NCBI RefSeq assembly: GCF_051903065.1
Contig: NZ_CP178438.1
Direction: 5' to 3' (one strand)
Length of the DNA: 64,000 nucleotides
Origin: Escherichia coli
GTDB taxonomy: Bacteria; Pseudomonadota; Gammaproteobacteria; Enterobacterales; Enterobacteriaceae
In this document: positions 1 through 64,000 of the stretch, one piece after another
Numbering within the stretch: the first letter of the stretch is position 1
Layout of the letters: every line of letters begins with the position of its first letter
Position numbers and translations under genes: made by a program
Notes under the pieces: model-generated
What the model was told of the DNA's origin: nothing
What the model saw: only the letters and a program-made list of their open reading frames with translations
The model's database searches: none

Positions 1-454
1 GCTCCACCTGGGTGAAGCAGGGCCAGCCCAGCATTTCCGCCAGCAAAAATGGCGTTTGCCCATTCTGCCCTTCGCTGCTTTGGCAGCCGGTAATTATCAG
101 ATCCAGCGGATTCTGACGCTGCCATTCGGCAATATGGCGAGCGACAAATTCCGACGCAAAGCGCAGATCTGCCGCCGTCTCCAGCAATACAGCTTCCTCA
201 AACCCAAGAGCCATGAGATAGCGCAGCCAGTGTAACGCCCGTTCATCCCCCATGCTCAACGCGGTTAAAGACATCGGCGTACCGTTTTTTCTCTGCGCCA
301 ACAGTAGCGCGGCGGCAGCCTGTTCATCAGCACCGAGTAAACTTCGCAGTAGCGAAACATCCGGTCCGCTATTACCCTGAGCCGCCGCCTGCCACTCTTT
401 TTCCGCCAGCATTCCGGCATCCGGTTCGGCTTTAAACGCTAACAGAATGTTCAT
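1..454 (-). CDS. ygcR: Electron-transfer-flavoprotein beta-subunit-like protein, N-terminal part (3' end lies beyond the window start)
   Basis: Reverse-strand translation from the ATG at 454..452 gives MNILLAFKAEPDAGMLAEKEWQAAAQGNSGP..., typical of an ETF-beta fold; the frame stays open to the window edge; overlaps the ygcS stop. Confidence 0.7.
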   Translation of the reverse strand, partial: MNILLAFKAEPDAGMLAEKEWQAAAQGNSGPDVSLLRSLLGADEQAAAALLLAQRKNGTPMSLTALSMGDERALHWLRYLMALGFEEAVLLETAADLRFASEFVARHIAEWQRQNPLDLIITGCQSSEGQNGQTPFLLAEMLGWPCFTQVE

Positions 455-1769
455 TCGCACCTCCTACATTTCCCGCCGCCACCAGCGGGAGGGCTTTGGT
501 TTCTGGTGCCCATAGCCAGGTCACAACAAAACCAACCAACAACACTGCCGCCAGGAGCAATAAGGAGACTTGCATTCCCCACTGCGCCAGCACCCACGGC
601 AGCAGGCCAGTACTTACCGCCGCCCCCAACCGACTCATGGCGGTGGCAAAACCGACGCCCAGCGAGCGAATGTCAGTAGGAAAACTTTCCGCAGGCAAAA
701 TGCCCACCAGATTACTGACTGCCGAAATGGTGGTGCTGAAGAGAACAAAAAGCAGCAGCGTTAATGAACTGCCGGAAGGCAAACAGGCCATCACTACCAG
801 CGTTGCCGCCAGCAGCAAAAAACTTCCCAGCAAAAATTTGCGATGTGCCAGCAGGTGCGTCAGAACTAATCCCAGCAGCGCGCCCACAATTAACAATGCA
901 TTAAGCATCAGGCTGGCAGTCAGCGCATCTTCCAGACCAATAGTCTGGGCGATAGTTGGCAGCCAGGTATAAATCACAAACCATGGGATTACGAGGCAGA
1001 CAAAGAAGACGCTGTTAAACGCCGTGCGCCGCCAGTAACGCGAAGAGAACAAGGTTTTGATGTGTTTATGGGTCGCCGTTACCACTTCATCGCCCAGTAA
1101 AACATGGGGACCAAAATAGCGATGCACGATAGCGTGAGCTTCTGCAAAACGCCCCTGGCGCAGTAGCCAGCGTGGCGATTCTGGCGTTCCCCAGCGTAAT
1201 AACGTAATCAACAACGCGGGCAGAGCTGCCGATGCCAGCAGCCAGCGCCAGGCCTCCGGGCTTTCGCTAATAAAGTGATGTCCGGCAATACTTGCTAACA
1301 CATAGCCTACGGTCCACACCACGCTGAATGCGCCCAGCAAAACACCGCGATGGCGGCGCGGGGAAAATTCAGCCAGCAAGGTGTGACCTACTGAGTAATC
1401 GCCTCCCAGACCAATGCCGATCAAAATGCGCAGTCCAATAAGATGCTCTGGCGTGGTGGCAAAAAATTGCAGGAACGAAGCGAGCGTAATCAGCAAAAAG
1501 CTGAAGGTGAAGATTTTTTGCCGACCAATATGGTCGGAGATCCACCCAAGAACCAGGCTGCCAAGAAACAAACCAAGGAGCGCCGAGCCGCCGATCATTC
1601 CCGCCATAAACGGCGTCAGTTGCATGGCGGGCGTAAGTTGAATAATGGCGTAACCAATGACGCCGAGAACATAACCGTCGGTCAGGTGTGCGCCGAAAGT
1701 GAGCGCAGCAATTCGACAGTGAAAACGGTTAAGCGGTAAATCATCCATTCGCACCGGTGAAGTGTTCAT
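432..1769 (-). CDS. ygcS: MFS-family transporter
   Basis: ORF 432..1841; multi-helix hydrophobic protein with sugar-porter-like motifs; start placed at the internal MNTSPVRMDD (1769) rather than the upstream ORF-track start. Confidence 0.8.
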   Translation of the reverse strand: MNTSPVRMDDLPLNRFHCRIAALTFGAHLTDGYVLGVIGYAIIQLTPAMQLTPFMAGMIGGSALLGLFLGSLVLGWISDHIGRQKIFTFSFLLITLASFLQFFATTPEHLIGLRILIGIGLGGDYSVGHTLLAEFSPRRHRGVLLGAFSVVWTVGYVLASIAGHHFISESPEAWRWLLASAALPALLITLLRWGTPESPRWLLRQGRFAEAHAIVHRYFGPHVLLGDEVVTATHKHIKTLFSSRYWRRTAFNSVFFVCLVIPWFVIYTWLPTIAQTIGLEDALTASLMLNALLIVGALLGLVLTHLLAHRKFLLGSFLLLAATLVVMACLPSGSSLTLLLFVLFSTTISAVSNLVGILPAESFPTDIRSLGVGFATAMSRLGAAVSTGLLPWVLAQWGMQVSLLLLAAVLLVGFVVTWLWAPETKALPLVAAGNVGGANEHSVSV

Positions 1770-1862
1770 CTTTACCCCTTCATTGTCCGGTAATAAGAAC
1801 GGCTTCTCGCCTGAGAAGCCGAAAAGGCAACGCCCCATCATCGCGGAACGCTGCCTGACACA

Positions 1863-3317
1863 TTATTTTTCAATCGGATAGATAGTACCCGTATTCATAA
1901 TGCCGTTAGGATCGAATTGCTTTTTCAGCCCTTCCAGCAACGCCCACGCGCTGCCGTGTTCCAGCTTGCTCCAGTGAACGCGATGTTTACCAATGCCGTG
2001 GTGGTGCACCATCGAACCGCCGAGGCGAATGGTTTCTTCGCAGATGATTTTGTTGAGCGGATTGTGGTACTTGTCGATTTCCTCTTCCGGCTTACAGTCA
2101 ACAACGTTGTAGTCATAGACGAAGTACATGTTTGTGCCGTTCTGATAGCTATGAGAGGAGTGACCGCCCAGCATAGTGATGTCGTCGGCGTGCGGGAACT
2201 CGGTACGAATACGGTTAATAACGCTTTCGTAGATTTCGTGGATGCAGCTCCAGCAGCCGGACACTTCAGTGGTAAAGCCCATGTTGCCGGTTTTGAGGAT
2301 TTGCACACGTTCGGCAGCCACTTTATCCGGTCCCCAGTTCAGGTTGTTAAACCAGGTTTCGATCAGTTTGCTGTCCACGCGCTGGCACTGCGGGTAGCGG
2401 GCAACGATTTCCGCAATCCCTTCGCCCGTCGCCTTCGCAATGCGAGGGTTACCTTCAGCCATAAAGATCAGCACACATTTTCCGTCGGCAAAATGGGTGA
2501 AGTGTTGGGTGCCATCTTCAGCGTCATACAAACGAGCGATCGACGGACGATACCCTTCCACCATGATTTCACGCAGGATGTTGAAGCCGGTTTTCATGTC
2601 TTCCAGGATATAGCCGTAGAAGAGGTTGTTTTTCGGGGTGAATTTAAAGATTTTCACTGTTACTTCAGTGATATAGCACAATGCACCTTCGTTGCCGATG
2701 ATGATGTGACGAATGTCCGGGCCAGCCGCGCGGCGTGGCACGTTTTTAATACGTGTGACGGTGCCATCAGCCAATACGGCTTCCAGACCAACGACCATAT
2801 CTTCGATTGCGCCGTAGAGTGTGGAGAACTGCCCGATACTGCGGGTTGCTACCAGGCCGCCCATCTGCGCCAGCGGCTTTGACTGCGGAGAATGCCCAGT
2901 GGTGTAACCTTTTTCACGCAACGCGTTTTCCAGCACCTCCAGCGGAACGCCACATTGCGCCGTCGCCTGCATATTCTCAATATCAATATTAATGATTTGA
3001 TTCATGGCGGAACCGTCGAGCACCACCGAGTTTTCTACAACAGTTTCCAGCCCACCTTCGGTGGCGGAAGCACCGGTACGCGGCACACCGTTAATTTTGT
3101 GCGCATTCATAAAATTCAGCACACGGGAGACTTGTTCTGTGGAACCGAGTTTTACGACCGCAGCCGGAATCGGCAAAGTATAAATACCATGAATATCCGG
3201 AAATTTACGAAAACGGTCAATACTGTTCTTCTTTAATACTGTTTCATCGGTAATTACGCGATCTGCACCAACAATTTCCTTTAGCTGGTCGACAATCGCT
3301 GCGCGAGATAAAGACAT
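1863..3317 (-). CDS. ygcU: FAD-linked oxidoreductase (GlcD / alkyl-DHAP synthase-like)
   Basis: 484-aa ORF with an FAD-binding PCMH-type domain signature; same length and position as K-12 YgcU. Confidence 0.85.
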   Translation of the reverse strand: MSLSRAAIVDQLKEIVGADRVITDETVLKKNSIDRFRKFPDIHGIYTLPIPAAVVKLGSTEQVSRVLNFMNAHKINGVPRTGASATEGGLETVVENSVVLDGSAMNQIINIDIENMQATAQCGVPLEVLENALREKGYTTGHSPQSKPLAQMGGLVATRSIGQFSTLYGAIEDMVVGLEAVLADGTVTRIKNVPRRAAGPDIRHIIIGNEGALCYITEVTVKIFKFTPKNNLFYGYILEDMKTGFNILREIMVEGYRPSIARLYDAEDGTQHFTHFADGKCVLIFMAEGNPRIAKATGEGIAEIVARYPQCQRVDSKLIETWFNNLNWGPDKVAAERVQILKTGNMGFTTEVSGCWSCIHEIYESVINRIRTEFPHADDITMLGGHSSHSYQNGTNMYFVYDYNVVDCKPEEEIDKYHNPLNKIICEETIRLGGSMVHHHGIGKHRVHWSKLEHGSAWALLEGLKKQFDPNGIMNTGTIYPIEK

Positions 3318-3386
3318 AGTAATTCCTTCCTGATAATAAAAATGGAATAATCATTAATAAGAGAAAACAGAAACCACCGTTATGGG

Positions 3387-4172
3387 TTAGCGCACTAAAT
3401 AACCGCCATCAACCACTAATAAATGCCCGTTGACATAATTCGATGCCGGACTTGCGAGGAATACGGCTGCGCCCATTAAATCCTGAGTATCGCCCCAACG
3501 GTTTGCTGGAATATGATCAAGAACGCGCTGATTGGTTTCTGGATTACTGCGTGTCGCCAGCGTAATATCTGTTGCATAATAGCCAGGGGCGATACCATTT
3601 ACCTGAATATTATATTGACCTAGTTCATCACAATAAGCTTTGGTGAACCCGGCAAGAGCATGTTTAGTGGCAGAATATGCAGGTGACCATTGTCCACCTA
3701 AGTAAGAGAACAATGAACAGATATTAATGATTTTACCGCTTTTCTGCGGGATCATAATTTTTGCTGCTTCGTAGCTTAACTCAAATGCGGCGGTCAGGTT
3801 CACATCAATCATTGGATCCCAGTCGGCACGACCGAAGTCCAGCACCTTATTCAGCTTACAAATACCGGCATTGTTAACCAGAATATCGACGGTACCGAAA
3901 CGTTCGCAACAGGCGGCGATTATCTTCTGCGGCGCGCCTTCTGCGGTGATATCCACCTGCATGAAGTCCACCTCAACACCCTGTTTTTCAATCATTTCCT
4001 TTGTTTCGCCGTTATCTTTGACAAAACTTGGAATAAAGACATTTGCGCCTGCTTTGGCCAACGCCATGGCAAATGCCTGGCCTAAACCGCTATTCCCGCC
4101 GGTAACAATTGCGGTTTTACCTTTCAGGGAGAAAAAATCCATTGAGAACGCATTGAGAGATTCGATTGACAT
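3387..4172 (-). CDS. ygcW: Short-chain dehydrogenase/reductase (SDR) family oxidoreductase
   Basis: TGGNSGLG Rossmann motif and YxxxK catalytic motif (YSATK); start placed at MSIESLNAF (4172) instead of the longer ORF-track start. Confidence 0.85.
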   Translation of the reverse strand: MSIESLNAFSMDFFSLKGKTAIVTGGNSGLGQAFAMALAKAGANVFIPSFVKDNGETKEMIEKQGVEVDFMQVDITAEGAPQKIIAACCERFGTVDILVNNAGICKLNKVLDFGRADWDPMIDVNLTAAFELSYEAAKIMIPQKSGKIINICSLFSYLGGQWSPAYSATKHALAGFTKAYCDELGQYNIQVNGIAPGYYATDITLATRSNPETNQRVLDHIPANRWGDTQDLMGAAVFLASPASNYVNGHLLVVDGGYLVR

Positions 4173-4419
4173 AGTTAGCTCCAATTTCCGTAAGGCAAAA
4201 AAAAAGAAAGGTAACTTCCCCCGCAAGAGGGAAGTTACCTTTCTCATTATCTCTGGTAACTGGAGATAATTTTTAGCATAAGGGCATAACTGCTAATGTG
4301 ATCGTAATCACAGTGTAATATTCGTATTGTCAAATAATTTTAAAAAGCAGAAGCGTGATTACTCTCACACAACACCTCTGCTTTCCATGTTATTTATTAT
4401 TTCAATTACTAGAGACCTG

Positions 4420-4466
4420 AGAAAAGTAATCCACCTGAAAGGGCGGCTTACTTTTCTCTTTTTTTT
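4420..4466 (+). terminator. Terminator-like hairpin plus T-tract in the 5' leader of yqcE
   Basis: Inverted repeat gagaaaagtaa ... ttacttttctc followed by 9 T residues, ending about 25 bp before the yqcE ATG. Confidence 0.35.
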
Positions 4467-4490
4467 GTCTATTACAAATGGGAATACGAT

Positions 4491-5768
4491 ATGCAACACA
4501 ACTCATATCGCCGTTGGATAACCCTCGCGATAATTAGTTTTAGCGGCGGCGTTAGTTTCGACCTGGCTTATTTACGTTATATTTATCAAATTCCCATGGC
4601 GAAATTTATGGGATTCAGCAATACCGAGATAGGTTTAATAATGAGTACCTTTGGTATTGCAGCTATTATTCTTTATGCCCCCAGCGGCGTTATTGCTGAT
4701 AAATTCTCACATCGCAAAATGATTACTTCCGCGATGATCATTACCGGATTACTGGGTCTGTTAATGGCAACGTATCCACCGCTGTGGGTAATGCTCTGTA
4801 TTCAGGTCGCCTTTGCGATAACGACGATTTTAATGCTGTGGTCGGTGTCGATTAAAGCCGCATCGTTGCTTGGCGATCATAGCGAGCAAGGGAAAATTAT
4901 GGGCTGGATGGAAGGGCTGCGCGGCGTCGGTGTAATGTCGCTGGCGGTGTTTACCATGTGGGTCTTTTCTCGCTTTGCACCGGATGACAGCGCTAGCCTG
5001 AAAACGGTCATAATTATCTACAGTGTGGTTTACATCTTGTTGGGGATTCTGTGCTGGTTTTTTGTTAGCGATAACAACAACCTGTGCAGTGCCAATAACG
5101 AAGAAAAACAGTCATTCCAGCTTAGCGACATCCTGGCCGTTTTGCGCATCAGCACCACCTGGTATTGCAGCATGGTGATTTTTGGCGTCTTCACCATCTA
5201 CGCCATTCTGAGTTACTCCACCAACTATCTGACCGAAATGTATGGCATGTCGCTGGTGGCGGCGAGCTACATGGGGATTGTGATCAACAAAATCTTCCGC
5301 GCGCTGTGCGGCCCACTTGGCGGCATTATCACCACCTACAGTAAAGTGAAATCCCCTACCCGCGTGATCCAAATCCTTTCCGTACTCGGCCTGCTGGCGT
5401 TAACTGCCCTGCTCGTCACGAACTCTAACCCGCAATCGGTCGCGATGGGGATTGGCCTGATTTTACTGCTGGGATTCACCTGTTACGCCTCACGCGGGCT
5501 GTACTGGGCCTGCCCTGGCGAAGCGAGAACACCGTCTTACATTATGGGCACCACGGTAGGTATTTGTTCGGTGATTGGATTCCTGCCGGATGTCTTCGTT
5601 TACCCGATTATCGGCCACTGGCAGGACACCCTGCCCGCAGCAGAAGCCTACCGCAACATGTGGCTGATGGGCATGGCGGCGCTTGCCATGGTGATTGTCT
5701 TTACCTTTTTGCTGTTCCAAAAAATTCGTACTGCTGATATCGCCCCCACAACGGCTAACAGCAAGTAA
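4491..5768 (+). CDS. yqcE: MFS-family transporter
   Basis: 425-aa polytopic membrane protein; position and size match yqcE. Confidence 0.85.
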   Translation: MQHNSYRRWITLAIISFSGGVSFDLAYLRYIYQIPMAKFMGFSNTEIGLIMSTFGIAAIILYAPSGVIADKFSHRKMITSAMIITGLLGLLMATYPPLWVMLCIQVAFAITTILMLWSVSIKAASLLGDHSEQGKIMGWMEGLRGVGVMSLAVFTMWVFSRFAPDDSASLKTVIIIYSVVYILLGILCWFFVSDNNNLCSANNEEKQSFQLSDILAVLRISTTWYCSMVIFGVFTIYAILSYSTNYLTEMYGMSLVAASYMGIVINKIFRALCGPLGGIITTYSKVKSPTRVIQILSVLGLLALTALLVTNSNPQSVAMGIGLILLLGFTCYASRGLYWACPGEARTPSYIMGTTVGICSVIGFLPDVFVYPIIGHWQDTLPAAEAYRNMWLMGMAALAMVIVFTFLLFQKIRTADIAPTTANSK

Positions 5769-5794
5769 GCCAGAAAAATTACAGGAGAAAAATC

Positions 5795-7273
5795 ATGTCG
5801 AAGAAATACATCATAGGGATTGATGGCGGAAGTCAGAGCACAAAAGTGGTGATGTACGATCTGGAAGGTAACGTGGTTTGCGAAGGCAAAGGTTTATTGC
5901 AGCCGATGCACACGCCAGATGCCGATACCGCAGAACATCCTGACGACGATTTATGGGCATCATTATGTTTTGCCGGTCACGATTTGATGAGTCAGTTTGC
6001 CGGGAATAAAGAAGATATTGTCGGTATTGGTCTGGGATCCATCCGTTGCTGCCGTGCGTTATTGAAAGCCGATGGCACGCCAGCTGCGCCATTGATTAGC
6101 TGGCAGGATGCACGCGTAACGCGTCCCTACGAACACACTAATCCTGACGTGGCATATGTCACCTCTTTTTCGGGTTATCTAACGCATCGCTTAACCGGCG
6201 AGTTTAAAGACAATATCGCCAACTATTTTGGTCAGTGGCCAGTGGATTATAAGAGCTGGGCATGGAGCGAAGATGCTGCGGTAATGGAGAAGTTTAATAT
6301 CCCTCGTCATATGCTGTTTGATGTGCAAATGCCTGGCACCGTCCTCGGACATATCACACCACAAGCCGCACTGGCGACACATTTCCCGGCAGGGCTGCCG
6401 GTTGTTTGTACCACCAGTGATAAACCGGTAGAAGCTCTGGGAGCCGGATTACTGGATGATGAAACGGCGGTGATTTCTCTTGGCACCTACATCGCGCTGA
6501 TGATGAACGGTAAAGCACTGCCGAAAGATCCGGTGGCGTACTGGCCGATTATGTCTTCTATACCGGAAACATTGCTGTATGAAGGGTACGGTATCCGTAA
6601 AGGCATGTGGACGGTGAGCTGGCTACGCGACATGTTAGGCGAGTCGTTAATTCAGGATGCCAAAGCACAGGATCTTTCACCGGAAGATTTGCTCAACAAA
6701 AAAGCTTCTTGTGTGCCGCCTGGCTGTAATGGTCTGATGACGGTGCTGGACTGGCTGACCAACCCGTGGGAACCCTACAAACGTGGGATTATGATCGGCT
6801 TTGATTCCAGCATGGATTACACATGGATATATCGTTCGATACTGGAAAGCGTGGCGCTGACGCTGAAGAACAATTACGACAATATGTGTAATGAAATGAA
6901 TCACTTTGCAAAGCATGTGATCATTACTGGCGGCGGTTCGAACAGCGATCTATTTATGCAAATTTTTGCCGACGTGTTCAACCTTCCGGCACGCCGTAAC
7001 GCCATTAACGGTTGTGCAAGTCTGGGGGCAGCGATCAATACGGCGGTAGGTCTGGGGCTATACCCGGATTACGCAACGGCTGTCGACAAAATGGTTCGCG
7101 TGAAAGATATCTTTATGCCTGTTGAGAGCAATGCCAAACGCTACGACGCGATGAATAAAGGTATTTTCAAAGCCCTAACCAAACATACTGATGTGATCCT
7201 GAAAAAATCGTATGAAGTGATGCATGGGGAATTGGGGAATGCGGATTCGATCCAGAGCTGGTCGAATGCGTAA
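5795..7273 (+). CDS. ygcE: FGGY-family carbohydrate kinase
   Basis: 492 aa; N-terminal IGIDGGSQSTK actin-fold ATPase motif; RBS aggag upstream. Confidence 0.85.
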   Translation: MSKKYIIGIDGGSQSTKVVMYDLEGNVVCEGKGLLQPMHTPDADTAEHPDDDLWASLCFAGHDLMSQFAGNKEDIVGIGLGSIRCCRALLKADGTPAAPLISWQDARVTRPYEHTNPDVAYVTSFSGYLTHRLTGEFKDNIANYFGQWPVDYKSWAWSEDAAVMEKFNIPRHMLFDVQMPGTVLGHITPQAALATHFPAGLPVVCTTSDKPVEALGAGLLDDETAVISLGTYIALMMNGKALPKDPVAYWPIMSSIPETLLYEGYGIRKGMWTVSWLRDMLGESLIQDAKAQDLSPEDLLNKKASCVPPGCNGLMTVLDWLTNPWEPYKRGIMIGFDSSMDYTWIYRSILESVALTLKNNYDNMCNEMNHFAKHVIITGGGSNSDLFMQIFADVFNLPARRNAINGCASLGAAINTAVGLGLYPDYATAVDKMVRVKDIFMPVESNAKRYDAMNKGIFKALTKHTDVILKKSYEVMHGELGNADSIQSWSNA

Positions 7274-7319
7274 GTGAGGAAGACCGGGCGGGAAACTGCC
7301 CGGCCTGAACATACCTGAA

Positions 7320-7457
7320 TGGTTATCCCCGCTGGCGCGGGGAACATAAGTTCGACAACTTAAAAAATGATAACAAGTCCGGTTTATCCCCGCTGATGCA
7401 GGGAACATAATAAAAACTTTAACTAGTTCGGTTTATCCCTGTTTTTACAAGGAATAT
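7320..7457 (-). CRISPR. Degenerate CRISPR mini-array (3 type I-E-like repeats, 2 spacers)
   Basis: Repeats tggttatccccgctggcgcggggaacat (7320-7347), cggtttatccccgctgatgcagggaacat (7380-7408), cggtttatccctgtttttacaaggaatat (7429-7457); one 32-bp spacer and one 20-bp spacer; same orientation as the main array. Confidence 0.75.
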
Positions 7458-7519
7458 TAACTACACTCGATGTCTTTAGAATAAAAGACAATACGAATCG
7501 CACTTTATCAATTTTCACT

Positions 7520-8576
7520 GGCTTTGTTGAATAAATCGAACTTTTGCTGAGTTGAAGGATCAGATCACGTATCTTCCCGACAACGCAGACCGTTCCGTGG
7601 CAAAGCAAAAGTTCAAAATCACCAACTGGCCCACCTACAATAAAGCCCTCATCAACCGTGGCTCCATAACTTTCTGGCTGGATGATGAAGCTATTCAGGC
7701 CTGGTATGAGTCAGCAACACCTTCTTCACGAGGCAGACCTCAGCGCTATTCTGACCTTGCCATCACGACTGTGCTGGTCATTAAACGCGTATTCAGGCTG
7801 ACCCTGCGCGCTGCGCAGGGCTTTATTGATTCCATTTTTTCTCTGATGAACGTTCCGCTACGCTGCCCGGATTACAGCTGTGTCAGCAGGCGGGCAAAGT
7901 CGGTTAATGTCAGTTTCAAAACGCCCACCCGGGGTGAAATCGCACACCTGGTAATTGATTCCACCGGGCTGAAGGTCTTCGGTGAAGGCGAGTGGAAAGT
8001 CAAAAAGCATGGCCAGGAACGCCGCCGTATCTGGCGTAAGCTGCATCTCGCCGTTGACAGTAAAACACATGAAATCATCTGCGCTGACCTGTCGCTGAAC
8101 AACGTTACGGACTCAGAGGCCTTCCCCGGGTTAATCCGGCAAACCCACCGGAAAATCAGGTCAGCCGCCGCCGATGGCGCTTACGATACCCGGCTATGTC
8201 ACGATGAACTGCGGCGTAAGAAAATCAGCGCGCTTATCCCTCCCCGAAAAGGTGCGGGTTACTGGCCCGGTGAATATGCAGACCGTAACCGTGCAGTGGC
8301 TAATCAGCGAATGACCGGGAGTAATGCGCGGTGGAAATGGACAACAGATTACAACCGTCGCTCGATAGCGGAAACGGCGATGTACCGGGTAAAACAGCTG
8401 TTCGGGGGTTCACTGACACTGCGTGACTACGATGGTCAGGTTGCAGAGGCTATGGCCCTGGTACGAGCGCTGAACAAAATGACGAAAGCAGGTATGCCTG
8501 AAAGCGTGCGTATTGCCTGAAAACACAACCCGCTACGGGGGAGACTTACCCGAAATCTGATTTATTCAACAAAGCC
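7520..8576 (+). mobile_element. IS903-family (IS5 superfamily) insertion sequence, 1057 bp
   Basis: Perfect 18-bp terminal inverted repeats (ggctttgttgaataaatc at 7520; reverse complement ending at 8576); flanked by a 9-bp direct repeat attttcact at 7511-7519 and 8577-8585 (target-site duplication). Confidence 0.92.
7597..8520 (+). CDS. IS903-type DDE transposase
   Basis: Protein ...AKQKFKITNWPTYNKALINRGSITFWLDDEAIQAWYESATPSSRGRPQRYSDLAITTVLVIKR... matches the IS903/IS102 transposase as I recall it; probable GTG start at 7597 (the ORF-track start at 7552 is a TTG extension). Confidence 0.88.
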   Translation: MAKQKFKITNWPTYNKALINRGSITFWLDDEAIQAWYESATPSSRGRPQRYSDLAITTVLVIKRVFRLTLRAAQGFIDSIFSLMNVPLRCPDYSCVSRRAKSVNVSFKTPTRGEIAHLVIDSTGLKVFGEGEWKVKKHGQERRRIWRKLHLAVDSKTHEIICADLSLNNVTDSEAFPGLIRQTHRKIRSAAADGAYDTRLCHDELRRKKISALIPPRKGAGYWPGEYADRNRAVANQRMTGSNARWKWTTDYNRRSIAETAMYRVKQLFGGSLTLRDYDGQVAEAMALVRALNKMTKAGMPESVRIA

Positions 8577-8976
8577 ATTTTCACTTAAAGTATGAACAGG
8601 ATATCTTTATTCATAAGAACTATTCATCAACAGCGTATAGAGGCGGTTATGTAAAACCACTCATTAGCCTCAAAACAAAGACAAATTTCCAGATTTATTA
8701 CTTAATCAATGAATAACAAGCTTAAAAAATACACTGTTATTCTAAAGAAAAAATTAACAGGCATTAATTAATATTAAAAAAATAATATATTAAAATTTCT
8801 TAACGGTTTAAGGATTATACAAATAACACTTTGATTAAATTTGATTTTTTGTATCGATAATTGTGAACTTATCTGGCATGGGGAACTATTTTGAACATGA
8901 GGTGTTACGTGGATATGTTGCTTATTACAAGTACAGCTAATATAAAAACTTGAGAAAGAGATAACGGGTTATATGG

Positions 8977-9554
8977 TGGTTTATCCCCGCTGGCGCGGGG
9001 AACTCGTACTGACGGATAAAAATAATACCTTTTGCGGCGGTTTATCCCCGCTGGCGCGGGGAACTCGTCAACGTTTTTCATGTGGGCATGAGTTGGGGCG
9101 GTTTATCCCCGCTGGCGCGGGGAACTCTATTCGGCCTCGTGCTGGTCGTGACAAAATACCGGTTTATCCCCGCTAGCGCGGGGAACTCTGGCGATATTGC
9201 CTACCGCAACAAAGAAAATACGGTTTATCCCCGCTAGCGCGGGGAACTCATCCACGAATCCAGTGCAAATGAGTTTGTTGGCGGTTTATCCCCGCTAGCG
9301 CGGGGAACTCATTGTGACTACCACCGATAACCCCGCAACCACCGGTTTATCCCCGCTAGCGCGGGGAACTCCTGCATTCGCCTGCGGTTATCAGATCGCT
9401 AAACGGTTTATCCCCGCTAGCGCGGGGAACTCGCTGCCATTACTTCCCGCCAGCGTTGCTCTGGCGGTTTATCCCCGCTAGCGCGGGGAACTCGCAGAGA
9501 ATCGTTCGATTGCCCCTACATCTTCCGGTTTATCCCCGCTGGCGCGGGGAACTC
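8977..9554 (-). CRISPR. CRISPR array, type I-E (E. coli-type) repeats, 10 repeats / 9 spacers
   Basis: 29-bp repeat cggtttatccccgctggcgcggggaactc (reverse complement of GAGTTCCCCGCGCCAGCGGGGATAAACCG) with an exact 61-bp period; nine 32-bp spacers at 9006, 9067, 9128, 9189, 9250, 9311, 9372, 9433, 9494; the first repeat has t instead of c at its first base. Confidence 0.97.
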
Positions 9555-9760
9555 TCTAAACATAACCTATTATTAATTAATGATTTTTTAAGCCAGTCAC
9601 AATCTACCAACTTTACAGTATCACACAAACAACACATCCATTATGTTAAAGAGCGCTTAATCCATTGATTAAAAAGGTAAATATTTAAAATAACTCTATA
9701 CAAACTAAAATCTACCAAACTTTACCGCAATAATTTTCACTCCAACGAAAAATTAACGCC
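9555..9760 (-). promoter_or_regulatory. CRISPR leader (AT-rich, contains the array promoter and integration signals)
   Basis: The sequence abutting repeat 10 (reverse complement ...ATAATAGGTTATGTTTAGA) matches the conserved E. coli leader-repeat junction as I recall it; AT-rich tract; the far boundary is approximate. Confidence 0.7.
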
Positions 9761-9892
9761 ACAGAATTTGTAGAGAATGATAATGATTAGTCCAGGATGG
9801 GCAAAATGGAGGTTTTTCAGAGGCGACAAAGAATATAAATGAGTAGAAGTCTTTACAGGTTCCACCCATTTATAACGCTTATAAAAGTTTAA

Positions 9893-10564
9893 TCAGGCAA
9901 TATTTAGATATTTATGTGTTTGCATCGACAAACGCCAATTACGCGCAATGCAGATTTCAATGCACAATCGTGTGGCATCATCCTTTTGGCTAATCGGCTG
10001 CAGTGCAATGACTCGCGGTTTATCATCGGTCAGCGTTGCCAATAGTTCATCCAGTGCTTCAATATCGCGTACGCGCCCCACTGGATGCTTGATTTCGTTG
10101 GCTCGCTCCAGTGCCTGTGACAACACTTCATAGCCGCCGCGCATGTTCAGCTTTGGCGATACGGTAACCCAGGTATTCGGTGTGCAGCGTACCTCATGAG
10201 TACCACTGGTTTCGATCTGGCAGCTAAAACCGTTCTTTTCGAGCAGATCAGTCAGTGGTAGCAAATCATGAATGCAAGGCTCACCACCCGTAATCACCAC
10301 ATGCCGCGCGGTGTATCCCTGGCGACTAATGACAGCCAACAAGTCTTCACTGCTCGCCGCCCCCCACTTATCACTCTCTTTGGTCTTCGCCAGAATGCTG
10401 AAAAGGGAGACTTCCCGATCCTCAAGCTTTTCCCAGGTGTGTTTGGTGTCGCACCAGGCACAGCCAACCGGGCATCCCTGTAAACGAATAAAAATGGCGG
10501 GGACGCCGGTAAAGTAACCCTCACCTTGCAGGGTCTGGAACATCTCGTTAATCGGGTACTGCAT
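9893..10564 (-). CDS. queE: 7-carboxy-7-deazaguanine synthase (radical SAM)
   Basis: 223 aa, MQYPINEMFQTLQGEGYFTGVPAIFIRLQGCPVGCAWCDTKHTW with the CxxxCxxC radical-SAM cluster motif. Confidence 0.9.
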   Translation of the reverse strand: MQYPINEMFQTLQGEGYFTGVPAIFIRLQGCPVGCAWCDTKHTWEKLEDREVSLFSILAKTKESDKWGAASSEDLLAVISRQGYTARHVVITGGEPCIHDLLPLTDLLEKNGFSCQIETSGTHEVRCTPNTWVTVSPKLNMRGGYEVLSQALERANEIKHPVGRVRDIEALDELLATLTDDKPRVIALQPISQKDDATRLCIEICIARNWRLSMQTHKYLNIA

Positions 10565-10736
10565 AGCATTCTCTGTGAAGTGGATAATTGTTAATTATTG
10601 CAGATCCTGCCACAACAATCATGTCTTATTAACATTCTGTTACAGGCAGGCTTATGGCAAAAAGTGGATTAGATCATAAAGAATAAAATGAAGCAGTGTA
10701 TTATGTTTTAAGGAATTAATTAAAAGGGATTTAAAC

Positions 10737-11339
10737 ATGCTCAGAATATGCATCGTAATTATATTTATTTTCAATTTATCAGGCTGTGGATATAACGATA
10801 TTCAAACCTATGATGAGCAGGTTAACGCCTCCTGGTCTGAGGTATTAAATCAATATCAACGTCGCGCCGATCTTATTCCTAATCTTGTCGCCAGTATTAA
10901 AGGTTATTCCAACCATGAAAAAGACGTTTTGGAAGCCGTAACATTGGCTCGTAGCCAGGCTAATCGCGCCAGCAGCGATCTTCAGCAAGCTCCCGGAGAT
11001 GCACAAAAATTACAAGCCTGGCAACAGGCCCAGGCGCAGGTGACTCGCACTCTCGGTCAGTTAACGATAATTAGTGAGCGTTACCCTGAGTTAAAGGCTC
11101 AAGAGCTCTATCAAAACTTAATGGTACAGCTCGAAGGAAGTGAAAATAGAATTGCCGTTGCGCGAGGAAGATATATTAAAGCCATTGAACAATATAATGT
11201 CACTATCCGCAAATTCCCCGCTGTATTAACCGCAAAGGTCATGGATTACACACCAAAGAAAAATTATTTGCCGGATGATGTCACCGCAGTAAGTAAAGCC
11301 CCAACAATAGATTTTAGCCAGAATGCTAATGCTCATTAA
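10737..11339 (+). CDS. LemA-family lipoprotein
   Basis: 200 aa; N-terminal lipobox (LSGC); LemA-type core (...QRRADLIPNLVASIKGYSNHEKDVLEAVTLAR...); RBS aaaaggga upstream; AT-rich codon usage. Confidence 0.85.
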   Translation: MLRICIVIIFIFNLSGCGYNDIQTYDEQVNASWSEVLNQYQRRADLIPNLVASIKGYSNHEKDVLEAVTLARSQANRASSDLQQAPGDAQKLQAWQQAQAQVTRTLGQLTIISERYPELKAQELYQNLMVQLEGSENRIAVARGRYIKAIEQYNVTIRKFPAVLTAKVMDYTPKKNYLPDDVTAVSKAPTIDFSQNANAH

Positions 11340-11352
11340 GCGGGGAACTTCT

Positions 11353-12246
11353 ATGCGAAATTTTATCTTCCTTATGGCTTTCTTCTGTTCATCTGTGTTT
11401 GCCACACAAATTCCAGTACCTGAATCCCCCAAGTATGTGAATGACTTAACCGGCACATTAACAAACAGCGAAGTAAACACCCTGACCAACCAGATTAAAG
11501 CCCTGACGCAAAAAAACCACGCACAGTTGGTCGTGTTAGTGGTTGATACAACAGGCGATGAAACCATCGAGCAGTACGCAACGCGGGTATTCGATAGCTG
11601 GAAACCGGGTGATAAAGACCGCGATGATGGCGTTCTACTGTTAGTCGCCTGGCAGGATCATACCGTGCGTATTGAAATCGGTTACGGGCTGGAAGGTATT
11701 ATTACGGATGCACAGTCCGGGAAAATTATTCGCAACAGTATTATTCCTGCATTTAAAAAAGGCGACCTGGCTGGCGGTTTACAAAAGGGGATCAGCGATA
11801 TTGAAAGTCGTCTTACGGGGAATAATTTAGCAACGATAACACCGACCGATCACCCTTTGCCCTTTAGCGGTTGGTGGGCATTGTTAGTCTGGGCGATAGT
11901 ACTGACATTTATTTCTGCCAGAGGATATATCAAAACGCTGGGAGTAATTTGCTTCGCAGCTATTGTACTGGCCTTTGTTTTACCTATAGCAGGCTTCAGC
12001 GGAAGCTGGGGAGTACTCGCAACATTACTCTGCTTCGCCACACCGTTCCTGGCTGTCGCCATCGCTTTTACCCCCTTCGGCAAAAAAGTTCGGGATTTGA
12101 TGCGTGATGTCAACCAGCCATCACGCCATACAAGAAGCAATTCTTCCTCCCACTATTCATCATCGTCATCCTCTTCATTCAACAATGACAATTTCAGCGG
12201 TGGTGGCGGTTCATCTGGTGGCGGTGGCGCTTCCGGGCGCTGGTAA
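11353..12246 (+). CDS. TPM-domain (YgcG-like) membrane protein, paralog 1
   Basis: Signal peptide MRNFIFLMAFFCSSVFA, TPM/phosphatase-like domain (...VLVVDTTGDETIEQYATRVFDSWKPGDKDRDDGVLLLVAW...), C-terminal TM helices, Gly/Ser-rich tail ending SGRW. Confidence 0.85.
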   Translation: MRNFIFLMAFFCSSVFATQIPVPESPKYVNDLTGTLTNSEVNTLTNQIKALTQKNHAQLVVLVVDTTGDETIEQYATRVFDSWKPGDKDRDDGVLLLVAWQDHTVRIEIGYGLEGIITDAQSGKIIRNSIIPAFKKGDLAGGLQKGISDIESRLTGNNLATITPTDHPLPFSGWWALLVWAIVLTFISARGYIKTLGVICFAAIVLAFVLPIAGFSGSWGVLATLLCFATPFLAVAIAFTPFGKKVRDLMRDVNQPSRHTRSNSSSHYSSSSSSSFNNDNFSGGGGSSGGGGASGRW

Positions 12247-12260
12247 CAAAAGGAATTGAT

Positions 12261-13409
12261 ATGCGTATTTTTCTCTTACTTCTGATGCTATGCAGTTTTC
12301 AGGTATTCGCTGAACGATTGCCTTCAGTGAATGACTTAACCGGGACATTAACGACAGAAGAACAAAGTGTTTTAAATCAACAATTAAAGACTCTCGAGCA
12401 GCAAAACCACTTCCAGGTGGCCGTGTTAGTTACGCCAACCACAGGGGGCAAAAACATTAAACTTGCAGCCTCGCAGAGCTACGGGTTATATCACTGGAAA
12501 CCCATTGGAGAGAAGCGATACGGCGAAGGTATCTTAATTCTCGTCGTTTGGCCGGAAGGGCTGGCGTCAATGAAGATTGGACATGGACTGGAAGAGATGT
12601 TGCCGCCGGAACAAGCTGCGCAAATTGTTCGTTACCATATGCAGCCAGAATTCGAAAAAAACAATCTCTTTGCTGGATTAACGGGCGGAATTGAAAGCAT
12701 CGCACAGTTTACCCATATCAAAGCGAACCTTAGCCCTTTGGATGCTTTAGCCAATCATCTGTTTGCTAATCCGCAACGTTCGCTGCCATGTCTTGCCTGG
12801 ACACTGCTGATGATCGTTGCCATCGTTGTCCTCTGGCGATTTGCCAGCCGCCCACGGCGTGGCATATGGATGATATCGATGATTACCCCTATGGTCTGGT
12901 TTTTCTCCTTTCAGGACGATGTCATCATTCGGCGGGTATCGGTCGTTTGTTTTAGTTTATTGTTAGCAACAACCTGCAAGCAGCGTCTCGCGGTAGTTTT
13001 TAATATGTGCCGCGTATTTCCTATGATGCTGACCCCAAAAAATAAAAACTCTAAAGTGAAAAAACAAAAGAAGACTCCGCAGGTTCGTGAATCAGGACGA
13101 AATTCATTGTTTGTCGTGATGCTAATAATTATTGTGGGATGGTGCCTGGTGTTCGCCAGTAATAAAAATATTGCATTCATCTCAACAATTATTGGGTTAA
13201 TTGATCATTTTATCGGCCCAATAACCATTGCTGGCATCGTTCTGCTGATCATTGTGGCCAAATTTACTGGCAATCTTAAGCTGGGGTCAGGAGAAAAAAG
13301 CAACAGGAAAACGGGGAATCGTAATGCTCACTCTCGCTCTTCGTCGAGAAATTCTTTCCGCGGTGGTGGCGGTTCTTCAGGAGGCGGCGGTTCATCCGGC
13401 CGTTGGTGA
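12261..13409 (+). CDS. TPM-domain (YgcG-like) membrane protein, divergent paralog 2 with extended membrane region
   Basis: Signal peptide MRIFLLLLMLCSFQVFA, TPM domain, extra hydrophobic and Lys-rich segments, tail ...GGGGSSGGGGSSGRW. Confidence 0.8.
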   Translation: MRIFLLLLMLCSFQVFAERLPSVNDLTGTLTTEEQSVLNQQLKTLEQQNHFQVAVLVTPTTGGKNIKLAASQSYGLYHWKPIGEKRYGEGILILVVWPEGLASMKIGHGLEEMLPPEQAAQIVRYHMQPEFEKNNLFAGLTGGIESIAQFTHIKANLSPLDALANHLFANPQRSLPCLAWTLLMIVAIVVLWRFASRPRRGIWMISMITPMVWFFSFQDDVIIRRVSVVCFSLLLATTCKQRLAVVFNMCRVFPMMLTPKNKNSKVKKQKKTPQVRESGRNSLFVVMLIIIVGWCLVFASNKNIAFISTIIGLIDHFIGPITIAGIVLLIIVAKFTGNLKLGSGEKSNRKTGNRNAHSRSSSRNSFRGGGGSSGGGGSSGRW

Positions 13410-13414
13410 TCGTA

Positions 13415-14308
13415 ATGCGCTTAATCTTTATTCTATTCACTTTGTGGTGCCTTCCTGGGCTTGCCCAGCAAATTGCTGTGCCGGAACTGCGCCAACAGGT
13501 GACCGATATTACTGGTACGTTAAGCACTTCTGAACAACAATCACTGACACAGCAACTGCAGGATATTACACATAAAACACGGGCGCAGGTCGCTGTATTA
13601 GTAGTGCCGTCCACCGGAGACGATTCCATTGAACAATATGCAACACGCGTTTTTGATAGCTGGAAACTGGGAGATAAGCAGAGAAACGATGGTATTTTAC
13701 TTCTGGTTGCCTGGGAGGATCATGCTGTTCGTATTGAGGTTGGCTACGGGCTGGAAGGGATGGTTACCGACCTGCAAGCGGCGAAAATTATCAGGGATAT
13801 ATTGATCCCTGCCTTCAAAAGTGATGACCTGATGGGTGGATTAACACTGGCAAGCGAAAATATCGGCGCGCTTCTGTTGAATGGTGAATTATCGGAAGAC
13901 AAGGGGGATTATTACAGTATCAATCCCCCTATTCCATTATCGCTTGCTGTAATTATATTGCTGGCGGTACTTTCATATTTTATTGTTTTTACCGATCCGT
14001 CGAATTTACCCTGGATCACTCTCACTGGCGCCATTTACGGGATGGTATTCCTCTATGTTGCCGAGCCAGGACCATGGACCAATTTAATCGTTGCCTGCGG
14101 TATGTTAACACCTTTTGCGATCGTGACGCTGGTTATTTTTTGGCTTATCGTTAATAAAAAGCTACGCGCCAAATACAAAAAACTCAGTAAAGAAAGAGCT
14201 TCAAGAAAAGGTTCTTCTTCATCCTCTTCCGGTGGAGGCTCAAGTGGCGGCGGATTTAGCGGCGGGGGCGGTTCTTCTGGCGGTGGCGGCGCGTCCGGTC
14301 GCTGGTAA
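13415..14308 (+). CDS. TPM-domain (YgcG-like) membrane protein, paralog 3 (likely the counterpart of K-12 ygcG)
   Basis: Signal peptide, TPM domain closely similar to paralog 1 (...SIEQYATRVFDSWKLGDKQRNDGILLLVAWEDHAVRIEVGYGLEG...), tail ...GGGGSSGGGGASGRW; start could also be 13403, overlapping the upstream stop. Confidence 0.85.
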   Translation: MRLIFILFTLWCLPGLAQQIAVPELRQQVTDITGTLSTSEQQSLTQQLQDITHKTRAQVAVLVVPSTGDDSIEQYATRVFDSWKLGDKQRNDGILLLVAWEDHAVRIEVGYGLEGMVTDLQAAKIIRDILIPAFKSDDLMGGLTLASENIGALLLNGELSEDKGDYYSINPPIPLSLAVIILLAVLSYFIVFTDPSNLPWITLTGAIYGMVFLYVAEPGPWTNLIVACGMLTPFAIVTLVIFWLIVNKKLRAKYKKLSKERASRKGSSSSSSGGGSSGGGFSGGGGSSGGGGASGRW

Positions 14309-14321
14309 CTCAACCATAAAA

Positions 14322-14350
14322 AACGCCAGCCCGGAGGCTGGCATTTTTAA
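14322..14350. terminator. Bidirectional intrinsic terminator between the TPM cluster and eno
   Basis: Hairpin gccagcc-cggag-ggctggc flanked by an A-run upstream and a T-run downstream, between convergent genes. Confidence 0.6.
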
Positions 14351-14367
14351 ATCAGATAAAGTCAGTC

Positions 14368-15681
<1,314 letters not shown>

Positions 15682-15753
15682 TCACTAGTTAAACTGAAAC
15701 TCCAGACAAACAACGCGTACCCAGGGTACGCGTTGCCGTTCTAACTTTTTTAC

Positions 15754-17406
<1,653 letters not shown>

Positions 17407-17618
17407 TTAGGTTGAAAAGACGATGGAATAACCAGGACGGGAAAGCAGTATACCCGAACATGACCTGTGCCACAAACTTTCATTATCCCTCCTCTTCGCC
17501 AGCGCACTATTGAAATCAGGAGTGAGAAAATAGCCCCTTTGGGGTAAATGTTTTTGACGCAAATCAAGCGCTTGTCATTTAAAAAATGACACAAATGGCG
17601 CTTGACCGCGTAATTCCC

Positions 17619-18410
17619 TTAGAGATCAATTTCCTGCCGTTTTACCTGTTGCCAGACTTCTTCCATTGTTTCGAGGTCAACACCTGTCATTTCCAGTCCA
17701 CGCGCGGCAACAATACGCTCCACTTCGCGAAAACGACGCTCGAATTTTTCGTTCGCTTTTTGCAATGCGATTTCTGCTTTCGTCCCTAAATGGCGAGCCA
17801 GATTAACCGTGGCAAACAGCAGGTCGCCCATTTCCTCCTCCAGTTTAGCCTGGTCGATAACAGCCTGCCGTGCCTCGTACATCACCTCGTCGATCTCTTC
17901 GTAGACTTTATCGACTACCGGACCAAGCGTCGTCCAGTCGAAGCCAACGTTGGCGCAACGTTTCTGGATTTTTTGCGCACGCATTAAAGCCGGTAAACTA
18001 CGAGGAATATCGTCCAGCGCCGAATGCTGCGCTTTCTGCGCGCGCTCTTCGGTTTTGATTTGCTCCCAACGGGCAAGCACTTCACTACTGTTTTCGGCAG
18101 AACTGTCAGCAAAAACATGCGGATGGCGACGCTCTAATTTATCGCTAATAGCAGCGCAAATATCATTAAAGTCAAAGCGCCCTTCTTCCTGAGCCATTTG
18201 CGCGTAAAACACCACCTGGAATAGCAGATCGCCCAGTTCACCGCGCAGATCGTCAAAATCTTCACGGGCGATGGCGTCCAGCACTTCGTAGGTTTCTTCA
18301 AGGGTGTAAGGCGCAATGGTGGCAAATGTCTGCTCTTTATCCCACGGGCAGCCGTTTTCCGGATCGCGCAGGCGCTGCATAATAGTGAGCAAACGGTCGA
18401 TTTGATTCAT
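17619..18410 (-). CDS. mazG: Nucleoside triphosphate pyrophosphohydrolase MazG
   Basis: 263 aa with tandem MazG domains; immediately downstream of mazEF. Confidence 0.93.
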   Translation of the reverse strand: MNQIDRLLTIMQRLRDPENGCPWDKEQTFATIAPYTLEETYEVLDAIAREDFDDLRGELGDLLFQVVFYAQMAQEEGRFDFNDICAAISDKLERRHPHVFADSSAENSSEVLARWEQIKTEERAQKAQHSALDDIPRSLPALMRAQKIQKRCANVGFDWTTLGPVVDKVYEEIDEVMYEARQAVIDQAKLEEEMGDLLFATVNLARHLGTKAEIALQKANEKFERRFREVERIVAARGLEMTGVDLETMEEVWQQVKRQEIDL

Positions 18411-18480
18411 TAGAATGTCCTGAAAATTGCGGGTCCGTCAGGTGGAAACCTGTGACCAGAATAGAAGTGAGTTAGTAACA

Positions 18481-18816
18481 CTACCCAATCAGTACGTTAA
18501 TTTTGGCTTTAATGAGTTGTAATTCCTCTGGGGCAACCGTTCCTTTCTTCGTTGCTCCTCTTGCCCGCCAGGCGATACTTTTTACCTGATCAGCTAACGC
18601 TACGCCATCACGTTCCTGACCGGATAAAACAACTTCGAACGGATATCCTTTTGATTGCGTTGTACAAGGAACACACAGACACATACCTGTTTTGTTGTTG
18701 TACATGAACGGACTCAGGACAACAGCCGGACGATGTCCGGCTTGCTCGCTACCTTTTGTCGGGTCAAAATCAACCCAAATCAGATCGCCCATATCGGGTA
18801 CGTATCGGCTTACCAT
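18481..18816 (-). CDS. mazF: Toxin MazF (mRNA interferase, ACA-specific endoribonuclease)
   Basis: 111 aa, [66 protein letters not shown]... Confidence 0.97.
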   Translation of the reverse strand: MVSRYVPDMGDLIWVDFDPTKGSEQAGHRPAVVLSPFMYNNKTGMCLCVPCTTQSKGYPFEVVLSGQERDGVALADQVKSIAWRARGATKKGTVAPEELQLIKAKINVLIG

Positions 18817-19064
18817 TACCAGACTTCCTTATCTTTCGGCTCTCCCCAGTCGATATTCTCGTGGAGGTTTTCCGGCGTGATGTCGTTGACCAGTTCAGCA
18901 AGCGTAAATACGGGCTCTTTACGCACTGGCTCAATAATTAATTTGCCATCCACCAGGTCAATCTTCACTTCATCATCAATATTCAGATTGAGCGCCTGCA
19001 TTAACGTAGCCGGGATCCGCACCGCCGGTGAATTTCCCCAACGCTTTACGCTACTGTGGATCAT
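18816..19064 (-). CDS. mazE: Antitoxin MazE
   Basis: 82 aa, [82 protein letters not shown]; 1-nt overlap with the mazF start. Confidence 0.97.
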
Positions 19065-19141
19065 AACCCTTTCCTCAAACCGCTATCATATGTAGATACA
19101 GTATATATCAATCTACATTGTAGATACGAGCAAGTTTCGGC
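19065..19141 (-). promoter_or_regulatory. mazEF promoter region with palindromic operator
   Basis: Inverted repeats in atgtagatacagtatatatcaatctacattgtagatac directly upstream of mazE; consistent with the described MazE/MazF-bound alternating palindrome. Confidence 0.6.
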
Positions 19142-21376
19142 CTAACTCCCGTGCAACCGACGCGCGTCGATAACATCCGGCACCTGGTTCAGTTTACCCA
19201 GCACGCGACCCAGCACTTGCAGGTTGTAAATCTCAATGGTCATGTCGATGGTCGCCAGTTGCTGTTTGGTGTCGCTACGGCTGGCAACGCCAAGCACGTT
19301 CACTTTCTCATTGGCGAGAATGGTCGTGATATCACGTAACAACCCACTACGATCATTAGCCACCACGCGGACCACCAGCGAATATCCGGCGGAGTAGCTC
19401 TCGCCCCATACCGCGTCAACAATGCGTTCTGGCGCATGGGAGCGCAGTTCCGCCAGTTGTTCGCAATCGGCGCGGTGTACTGAAATACCGCGTCCCTGGG
19501 TAATGAAGCCGACAATCTCATCTCCAGGAATCGGCTGGCAGCAGCGCGCGATGTGGTGCATCAGGTTACCGACACCTTCAACCACCACACGACCGTTATC
19601 TTTACTGCGGTTTTGCGGCGTGTAGCTTTTTTGCTGAAGTTGCTTCAGCGCGGCGGCGTCCTGCTCTTCGGCACTCGGCTTATTAAATTGCGATTGCAGG
19701 AAGTTCACCATCTGATTGAGACGGATATCCCCGCCACCAATCGCCGCCAGCAACTCGTCGACATCATTGAAGTTGTAACGCGGCAGCAGATGTTTTTCTG
19801 CTTCTTTCAGGCTGATCCCCAGATGTTCCAGCTCGTCGTCAAGGATTTGCCGCCCAGCCAGAATGTTTTTGTCACGGTCCTGTTTACGGAACCAGGCGTG
19901 AATTTTCGAACGCCCACGGCTGGTTGTGACGTAACCGAGGTTTGGGTTTAACCAGTCACGGCTGGGGTTCGGCTGTTTCTGGGTGATAATTTCAATCTGG
20001 TCGCCCATTTGCAGCTGGTAGGTGAACGGCACAATGCGCCCGCCAATTTTTGCCCCGATGCAGCGGTGTCCGACATCACTGTGGATGTGGTAAGCGAAGT
20101 CCAGCGGCGTTGATCCCGCAGGCAAATCAACGACATCACCTTTCGGCGTAAAGACATACACCCGGTCGTCAAACACCTGACTACGTACTTCGTCGAGCAT
20201 TTCGCCGGAATCAGCCATCTCTTCCTGCCACGCAATCAGTTTACGCAGCCAGGCAATCCGGTCTTCATGTCCCGAACGTGCGCCGCCAGCAGCCGCGCCC
20301 TCTTTATATTTCCAGTGCGCAGCAACACCCAACTCTGCATCTTCATGCATCTGTTTGGTGCGGATTTGGATCTCAACGGTTTTTCCACCCGGCCCCAGAA
20401 CCACGGTATGAATAGACTGATAACCGTTTGGTTTCGGGTTAGCGACGTAATCGTCAAACTCATCCGGCAGGTGGCGATAGTGAGTGTGCACTATCCCCAG
20501 TGCGGCATAACAATCCTGTAAACGCTCGGCGACAATACGTACCGCACGCACATCAAACAGCTCATCGAAGGCGAGGTTCTTTTTCTGCATTTTGCGCCAG
20601 ATGCTGTAGATGTGTTTCGGACGACCATACACTTCAGCTTTAACGCCTTCAGCTTTCATCTCAGCGCGCAGATGACCGACAAACTCTTCGATATAGTGTT
20701 CGCGGTCGAGACGGCGTTCATGCAACAGTTTTGCGATGCGTTTGTATTCGGTCGGGTGGAGATAACGGAAGCAGTAATCTTCCAGCTCCCATTTCAGTTG
20801 CCCAATCCCAAGACGGTTTGCCAACGGCGCGTAGATATTGGTGCACTCTTTTGCCGCCAGTACGCGTTCATCTTCCGGCGCATCTTTTACTTCACGCAGA
20901 TGAGCAATACGCTCCGCCAGTTTGATGACCACGCAGCGAAAATCATCGACCATCGCCAATAACATCCGGCGAACGTTATCGACCTGTTCGGAGGAAACAG
21001 AATCAGTGTGCGTCGCTTTCAGCTGGCGGATCGCCGCCATATCACGCACGCCGTGAATAAGGTTAACGACCGACTTACCGACGCTCTCACGCAGCACATC
21101 TTCGCTGACTACGTTGGCATCGGCCAGAGGGAACAGCAGCGCCGCCCGCAGCGTGTCAATATCCATACTTAATGTCGAGAGGATCTCCACCATCTCAACA
21201 CCACGCCACAATAACAGACTGGCATCCGGATGCCCCTGCGTCTGCTGCAGACAATACGCCCAGGTTTCGGCTAAGCACTCACACGACTTCTGGCTGGTAA
21301 TACCCAGACTTGCGATCCATTTTTCCGGATCAAATTCACCAGCCTTATTGATATGTGCACTTCTTACCGCAACCAT
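19142..21376 (-). CDS. relA: GTP pyrophosphokinase ((p)ppGpp synthetase I)
   Basis: 744 aa; HD-like and synthetase domains plus TGS/ACT C-terminus; position upstream of mazEF. Confidence 0.97.
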   Translation of the reverse strand: MVAVRSAHINKAGEFDPEKWIASLGITSQKSCECLAETWAYCLQQTQGHPDASLLLWRGVEMVEILSTLSMDIDTLRAALLFPLADANVVSEDVLRESVGKSVVNLIHGVRDMAAIRQLKATHTDSVSSEQVDNVRRMLLAMVDDFRCVVIKLAERIAHLREVKDAPEDERVLAAKECTNIYAPLANRLGIGQLKWELEDYCFRYLHPTEYKRIAKLLHERRLDREHYIEEFVGHLRAEMKAEGVKAEVYGRPKHIYSIWRKMQKKNLAFDELFDVRAVRIVAERLQDCYAALGIVHTHYRHLPDEFDDYVANPKPNGYQSIHTVVLGPGGKTVEIQIRTKQMHEDAELGVAAHWKYKEGAAAGGARSGHEDRIAWLRKLIAWQEEMADSGEMLDEVRSQVFDDRVYVFTPKGDVVDLPAGSTPLDFAYHIHSDVGHRCIGAKIGGRIVPFTYQLQMGDQIEIITQKQPNPSRDWLNPNLGYVTTSRGRSKIHAWFRKQDRDKNILAGRQILDDELEHLGISLKEAEKHLLPRYNFNDVDELLAAIGGGDIRLNQMVNFLQSQFNKPSAEEQDAAALKQLQQKSYTPQNRSKDNGRVVVEGVGNLMHHIARCCQPIPGDEIVGFITQGRGISVHRADCEQLAELRSHAPERIVDAVWGESYSAGYSLVVRVVANDRSGLLRDITTILANEKVNVLGVASRSDTKQQLATIDMTIEIYNLQVLGRVLGKLNQVPDVIDARRLHGS

Positions 21377-21423
21377 CGTCCTCTCCTTTAGGGACCAGAC
21401 CTGCCGAAATCGGCAAATCGTAA

Positions 21424-22725
21424 CTATTTAACGCGCGAGAAAAGTACCATCGATTCCAGATGTCCCGTGTGTGGGAACATATCCAGCATCGCCAGTCGCG
21501 CAATGGTATATCCTGCTTTTAATAACGCTTCGCTATCCCGAGCCAGCGTTGCAGGGTTACAGGATACATAAACTATACGAATAGGTTCCAGTTTTATAAT
21601 TTGCTGCATAACACCTGCGGCACCTGCTCGCGCCGGGTCCAGCAACACTTTATCGAAGCCGTTTTTCGCCCACGGCTGCTTTGTGACATCTTCTTCAAGA
21701 TTTTCGTGATAAAACGTCACATTCTGTAAGCCATTAAGACGCGCATTCTGCTGGCCTTTTTCCACCAGCGCCGGAACACCTTCTACACCCACGACACTGG
21801 CTGCTTGTGTCGCCAATGGCAGTGTAAAGTTGCCCATACCGCAGAACAGATCCAGTACGCGATCTTCAGGTTGCACATCCAGCCATTCCAACGCACGCGC
21901 TTCCATTTTTTGGTTCACACCCGCATTGACCTGAATAAAATCGCGCGGGCTAAAAGTTAAGCGCAACCCGTTTGAGTCATACCAGGGCATCTCACCAGAG
22001 ACGGTTTCGAGTATCTCACTATCGGGGGCGAGATACAGATCCAGGCCTTCAGAATGCGAAAAGCGTTCCAGTTTTTCGCGATCTGCCGAACTTAGCGGTG
22101 CGGTATGGCGCAAAATCATCAGCGTGCCGCTGGTTGCCTGTACTAGTTCAACATGACCAAGATGGCGCATAGCTTGTAAGCTGCCCAGGCATGCCCTGAC
22201 TTTGGGCAGCAATGCTTCAAGTTGGGGCACTAAAATGGGGCATTGTTTAACGTCGACAATGTCACTGGAGCCCGCTTTGCGAAACCCCATCTGAAGTTGC
22301 TGTGTTTTCGGTAAGTAGTTCAGACTTAAACGCGCGCGACGGCGATAGCCCCAGGGAACATCGGCGATCACTTCAGAGACTTCGTGTTTCATTAATCGGG
22401 CGAGTGCCGCACTTTTGCTTCGCTGCTGTAAATCCACGCTGGCGTGTTGTTGCTGACAGCCGCCGCATACGCCAAAATGAGGACAGCGTGGCGTTTCGCG
22501 TTCCGGGCTATCGCTTAACCGGCGTACGACTTTAGCGCGGGCATACTGTTTTTTATCTTCAGTAACAGTAACTTCCGCGTTTTCCTGCGGCAATAATCCG
22601 GGGATAAATAGCGTTTTGCCGTTATGTCGCGCCACGCCCTGACCAAAAGAGTCGAGGTCGTTGACTGAAACGGTTATGATCTGACGCGTCGTCGTGCGTC
22701 GTTTTGCAGAGTAGAATTGCGCCAT
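21424..22725 (-). CDS. rlmD: 23S rRNA (uracil1939-C5)-methyltransferase
   Basis: 433 aa; TRAM domain, Cys cluster for Fe-S, SAM-dependent methyltransferase fold. Confidence 0.93.
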
Positions 22726-22781
22726 TGGCGAGACTTTCTCAATTTAACAGTGTGACCTTAATTGTCCCATAACGGAACTCC

Positions 22782-25538
22782 ATGACCAACTACAGCCTGC
22801 GCGCACGCATGATGATTCTGATCCTGGCACCGACCGTCCTTATTGGTTTATTGCTGAGTATCTTTTTCGTCGTGCATCGCTATAACGACTTGCAGCGTCA
22901 ACTGGAAGATGCCGGTGCCAGCATTATTGAGCCGCTTGCAGTTTCTACTGAATATGGCATGAGCCTGCAAAATCGCGAATCTATCGGTCAGTTAATAAGC
23001 GTACTGCATCGTCGCCATTCCGATATTGTTCGCGCGATTTCGGTTTATGATGAAAATAACCGGCTCTTTGTCACCTCCAATTTTCATCTTGATCCCTCAT
23101 CAATGCAGCTCGGCAGCAACGTGCCGTTTCCTCGCCAGCTCACTGTCACTCGTGACGGCGATATTATGATCCTCCGCACGCCGATTATTTCTGAGAGTTA
23201 CTCCCCCGACGAATCGCCCAGTAGCGATGCCAAAAATAGTCAAAATATGCTGGGATATATTGCGCTGGAGCTGGATCTTAAATCGGTTCGCTTGCAGCAA
23301 TATAAAGAGATCTTTATTTCCAGCGTGATGATGCTGTTTTGTATCGGCATTGCGCTTATTTTTGGCTGGCGCTTAATGCGCGATGTAACCGGTCCGATTC
23401 GCAACATGGTGAATACCGTCGACCGCATCCGTCGCGGGCAACTCGACAGCCGGGTGGAAGGATTTATGCTCGGCGAGCTGGATATGCTGAAAAACGGTAT
23501 CAACTCGATGGCAATGTCGCTGGCTGCTTATCACGAAGAGATGCAGCACAATATCGACCAGGCGACGTCCGATCTGCGTGAAACGCTGGAGCAGATGGAA
23601 ATTCAGAACGTTGAGTTGGATCTGGCGAAAAAGCGCGCCCAGGAAGCGGCGCGTATTAAATCCGAGTTTCTGGCAAATATGTCACACGAGCTGCGTACAC
23701 CACTGAATGGTGTTATTGGCTTTACCCGCCTGACGCTGAAAACAGAATTAACACCAACGCAGCGCGATCACCTGAATACGATTGAACGTTCGGCAAATAA
23801 TTTGCTGGCAATTATTAATGATGTTCTCGACTTCTCGAAACTGGAAGCAGGTAAGCTGATTCTGGAAAGTATTCCATTCCCACTACGCAGCACACTGGAT
23901 GAAGTCGTTACTCTGCTGGCACATTCTTCTCACGATAAAGGGTTGGAATTGACGCTCAATATTAAAAGCGACGTGCCTGATAACGTGATCGGCGACCCAC
24001 TGCGATTACAGCAAATCATCACTAACCTGGTGGGGAATGCAATTAAATTCACCGAGAATGGCAACATTGATATTCTGGTAGAAAAACGTGCGCTGAGTAA
24101 TACCAAAGTGCAGATTGAAGTGCAGATTCGGGATACCGGCATTGGTATTCCTGAACGCGATCAATCGCGCTTATTCCAGGCCTTCCGACAGGCTGATGCC
24201 AGTATTTCCCGCCGTCATGGTGGCACCGGGCTGGGGCTGGTGATTACACAAAAACTGGTTAATGAAATGGGCGGCGATATTTCGTTCCATAGCCAGCCGA
24301 ATCGCGGTTCAACTTTCTGGTTCCACATTAATCTCGATCTGAACCCGAACATTATTATTGAAGGGCCATCCACCCAGTGCCTCGCCGGTAAACGCCTGGC
24401 CTATGTCGAACCAAACTCCGCAGCAGCGCAATGCACGCTGGATATTTTAAGTGAAACGCCGCTGGAAGTGGTTTATAGCCCAACGTTCTCCGCGCTGCCT
24501 CCCGCGCATTACGACATGATGTTGTTAGGCATCGCGGTGACCTTCCGCGAGCCGTTAACAATGCAACATGAGCGATTAGCGAAAGCGGTATCGATGACCG
24601 ATTTCCTGATGCTGGCACTTCCTTGCCATGCACAAGTCAATGCTGAAAAACTCAAGCAAGATGGTATCGGCGCGTGTCTGCTGAAACCATTAACACCTAC
24701 GCGCCTGCTGCCTGCCCTGACGGAATTTTGTCATCACAAACAAAACACGCTTTTGCCTGTAACCGATGAAAGTAAGCTGGCAATGACAGTCATGGCGGTT
24801 GATGACAACCCCGCTAACCTGAAACTTATCGGCGCATTGCTGGAAGATATGGTGCAACATGTGGAACTTTGCGATAGCGGGCATCAGGCGGTTGAACGGG
24901 CGAAACAGATGCCGTTCGATTTGATCTTAATGGATATTCAAATGCCTGACATGGATGGCATTCGGGCCTGCGAGCTCATCCACCAGCTCCCCCATCAGCA
25001 ACAAACGCCGGTTATCGCGGTAACGGCGCATGCAATGGCCGGGCAAAAAGAGAAGCTGCTTGGCGCAGGGATGAGCGATTATCTGGCGAAACCGATTGAA
25101 GAAGAGCGATTGCATAATTTGTTGTTGCGCTACAAGCCTGGCAGCGGTATTTCGTCTCGCGTCGTGACGCCCGAAGTCAACGAAATTGTGGTGAACCCGA
25201 ATGCGACCCTCGACTGGCAACTGGCACTACGCCAGGCAGCAGGAAAAACCGATTTAGCGCGCGATATGCTGCAAATGTTACTCGATTTCCTGCCTGAAGT
25301 TCGCAACAAAGTTGAGGAACAGCTGGTTGGAGAAAACCCGGAAGGCCTGGTTGATTTGATTCATAAACTGCATGGCAGTTGCGGCTATAGCGGTGTGCCG
25401 CGTATGAAGAATCTCTGCCAACTGATCGAACAACAGCTACGTAGCGGTACTAAAGAAGAAGATTTGGAGCCGGAGCTGCTGGAACTGTTGGACGAGATGG
25501 ATAATGTCGCGCGCGAAGCCAGCAAAATTCTCGGGTAA
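22782..25538 (+). CDS. barA: Hybrid sensor histidine kinase BarA (tripartite: HisKA-HATPase, receiver, HPt)
   Basis: 918 aa; N-terminal TM segments, HAMP, H-box SHELRTPLN, receiver domain, C-terminal HPt. Confidence 0.96.
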
Positions 25539-25610
25539 CGGACGTCTTGTCGAGTAGCAATCGGCTTTTTATGACGCTGGTTTCAGATTGGTGACAAAGT
25601 GCCTGTGTTT

Positions 25611-25709
25611 ATGCCGGATGCGGCGTTAACGCCTTATCCGGCCTACAAAACCAATTAAATTCAATAAATTAAAAAGCATGTAGGCCTGATAAGCGTAGCG
25701 CATCAGGCA
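25611..25709. repeat. REP/BIME palindromic elements downstream of barA
   Basis: gccggatgcggcgttaacgccttatccggcctac and inverted partner tgtaggcctgataagcgtagcgcatcaggc. Confidence 0.8.
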
Positions 25710-25770
25710 ATTTTGTGTTTGGCATCAGTCTCAAACCGGCTCCAGATAGAGCCGGTTTTGGTTTTTTGTC

Positions 25771-27111
25771 TTAACGCACCATGCACGGGCGCTTATTATC
25801 GAACGTCCAGCCAGGAATCAGATACTGCATTCCCATCGCATCGTCACGCGCGCCAAGCCCGTGTTTCTGATACAGCTCATGGGCTTTCATCACTTGATCC
25901 ATATCGATTTCTACACCCAGCCCCGGTTTTTCTGGCACCTGTACCAGCCCGCCTTTGATCTCAAACGGTTCTTTGGTCAGGCGCTGATTGCCTTCCTGCC
26001 AAATCCAGTGCGTATCAATAGCAGTAATTTTACCCGGTGCAGCGGCGGCAACATGGGTAAACATCGCCAGGGAAATATCGAAGTGGTTGTTAGAGTGTGA
26101 ACCCCAGGTCAGGCCAAATTCATGGCACATTTGCGCCACACGTACCGAACCTTGCATCGTCCAGAAATGCGGATCCGCCAGCGGGATATCAACGGATTGT
26201 AACGAGAGCGTATGGCCCATCTGCCGCCAGTCGGTGGCGATCATATTGGTTGCAGTCGGCAGGCCAGTCGCGCGACGGAACTCTGCCATCACTTCACGCC
26301 CGGAGAAACCTTGCTCCGCACCACACGGATCTTCTGCATAAGCCAGCGAACCTTTCAGGTATTTACCAATTTTAATCGCTTCGTTCAGCGACCAGGCACC
26401 GTTAGGATCGAGCGTAATACGCGCCTGCGGGAAGCGTTGCGCCAGTGCCACAATAGACTCGGCCTCTTCTTCCCCGGCCAGTACACCGCCTTTCAGTTTG
26501 AAATCGTTGAAGCCATATTTTTCATACGCCGCTTCCGCCAGGCGCACCACCGCATCCGGCGTCATCGCTTCTTCATGACGCAGGCGATACCAGTCGCATG
26601 AGTCATCCGGCTGGCTTTGATACGGCAGCGGTGTGGCTTTGCGATTACCGACGAAGAACAGATAACCGAGCATTTCGACTTCGCTACGCTGTTGACCATC
26701 GCCCAGCAGCGATGCCACGTTAACCCCCAGATGCTGCCCCAGCAGATCCAGCATTGCCGCTTCTATCCCGGTAACTACATGAATAGTGGTACGCAAATCA
26801 AATGTCTGCAAACCGCGCCCGCCGGCATCACGATCGGCAAAAGTATTACGCACCAGCGTCAGAACGTTTTTGTATTCACCCAGCGTTTTACCCACTACCA
26901 GCGGAATCGCATCTTCCAGCGTTTTACGGATTTTCTCGCCGCCGGGAATTTCCCCTACGCCAGTGTGACCAGAATTATCTTTGATAATCACAATATTACG
27001 CGTGAAGAACGGTGCGTGTGCACCACTCAGATTCATCAGCATACTGTCATGGCCCGCCACCGGGATGACCTTCATTTCAGTAACAACAGGCGTCGTAAAT
27101 TGAGAACTCAT
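25771..27111 (-). CDS. gudD: Glucarate dehydratase
   Basis: Enolase-superfamily protein, [39 protein letters not shown]...; start at the internal ATG (27111). Confidence 0.93.
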
Positions 27112-27131
27112 ATTTATGTCCTTTTTCAGAA

Positions 27132-28472
27132 TCAATGACGGCCGAAAACGGGACGTTTACGGTCAAAGGTCCAGCCGGGGATCAGGTACTGCATCGGGCC
27201 TGCGTCGTTACGCGCACCGCCAGGCAGACGTTTATAGGCCTCATGTGCCTTTTGTACCTGTTCCCAGTCCAGTTCCACGCCCAGACCGGGCGCATCAGGA
27301 ACGGCAATTTTTCCGTTTTTAATCTCCAGCGGATTTTGGGTCAGGCGACAATCGCCCTCCTGCCAAATCCAGTGGGTATCGATAGCGGTAGGATTACCCG
27401 GTGCCGCCGCGCCCACATGGGTAAACATCGCCAGAGAGATATCGAAATGGTTGTTGGAATGGCAGCCCCAGGTCAGCCCCCAGTCGTCGCAAAGCTGCGC
27501 CACGCGGACTGCACCGGAAAGCGTCCAGAAGTGCGGATCGGCAAGTGGAATATCTACCGCATTGAGCATCACCGCATGGCCCATTTCGCGCCAGTTGGTG
27601 GCGATCATATTAGTCGCGACGGGCAAGCCGGTCGCCCGCCGAAACTCCGCCATCACTTCACGTCCGGAGAAGCCCTGTTCTGCGCCGCATGGATCTTCGG
27701 CATAGGTAAGAACATCATTCAGCCCTTTGCATAAAGAAATGGCTTCATCAAGCAGCCAGGCACCGTTGGGATCAACGGTAATCCGCGCATCCGGGAAGCT
27801 TTTCTTCAATGCACGAACAGTGTCGATTTCTTGCTCGCCAGGTAACACGCCGCCCTTAAGTTTGAAATCTTTAAAGCCATAGCGATCCTGTGAGGCTTCC
27901 GCCAGACGCACAACGGCTTCGCTGTTCATCGCTTTCTGATGTCGCAACTGATACCACTCATGGTTGCCCGGCGTATTTTCCAGATAAGGAAGATCGGTTT
28001 TAGTCCGATCACCGATATAAAACAGATAACCGAGGACGGTGATAGCATCGCGTTGCTTGCCTGGCCCTAACAGTTCGCAGACCGGAACATTCAGCGCCTT
28101 ACCTAGCAGGTCAAGCAAGGCGGCTTCCAGCGCCGCCACGGCGTTAACGCGCAATTCAAAGGTCCAGGCCCCTTTACCGAAGGTATCAAAATCGGCGGCC
28201 TGATTACCTTTATGCACCTGCTGAACCACTTTATTCAGGCGCGCAACTTCCTGGCCCAGCACCATCGGAATAGCTTCGACCAGTGTTTGATAAATCACCT
28301 CTCCGCCCGGCGCTTCACCAATGCCGGTATGCCCGGCATTATCGGTGAGTACCACGATATTGCGGGTGAAGTATGCGTTATGCGCACCACCAATATTGAG
28401 CAACATGCTGTCATGTCCGGCGACCGGAATGACTTTCATATCAGTAATAACAGGACTGGATTGTGTCGTCAT
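27132..28472 (-). CDS. gudX: Glucarate dehydratase-related protein
   Basis: 446-aa paralog of gudD directly upstream in the same operon. Confidence 0.92.
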
Positions 28473-28473
28473 C

Positions 28474-29826
28474 TTATTGCCCCGCGACAGGTTTCAGCTC
28501 GATACGCTTGATATCGCCCACCAGCACCAGGTAGCTCAGTACCGCGATTAAGGCATGAACACCAACATAAATCAGCGCCCCATTAAAGGAGCCAGTCGTG
28601 CCAACGATATAACCAATTGCGATTGGCGTGACGATGCCAGAAATGTTACCGAACATGTTGAACAGGCCACCGGAAAGACCGCTGATCTCTTTTGGCGCGG
28701 TATCTGCCATTACTGCCCAACCCAGCGCCCCAATGCCCTTACCGAAGAAGGCCAGCGCCATAAAGCCGATGATCATCCACTCAACGTTGACGTAGTTGCA
28801 GAACACCATCACCATCGACAGCAACATGCCCATTACGATCGGTGTTTTACGCGCAATGTTCAGCGATCCCGTGCGGCGCATCAGCCAGTCGGAAATAATC
28901 CCACCCAGCACACCGCCGATAAAACCGCAAACCGCCGGAACGGAAGCCACAAAGCCCGCTTTCAGAATCGACATCCCACGCGCCTGCACCAGATAAACCG
29001 GAAACCAGGTAATGAAAAAGTAAGTCAGGGCGTTGATACAGTACTGACCGATATAAACGCCGATCATCATCCGTGACCCGAGCAGCTGTTTGATCTGCCC
29101 CCACTTCACGCTGAACGGCACTTTAACTTTGGTGTTTTGCTGATCCATATTGATCAGCGCGCCACCCGCGGCGATGTACTCCAGCTCTTTCTGATTTACC
29201 CCCGGATGTTGATTTGGCTCGTGGATGACTTTCAACCAGATAAAGCTGATGACAATCCCCAGACCGCCCATAAAGAAGAAGACGTGTGACCAGCCCACTT
29301 CATGCGTCAGCCAGCCCATAATCGGCGCGAAGATCACCGTTGCGAAGTATTGAGCGGAGTTAAAAATCGACACCGCCGTTCCCCTTTCCTGCGCCGGAAA
29401 CCAGGCCGCAACAATGCGACTGTTGCCGGGGAAAGATGGCGCTTCAGCAAGCCCGACCAGGAAGCGCAGCGTAAACAGGGCAACGATAATGCCGAATCCA
29501 CTAAAGATATCGACGAAGCCTTGCAGCAAGGTAAACATCGACCAGATAAAGATCGACCAGAAGTAGACGCGTTTTGAACCAAAACGATCCAGCAACCAAC
29601 CACCAGGGATCTGCCCGATAACATAAGCCCATGAGAAGGCAGAGAACACATAACCCATTCCCACGGGATCAAGGCCGATATCTTTGGCCATTTCCGAACC
29701 GGCAATAGAAAGCGTAGCGCGGTCGCCGTAGTTGAAGGATGTGACGATAAACAACATCACCACTATCCAGTAACGAGCATTCGTGCGTTTTTCCACACTG
29801 CTCGCAGCCTGACTTAAAGAACTCAT
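28474..29826 (-). CDS. gudP: Glucarate/galactarate MFS transporter
   Basis: 450-aa MFS permease; stop abuts the gudX start. Confidence 0.92.
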
Positions 29827-30151
29827 TGTTGCACTCCTGAAAATTCGCGTTAGCCACGCTCACTCTGGACTGCGACATCGCCAGGAAATCAGAGGTGACG
29901 TAGGGTGTTTTTTGCCGTTTTTATAGGTTGTTCGCCGAATACGGCGCGTGTTTATATCTGGCAATAGCAGTATAAAAAGCGCGCCATAGCGGCTCACCGT
30001 GCAACAACACAACATTAATGCGTTCAATGAGGCCCGATTTTGGCATTAGCCCTGGACGGTGGAATCCACTTCACGGAAATGAAAACAAGAACAAGAAAGG
30101 AAGGGTTAAAACGAAGAAATAAAGAAGAGTATGAAATGGATCGCTTGACTC

Positions 30152-30207
30152 CAGGCAAACGCCAGTAAAAATCCGCGCTATGAAGCAGTTTTTACTGGCA
30201 TTTGCCT
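30152..30207 (-). terminator. Long stem-loop downstream of yqcA (probable terminator)
   Basis: About 19-bp inverted repeat aggcaaacgccagtaaaaa ... tttttactggcatttgcct with an 18-nt loop, about 55 bp past the yqcA stop. Confidence 0.5.
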
Positions 30208-30260
30208 GAAAAGATTCGATTCAGCACCGCTAAAACGACATTTACCGCTCGCTGAACATA

Positions 30261-30710
30261 TCAGGACAACAGCGTGCCCCACTGTTCGACCCACGGATTT
30301 GATTCCGTTTCCGGTTCCGGGTTCTCACTGGCGTCAATCAACAGCATTTCGCCAACCCGCTGAGCGCTCTGTTCCTGCAACAAGGCATCGAACTGTTTGC
30401 CGCCATTGCAGAAATTCACATAACTACTGTCGCCGAGCGCAATCACGCCATAACGCAGATTCGGCTGGAAGCCCAGACTATCTTTGATTCCCTGAAAGAG
30501 CGGCACAATGCTATCAGGAAGGTCGCCCTGCCCGGTCGTGGACGTAACCACCAGAACATACTTATCCTGATAGGGCAGCCAGTCGCTTAATTCAGGATCT
30601 TCAAATACCGTTGCTTTGTGGCCCTGTGCGGTCAGAATTGCTTCTGCTTCTTCCGCCACTAACAGCGAATTTCCGTACATGGTGCCGACAAAAATACCAA
30701 TTTCCGCCAT
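30261..30710 (-). CDS. yqcA: Flavodoxin-like protein
   Basis: 149 aa, [26 protein letters not shown]... flavodoxin fold. Confidence 0.9.
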
Positions 30711-30727
30711 ACCGTTTTCTCCCTGGA

Positions 30728-31510
30728 TTAGGAACTTATCTCTCCATCCTGACCTGATGGCGCACTGAACTCAACCCTTTCATTTTCAGGAAGCAGACCG
30801 CGCCAGCCAAATTGTGATAACGCCTGCATCCAGGTGTCGTCCAGGCCCGCGTGAATAGTCAGCGGCTCGCCAGTAAAAGGATGCGTCAATGACAACTGAC
30901 TGGCATGCAGCATTAACCGCTGAAGACCAAAATGCTCAGCACCGCTGCGATTCTGGCGTAAATCGCCATGTTTGCTATCGCCAATAATCGGATGACGCAA
31001 ATGGGCAAGATGTCGGCGAAGCTGATGTTTGCGTCCGGTTTTCGGCTCCAGTTCCACCAGGCCGTAGCGCGTGGTCGGGTAACGTCCGGTCGCTACCGGC
31101 ATTTCTACGGTCGCCAGACCGCGATAATGCGTCACTGCTGGCTGCGGGCCTTTATCTTCGCGGGCAAATTTATCAGCGATTTTGTCCAGTTCTTCCACCA
31201 GTGGATAATCCAGCACCGCTTCTTCCATCAACCAGCCGCGCACAATCGCATGGTAACGTTTCTGGATTTGGTGCTGTTCAAACTGTTGTGCCAGCAGCCG
31301 TCCGGCCTCGCTGGATAATCCCATCAACAACACACCAGAAGTTGGTCGGTCCAGACGATGAGCAGTAAAAACATGCTGTCCTATCTGGTCACGCACGGTT
31401 TGCATGACCACTACTTTCTCGTCGCGATCCAGCCAGCTGCGGTGAACCAGCCAGCCGGAGGGTTTATTTACCGCAACCAGCCATTCATCCTGATAGAGTA
31501 TTTCCAGCAT
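30728..31510 (-). CDS. truC: tRNA pseudouridine(65) synthase
   Basis: 260 aa; RluA-family catalytic motif [13 protein letters not shown]. Confidence 0.93.
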
Positions 31511-31839
31511 TAGCTCGCATCATCCGCAAAAAGAGCATCCAGTTTTTCCAACTCAGCCAGAATAAGCGCGCGTTGCGGATGGTCCGTCGCCAGCGCCATT
31601 TCATAATAGGGAGCAACGGCAAAAGCGCCCGGTAACGGCTGGTTGTTATTTAACAAATCGTGCATTCGCGGGATCAGCACCCACTGCAACCACTCCAGTG
31701 GTTCCATGGTGTCCATAAAGAACGGTTGGGTACTATTAAATTGATGCGGCTGGGGTACATCGTTTCGCCAGTGCTGATGTTCACGCAGTAACGCTTCAAG
31801 CGCCTGCAACTGGAGACGAACGCGGTCATGAGTGGTCAT
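31510..31839 (-). CDS. yqcC: DUF446-family protein
   Basis: 109-aa ORF whose stop overlaps the truC start (TAATG). Confidence 0.85.
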   Translation of the reverse strand: MTTHDRVRLQLQALEALLREHQHWRNDVPQPHQFNSTQPFFMDTMEPLEWLQWVLIPRMHDLLNNNQPLPGAFAVAPYYEMALATDHPQRALILAELEKLDALFADDAS

Positions 31840-31882
31840 AAAGCAACCTCAATAAGAAAAACTGCCGCGAAGGATAGCAGGA

Positions 31883-32250
31883 ATAAAAAAAGGGAGCACT
31901 GTATTCACAGTGCTCCCGGTTCGTTTCGCAGCATTCCAGCTACATTTGTTGCTCCCTGCTCATCCTTGACAACTTTTCCTCTGGCCTTGCGGCCAATCGT
32001 TCATCCTGAACTATTGCTTCCTGCTCACACCACCCCGATGTGATACTTCATCCTGAAGTGTCCCTGGCCTTCCTGACCCACCGAATCATCCTGACCGGTT
32101 CTCATTCTCCATCCTGGAGGTGTCCTTTAACGCGTCCTGCGTCATCCTCTTCGCTTCATCCAGAAGCCTTTCCCTGAAACACCATCCTGGTGTGTCCTTC
32201 AGAAGTGTCATCATCCTGATGTTCACTTCGTTGTCTGACTCCCTGTCGAC
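31883..32250 (-). ncRNA. csrB: CsrB small RNA (CsrA-sequestering)
   Basis: About 368 nt on the minus strand with many CAGGATG / AGGATG motifs (seen as catcctg on the plus strand) and a 3' terminator hairpin gggagcactg...cagtgctccc plus T-run; matches the csrB sequence as I recall it. Confidence 0.95.
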
Positions 32251-32423
32251 GAAGATAGAATCGTCTTTTTCGCGAAGTCTTACAAGGCGCTTACAGACAA
32301 TGCCTTAAGGAAAATTTCATATGAAAGTTAGGAATTAACAAGCAACATGTTGTTTTTAAATGAAAATAACGATTCTTATCTTTTTAAGTATTCGCTTATT
32401 TCCTGGCGATCTCCTACAGAGTC

Positions 32424-32441
32424 TGTAAGAGATCTCTCACA
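32424..32441. promoter_or_regulatory. UvrY (BarA/UvrY) binding palindrome upstream of csrB
   Basis: 18-bp near-perfect palindrome tgtaagagatctctcaca about 175 bp upstream of the csrB 5' end. Confidence 0.7.
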
Positions 32442-32460
32442 ACCAGATGGGGTATTTGGA

Positions 32461-33006
32461 TTACAGAAGAGGCTTAAGTTGATTAAGGAATTCCGCAAGA
32501 TTTGAGGCTAAATGCGTCCGTTTACGTGTTCCCAGCGTCTCTTTACACACTTCACCGGAGAGATTACACACCGAGATGACCTCTAACTCTTCTTCCAGCG
32601 TCGCGATAAATAGCGTGGGTGGCAGTTTTAGCCTTTTCTGAGTCACCAGATGACCAATCAGATTTTCCTGCACCCGACGGAAGTCGTCTTCACTCCAGGT
32701 TTGCAGCAATGTCAGTTTGATATCGCCAAACTGCGCGTGCATATCCCCGGCAAACTGAGTCGTATAAAAGGTATGAATTGTGGGTTGTATCACAATATCA
32801 AAAGCGCGTTCAACCGCGTTTACATTTTGTTCCCCGGTAAACGGCTGGGGTTGCCAGTATACGGCATCTTCAGTAGTTGAAATAATGCACGGTGAAGGAA
32901 CGCCGTACAGTTCCTCACTTAACGGCCAGCTTTTATGCTCTTCATGCCACGCATCGCAGTAGCGTGCAGTAAAATCTTTCAGGGCTTGTGCGGTCAAATC
33001 GTCCAC
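32461..33006 (-). CDS. syd: SecY-interacting protein Syd
   Basis: 181 aa, [41 protein letters not shown]... Confidence 0.92.
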
Positions 33007-33073
33007 TAATTTCTCTCTTCACTTAAACCAGATACACTTGTCGTTTAGTTTATCTGGTTTATGACGGTGAAAC

Positions 33074-33922
33074 ATGTCTTCTTATGCAAACCATCAGGCA
33101 CTTGCGGGCCTGACTCTTGGAAAATCAACCGATTACCGGGATACCTATGACGCCAGCCTACTGCAAGGCGTTCCACGCAGCCTGAATCGCGACCCGCTGG
33201 GTCTGAAAGCGGATAACCTGCCTTTTCACGGTACGGATATCTGGACGCTGTATGAACTTTCCTGGCTGAATGCGAAAGGTTTGCCGCAGGTCGCTGTCGG
33301 TCATGTTGAACTTGATTACACCAGCGTAAATCTGATTGAGTCGAAGAGTTTTAAGCTCTATCTCAACAGTTTTAACCAGACGCGTTTTAATAACTGGGAT
33401 GATGTGCGCCAGACGCTGGAGCGCGACTTAAGCACTTGCGCTCAGGGTGAGGTTAGCGTGGCGTTATATCGTCTTGATGAACTGGAAGGCCAGCCGATAG
33501 GTCATTTCAATGGCACTTGCATTGATGACCAGGATATCACTATCGATAACTATGAATTCACTACTGACTATCTGGAGAATGCCACCAGTGGTGAAAAAGT
33601 AGTGGAAGAGACGCTCGTCAGCCACCTGCTGAAATCAAACTGCCTGATCACCCATCAACCAGATTGGGGTTCGATCCAAATTCAGTATCGTGGACGCCAA
33701 ATTGACAGAGAAAAACTGCTGCGTTACCTGGTCTCATTCCGTCATCACAACGAGTTCCACGAACAGTGCGTGGAACGCATCTTTAATGACCTGTTACGCT
33801 TCTGCCAGCCAGAGAAATTGAGCGTTTACGCACGTTATACCCGTCGTGGCGGTCTGGACATTAACCCGTGGCGCAGTAATAGCGATTTTGTCCCATCGAC
33901 CACCCGACTGGTTCGGCAATAA
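33074..33922 (+). CDS. queF: NADPH-dependent 7-cyano-7-deazaguanine (preQ0) reductase
   Basis: 282 aa, two-domain QueF type II. Confidence 0.93.
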
Positions 33923-34033
33923 ATTTTTTCTCAATTTTGCGTGCTGGATTCACGCAGAAGGTTGTGAAAGGTCATCAGGCAGGGCTATTGTAATCAAAGG
34001 GAATGACGATATTCGTCCCATAAGGAGTTTTTC

Positions 34034-35398
34034 TTGATTACACATATTAGCCCGCTTGGCTCCATGGATATGTTGTCGCAGCTGGAAGTGGATATGCTTA
34101 AACGCACCGCCAGCAGCGACCTCTATCAACTGTTTCGCAACTGTTCACTTGCCGTACTGAACTCCGGTAGCTTGACCGATAACAGCAAAGAATTGCTGTC
34201 TCGTTTTGAAAATTTCGATATTAACGTCCTGCGCCGTGAACGCGGCGTAAAGCTGGAACTGATTAATCCCCCGGAAGAGGCTTTTGTCGATGGGCGAATT
34301 ATTCGCGCTTTGCAGGCCAACTTGTTCGCGGTTCTGCGAGACATTCTCTTCGTTTACGGGCAAATCCATAATACTGTTCGTTTTCCCAACCTGAATCTCG
34401 ACAACTCCGTCCACATCACTAACCTGGTCTTTTCCATCTTGCGTAACGCTCGCGCGCTGCATGTGGGTGAAGCGCCAAATATGGTGGTCTGCTGGGGCGG
34501 TCACTCAATTAACGAAAATGAGTATTTGTATGCCCGTCGCGTCGGAAACCAGCTGGGCCTGCGTGAGCTGAATATCTGCACCGGCTGTGGTCCGGGAGCG
34601 ATGGAAGCGCCGATGAAAGGTGCTGCGGTCGGACACGCGCAGCAGCGTTACAAAGACAGTCGTTTTATTGGTATGACAGAGCCGTCGATTATCGCCGCTG
34701 AACCGCCTAACCCGCTGGTCAACGAATTGATCATCATGCCGGATATCGAAAAACGTCTGGAAGCGTTTGTCCGTATCGCTCACGGTATCATTATCTTCCC
34801 TGGCGGTGTGGGTACGGCAGAAGAATTGCTGTATTTGCTGGGAATTTTAATGAACCCGGCCAATAAAGATCAGGTTTTACCATTGATCCTCACCGGCCCG
34901 AAAGAGAGCGCCGACTACTTCCGCGTACTGGACGAGTTTGTCGTGCATACGCTGGGTGAAAACGCGCGCCGCCATTACCGCATCATCATTGATGACGCCG
35001 CTGAAGTCGCTCGTCAGATGAAAAAATCGATGCCGCTGGTGAAAGAAAATCGCCGCGACACCGGTGACGCTTACAGCTTTAACTGGTCAATGCGCATTGC
35101 ACCAGATTTGCAAATGCCGTTTGAGCCGTCTCACGAGAATATGGCTAATCTGAAGCTTTACCCGGATCAACCTGTTGAAGTGCTGGCTGCCGACCTGCGC
35201 CGTGCGTTCTCCGGTATTGTGGCGGGTAACGTAAAAGAAGTCGGTATTCGCGCCATTGAAGAGTTTGGTCCTTACAAAATCAACGGCGATAAAGAGATTA
35301 TGCGTCGTATGGACGACCTGCTACAGGGTTTTGTTGCCCAGCATCGTATGAAGTTGCCAGGCTCAGCCTACATCCCTTGCTACGAAATCTGCACGTAA
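34034..35398 (+). CDS. ppnN: Pyrimidine/purine nucleotide 5'-monophosphate nucleosidase (LOG-family)
   Basis: 454 aa (ygdH); apparent TTG start with strong RBS taaggag 7 bp upstream. Confidence 0.9.
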
Positions 35399-35954
35399 TC
35401 TCCGCTCCCCCGGTGACGTTTGTTGCCGGGTTTTCTCGTTTTTGGTCACTTACTCATCAACTCATTTCATTTGTTATATGAATGTTTCTTATCACCCTCA
35501 CGCGACAAATATCATCACAGTTAATATGTCATACAATTTATATTGCAACGCAAACGTTTCCCTATTTTCATAAACCGTATTTTATCGCTATGAAAAAGAA
35601 ATTATCGCCATGATTAACTAAAAGTATTGATTTTTTCAGTTCAACCTACATATATTGCGCGCCCCGGAAGAAGTCAGATGTCGTTTAATGGGCAAATATT
35701 GCCCTTAAATTCTCTTTTACTTTTGATTTACAGAGTAAAGCGTTGGGATAATCTATCTTCCAAGTAGATTATTGTATTTGGGATCAAGATCACTGATAGA
35801 TACATAACTTGTGTGTATCTTTCCGCCCTCAAATTATTACGGCGGTAAATGATTAAGCCATCGCCGATAGACAGATTTCATTTTTACGGTCAGGCACCTT
35901 CCCGGGCTGAACTGGCTAAAAGCTGAATTATTTGCATTCCTCCAGGAGAAATAG

Positions 35955-37244
35955 ATGGAAACGACTCAAACCAGCACGATTGCGTCGAAAGACTCTCGTA
36001 GTGCCTGGCGCAAGACAGACACCATGTGGATGCTGGGCCTTTACGGCACGGCAATCGGCGCGGGCGTGCTGTTCCTGCCAATCAACGCCGGTGTTGGCGG
36101 TATGATCCCGCTGATCATCATGGCTATCCTTGCGTTCCCGATGACGTTTTTTGCTCACCGCGGCCTGACTCGCTTCGTACTGTCTGGTAAAAACCCGGGC
36201 GAAGACATCACCGAGGTTGTAGAAGAACACTTTGGTATTGGCGCAGGTAAACTGATTACCCTGCTCTACTTCTTCGCTATCTACCCGATCCTGCTGGTTT
36301 ATAGCGTGGCAATCACCAATACAGTTGAAAGCTTCATGTCTCACCAGCTGGGTATGACGCCACCGCCGCGTGCGATTCTGTCGCTGATCCTGATCGTGGG
36401 TATGATGACCATCGTTCGCTTCGGTGAGCAGATGATCGTTAAAGCGATGAGTATTCTGGTGTTCCCGTTTGTTGGCGTATTGATGCTGCTGGCTCTGTAC
36501 CTGATCCCGCAGTGGAACGGCGCAGCACTGGAAACGCTGTCTCTGGACACTGCATCTGCAACCGGAAACGGTCTTTGGATGACCCTGTGGCTGGCAATTC
36601 CGGTAATGGTGTTCTCGTTCAACCACTCTCCGATCATCTCTTCTTTCGCCGTTGCGAAGCGTGAAGAGTACGGCGATATGGCAGAACAGAAATGCTCGAA
36701 GATCCTGGCATTCGCACACATCATGATGGTGCTGACCGTAATGTTCTTCGTCTTCAGCTGCGTACTGAGCCTGACTCCGGCAGACCTGGCTGCGGCTAAA
36801 GAGCAGAACATCTCGATTCTGTCTTACCTGGCTAACCACTTTAACGCACCGGTTATCGCGTGGATGGCTCCGATTATCGCGATTATCGCTATCACCAAAT
36901 CCTTCCTCGGCCACTACCTGGGCGCACGTGAAGGCTTCAACGGTATGGTGATTAAATCTCTGCGTGGTAAAGGTAAGTCTATCGAAATCAACAAGCTGAA
37001 CCGTATCACTGCGCTGTTCATGCTGGTAACGACCTGGATTGTTGCCACCCTGAACCCGAGCATCCTGGGTATGATTGAAACCCTGGGCGGCCCAATCATC
37101 GCGATGATCCTGTTCCTGATGCCGATGTACGCAATTCAGAAAGTACCGGCAATGCGTAAGTACAGCGGTCACATCAGCAACGTATTCGTTGTCGTGATGG
37201 GTCTGATTGCAATCTCCGCAATCTTCTACTCTCTGTTCAGCTAA
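35955..37244 (+). CDS. sdaC: Serine:H+ symporter
   Basis: 429-aa HAAAP-family permease, [46 protein letters not shown]... Confidence 0.95.
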
Positions 37245-37301
37245 GTCCTTTCGCGCCGCTTTCGGGCGGCGCTTCCTCCGTTTTAACGCGATGTATTTCC
37301 T

Positions 37302-38669
37302 ATGATTAGCGTATTCGATATTTTCAAAATCGGCATTGGCCCTTCCAGTTCTCATACCGTTGGACCAATGAAAGCGGGTAAACAATTTACCGACGATCTG
37401 ATTGCCCGTAACCTGCTTAAAGACGTGACCCGCGTGGTGGTTGACGTGTACGGCTCGCTCTCTCTGACTGGTAAAGGCCACCACACTGATATCGCCATTA
37501 TTATGGGCCTGGCGGGTAACCTGCCGGATACCGTGGATATCGATTCCATCCCTGGTTTTATTCAGGATGTGAATACTCATGGTCGCCTGATGCTGGCAAA
37601 CGGTCAGCATGAAGTGGAGTTCCCGGTTGATCAGTGCATGAACTTCCATGCCGACAACCTTTCTCTGCATGAAAACGGTATGCGCATTACCGCGCTGGCG
37701 GGTGATAAAGTCGTTTACAGTCAGACTTACTACTCTATTGGCGGTGGCTTTATCGTTGATGAAGAGCATTTTGGCCAGCAGGATAGCGCACCGGTTGAAG
37801 TTCCTTATCCGTACAGTTCAGCAGCTGATCTGCAAAAACATTGTCAGGAAACCGGGCTGTCACTCTCTGGCCTGATGATGAAAAACGAGCTGGCGCTGCA
37901 CAGCAAAGAAGAGCTGGAACAGCACCTGGCGAACGTCTGGGAAGTCATGCGCGGCGGTATTGAGCGCGGTATTTCTACCGAAGGCGTGTTGCCTGGCAAA
38001 CTGCGCGTACCACGCCGTGCTGCGGCACTACGCCGGATGCTGGTCAGCCAGGATAAAACCACCACTGACCCGATGGCGGTTGTTGACTGGATCAACATGT
38101 TTGCACTGGCAGTGAACGAAGAGAACGCCGCTGGCGGTCGCGTGGTGACTGCGCCGACTAACGGTGCGTGCGGGATTATCCCGGCTGTGTTGGCGTACTA
38201 CGATAAGTTTATCCGCGAAGTGAACGCTAACTCACTGGCTCGTTACCTGCTGGTAGCCAGCGCCATTGGTTCTCTTTATAAGATGAACGCGTCGATTTCT
38301 GGTGCTGAAGTGGGTTGCCAGGGTGAAGTTGGCGTGGCGTGCTCAATGGCGGCGGCTGGTCTGGCAGAACTATTAGGCGCAAGCCCGGCGCAGGTGTGCA
38401 TCGCGGCGGAAATCGCCATGGAGCACAACCTCGGTCTGACGTGTGACCCGGTCGCCGGACAGGTCCAGGTGCCATGCATCGAGCGTAACGCCATTGCGGC
38501 AGTAAAAGCGGTGAACGCCGCACGTATGGCGCTGCGCCGTACCAGCGAGCCGCGCGTCTGCCTCGATAAAGTTATCGAAACCATGTACGAAACAGGTAAA
38601 GATATGAACGCCAAGTACCGCGAAACCTCTCGCGGCGGCCTGGCAATGAAGATCGTTGCCTGCGATTAA
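37302..38669 (+). CDS. sdaB: L-serine dehydratase 2 (Fe-S)
   Basis: 455 aa, MISVFDIFKIGIGPSSSHTVGPMKAG... Confidence 0.95.
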   Translation: MISVFDIFKIGIGPSSSHTVGPMKAGKQFTDDLIARNLLKDVTRVVVDVYGSLSLTGKGHHTDIAIIMGLAGNLPDTVDIDSIPGFIQDVNTHGRLMLANGQHEVEFPVDQCMNFHADNLSLHENGMRITALAGDKVVYSQTYYSIGGGFIVDEEHFGQQDSAPVEVPYPYSSAADLQKHCQETGLSLSGLMMKNELALHSKEELEQHLANVWEVMRGGIERGISTEGVLPGKLRVPRRAAALRRMLVSQDKTTTDPMAVVDWINMFALAVNEENAAGGRVVTAPTNGACGIIPAVLAYYDKFIREVNANSLARYLLVASAIGSLYKMNASISGAEVGCQGEVGVACSMAAAGLAELLGASPAQVCIAAEIAMEHNLGLTCDPVAGQVQVPCIERNAIAAVKAVNAARMALRRTSEPRVCLDKVIETMYETGKDMNAKYRETSRGGLAMKIVACD

Positions 38670-39536
<867 letters not shown>

Positions 39537-39590
39537 CGGCGAGCCGGATACGCCGCAAACGTCGTATCCGGCATTATCACATCAGCGCAT

Positions 39591-40739
39591 TTACCAGGCG
39601 GTATGGTAAAGCTCTACAATATCCTCAAGCGTTGCTTCACGCGGGTTGCCACCGGTACAAACATCATCCAGTGCCGCCTGAGCCAGTGCCGGAATGTCTT
39701 CCTTGCGTACACCAACATCACGCAAATGTGGCGGAATACCGACATCACGGTTGAGAGCAAACACCGCTTCAACAGCGGCATTACGCGCCTCTTCCAGGCT
39801 CATACCTTCCACTTTCACACCCATAACGCGCGCGATATCGCGGTACTTCTCACCGGTAAAGTCAGCGTTATAGAGCATGACATACGGTAACAGGATGGCG
39901 TTCGCAACACCGTGTGGAGTGTTGTAAAACGCGCCCAGTGGATGCGCCATACCATGCACCAACCCTAACCCAACATTCGAGAAGCCCATACCCGCAACAT
40001 ACTGCCCGAGCGCCATTTCTTCTCCGGCATCCTTATCACCAGCAACCGATCCTCGCAGCGCCCCAGCAATGATTTCAATCGCTTTAATGTGCAGTGCATC
40101 GGTTAGCGCCCACGCGCCACGGGTAATATACCCCTCAATAGCATGAGTGAGCGCATCGACACCCGTCGCAGCTTTCAGCGCTGGAGGCATACCATCCATC
40201 ATGTCAGCGTCAATAAACGCCACCTGCGGGATATCATGCGGATCAACGCAAACAAACTTGCGCCGTTTTTCTTCGTCAGTGATCACGTAGTTAATGGTCA
40301 CTTCTGCCGCAGTGCCTGCTGTGGTGGGGATTGCCAGAATCGGTACACTGGGTTTATTGGTCGGGGAAAGTCCTTCCAGGCTACGCACATCGGCAAACTC
40401 CGGGTTGTTGCTGATAATGCCAATCGCTTTACAAGTATCCTGTGGAGAACCACCACCAATAGCGATCAGGTAATCCGCGCCGCTATTCTGGAATACACCG
40501 AGCCCTTCTTTGACGACAGTAATTGTTGGGTTGGGCACTACGCCGTCGTAAATCGCCCATGCCAGCCCTGCAGCATCCATCTTATCGGTCACTTTCGCCA
40601 CCACGCCGCATTGCACCAGCGTTTTATCGGTGACGATCAGCGCCTTCTGATAACCACGGCGTTTCACCTCATCGGTTAAAGCCCCAACAGCACCCCGACC
40701 AAACCATGCCGTTTCGTTCAGAATCATTCTGTTAGCCAT
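39591..40739 (-). CDS. fucO: Lactaldehyde reductase (L-1,2-propanediol oxidoreductase), iron-containing ADH
   Basis: MANRMILNETAWFGRGAVGALTDEVKRRGYQKALIVTD... Fe-ADH family. Confidence 0.96.
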   Translation of the reverse strand: MANRMILNETAWFGRGAVGALTDEVKRRGYQKALIVTDKTLVQCGVVAKVTDKMDAAGLAWAIYDGVVPNPTITVVKEGLGVFQNSGADYLIAIGGGSPQDTCKAIGIISNNPEFADVRSLEGLSPTNKPSVPILAIPTTAGTAAEVTINYVITDEEKRRKFVCVDPHDIPQVAFIDADMMDGMPPALKAATGVDALTHAIEGYITRGAWALTDALHIKAIEIIAGALRGSVAGDKDAGEEMALGQYVAGMGFSNVGLGLVHGMAHPLGAFYNTPHGVANAILLPYVMLYNADFTGEKYRDIARVMGVKVEGMSLEEARNAAVEAVFALNRDVGIPPHLRDVGVRKEDIPALAQAALDDVCTGGNPREATLEDIVELYHTAW

Positions 40740-40766
40740 CATCCTTCTCCTTGTTGCTTTACGAAA

Positions 40767-41414
40767 TTACTCTTCAATCCGTAACCCATAGGTTTTGAAT
40801 TTCTCCAGCACTACGGCAATCTCTTCATCGCTCAGCACTGGCACCGGGTCCGTAATCGCCAGGGTCGTCAGGTAAAGTTGCGCCAGCACTTCAACTTCAT
40901 GCGCCAGCCATAACGCTTTTTCCAGATTCACCTCACAAGCGATAAGCCCATGATGTTGTAACAAAGTTGCCTTACGATTTTTGAGAGCCAGCGCAACATG
41001 TTCAGAAAGTTCGCGTGTTCCAAAGGTCGCATAAGGCGCGCAAGGAATAGAATTACCGCCAGCCGCCGCAATCATGTAGTGAATAGCGGGGATCGGTCGG
41101 TTAAGAATGGAAACTGCTGTGCAATGAACGGCATGATTGTGAACAACCGCGTTGGCATCCGGTCTGCTTTGATAGGCCGCCATATGGAAACGCCATTCGC
41201 TTGAGGGGAGCTTTCCTTCCTCATGTTTACCGTTGCCATCAATAAAGACAATATGCGACTCCGTCAGTTTTTCATATGGAATACCTGTAGGCGTAATCAG
41301 CATCCCATCCTGATAACGTACACTGACGTTCCCCGCGGTCCCCTGGTTCAGTCCCAGGCGGGTCATTTCCAGGCAAGTGTCAATAATCTGACGAGCAAGT
41401 TTATTTCGTTCCAT
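40767..41414 (-). CDS. fucA: L-fuculose-phosphate aldolase
   Basis: 215-aa class II aldolase, MERNKLARQIIDTCLEMTRLGLNQGTAGNVS... Confidence 0.96.
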   Translation of the reverse strand: MERNKLARQIIDTCLEMTRLGLNQGTAGNVSVRYQDGMLITPTGIPYEKLTESHIVFIDGNGKHEEGKLPSSEWRFHMAAYQSRPDANAVVHNHAVHCTAVSILNRPIPAIHYMIAAAGGNSIPCAPYATFGTRELSEHVALALKNRKATLLQHHGLIACEVNLEKALWLAHEVEVLAQLYLTTLAITDPVPVLSDEEIAVVLEKFKTYGLRIEE

Positions 41415-41960
41415 TAGCTACCTCTCTCTGATTCAAAACAGGGCAATAATGTTGTTCCTTTCACACTATTGAATTAGCCGTTTAATTACCCACCATCTTC
41501 TTCCTGATTAACCAGAAAGAAATTCACAAGCTTATATTTTGTGACCTGGTTCAACTAATCACAGTAAATAACTGCAAGCTCTCTTTTTATAACCCCATTA
41601 AAAATGACCGCTCTTAAAAATATTTATCAAAACGGTCATTTTTCTATTCACCTAAGCCAGGAATGCCCGTTTTCGGCATAAACAATTAATACGGTCATCT
41701 GGTTTGTGTTTTTTATGATTTATTTTCTGAAACGGGCATGAAATTTCGATTATTAAAGTGATGGTAGTCACATAAAGTCACCTTCCAGCTAATAAGTGTG
41801 ACCGCCGTCATATTACAGAGCGTTTTTTATTTGAAAATGAATCCATGAGTTCATTTCAGACAGGCAAATATTCACTGATATGAAGCCCGAACTCGCTGGT
41901 TTTGCACTTTTGAAAACATAACCGATTACGTGCTTAAGCTTCTGAACCTAAGAGGATGCT
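41415..41960. promoter_or_regulatory. Divergent fucAO / fucPIKUR control region
   Basis: About 545-bp AT-rich intergenic region between divergent operons; FucR/CRP sites expected from the literature, individual sites not resolved here. Confidence 0.6.
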
Positions 41961-43277
41961 ATGGGAAACACATCAATACAAACGCAGAGTTACCGTGCGG
42001 TAGATAAAGATGCAGGGCAAAGCAGAAGTTACATTATTCCATTCGCGCTGCTGTGCTCACTGTTTTTTCTTTGGGCGGTAGCCAATAACCTTAACGACAT
42101 TTTATTACCTCAATTCCAGCAGGCTTTTACGCTGACAAATTTCCAGGCTGGCCTGATCCAATCGGCCTTTTACTTTGGTTATTTCATTATCCCAATTCCT
42201 GCTGGGATATTGATGAAAAAACTCAGTTATAAAGCAGGGATTATTACCGGGTTATTTTTATATGCCTTGGGTGCTGCATTATTCTGGCCCGCGGCAGAAA
42301 TAATGAACTACACCTTATTTTTAGTTGGCCTATTTATTATTGCAGCCGGATTAGGTTGTCTGGAAACTGCCGCAAACCCTTTTGTTACGGTATTAGGGCC
42401 GGAAAGCAGTGGTCACTTCCGCTTAAATCTTGCGCAAACATTTAACTCGTTTGGCGCAATTATCGCGGTTGTCTTTGGGCAAAGTCTTATTTTGTCTAAC
42501 GTGCCACATCAATCGCAAGACGTTCTCGATAAAATGTCTCCAGAGCAATTGAGTGCGTATAAACACAGCCTGGTATTATCGGTACAGACACCTTATATGA
42601 TCATCGTGGCTATCGTGTTACTGGTCGCCCTGCTGATCATGCTGACGAAATTCCCGGCATTGCAGAGTGATAATCACAGTGACGCCAAACAAGGATCGTT
42701 CTCCGCATCGCTTTCTCGCCTGGCGCGTATTCGCCACTGGCGCTGGGCAGTATTAGCGCAATTCTGCTACGTTGGCGCACAAACGGCCTGCTGGAGCTAT
42801 TTGATTCGCTACGCTGTAGAAGAAATTCCAGGTATGACTGCAGGCTTTGCCGCTAACTATTTAACCGGAACCATGGTGTGCTTCTTTATTGGTCGTTTCA
42901 CCGGTACCTGGCTCATCAGTCGCTTCGCACCACACAAAGTCCTGGCCGCCTACGCATTAATCGCTATGGCACTGTGCCTGATCTCAGCCTTCGCTGGCGG
43001 TCATGTGGGCTTAATAGCCCTGACTTTATGCAGCGCCTTTATGTCGATTCAGTACCCAACAATCTTCTCGCTGGGCATTAAGAATCTCGGCCAGGACACC
43101 AAATACGGTTCGTCCTTCATCGTTATGACCATCATTGGCGGCGGTATTGTCACTCCGGTCATGGGTTTTGTCAGTGACGCGGCGGGCAACATCCCCACTG
43201 CTGAACTGATCCCCGCACTCTGCTTCGCGGTCATCTTTATCTTTGCCCGTTTCCGTTCTCAAACGGCAACTAACTGA
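41961..43277 (+). CDS. fucP: L-fucose:H+ symporter
   Basis: 438-aa MFS permease. Confidence 0.96.
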   Translation: MGNTSIQTQSYRAVDKDAGQSRSYIIPFALLCSLFFLWAVANNLNDILLPQFQQAFTLTNFQAGLIQSAFYFGYFIIPIPAGILMKKLSYKAGIITGLFLYALGAALFWPAAEIMNYTLFLVGLFIIAAGLGCLETAANPFVTVLGPESSGHFRLNLAQTFNSFGAIIAVVFGQSLILSNVPHQSQDVLDKMSPEQLSAYKHSLVLSVQTPYMIIVAIVLLVALLIMLTKFPALQSDNHSDAKQGSFSASLSRLARIRHWRWAVLAQFCYVGAQTACWSYLIRYAVEEIPGMTAGFAANYLTGTMVCFFIGRFTGTWLISRFAPHKVLAAYALIAMALCLISAFAGGHVGLIALTLCSAFMSIQYPTIFSLGIKNLGQDTKYGSSFIVMTIIGGGIVTPVMGFVSDAAGNIPTAELIPALCFAVIFIFARFRSQTATN

Positions 43278-43309
43278 ACATATTTTCCGAATAAAGTGAG
43301 GAATCTGTA

Positions 43310-45085
43310 ATGAAAAAAATCAGCTTACCGAAAATTGGTATCCGCCCGGTTATTGACGGTCGTCGCATGGGTGTTCGTGAGTCGCTTGAAGAACAAACAA
43401 TGAATATGGCGAAAGCCACGGCCGCACTGCTGACCGAGAAACTGCGCCATGCCTGCGGAGCTGCCGTCGAGTGTGTCATTTCCGATACCTGTATCGCGGG
43501 TATGGCTGAAGCCGCTGCTTGCGAAGAAAAATTCAGCAGCCAGAATGTAGGCCTCACCATTACGGTAACGCCTTGCTGGTGCTATGGCAGTGAAACCATC
43601 GACATGGATCCAACCCGCCCGAAAGCCATTTGGGGCTTTAACGGCACTGAACGTCCCGGCGCTGTTTACCTGGCAGCGGCTCTGGCAGCTCACAGCCAGA
43701 AAGGCATCCCGGCATTCTCCATTTACGGTCATGACGTTCAGGATGCCGATGACACATCGATTCCTGCCGATGTTGAAGAAAAACTGCTGCGCTTTGCCCG
43801 CGCCGGTTTGGCCGTCGCCAGCATGAAAGGTAAAAGCTATCTGTCGCTGGGCGGCGTTTCGATGGGTATCGCCGGTTCTATTGTTGATCACAACTTCTTT
43901 GAATCCTGGCTGGGAATGAAAGTCCAGGCGGTGGATATGACCGAACTGCGTCGCCGTATCGATCAGAAGATTTACGACGAAGCCGAACTGGAAATGGCAC
44001 TGGCCTGGGCTGATAAAAACTTCCGCTATGGCGAAGATGAAAATAACAAACAGTATCAACGTAATGCCGAGCAAAGCCGCGCAGTTCTGCGCGAAAGTTT
44101 ACTGATGGCGATGTGTATCCGCGACATGATGCAAGGCAACAGCAAACTGGCCGATATTGGTCGCGTGGAAGAATCACTTGGCTACAACGCCATCGCTGCG
44201 GGCTTCCAGGGGCAACGTCACTGGACCGATCAATATCCCAATGGTGACACCGCCGAAGCGATCCTCAACAGTTCATTTGACTGGAATGGCGTGCGCGAAC
44301 CCTTTGTCGTGGCGACCGAAAACGACAGTCTTAACGGCGTGGCAATGCTAATGGGTCACCAGCTCACCGGCACCGCTCAGGTATTTGCCGATGTGCGTAC
44401 CTACTGGTCACCAGAAGCAATTGAGCGTGTAACGGGGCATAAACTCGATGGACTGGCAGAACACGGCATCATCCATTTGATCAACTCAGGTTCTGCTGCG
44501 CTGGACGGTTCCTGTAAACAACGCGACAGCGAAGGTAACCCGACGATGAAGCCGCACTGGGAAATCTCTCAGCAAGAGGCTGACGCTTGCCTCGCCGCTA
44601 CCGAATGGTGCCCGGCGATCCACGAATACTTCCGTGGCGGCGGTTACTCTTCCCGCTTCCTTACCGAAGGCGGCGTCCCGTTCACCATGACTCGTGTCAA
44701 CATCATCAAAGGCCTGGGACCGGTACTGCAAATCGCGGAAGGCTGGAGCGTGGAATTGCCTAAGGATGTGCATGACATCCTCAACAAACGCACCAACTCA
44801 ACCTGGCCAACCACCTGGTTTGCACCGCGCCTCACCGGTAAAGGGCCGTTTACGGATGTGTACTCGGTAATGGCGAACTGGGGCGCTAACCATGGGGTTC
44901 TGACCATCGGCCACGTTGGCGCAGACTTTATCACTCTCGCCTCCATGCTGCGTATCCCGGTATGTATGCACAACGTTGAAGAGACCAAAGTGTATCGTCC
45001 TTCTGCCTGGGCTGCGCACGGCATGGATATTGAAGGCCAGGATTACCGCGCTTGCCAGAACTACGGTCCGTTGTACAAGCGTTAA
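43310..45085 (+). CDS. fucI: L-fucose isomerase
   Basis: 591 aa, [41 protein letters not shown]... Confidence 0.97.
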
Positions 45086-45163
45086 TACATTACTCCCTGA
45101 TGTGATGCCCGGTCGCTCCGGCTACCGGGCCTGAACAAGCAAGAGTGGTTAGCCGGATAAGCA

Positions 45164-46612
45164 ATGTTATCCGGCTATATTGCAGGAGCGATTATGAAAC
45201 AAGAAGTTATCCTGGTACTCGACTGTGGCGCGACCAATGTCAGGGCCATCGCGGTTAATCGGCAGGGAAAAATTGTTGCCCGCGCCTCAACGCCTAATGC
45301 CAGCGATATCGCGATGGAAAACAACACCTGGCACCAGTGGTCTTTAGACGCCATTTTGCAACGCTTTGCTGATTGCTGTCGGCAAATCAATAGTGAACTG
45401 ACTGAATGCCACATCCGCGGTATCGCCGTCACCACCTTTGGTGTGGATGGCGCTCTGGTAGATAAGCAAGGCAATCTGCTCTATCCGATCATTAGCTGGA
45501 AATGTCCGCGAACAGCAGCGGTTATGGACAATATTGAACGGTTAATCTCCGCACAGCGGTTGCAGGCTATTTCTGGCGTCGGAGCCTTTAGTTTCAATAC
45601 GTTATATAAGTTGGTGTGGTTGAAAGAAAATCATCCACAACTGCTGGAACGCGCGCACGCCTGGCTCTTTATTTCGTCGCTGATTAACCACCGTTTAACC
45701 GGCGAATTCACTACTGATATCACGATGGCCGGAACCAGCCAGATGCTGGATATCCAGCAACGCGATTTCAGTCCGCAAATTTTACAAGCCACCGGTATTC
45801 CACGCCGACTCTTCCCTCGTCTGGTGGAAGCGGGTGAACAGATTGGTACGCTACAGAACAGCGCCGCAGCAATGCTCGGCTTATCCGTTGGCATACCGGT
45901 GATTTCCGCAGGTCACGATACCCAGTTCGCCCTTTTTGGCGCTGGTGCTGAACAAAATGAACCCGTGCTCTCTTCCGGTACATGGGAAATTTTAATGGTT
46001 CGCAGCGCCCAGGTTGATACTTCGCTGTTAAGTCAGTACGCCGGTTCCACCTGCGAACTGGATAGCCAGGCAGGGTTGTATAACCCAGGTATGCAATGGC
46101 TGGCATCCGGCGTGCTGGAATGGGTGAGAAAACTGTTCTGGACGGCTGAAACACCCTGGCAAATGTTGATTGAAGAGGCTCGTCTGATCGCGCCTGGCGC
46201 GGATGGCGTGAAAATGCAGTGTGATTTATTGTCGTGTCAGAACGCTGGCTGGCAAGGAGTGACGCTTAATACCACGCGGGGGCATTTCTATCGCGCGGCG
46301 CTGGAAGGGTTAACTGCGCAATTACAGCGCAATCTACAGATGCTGGAAAAAATCGGCCACTTTAAAGCCTCTGAATTATTGTTAGTCGGCGGAGGAAGTC
46401 GCAACACATTGTGGAATCAGATTAAAGCCAATATGCTTGATATTCCGGTAAAAGTTCTCGACGACGCCGAAACGACCGTCGCAGGAGCTGCGCTGTTCGG
46501 TTGGTATGGCGTAGGGGAATTTAACAGCCCGGAAGAAGCCCGCGCACAGATTCATTATCAGTACCGTTATTTCTACCCGCAAACTGAACCTGAATTTATA
46601 GAGGAAGTGTGA
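45164..46612 (+). CDS. fucK: L-fuculokinase
   Basis: FGGY kinase; start could alternatively be the ATG at 45194 ([15 protein letters not shown]). Confidence 0.94.
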
Positions 46613-46613
46613 A

Positions 46614-47036
46614 ATGCTGAAAACAATTTCGCCGTTAATTTCTCCCGAACTATTGAAAGTGCTGGCAGAGATGGGACATGGAGATGAAATTATTTTTTCC
46701 GATGCTCACTTTCCCGCCCATTCGATGGGACCGCAGGTGATCCGCGCTGATGGCCTGTTGGTGAGCGACTTGCTCCAGGCGATTATCCCGTTATTTGAGC
46801 TGGACAGTTATGCACCGCCGCTGGTGATGATGGCAGCGGTAGAAGGTGACACTCTCGATCCTGAAGTAGAACGACGTTACCGTAATGCGCTTTCACTACA
46901 AGCCCCCTGTCCTGACATCATCCGCATCAATCGTTTTGCGTTTTATGAACGGGCGCAAAAAGCCTTTGCGATCGTTATCACAGGCGAACGAGCGAAGTAC
47001 GGGAATATTCTTTTAAAAAAAGGGGTAACACCGTAA
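46614..47036 (+). CDS. fucU: L-fucose mutarotase
   Basis: 140-aa RbsD/FucU family protein. Confidence 0.95.
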
Positions 47037-47093
47037 TCTCATACCGGTACGCCCGCATGACGCGGGCGGTTATCGAATGATGGGGTGAAAAAT

Positions 47094-47825
47094 ATGAAAG
47101 CGGCACGCCAGCAAGCGATAGTCGACCTGCTGCTGAACCATACCAGCCTGACCACGGAAGCTCTCTCTGAACAGCTAAAGGTCAGTAAAGAAACCATTCG
47201 TCGCGATCTCAATGAATTACAGACGCAGGGTAAAATTCTGCGCAATCATGGACGCGCTAAATATATCCACCGTCAAAATCAAGACAGTGGCGATCCCTTT
47301 CACATCAGGCTGAAAAGCCATTATGCGCATAAAGCAGATATCGCGCGCGAGGCGCTCGCGTGGATTGAAGAAGGGATGGTGATAGCCTTAGACGCCAGTT
47401 CAACTTGCTGGTATCTGGCACGCCAGTTGCCTGACATCAACATTCAGGTCTTCACCAATAGCCATCCGATTTGCCATGAACTCGGTAAACGCGAACGCAT
47501 TCAACTGATCAGTTCCGGCGGCACACTTGAGCGCAAATATGGCTGTTACGTCAATCCCTCGCTGATTTCCCAACTTAAATCGCTGGAAATCGATCTGTTT
47601 ATTTTTTCTTGTGAAGGGATCGATAGCAGCGGCGCACTGTGGGACTCCAATGCCATCAACGCTGATTACAAATCGATGCTATTAAAACGCGCCGCGCAAT
47701 CGTTGTTATTGATTGATAAAAGTAAATTTAATCGTTCAGGGGAAGCCCGCATCGGGCATCTGGATGAGGTAACGCACATTATTTCTGATGAACGCCAGGT
47801 TGCAACTTCTTTGGTAACAGCCTGA
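47094..47825 (+). CDS. fucR: DeoR-family transcriptional activator of the fuc regulon
   Basis: N-terminal HTH (DeoR type) and sugar-binding C-domain; start at MKAARQQ. Confidence 0.94.
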   Translation: MKAARQQAIVDLLLNHTSLTTEALSEQLKVSKETIRRDLNELQTQGKILRNHGRAKYIHRQNQDSGDPFHIRLKSHYAHKADIAREALAWIEEGMVIALDASSTCWYLARQLPDINIQVFTNSHPICHELGKRERIQLISSGGTLERKYGCYVNPSLISQLKSLEIDLFIFSCEGIDSSGALWDSNAINADYKSMLLKRAAQSLLLIDKSKFNRSGEARIGHLDEVTHIISDERQVATSLVTA

Positions 47826-47868
47826 CGGAAAGGGTAGCAGGCCGGAAACGACGCCCCGGCCTTGCCTG

Positions 47869-48969
47869 TTATCGCTCGTCGCGACGACCACCAACAGCAG
47901 CCCATATACGACGGACATGCACCGTCACTTCTTCGCGATCGTGATACAACTGCCGCGCCTGAATCTGAGCATTTATGCCATGTTCATCAAGCTGTGCCTG
48001 AATATACGCCAGATTGTGTGACACTTCTTCGTAGCGTTTTTTCATCGGCAGTTTGAGGTTGAAAATGGTTTCACGGCACCAGCCATTAACCAGCCACTGC
48101 GCCATCAATGCCGCAACTTTCGCCGGTTTTTCAACCATATCGCATACCATCCAGGAGATATTGCTGCGTGTCGGACGGAATTTGAACCCGTCTTCCCGTA
48201 GCCACGTCACCTGTCCGGTATCCATCAGACTTTGCGCCATCGGGCCGTTGTCGACGGAATAAACCCACATGTTGCGCTTCACCAGTTGGTAGGTCCAGCC
48301 GCCAGGGCAAGCGCCTAAATCCACCGCCCACATCCCGTTCGCCAGGCGTTCATCCCACTCATCCGCAGGAATAAACACATGAAATGCCTCTTCCAGTTTG
48401 AGCGTGGAACGACTCGGCGCATCTGCCGGAAATTTCAGGCGCGGAATGCCCATATAGAACGGCGAATTATTGTTGCTGTATGAGTAACCGGTATAGCAGC
48501 AGCCTGGTGCAATAAAGAATACATGCACAACCGGACGCTTCGGCGTTTCATAGTTCGCCAGCACCCCGGCATCGCGCAAGGCAGCGCGTAGCGGCACGGT
48601 GAATTTACGGCAGAATTTCAGCAACTCTTTGCTTTCGTTGGTATCGGCAACTTCAACACGCAGTTCACCGCCCTTCTCTACTACGCCCTGTAACATGCCG
48701 ACAATGGGGGTAATACGATCTTCTGGCGGCAAATGCTGCAGGAGTTCCCCCACCACAAACCACTGGCGGGCAAAAATTAATGAACTGAACGGCAACTCAC
48801 GGATTAACTTATCGCCATCATCAGGTTGATAACATTCATAAATCACATAACCCGCATTCTCTTTCACGCGGGCAAAACCGAAAATTTCCCGCTGGCCGGC
48901 TTTATCGGTAATTTCTGCGGCGCACTCTTTTTCAAAGCCCGGACGGCACAGCAATACAACCTTATTCAT
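47869..48969 (-). CDS. rlmM: 23S rRNA 2'-O-ribose C2498 methyltransferase
   Basis: 366 aa with THUMP-like N-domain and SAM-dependent methyltransferase C-domain. Confidence 0.9.
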
Positions 48970-49357
48970 GACTTACGCCCTTGCGCTTTAAACGGATAGC
49001 ACCAACTAACATTAACGCCCAGCCCGCAAGGAAGCTCACGCCGCCAACCGGAGTGACAAACGCCCACAAACGCAGATGGGACAGTGCCAGGCAATAAAGG
49101 CTGCCGCTGAACAGCACCGTGCCTAACGCGAGGAAAACGCTACTCCAGTAAAACCAGATACTGATGCGACGCTGCATTGCCACCGCCAGACCTAAGATCG
49201 CCAGCGTATGAAACGCCTGGTATTCGAGGCCGGTCTGGATCCAGCCCATCTCAACGGCCCCCATGGTTTTACTTAACACATGCGCGCCAAAAGCGCCCAG
49301 AGCCACAAAAATGAAGCCGCTAATGGCGGCGAAAATCAGCATAAAACGGCTGGTCAT
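48962..49357 (-). CDS. ygdD: DUF423 inner-membrane protein
   Basis: 131-aa four-helix hydrophobic protein; start overlaps the rlmM stop by 8 bp. Confidence 0.85.
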
Positions 49358-49375
49358 GGTCGTACCCTACGTAAA

Positions 49376-50293
49376 TTATTGTTCATAACGAAAGCGGAAT
49401 TTTTCTTGTTCAGCAGCGGCTTTCGCCAGGATCCATTGGCGAAAGGCGGCTATTTTACCCAGTTCTGCCTGGCTGTCATGACAAACCAGATAAAAAGCGT
49501 TTTTACTGACCAGAACATCATTAAACGGGCAAACAAGACGTCCGGCTTCAATTTCAGATTGCGCCATCACGTTATTTGCCAGCGCCACTCCCTGCCCGTG
49601 GATAGCCGCTTGCAGCACCATGGCACTATGGCTAAAAATTGGCCCTTGCTGAACGTTGATATGATTTAACCCCAACTGTCGGGTATATGTCTGCCAGTCA
49701 CGGCGTGACGCATCATGTAATAGCGTATGTTTAGCCAGATCTTCCGGGGTCTTCAAGGGTTTTTCGCCAGTCAGCAGTAGCGGCGAACACACCGGCAATA
49801 AATATTCGGCGTACAGTTTTTCCACCCGTAGCCCCGGCCAGTTGCCCCGACCATAAAATATCGCCACATCAACATCATCCGCCAGCTTATCTTCCTGACG
49901 ATCAACCGCCTGGATTCGAACGTCAATTCCCGGATAAGCTGAATTAAAGCTGGAAAGTCGCGGAACCAACCAATGAATGGCGAAACTAGGGAGTAAACTG
50001 ACCGTCAACGCCCCCTTGGCGCTACGGGCCTGGAGTTTACGCGTCGCTTCGGTTAATTGCGAAAATATCTCTTTGATATCGAGGAAATAGCTTTGCCCTT
50101 CCTCGGTCAGCAGGAGTGAACGATTACGGCGGCGGAACAGTTTTAGCCCCAAAAAATCCTCAAGAGACTTGATTTGATGACTTACTGCGGCCTGGGTCAC
50201 AAAAAGCTCTTCTGCTGCGCGAGTGAAACTTAAATGGCGTGCTGCGGCATCAAAAACTCGTAAGGCATTTAGCGGTGGTAATCGTTTAGACAT
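49376..50293 (-). CDS. gcvA: LysR-family regulator of the glycine cleavage system
   Basis: 305 aa, MSKRLPPLNALRVFDAAARHLSFTRAAEELFVTQAAVSHQIKSLE... Confidence 0.96.
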   Translation of the reverse strand: MSKRLPPLNALRVFDAAARHLSFTRAAEELFVTQAAVSHQIKSLEDFLGLKLFRRRNRSLLLTEEGQSYFLDIKEIFSQLTEATRKLQARSAKGALTVSLLPSFAIHWLVPRLSSFNSAYPGIDVRIQAVDRQEDKLADDVDVAIFYGRGNWPGLRVEKLYAEYLLPVCSPLLLTGEKPLKTPEDLAKHTLLHDASRRDWQTYTRQLGLNHINVQQGPIFSHSAMVLQAAIHGQGVALANNVMAQSEIEAGRLVCPFNDVLVSKNAFYLVCHDSQAELGKIAAFRQWILAKAAAEQEKFRFRYEQ

Positions 50294-50421
50294 GGCTTTT
50301 AAACTTTGATGTTAAATTAATTTAACAATTAGATCACACTGTGTAACCTATTAGTTTTTTTAATCTGAGCCATTATAAATTGTCCGTTGAGCTTCTACCA
50401 GCAAATACCTATAGTGGCGGC

Positions 50422-50627
50422 ACTTCCTGAGCCGGAACGAAAAGTTTTATCGGAATGCGTGTTCTGGTGAACTTTTGGCTTACGGTTGTGATGTTGTGTT
50501 GTTGTGTTTGCAATTGGTCTGCGATTCAGACCATGGTAGCAAAGCTACCTTTTTTCACTTCCTGTACATTTACCCTGTCTGTCCATAGTGATTAATGTAG
50601 CACCGCCTAATTGCGGTGCTTTTTTTT
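50422..50627 (+). ncRNA. gcvB: GcvB small RNA
   Basis: Begins acttcctgagccggaacgaaaag..., contains the GU-rich tracts tgtgatgttgtgttgttgtgtttg, ends with terminator gcaccgcctaattgcggtgcttttttt; divergent from gcvA. Confidence 0.95.
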
Positions 50628-50643
50628 ACCTTGCGATCGCGAA

Positions 50644-50871
50644 TTACTGATCCAGTTCGACCATCTCTTTCACGTCGGTACGGTTGATCTGCTGTTTGTT
50701 GCCATTAGCGTCTTTATACGAAATCATACCGGTATCGTTATCAGTCTGCGGTTTGCCGTCAGAGACGATGGTACGTCCGTCATTGGTGTGCATCACATAG
50801 TTCGAACCGGAACAGGCGCTCAGGGCAAAAGTCAGCATACAGGCAGAAATAATTGCGGCAGTCTTTTTCAT
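50644..50871 (-). CDS. ygdI: DUF903-family small lipoprotein
   Basis: 75 aa with lipobox LSAC. Confidence 0.85.
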
Positions 50872-51062
50872 CATCTTCTCCTTAAAGCGATTAATAAATC
50901 TTAATAGTATTGATTAACAGGCTAAAATTAACGCCTAACACTATTCAGCATATGTTACTGACGCGGCTTCGCCAGGATATCCAGATAATTCTGATGGTTA
51001 GCACTCTCCTTGTATCAAAGTGAATTTTGCGTCACGATCGGTGCATCAAGCCGAGGAGTACC

Positions 51063-52268
51063 ATGAACGTTTTTAATCCCGCGCAGTTTCGCGCCCAGTT
51101 TCCCGCACTACAGGATGCGGGCGTCTATCTCGACAGCGCCGCGACCGCGCTTAAACCTGAAGCCGTGGTTGAAGCCACTCGACAGTTTTACAGCCTGAGC
51201 GCCGGAAACGTCCATCGCAGCCAGTTTGCCGAAGCCCAACGCCTGACCGCGCGTTATGAAGCTGCACGAGAGAAAGTGGCGCAATTACTGAATGCACCGG
51301 ATGATAAAACTATCGTCTGGACGCGCGGCACCACTGAATCCATCAACATGGTGGCACAATGCTATGCGCGTCCGCGTCTGCAACCGGGCGATGAGATTAT
51401 TGTCAGCGTGGCAGAACACCACGCTAACCTCGTCCCCTGGCTGATGGTCGCCCAACAAACTGGAGCCAAAGTGGTGAAATTGCCGCTTAATGCGCAGCGA
51501 CTGCCGGATGTCGATTTGTTGCCAGAACTGATTACTCCCCGTAGTCGGATTCTGGCGTTGGGTCAGATGTCGAACGTTACTGGCGGTTGCCCGGATCTGG
51601 CGCGAGCGATTACCTTTGCTCATTCAGCCGGGATGGTGGTGATGGTTGATGGTGCTCAGGGGGCGGTGCATTTCCCCGCGGATGTTCAGCAACTGGATAT
51701 CGATTTCTATGCTTTCTCTGGTCACAAACTGTATGGCCCGACGGGTATCGGCGTGCTGTATGGCAAATCAGAACTGCTGGAAGCGATGTCGCCCTGGCTA
51801 GGCGGCGGCAAAATGGTTCACGAAGTGAGTTTTGACGGATTCACGACTCAATCTGCGCCGTGGAAACTGGAAGCAGGAACGCCAAATGTGGCTGGTGTCA
51901 TAGGATTAAGCGCGGCGCTGGAATGGCTGGCAGATTACGATATCAACCAGGCCGAAAGCTGGAGCCGTAGTTTAGCAACACTGGCGGAAGATGCACTGGC
52001 GAAACGTCCAGGCTTCCGTTCATTCCGCTGTCAGGATTCCAGCCTGCTGGCCTTTGATTTTGCTGGCGTTCATCACAGCGATATGGTGACGCTGCTGGCG
52101 GAGTACGGTATTGCCTTGCGGGCCGGGCAACATTGCGCTCAGCCGCTACTGGCAGAATTAGGCGTAACCGGCACACTGCGCGCCTCTTTTGCGCCATATA
52201 ATACAAAGAGTGATGTGGATGCGCTGGTGAATGCCGTTGACCGCGCGCTGGAATTATTGGTGGATTAA
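51063..52268 (+). CDS. csdA: Cysteine sulfinate desulfinase / cysteine desulfurase (PLP-dependent)
   Basis: Class V aminotransferase fold; start at [13 protein letters not shown]. Confidence 0.93.
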
Positions 52269-52711
52269 TGACGAACCCGCAATTCGCCGGACATCCGTTC
52301 GGCACAACCGTAACCGCAGAAACGTTACGCAAGACCTTCGCACCGTTGACGCAATGGGAAGAAAAATATCGCCAGTTGATCATGCTGGGGAAACAGCTTC
52401 CGGCTTTGCCAGACGAGTTAAAAGCGCAGGCTAAAGAGATTGCCGGATGCGAAAACCGCGTCTGGCTGGGATATACCGTGGCTGAACACGGTAAAATGCA
52501 CTTCTTTGGCGACAGCGAAGGACGTATAGTGCGCGGCCTGCTGGCGGTGCTGTTGACTGCCGTTGAGGGGAAAACCGCCGCCGAATTGCAGGCACAGTCG
52601 CCGCTGGCATTGTTTGATGAGCTGGGATTGCGTGCGCAACTTAGCGCCTCACGCAGCCAGGGGCTGAATGCGTTAAGCGAGGCGATTATCGCTGCGGCGA
52701 AGCAGGTTTAA
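52268..52711 (+). CDS. csdE: Sulfur acceptor protein (SufE-like)
   Basis: 147-aa SufE-family protein with overlapping start/stop with csdA. Confidence 0.92.
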
Positions 52712-52761
52712 GCACAGTACCAGGTCGGATAAGACGTTCGCGTCGCATCCGACCTGATTAT

Positions 52762-53568
52762 TTACCCCTGACGAGCCGCTTTCGCCATCATCTTTTTCAG
52801 CGCATGAGAAACCGCAACAAAACCAAAGGTGGCGGTCACCATCGTCGCCGCGCCAAATCCAGATGCACAATCCATCCGCTTCGGCCCTTCTGCCGTGGCT
52901 TTCATAGCACACACCGTACCGTCTGACTGCGGGTACACCAATGCTTCGGTAGAGAACACGCAATCGACGCCGAGCTTACCTTTACTGTTTTTCACTACGC
53001 CAAAATCGCTTTTCAGGCGCTCACGCAACTTCGCCGCCAGCGGGTCCTGAATCGTTTTCGCCAGATCGGTAACCTGAATCTGCGTCGGGTCAATCTGCCC
53101 ACCCGCGCCACCGGTTGTGACCAGTGGGATTTTATTGCGCCGACAATAAGCAATCAGCGCCGCTTTGGGCCGTACACTATCAATGGCATCAATCACGTAC
53201 GAATAACCCACGCTCATATACTGCGCTACGTTATCCGGCGTCACGAAATCATCCACCACCGTTACACGGCACTCCGGGTTAATCTGGCGAATACGCTCCG
53301 CCATAACTTCCGCTTTTGCCAGCCCAACGTTATCGCGCAGGGCATGAATTTGCCGATTGGTATTGGTGACGCACACATCATCCATATCGATAAGCGTGAT
53401 TGCGCCAATCCCCGTGCGCGCCAGCGCTTCCGCCGCCCAGGAACCGACACCGCCAATACCGACCACACAAATATGCGCGTCAGCAAACAGTTGCAGCGCT
53501 TTTTCACCATACAGACGCGCTGTGCCACCAAAACGCTGACGCCATGCATCACTAATTACCACAGACAT
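52762..53568 (-). CDS. tcdA: tRNA threonylcarbamoyladenosine dehydratase (E1-like)
   Basis: 268 aa with ThiF/MoeB-type nucleotide-binding motif VVGIGGVGSWAAEALARTG. Confidence 0.92.
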   Translation of the reverse strand: MSVVISDAWRQRFGGTARLYGEKALQLFADAHICVVGIGGVGSWAAEALARTGIGAITLIDMDDVCVTNTNRQIHALRDNVGLAKAEVMAERIRQINPECRVTVVDDFVTPDNVAQYMSVGYSYVIDAIDSVRPKAALIAYCRRNKIPLVTTGGAGGQIDPTQIQVTDLAKTIQDPLAAKLRERLKSDFGVVKNSKGKLGVDCVFSTEALVYPQSDGTVCAMKATAEGPKRMDCASGFGAATMVTATFGFVAVSHALKKMMAKAARQG

Positions 53569-53610
53569 AGCACCTCAGAATAAAAAGGGCGAGGTTATCC
53601 CTCACCCTAA

Positions 53611-53718
53611 ACGCATAAATGCCTGATGCGCTACGCTTATCAGGCCTACATAACTCCTGCAATATTTTGGATTTGCATGATTTGTAGGCCGGATAAGGCG
53701 TTCACGCCGCATCCGGCA
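53611..53718. repeat. BIME (pair of inverted REP elements)
   Basis: gcctgatgcgctacgcttatcaggcctac and inverted tgtaggccggataaggcgttcacgccgcatccggca. Confidence 0.8.
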
Positions 53719-53805
53719 TGAACAACGCGCACTTAGTCAATAATCAGGATGTGAGGTTATCCCTCACCCTGTCATATCCGTAAAAACGGCATACAGAATA
53801 TCACA

Positions 53806-54903
53806 TCAGCCGCTAAAGACGTTACCTGCGCCCGGGGCGGTTTTCAGCACCCAAACCCGTCCATAGTGGTTGTACCAACCTGCGCGGTGCCCGGCTTCCG
53901 GCCCGATCCCTTGATAGATATCGAAGTGTTGGCCTTTGATTGCGCCACCGACATCCAGCGCCACCATCAGACGCAATTCGTACTGACCATTAAATTTGCC
54001 GTTATTATCCAGCAGCGGCACTTCTGCCAGCAAGGTTGTACCTGGCGGAATAATGGAACGATCAGAGGCAACAGAAGCACGGCCAACCAGCGGCACCGCA
54101 CTTGCCCCTTTCACCGGTGCAAAAGATTGCGGTTTAAAGAAGACGAAAGACGGGTTCTGTTCCAGCAGCTCGCGAACCTCGGCTTCACTGTGTGTTTCGC
54201 CCCAGTGACGAATCGCCTGCATCGACATATCTTCTTTTTTCACTTCGCCACGGTCGATCAGCACCTTACCAATGCTGCGATAGGCATGACCGTTTTTCCC
54301 TGCATAGCTGAAAAAGTTAAGCGGACTGCCATCACCAAAGTCGATATACCCACTACCCTGCACATCCATAATGAAGTTATCCATCAGGGAGTTACTGTAA
54401 GCGAGAATATATTTATCACTCAATGCCCCCGCGTAGATCTCCGCACGAGACGGCAGACGACCACGTTTTGGCGGCATACGGTAAATAGGATACTGGAACT
54501 CGCCCTGGCGGGTATGGCGCGCCTGAATTACCGGCGTGTAATAGCCTGTAAACTGCACGTTACCATAGTTGTCGGCACCTTCCATCTGCCAGGCATCAAT
54601 GCCGAACTGACGCATATTGCGGGTATCACCGCCTGCGCGCAGCCACTCTTGCACCGCGTTATAAACATTACTCTGGTTGCCATACAGACGCGGTGACGAA
54701 TTACGGATATGGTTAATTTGCTCGGCAAAATCACCGGCGTTAATCGGCGCGCCAACGGCATCTGGCTGGTTCACCAGAGAGAAAGGCTGGGTAAATTTCC
54801 CGTCTTTATATTGCTGTCCGCGATCGGTTGGTTTGGAAGAGCAGGCGGCAAGCATTGCCACAACCATGCCCATAAGAAGGTACTTTACCCAACGTCCTTT
54901 CAT
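53806..54903 (-). CDS. mltA: Membrane-bound lytic murein transglycosylase A
   Basis: 365 aa starting MKGRWVKYLLMGMVVAMLAACSS (lipobox); the ORF-track N-terminal extension runs into the tRNA genes and is rejected. Confidence 0.93.
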   Translation of the reverse strand: MKGRWVKYLLMGMVVAMLAACSSKPTDRGQQYKDGKFTQPFSLVNQPDAVGAPINAGDFAEQINHIRNSSPRLYGNQSNVYNAVQEWLRAGGDTRNMRQFGIDAWQMEGADNYGNVQFTGYYTPVIQARHTRQGEFQYPIYRMPPKRGRLPSRAEIYAGALSDKYILAYSNSLMDNFIMDVQGSGYIDFGDGSPLNFFSYAGKNGHAYRSIGKVLIDRGEVKKEDMSMQAIRHWGETHSEAEVRELLEQNPSFVFFKPQSFAPVKGASAVPLVGRASVASDRSIIPPGTTLLAEVPLLDNNGKFNGQYELRLMVALDVGGAIKGQHFDIYQGIGPEAGHRAGWYNHYGRVWVLKTAPGAGNVFSG

Positions 54904-55111
54904 TGTTCTCTTCTTCAGGTTAAAAAATAAGGCGCAACGAAGATAACAAACCGCCGCGTTTAATGAAATGAGCAGCCTCTCCCTGACGCAAATTTTGCAC
55001 AAAAAATAGGCTTTAGTGATTTGTTTTTGTTCAAAATCATGCCAAATCCGTGATCGGGGTAAAAAAAAGGTTGCATGAAAACGCGAGCGGAGTATAGTGC
55101 GCTTCCACGGA

Positions 55112-55188
<77 letters not shown>

Positions 55189-55221
55189 ATTAAAATTTGA
55201 TGAAGTAAAGCAGTACGGTGA

Positions 55222-55298
<77 letters not shown>

Positions 55299-55332
55299 AT
55301 CAAAATTTGATGAAGTAAAAGCAGTACGGTGA

Positions 55333-55409
<77 letters not shown>

Positions 55410-55417
55410 ATTATTGA

Positions 55418-55439
55418 ACACCCTAACGGGTGTTTTTTT
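55418..55439 (+). terminator. Intrinsic terminator of the tRNA-Met operon
   Basis: Hairpin acaccc-taac-gggtgt followed by a run of 7 T. Confidence 0.8.
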
Positions 55440-55483
55440 GTTTCTGGTCTCCCATAAAAAAAGCGCCATTCAGCGCCTTTTTA

Positions 55484-56737
55484 TCATCCTCTTCTCGCCA
55501 GCGTCGCCCCATCGGCAAAATACGCTTTAATTCCCGCAAGAATAGACTCCGCAACTTCCTGCTGGAATGTCGCCGTTTTCAGTTTACGCTCTTCCTCAAC
55601 GTTACTGATAAACGCCGTTTCGACCAGAATGGAGGGAATATCTGGTGCCTTTAGTACGGCAAACCCGGCCTGTTCAACTTGATTTTTATGCAGCTTGTTG
55701 ATTTTACCGAGCTTATTCAGTACCGCTTTACCAAACTTCAGGCTGTCGGCAATGGTCAGCGACTGCACCATATCGAACATGGTGTGGTCGACATAGCGGT
55801 CACCGCTTTTGCTCACGCCACCAATCAAGTCCGAGGCGTTCTGGGTTTGTGCCAGATATTTTGCCGCAGTACTGGTTGCGCCTTTGGTTGAGAGCGCAAA
55901 CACCGAGGAACCGCTCGGCTGGCGACTGGTAAAGGCGTCGGCATGGATAGAGACAAACAGGTCAGCACGCTGTTTCTGGGCTTTTGCTACGCGCACTTGC
56001 AACGGAATGAAGATGTCTTCATTGCGCGTCATGTACACCTTCATATTGCCCTCTTTCTCGATCAGAGAGCGCAAACGGCGAGCTATTTGCAATACCACAT
56101 CTTTTTCGCGCGTTTTGTATTTCCCCACCGCACCGGAGTCTTCGCCACCGTGGCCAGGGTCAAGCATAATGACAATCGGACGATCGCGCCCTGCTTTACC
56201 TGGTTGTGGACCACTTTGCGCTGGCGGCACCTGCTTTTCGAGGTCGCCTTTGTTGTAATCCTCCAGCAGCGCCAGCAGCGGGTCCTGCATATCCTGCGCA
56301 TTGGCCGGATAGAGGTCCATCACCAGACGCTCTTTAAACCCGGCGACCGGCGCAAGGGCAAACAGCTGCGGTTTTACGTTTTGCTTTAATTCAAAAACCA
56401 TGCGTACGGTTTGCGGGTCAAATTGCCCGACGCGCGCCGACTTGATGAACGGGTCGTCTGCACGAATTTGTGCCGCCATCCCCTTGAGTACCGAGTTCAG
56501 GTTTACATCTTCGATATCCACCACCACGCGTTCCGGGTTACTCAACGCGAACTGCTTATATTTCAGCTGACGATTTGATTCTACCGTCACGCGGGTGTAG
56601 CTGGACGCAGGCCAGACGCGCACCGCCACGACCTGGCTGACCGCAGCCAGGCTGACCTGACTTACGCTCAATAGCCACATGGCGCCCGCGCCTTGCAGTA
56701 AACGACGACGGCTGATTGCAGTGTTGGATCCTGACAT
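55484..56737 (-). CDS. amiC: N-acetylmuramoyl-L-alanine amidase AmiC (Tat-exported)
   Basis: Start at [18 protein letters not shown] (twin-arginine signal); AMIN and amidase_3 domains. Confidence 0.93.
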
Positions 56738-56968
56738 GCCTCTCCCGAGCAAAAGAAATCTAAGCTGTGTAACAAGTAAACGACTAATTTGACCGGAAAC
56801 TTTAGCGAAAGACGCATAATCTGTCATCTAATAAACGGTAAACATTCTTTTTATATTCACGGCATTACTGATAAAAAAGTCGCTCTCGCATAAAATTTAC
56901 ACTTGCACCCTGCGAAAAAACAGAATAAAAATACAATAATTTCGAATAATCATGCAAAGAGGTGTGCC

Positions 56969-58300
56969 GTGGTAAAGGAACGTAAAACCGAGCTGGTCGA
57001 GGGATTCCGCCATTCGGTTCCCTATATCAATACCCACCGGGGAAAAACGTTTGTCATCATGCTCGGCGGTGAAGCCATTGAGCATGAGAATTTCTCCAGT
57101 ATCGTTAATGATATCGGGTTGTTGCACAGCCTCGGCATCCGTCTGGTGGTGGTCTATGGCGCACGTCCGCAGATCGACGCAAATCTGGCTGCGCATCACC
57201 ACGAACCGCTGTATCACAAGAATATACGTGTGACCGACGCCAAAACACTGGAACTGGTGAAGCAGGCTGCGGGAACATTGCAACTGGATATTACTGCTCG
57301 CCTGTCGATGAGTCTCAATAACACGCCGCTGCAGGGCGCGCATATCAACGTCGTCAGTGGCAATTTTATTATTGCCCAGCCGCTGGGCGTCGATGACGGC
57401 GTGGATTACTGCCATAGCGGGCGTATCCGGCGGATTGATGAAGACGCGATCCATCGTCAACTGGACAGCGGTGCAATAGTGCTAATGGGGCCGGTCGCTG
57501 TTTCAGTCACTGGCGAGAGCTTTAATCTGACCTCGGAAGAGATTGCTACTCAACTGGCCATCAAACTGAAAGCTGAAAAGATGATTGGTTTTTGCTCTTC
57601 CCAGGGCGTCACTAATGACGACGGTGATATTGTCTCCGAACTTTTCCCTAACGAAGCGCAATCGCGGGTAGAAGCCCAGGAAGAGAAAGGCGATTACAAC
57701 TCCGGTACGGTGCGCTTTTTGCGTGGCGCAGTGAAAGCCTGCCGCAGCGGCGTGCGTCGCTGTCATTTAATCAGTTATCAGGAAGATGGCGCGCTGTTGC
57801 AAGAGTTGTTCTCACGCGACGGTATCGGTACGCAGATTGTGATGGAAAGCGCCGAGCAGATTCGTCGCGCAACAATCAACGATATTGGCGGTATTCTGGA
57901 GTTGATTCGCCCACTGGAGCAGCAAGGTATTCTGGTACGCCGTTCTCGCGAGCAGCTGGAGATGGAAATCGATAAATTCACTATTATTCAGCGCGATAAC
58001 ACGACTATTGCCTGCGCCGCGCTCTATCCGTTCCCGGAAGAGAAGATTGGGGAAATGGCCTGTGTGGCTGTTCACCCGGATTACCGCAGCTCATCACGGG
58101 GCGAGGTTCTGCTGGAACGCATTGCCGCTCAGGCGAAGCAGAGCGGCTTAAGCAAATTGTTTGTGCTGACCACGCGCAGTATTCACTGGTTCCAGGAACG
58201 TGGATTTACCCCAGTGGATATTGATTTACTGCCCGAGAGCAAAAAGCAGTTGTACAACTACCAGCGTAAATCCAAAGTGTTGATGGCGGATTTGGGGTAA
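56969..58300 (+). CDS. argA: N-acetylglutamate synthase
   Basis: GTG start ([36 protein letters not shown]...), amino-acid kinase fold plus GNAT domain; ARG-box-like AT-rich repeats upstream (about 56906-56960). Confidence 0.93.
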
Positions 58301-58361
58301 GCGACGAAAATCGCCGGATGCGGCAGGCGTAACACTCGTACGTCGCATCCGGCAATTACGT

Positions 58362-60188
58362 TTATTCCCGTGAACTAAACAACGCCGCCAGACCACTGCG
58401 CCGCTCAGTACGAGTGGCGATTGCCGCACTTAATATGCGCTCATCGGCATACAGCGACAGACGGCGACGCGCGCGGGTCACCGCGGTATAAACCAGCTCT
58501 CGCGTTACTACCGGCGTGCGTTGGCTCGGCAAAATCAACGCCGCATGGTCGAACTCCGAACCCTGCGATTTATGTACCGTCATCGCCCACGTAGTTTCGT
58601 GCTCTGGCAAACGACTCGGTTGCACAGACTTAATATTGCCGTCCGGCATCGCAAACCAGACGCGCGTCCCCTGCCCGCGATCCAGCGCAATACCGATATC
58701 GCCATTAAACAACCCAAGCGCGCTGTCATTACGGGCAATCATCACCGGTCGGCCTTCGTACCAACGAGAGTGCGGATTACGATGAATTTTGCGCTTCTGT
58801 TGCATAAACTGCTCAATTCGCTCATTCAGTCCAGCCACGCCAAATGGCCCTTCCCGCAGGGCGCACAAAAGTTGGTACTCATTGAACGCCTGAATGATTA
58901 AATCCGGCTCGGCACGCGCTTGCAGCAGATCCAGATAACGTCCATAACCCGCAAGAGCTTCCTCAAGCATCGCAATATAATCTTCGCCGCTCTGTAAAAG
59001 CCGTTTTTCGATATCAGTAAAATCCTGCTGAAAAACGGTTTTCACTGCCGTTTTATCACCACGGTTGATCGCCGCAGCTAACTGACCAATGCCAGAATCG
59101 CTGCCGAAACGATAGCTTTTTTGCAGCAGGCAGAGACTGTCGCGCAAAGATGCCGCTTCTGTGCCAGTTCCTGCCGGAACGTGAGTTCCCGTCAGGCGGC
59201 TTAGCTGCCTGGCACGCTCGGCGGTAAAGCCCGCGTTGGCATAAGCGCAGATATCGCCCAGCACAGCCCCAGCCTCAACCGAGGCCAGTTGATCACGATC
59301 GCCGAGAAAGATCACTCGCGCATGATCGGGCAAGGCGTCGATCAGTCTCGACATCATAGGCAGATCGATCATTGACGCTTCATCTACCACCAGCACATCA
59401 AGATGCAGCGGGTTACCGGCATGATGACGTAAACGCTGGCTACCCGGCTGCGCGCCCAGCAATCGGTGCAAAGTGCTGGCATCTTCCGGAATGCGTTTCT
59501 TTTGTTCATCGGTCAGCGGTAACTGTCGCAAAGCCTTGCCGAGAGATTCGGTTAAGCGCGCGGCAGCTTTACCCGTTGGTGCAGCCAGACGGATACGGCA
59601 GCGTTCGCCGTCGGCCATTTGAATTAACGCTGCCAGCAACTTCGCCACGGTGGTCGTTTTACCGGTGCCAGGGCCGCCGGAAATCACCGAGATCCGCCGC
59701 GTCAGCGCCACTGCCGCTGCAACTTTTTGCCAGTTAATTTCATCGCTTACTGGGAAAAGTTTGTCCAGGGTTTGCGCCAGTAGAGCTTCATCAACCTCGA
59801 TGGCATGATTCACCTCATTGAAGAAGCGCGCTACCGTCCGCTCGTTACACCACATGCGATTCAAATAAAGACGATCGCCACAGAGGATCATCGGCGTTGG
59901 TTCATCTCCCCGGCTGACCGCTTGTGAAGCCAACAAGCATTCTTCCCAATTTTGTAGCTCACCGATTTCACTGACACAGGTCGCCAACAGCGGATGCGAC
60001 TCCTCGTTATTTTCCAGTCGTGAAAGCGGCAAACAAACGTGTCCCTCTCCGGCATCATGACTTAATAGTGCCGCCGCGAGTGTGACGGCAGGATGTTCAT
60101 CTCCCGCCACGATCAGGGCAAACTGCACGTCCAGCGGGCGTAGCTGTTTGTGCTCCACAGCTTCCAGTAATTGCTTTTGCAATTTCAT
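58362..60188 (-). CDS. recD: Exodeoxyribonuclease V alpha subunit (RecD helicase)
   Basis: 608 aa with Walker [10 protein letters not shown]; start overlaps the recB stop (TAATG). Confidence 0.96.
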
Positions 60189-63100
60189 TACGCCTCCTCC
60201 AGGGTCATACCGGCAAACATCTCATCCATCAGGGCAATCAACCCGGCGTTGGGTCGGGTTGTGTAAATCCCCTGTTGCGGATGTTCTTTATCAACGCCAC
60301 GCAGGAACAGATAAATAACGCCGCCAAAGTGGCGCTCATAGTCGTAATCAGCAATGCGATGGCGCAGATAACGATGCAGCGCCAGGGTATAAAGCTGATA
60401 TTGCAGATCATAGCGGTGTGCCTGCATTGCCGCTACCATAGCCTGTTGGGTGTAAGCCGAACTGTCTTCACCCAACCAGTTGGATTTATAGTCGAGCAGG
60501 TAATAACGCCCTTCGTGGCGGAACACCAGGTCGATAAAGCCTTTTAACATGCCACGTACCTGCATGAACTCCAGCGGCGGGCAGCCTGCGGATAGCGGGT
60601 CAAACTGGCGGATTAACGTATCAAGCTGACTGGCGATAAGCGGTTCACTAATCGGCAGATAAAACTCCATCTCCACCTGTTTATTGCGGGCGGAAAGTTG
60701 ACTCAGGCTTACGCCGGTTTCATTGAGAGGTGCCTGGAGGACAGCCGTGATCCACTCGGTCAATACCGGTTCCCACTGCGATTCAAAGCCGCCGAGTTCC
60801 AGTTTTTCCCGCACCCAGTTCGGGTCAACCGGCTGGGTAAAATCCAGGTCTTCAAACAAACTGTGCAAGAACGTCCCCGGTGACGCACCGCGCGGAAACT
60901 GATGTGGTGTTAACGTCGGTTCTTCAACGACGCTGGCAACGCCTGCAGCATCGACATCCAGCCGAGGCATCAAATCCTGGGCGATACCGTGACCCCGCTG
61001 CTGCAAGCCGGAGTAGCTGGTGACACGCCAGTTATCGCCGGGCAATCGTTGTAACGTCTTCGCATTCAGCTCTGCTGTAGAAACATCATTAACCTGCCAG
61101 GGTTGGTTATCACCAGTTTGTGCCGTTTGCCAGGCAATATCATCATCGCATAACGCTTCAATACAGGTGCGAAGCCCTGCCGCATCTTGCGGTTCCCCTT
61201 TTTGCAGCAAACGCCCGAGCGCACTTTGGTGGACGTCGGTGTCACCTTTTTTATCGCCACGACGGCGCACCAGCGGTGCAACGCCGAGACTACAATGCCA
61301 AACCGAACGCGTCAGCGCCACGTAAAGCAAACGCAGATCTTCCGCCAGACGTTCGGCCTCCGCGAGATCGACACTTTCTGGCGCAGCGTTAAGATCCAGA
61401 ACAGCCTCAAACGAGTGGCGATCGTGATAAAACGCCTGATCCTGGACGCGGAAATTGGTAATAAATGGCAACCAGACAAGCGAATATTCCAGCCCTTTTG
61501 ATTTATGGATCGTGACAATCTGCACCAGATGTTTATCACTTTCGAGGCGCATTTGTTGGCTGGAGGCATTACTGTCTGGCTCGAGGATATGTTGCGATAA
61601 CCAGCGTACCAGCGCATGTTCACTTTCCAGCTGCGTTCCGGCTTCTTGTAGCAGTTCGCTGATATGCAAGATATCGGTAAGACGCCGCTCACCGCCTGCC
61701 GTTGCCAGCAAGTTTTCTGCAATGTTACGCGCCGACATCAGCGCCCGCAGCATCGGCATAACGCCACGTTTGCGCCAGATTTGCCGATAACCATCGAACT
61801 CTTCGACCACCGCGTCCCACGCATGTTCGTCATTATTCAGCGTTTCGATATCCAGCGCGTTCAGCCCCATCATTGACGTTGCCAGCGCACTACGCAGGGT
61901 GTTCTCACGTTCGGGCGTCATCACCGCCTGCAACAACCAAAGCATTTCTTGCGCTTCCAGAGTTTCAAAAACACTGTCGCGGTTCGAAAGGTAAACGGAA
62001 GGGATTTCCAGCAACGTTAAGGCATCGCGCACCTGGGCAGCCTCCTGGCGGCTGCGCACCAGCACACTGATGTCCGAAGCACGCACCGGACGCGCGTCGT
62101 CGCCGTTCATCAGCAACGCTTCGCCCCGCTGTCCGGCTTGTAGCCAGTCGCGGATTTGCGCAGCACATACCTGCGCCATGGTACTTTGATAGTCGCCAAC
62201 GCCGCAGCTTTCGCCTTCCATCAGCCACATTTTCATCGCAGGCTGCGTTTCACCTTTAAATACAAAACGTAACGCCTGATTTTTCCCGGCTGATTTCACT
62301 GGAATAAACGGTATTTCGCGAAACATGAACGCGTCATCAGTCTGGCTGAAAAGCTTGTTCACGCTGTTCACCATTCCTGGTGCGGAACGCCAGTTGGTGT
62401 CTAAAGTGTAGTGGGCGTGAACTTCGCTACGCGCCTTCATATAAGTGAAGATATCCGCACCCCGGAATGCATATATGGCCTGCTTCGGGTCGCCAATTAG
62501 CAACAATGCGGTTTCCGGCTGATGGTGCCAGATACGGCGAAAAATTCGGTACTGCTGGGGGTCGGTATCCTGAAATTCATCGATCATTGCCACCGGGAAT
62601 CGCGTACGGATCGCCGCTGCCAACACCTCACCGCTTTCGCTACGCAGCGCGGAATCGAGCCGACTTAACATGTCATCAAAACCCAATTCGCCACGGCGGC
62701 GTTTTTCACGCGCTACTGTTTCGCGGATCTCAGCCAATGCGCGGGTGATCACCAGATCGCGGATCGACAATGGTTCTGCAAGCAGTTGATCGATCGCCTC
62801 AAACAGTGGATGTCGCGGGGTTTCCCCCCCGGCCTTCGTGCGATCTTCTAAGAAACGCTGGGAGAATTTTTCCAGCGACTCCGGCAACTGATAACTGTTT
62901 GTCTCTTCTTCTGCCCAGGCGCTGATCTTGTCGATCCATTTAGCCTGATTGCTACGGTTAAACTTGCGTCGATCAATACCAGAAGATTCGATCAGCGCAT
63001 CCAGTTCACCCACTGCGTCGCGCCACTGCTGTTTTACCGTATCAATACGCGCCACAATTTGCGCGTGACGGGAAGCCAGCGTTTCATCATCGGGCGGCGG

Positions 63101-63730
63101 TGCTTTGATAACCGGCGCTTCGCCTTGCAGATAACGATTAATATCGCGCAGCAACGCCTGCGGCCCTTTCCAGGTTTCAAAGACGACCTGGGCTATTTCA
63201 CGCGGCAGCGGGTAGCAGTGGCGACGCCAGAAATCGGCGCAGGCTTGGTAGCGTAGCAGAGACTCATCTTCAATCAGCTGCTGCTCAAACAGCATGCCGG
63301 ATTCAAAGGCATTCAGGTTGAGCATGCGCTGGCAAAAGCCGTGAATAGTAAAGACTGCCGCTTCATCCATCTGCCGTTCGGCTAACAACAACCACTGCGC
63401 GGCTTGCGCTTTATCGTCGATCTCTTCCAGCAGACGTTCGTACAGTGGATTGTCGGTGGTTTCACGCAGACAGGCGATGCGCAACTCGTGGATATTGCTA
63501 CGGATACGACCGCGCAATTCTGCCGTGGCAGCCTCGGTAAAGGTGACCACCAGCAGTTCTTCAACGGTCAGCGGGCGGGGAAAGGCGGCGGAACCGCCTA
63601 GTCCAAGTAACAGGCGCAAATAGAGCGCCGCAATCGTAAAGGTTTTGCCTGTGCCGGCAGAGGCTTCAATCAGGCGCTCGCCCTGTAAGGGCAAGCGCAA
63701 AGGATCTAGTGTCTCGGCGACATCACTCAT
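60188..63730 (-). CDS. recB: Exodeoxyribonuclease V beta subunit (RecB helicase-nuclease)
   Basis: Start at [31 protein letters not shown] (UvrD-type helicase motif I); about 1180 aa. Confidence 0.96.
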
Positions 63731-64000
63731 TCTTTTCACTCATCAGGGGCATTGTTTGCTGCAACGCGCTGACGTTCTCCCACACTTTCCAGCCTTCAGG
63801 ATGCACATATTCGGCTTTCCCGTTCTGGCTGCCGGAAATCTGCGACAGAATAGCCATGCCTTGCGGCTCGACCACCGCCTGATGGAAGAAATCAGCAAGT
63901 TTTTGCGGCGTCAGCAGTTTTATCTGGGCCACGATTTTATCACGCGAATCGAAGCGCATATTGCCGCGATCGAAATCTTTACTTAACTTCGATGCTTCTT
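63723..64000 (-). CDS. ptrA: Protease III (pitrilysin), C-terminal end only (5' part lies beyond the window end)
   Basis: C-terminal peptide ...[76 protein letters not shown]; stop overlaps the recB start. Confidence 0.85.
   Translation of the reverse strand, partial: EASKLSKDFDRGNMRFDSRDKIVAQIKLLTPQKLADFFHQAVVEPQGMAILSQISGSQNGKAEYVHPEGWKVWENVSALQQTMPLMSEKNE

What the first reader, a model, noticed from the sequence alone, without database searches (positions are those of the whole stretch)
53591..53770. BIME flanked by an 18-bp direct repeat
The 18-mer gaggttatccctcaccct occurs at 53591-53608 and again at 53753-53770, bracketing a pair of inverted REP elements between tcdA and mltA. This may be a composite repeat unit or the footprint of a duplicated insertion.
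Basis: seen in the sequence. Interest (0 to 1): 0.2.

Follow-up and report, generated by a model that had tools for sequence, protein, structure and literature searches.

The report
BIME-1 insertion that duplicated a terminator hairpin
The two 18-base repeats are two copies of the mltA transcription-terminator hairpin, duplicated when a 144-bp BIME-1 repeat element inserted at its foot, and the same hairpin duplication brackets many other BIME-1 copies, giving a sequence footprint of how these elements insert.

Summary
GAGGTTATCCCTCACCCT occurs exactly twice in the window, at 53591-53608 and 53753-53770, around a 144-bp BIME-1 (Z1 REP, L linker, Y REP, outer motifs).

The 18-mer is not BIME consensus. 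Across 100,044 species genomes it occurs in Enterobacteriaceae only in this spacer. It is the 3' part of the 23-nt intrinsic terminator hairpin downstream of mltA.

- Enterobacter and Citrobacter carry one hairpin and no BIME.
- 2751 of 5426 complete E. coli genomes carry hairpin-BIME-hairpin.
- The sampled remaining genomes are exactly 162 bp shorter, with one intact hairpin.
- One Escherichia lineage has at least 7 tandem 162-bp units.

So this is a target duplication. It later allowed precise excision and tandem amplification.

The pattern is general. In 35 independent BIME-1 loci, 11 show a locus-specific flanking hairpin duplication (about 0.35 expected). The element ends abut hairpin feet. 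At all five loci checked, the empty allele has one hairpin.

I infer staggered integration at the two feet of the hairpin, possibly when it is extruded as a cruciform. The enzyme is unknown.

I found no description of this footprint in the literature I could read.

The parts
53586..53608 (-). Complete copy of the mltA intrinsic terminator hairpin. On the + strand it reads AGGGCGAGG-TTATC-CCTCACCCT. It contains the left 18-mer (53591-53608).
   Evidence: The terminator scan finds a 9-pair stem followed by TTTTATTC on the minus strand. RNA fold gives -17.2 kcal/mol, z = -5.3. The same hairpin is the only copy in empty E. coli alleles and in Enterobacter and Citrobacter.
53578..53585 (-). U-tract of the terminator (TTTTATTC on the minus strand). 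It lies a few nt upstream of the tcdA Shine-Dalgarno sequence and start codon (53566-53568).
53609..53620 (.). Truncated left outer motif of the BIME-1 (AAACGCATAAAT). The first 12 nt of the family's left terminus (GAGACTGATGAC) are missing.
   Evidence: Alignment with the fepA-entD paralogue and with the 152-bp consensus of 12 complete copies.
53621..53649 (.). Z1-type palindromic unit (REP), GCCTGATGCGCTACGCTTATCAGGCCTAC.
   Evidence: The identical 29-mer recovered 120 BIME-1-type stretches in metagenomes.
53650..53683 (.). L linker of the BIME-1. The IHF-site motif is degenerate in this copy.
   Evidence: The region aligns to the L motif of other BIME-1 copies. Rfam ES036 matches 53642-53684 above its gathering score. 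The IHF consensus has 1 mismatch in the family consensus, and no match at 1 mismatch or fewer here.
53684..53717 (.). Y-type palindromic unit (REP) with 5' GTAG, inverted relative to Z1.
   Evidence: Partial Rfam naRNA4 match.
53718..53747 (.). Right outer motif, the terminal inverted repeat of the BIME-1 (…GCGCACTTAGTCAATAATCAG). It is followed by 3 nt of unassigned filler (GAT, 53748-53750).
   Evidence: Homology to paralogues runs to insert position 137 of 144. Family consensus terminus.
53751..53770 (.). Second, partial copy of the terminator hairpin. The 20 nt GTGAGGTTATCCCTCACCCT include the right 18-mer (53753-53770).
53745..53771 (-). Hairpin formed by the right copy plus the last bases of the BIME-1 (CAGG-AT-GTGAGG TTATC CCTCAC-CCTG). 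It has a 10-pair stem with a 2-nt bulge and no U-tract.
   Evidence: RNA fold gives -14.1 kcal/mol, z = -3.4. It is not called as a terminator.

Best explanation
The two 18-mers are a target-site duplication. The ancestral tcdA-mltA spacer carried one 23-nt stem-loop followed by a U-tract, the intrinsic terminator downstream of mltA, lying just upstream of the tcdA ribosome-binding site. A 144-bp BIME-1 (Z1 REP, L linker, Y REP, with outer motifs that are imperfect terminal inverted repeats in the family) integrated at the foot of this hairpin. Most of the hairpin was copied in the process. The complete copy with the U-tract now lies next to tcdA, and an 18-20-nt copy lies next to mltA.

Shown here: the duplication, the empty alleles, the empty outgroups, and the same architecture at many other BIME-1 loci.

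Inferred: integration happens by two strand breaks staggered by the length of the hairpin, one at each foot. These two positions are brought together if the palindrome is extruded as a cruciform. The two ends of a double-stranded BIME-1 are then joined and the gaps are filled in, so the duplication length follows the hairpin length (16-32 nt at different loci). The enzyme is not identified. TnpA-REP (RAYT) is the only candidate in the literature, and its known single-strand chemistry does not predict a duplication.

After insertion, the direct repeats around a palindromic element allow two further events. One is precise excision by slippage, which restores the single hairpin and gives the E. 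coli alleles that are exactly 162 bp shorter. The other is unequal exchange, which gives tandem arrays of the 162-bp unit.
For: This locus:
- In Enterobacteriaceae the 18-mer is confined to this spacer across 100,044 species genomes.
- Enterobacter asburiae, E. soli and Citrobacter sedlakii have one hairpin and no BIME.
- 2751 of 5426 E. coli genomes are occupied, and sampled non-occupied genomes are exactly 162 bp shorter with one intact hairpin.
- The insert is a whole dispersed BIME-1. Homology to paralogues starts at the left junction and ends 7 nt or less before the right repeat.
- The left copy is a predicted terminator.
- Divergent Escherichia lineages share the occupied structure. The flanks of an empty allele differ from the window by only 2 of 285 positions, fewer than the flanks of occupied K-12 do.
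- At least 7 tandem units occur in Escherichia sp. MOD1-EC7003.

Generality:
- In 35 independent BIME-1 loci, left-flank versus right-flank similarity exceeds the 99th percentile of cross-locus pairs in 11 loci (binomial P = 3e-14).
- A strong hairpin abuts the element end within 2 nt on 35 of 70 flanks, against 13% of control positions (P = 2e-13).
- At all five loci tested (tcdA-mltA, metE-ysgA, artJ-rlmC, uspB-pitA, yajD-tsx) the empty allele has one hairpin and the occupied allele has the hairpin on both sides.
- The 152-bp family consensus folds end to end and has 12 of 16 complementary terminal bases.
Against: - At this locus the left terminus of the element is truncated by 12 nt.
- 3 nt (GAT) at the right junction are unassigned.
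- The duplication covers 18-20 of the 23 hairpin bases rather than all of them, so this case is less clean than others.
- About 60% of the sampled BIME-1 loci show no significant duplication. They may have decayed, lost one copy (as in the YD786 artJ-rlmC allele and the K-12 yajD-tsx allele), or never been duplicated.
- E. albertii has a different right junction: a full 23-nt hairpin copy, with 16 nt of the right outer motif missing. Whether it shares the E. coli event is therefore unclear.
- No enzyme is known that cuts at both feet of a terminator hairpin.
- No de novo BIME-1 insertion has been observed. The cruciform step is pure inference.
Confidence: 0.8

Rival explanations
1. The 18-mer is part of an extended BIME consensus or composite repeat that moves together with the REPs. 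The two copies are then element sequence and not target sequence.
For: In Escherichia sp. MOD1-EC7003 the 162-bp unit including the 18-mer is repeated in tandem.
Against: In Enterobacteriaceae the 18-mer occurs only in this spacer. It is absent from the closest paralogue and from all 35 other BIME-1 loci, each of which has its own flanking hairpin. It is present once in alleles and genera that have no BIME.
Confidence: 0.02
2. The hairpin was duplicated in tandem first, for example by slippage. A BIME-1 later landed between the two copies, or the similarity is coincidental.
For: None specific. Tandem duplication of short palindromes does occur.
Against: No allele with two adjacent hairpins and no BIME was seen at any of five loci. 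The same architecture recurs at 11 or more independent loci with different hairpins, which coincidence does not explain.
Confidence: 0.03
3. The insertion is real but was not made by a transposase-like staggered cut. A replication or repair template switch at a polymerase stalled on the hairpin copied a BIME-1 from elsewhere (or from an excised single-stranded circle made by TnpA-REP) and then resumed upstream, re-copying the hairpin.
For: - The left end of the element is truncated here, and at the same point (AAACG) in several other loci.
- 3 unassigned bases sit at the right junction.
- At L066 the junction shows microhomology between target and element.
- TnpA-REP cleaves single-stranded DNA at CT dinucleotides with low specificity around a REP, and its in vivo mechanism is unknown (PMC3333891).
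Against: Most complete copies end at the same terminal bases (GAGACTG… and …AATCTG), directly against the hairpin foot. This argues for defined ends, not variable switch points. No homology exists between element ends and the locus-specific hairpins to guide the return switch.
Confidence: 0.15
4. The occupied state is ancestral for the whole group, and empty alleles in other genera arose by deletion. The repeats would then say nothing about insertion.
For: Within E. coli the empty alleles probably are secondary deletions.
Against: Three outgroup species in two genera have the single hairpin in an otherwise diverged spacer. At metE-ysgA every E. coli genome is empty and only another lineage is occupied. 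Deletion between repeats still requires that the repeats were created first.
Confidence: 0.03

Closest known systems
BIME-1 (also called RIP or RIB elements) of E. coli: Z1 and Y palindromic units separated by the L linker with an IHF site
   Same: The insert has a Z1 unit, an L linker and an inverted Y unit. It is extragenic, lies at the 3' end of a gene, and is 89-90% identical to the fepA-entD BIME-1. BIME-1 elements are known to be present or absent among isolates (PMC1187871, citing Bachellier 1997).
   Different: The descriptions I could read do not mention terminal inverted repeats or a flanking duplication of the target hairpin. This copy has a truncated left terminus and a degenerate IHF motif. 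In one lineage it forms tandem arrays, which are described as typical of BIME-2 and not BIME-1 (PMC3333891).
MITEs (miniature inverted-repeat transposable elements) of bacteria
   Same: Small size (about 150 bp), no coding capacity, imperfect terminal inverted repeats, an end-to-end fold, flanking direct repeats of target DNA, and presence/absence polymorphism.
   Different: MITE duplications have a fixed short length set by the transposase. Here the length varies from 16 to 32 nt and follows the target hairpin. No parent insertion sequence with these ends is known. [quoted passage not shown]
REPINs mobilised by RAYT / TnpA-REP (Y1 HUH transposases)
   Same: Two inverted REPs form the unit, and there is a proposed dedicated transposase. 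The mechanism of spread is acknowledged as unknown (PMC3333891; 2026 preprint 10.64898/2026.03.23.713779).
   Different: IS200/IS605-type single-strand transposition makes no target duplication and needs no terminal inverted repeats (PMC3333891). The GTAG tetranucleotides face inward in BIME-1, so the outer motifs lie outside the REPIN as usually defined.
Repeat duplication during CRISPR spacer integration by Cas1-Cas2 with IHF, and casposon integration (analogy from established knowledge, not tested)
   Same: Two nucleophilic attacks on opposite strands at the two borders of a partly palindromic sequence duplicate that whole sequence. IHF bending is involved.
   Different: There is no evidence that Cas1 is involved. 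The inserted DNA is a 150-bp repeat element and not a 33-bp spacer. The targets are many different terminators.
Precise excision of Tn10 and Tn5 by slipped mispairing between target duplications, aided by inverted repeats (established knowledge)
   Same: Direct repeats flanking a palindromic element give exact restoration of the pre-insertion sequence. This matches the 162-bp-shorter alleles.
   Different: The repeats here are 18-20 bp and not 9 bp, and the element is much shorter. Excision should therefore be easier. The rate was not measured.

Membership tests
BIME-1 (RIP/RIB) | One Z1 and one Y palindromic unit in inverted orientation | tested here: met
   Z1 lies at 53621-53649 and Y at 53684-53717. 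The Z1 29-mer is identical in other BIME-1 loci.
BIME-1 (RIP/RIB) | Long L linker between the units, carrying an IHF-binding site | tested here: inconclusive
   The linker aligns to the L motif of other copies and to Rfam ES036. The IHF consensus has 1 mismatch in the family consensus, but this copy has no match at 1 mismatch or fewer. Binding cannot be tested here.
BIME-1 (RIP/RIB) | Extragenic, single copy per locus, at the 3' end of a transcription unit | tested here: met
   It lies between the mltA stop and the tcdA start. It is a single unit in the E. coli genomes examined. Tandem arrays were seen only in Escherichia sp. MOD1-EC7003.
MITE | Terminal inverted repeats | tested here: inconclusive
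   The family consensus has 12 of 16 complementary terminal bases and folds end to end. In this copy the left terminus is truncated by 12 nt.
MITE | Flanking direct duplication of target DNA, with empty sites carrying one copy | tested here: met
   An 18-20-nt duplication occurs here, and the empty alleles have one copy. The same holds at four other loci.
MITE | Fixed duplication length, and a related autonomous insertion sequence with the same ends | tested here: not met
   The duplication length varies from 16 to 32 nt among loci and follows the hairpin. No parent element was looked for or is known.
REPIN / RAYT system | Two inverted REPs with GTAG feet, forming the mobile unit | tested here: met
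REPIN / RAYT system | Mobilisation by the Y1 transposase through single-stranded intermediates, without target duplication | tested here: not met
   A target duplication is present here and at 11 or more other loci. Enzyme dependence is not testable with these tools.
Intrinsic (rho-independent) terminator, for the duplicated sequence | G+C-rich stem-loop followed by a U-tract downstream of a gene | tested here: met
   The left copy has a 9-pair stem followed by TTTTATTC on the mltA strand. It is conserved in Enterobacter and Citrobacter. Termination activity was not tested. A published screen lists an attenuator-type terminator upstream of ygdL (= tcdA) in a BIME cluster (PMC2965389).

The most novel reading that the evidence does not exclude
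BIME-1 elements behave as structure-targeted mobile elements. They integrate at the two feet of intrinsic-terminator hairpins, probably when these are extruded as cruciforms, and duplicate the whole hairpin. The duplication length is therefore set by the target structure and not by the enzyme. This would be the first sequence footprint of how REP/BIME elements insert. It would explain why they sit at gene 3' ends, why BIME-1 elements are cleanly present or absent among strains, and how tandem arrays start.
Probability: 0.4. Interest if true: 0.75.

Novelty: new variant of a known kind. Interest (0 to 1): 0.55.

Why it matters
REP/BIME elements are the most abundant repeats in E. coli. They have been known for about 40 years, yet how they insert is still described as unknown (PMC3333891; a 2026 preprint says the in vivo mechanism is not established).

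A reproducible footprint gives that question concrete, testable predictions. The footprint has three parts:
- defined element ends;
- insertion at the foot of a terminator hairpin;
- a duplication as long as the hairpin.

It also offers a mechanistic reason, besides selection, for the location of these elements at gene 3' ends. And it explains the clean presence/absence and copy-number polymorphism used for strain typing.

For this locus specifically, the element sits between mltA and its terminator, just upstream of tcdA. Occupied and empty strains may therefore differ in mltA 3'-UTR structure and in read-through into tcdA.

Tried and rejected
- **Tandem arrays within E. coli.** Two BLAST designs were tried: an array-junction query and a two-unit query. 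Both were uninformative, because the tool joins permuted or overlapping pieces of a single unit into one full-coverage place. The twelve best hits span 380 bp, which is one unit, so no array was seen, but arrays are not excluded.
- **Naming the element.** NC_000913.3 as held shows no repeat_region features, so I could not name the EcoCyc REP element.
- **Flank extraction.** A regex-anchored approach failed and was replaced by local BLAST.
- **Older papers.** Bachellier et al. 1997 (PMC1207841) and Boccard & Prentki 1993 (PMC413762) are not held. I cannot exclude that flanking repeats of BIME-1 were noted there.
- **Literature searches.** Six full-text searches were run and eleven papers were read. 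None describes hairpin duplication.
- **barA-gudD.** No empty allele was seen at the second BIME-1 of the window; 5205 of 5426 genomes carry it.
- **RAYT cleavage rule.** I considered whether cleavage at CT dinucleotides explains the ends. CT occurs inside both termini, but the target junctions are not at CT, so this is not supported.
- **Cas1-Cas2.** I considered it as the integrase and kept it only as an analogy.

Full report
**1. Observation**

The 18-mer GAGGTTATCCCTCACCCT occurs at 53591-53608 and 53753-53770 and nowhere else in the window, even with three mismatches allowed. None of 100 shuffles gave two matches. The copies are 162 bp apart, start to start.

They bracket two inverted REPs. 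The region lies between tcdA (52762-53568, minus strand) and the stop codon of mltA (53806-53808, minus strand). Coordinates of all sub-parts were checked.

**2. What the 18-mer is**

On the mltA strand, the left copy is the larger part of a 23-nt stem-loop (53586-53608). It has a 9-pair stem and is followed by TTTTATTC. The scan calls it a terminator, and it folds at -17.2 kcal/mol with z = -5.3. It ends a few bases upstream of the tcdA ribosome-binding site.

A published screen for premature terminators lists an element upstream of ygdL (the old name of tcdA) in a cluster that corresponds to BIMEs (PMC2965389).

The right copy, together with the last bases of the BIME, forms a bulged 10-pair hairpin at -14.1 kcal/mol. 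It has no U-tract.

**3. What lies between the copies**

The 144 bp at 53609-53752 are a BIME-1. In order, they contain:
- a truncated left outer motif;
- a Z1 palindromic unit;
- the L linker;
- an inverted Y unit;
- the right outer motif.

In genomes that lack the element at this locus, the best match to the insert is the fepA-entD BIME-1, at 89-90% identity over insert positions 1-137. The dispersed repeat therefore begins exactly at the left junction and ends no more than 7 nt before the right 18-mer.

Rfam ES036 matches the linker region above its gathering score. naRNA4, a REP-derived family, matches the Y unit weakly.

**4. The 18-mer is target DNA, not element DNA**

A scan of one genome from each of 100,044 species for GAGGTTAYCCCTCACCCT found 20 stretches. 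All the enterobacterial ones are this spacer.

Enterobacter asburiae, Enterobacter soli and Citrobacter sedlakii have a single hairpin (AAAAAGGG[T/C]GAGGTTATCCCTCACCCT) and no BIME.

Among 5426 complete E. coli genomes, 2751 have the full structure. Sampled genomes from the rest have a place exactly 162 bp shorter. Three such alleles, once aligned, show one intact hairpin and nothing else missing.

The structure is a target duplication of 18 nt, or 20 nt relative to alleles with T at the position of 53590.

**5. History at this locus**

The following all have the occupied structure with the same junctions as E. coli:
- the divergent Escherichia lineages E1V33 and MOD1-EC7003;
- the records titled E. 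coli SCPM-O-B-8794 and E69, whose flanks are 5-9% diverged from the window.

E. albertii is also occupied and has the same left junction. Its right copy, however, is a complete 23-nt hairpin with paired G-to-A and C-to-T changes, and 16 nt of the right outer motif are missing. I cannot tell whether it shares the same event.

Within E. coli, flank haplotypes of occupied and empty alleles are interleaved. The empty RIVM_C039227 allele differs from the window at 2 of 285 left-flank positions, while occupied K-12 differs at 5. It also encodes the same TcdA and MltA proteins as a K-12-type occupied strain.

The simplest reading is an old insertion followed by repeated exact loss, or spread of the empty allele by recombination. 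This rests on only three empty alleles.

**6. Amplification**

In Escherichia sp. MOD1-EC7003, the contig on the tcdA side ends in at least five 162-bp units, and the contig on the mltA side begins with at least two more. The units differ by point changes, so this is not a simple assembly artefact. The unit made of 18-mer plus BIME-1 can therefore expand in tandem.

**7. The pattern is general**

An exact search for the Z1 29-mer in metagenome contigs returned 120 stretches. I clustered them by their flanks into 35 distinct BIME-1 loci.

I compared the 45 nt left of each element with the 45 nt to its right, in direct orientation:
- 11 of 35 loci score above the 99th percentile of left-versus-right pairs taken from different loci, where about 0.35 are expected (binomial P = 3e-14).
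- 14 of 35 score above the 95th percentile.

The duplicated pieces are 16-32 nt long, differ from locus to locus, and are hairpins.

Element ends abut a strong hairpin within 2 nt on 35 of 70 flanks, against 13% of control positions (P = 2e-13). 26 of 35 loci have such a hairpin on at least one side.

Twelve complete copies give a 152-bp consensus. It folds end to end, and its termini (GAGACTGATGACAAA… and …TTTGTCAACAATCTG) are complementary at 12 of 16 positions.

**8. Empty alleles at other loci**

| Locus | E. coli genomes occupied (of 5426) | Empty allele | Occupied allele |
|---|---|---|---|
| metE-ysgA | 0 | one hairpin | hairpin on both sides (seen only in another lineage) |
| artJ-rlmC | 3192 | one hairpin | hairpin on both sides |
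| uspB-pitA | 1940 | one hairpin | hairpin on both sides |
| yajD-tsx | 3805 (80% or more query coverage; mostly the K-12-type allele) | one 27-nt hairpin | hairpin on both sides in the full form |

Two of these loci have extra alleles. At artJ-rlmC, strain YD786 carries a diverged BIME-1 and lacks the left hairpin copy. At yajD-tsx, the K-12-type allele lacks the left hairpin copy and the left terminus, and starts at AAACG as the tcdA-mltA element does.

With tcdA-mltA, that makes five of five loci. The alleles lacking one copy show how loci with a hairpin on only one side can arise.

The second BIME-1 of the window (25583-25732, barA-gudD) carries a terminator hairpin on one side and a decayed copy (15 of 24 identical) on the other. 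It is nearly fixed in E. coli.

**9. Mechanism**

Shown:
- defined element ends;
- insertion directly at hairpin feet;
- duplication of the hairpin;
- exact restoration of the hairpin in empty alleles.

Inferred: the two strand breaks in the target are staggered by the length of the hairpin, one at each foot. The two positions are adjacent in space if the palindrome is extruded as a cruciform. A double-stranded BIME-1 is joined at both ends and the gaps are filled in. This explains why duplication length varies with the hairpin.

It also gives a possible role to the central IHF site. A sharp bend there would bring the two ends of a 150-bp element together. This is inference only, and the site is degenerate in this copy.

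The enzyme is unknown. TnpA-REP cleaves single-stranded DNA at CT dinucleotides near a REP. Its authors state that the mechanism of spread is unknown and propose integration into targets that already carry a REP (PMC3333891). The IS200/IS605 family, to which TnpA-REP is related, makes no target repeats on insertion.

A template-switch origin is the main rival for the mechanism. It is favoured by the truncated left end and the three unassigned bases at this locus. It is disfavoured by the constant termini at most loci.

Loss by slippage between direct repeats around a palindrome follows the classical model for precise excision of Tn10 and Tn5 (established knowledge).

**10. Comparison with what is known, and novelty**

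The element itself is a known kind (BIME-1, RIP, RIB). Its presence/absence polymorphism is known (PMC1187871, citing Bachellier 1997).

I did not find any description of the flanking duplication of the terminator hairpin, or of terminal inverted repeats, in the following:
- Ton-Hoang 2012: no occurrence of 'duplication' or 'direct repeat';
- Bertels & Rainey 2011: no description of an insertion footprint;
- Di Nocera 2013: no occurrence of 'duplicat';
- a 2026 preprint: calls the insertion mechanism not fully established.

**11. Verdict**

On its own, the locus is an ordinary polymorphic BIME-1. The general rule it exposes, hairpin-length target duplication at terminator feet, would interest people working on REP/BIME mobility and is directly testable.

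Noticed in passing
window 25559-25768: A second BIME-1 lies at 25583-25732 in reverse orientation, between barA and gudD, which converge. A terminator hairpin (AAACCGGCTCCAGATAGAGCCGGTTT) abuts one end. A decayed copy of it (AATCGGCTTTTTATGACGCTGGTT, 15 of 24 identical) abuts the other end. The element is present in 5205 of 5426 E. coli genomes, and no empty allele was seen.
   Followed up: partly
window 52722-52756: A single REP (AGGTCGGATAAGACGTTCGCGTCGCATCCGACCT) lies between the convergent csdE and tcdA genes. It has no obvious flanking duplication.
   Followed up: no
L023 about 13880-14685 and L022 1-640 (Escherichia sp. MOD1-EC7003): The tcdA-mltA spacer holds a tandem array of at least 7 diverged 162-bp units, split over two contigs. 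The last hairpin copy is itself interrupted by a 195-bp insert of 27% G+C, flanked by a 10-bp direct repeat (ATCCCTCACC). The same hairpin was therefore hit by a second, unrelated insertion.
   Followed up: partly
L006 about 3285-3480 (E. albertii): The right hairpin copy reads AGAGCGAGATTATTTCTCACTCT. It differs from the left copy by paired G-to-A and C-to-T changes that keep the stem. The 16 nt TCAATAATCAGGATGT of the BIME-1 right end are absent. The cause is unexplained: it could be an independent insertion, a deletion, or copy correction.
   Followed up: no
L153 (E. coli YD786, artJ-rlmC) and L156 (K-12-type, yajD-tsx): These are alleles in which the BIME-1 is present but the left hairpin copy is missing. 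In yajD-tsx the left terminus is missing as well. The YD786 element is about 14% diverged from the K-12-type element at the same site, while the flanks are nearly identical. This suggests an independent insertion or conversion by another copy.
   Followed up: partly
several BIME-1 loci: window 53609, L156, L119, L036: The left end is truncated at the same point in each: the element starts at AAACG, 12 nt inside the consensus terminus. This may be a second, shorter form of the left end rather than random damage.
   Followed up: no
window 53642-53684, minus strand: Rfam family ES036 (CssrF sRNA) matches the L linker of the BIME-1 above its gathering score (46.5 bits against 37.6). That 'sRNA' family is therefore in effect a model of the BIME-1 linker.
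   Followed up: no
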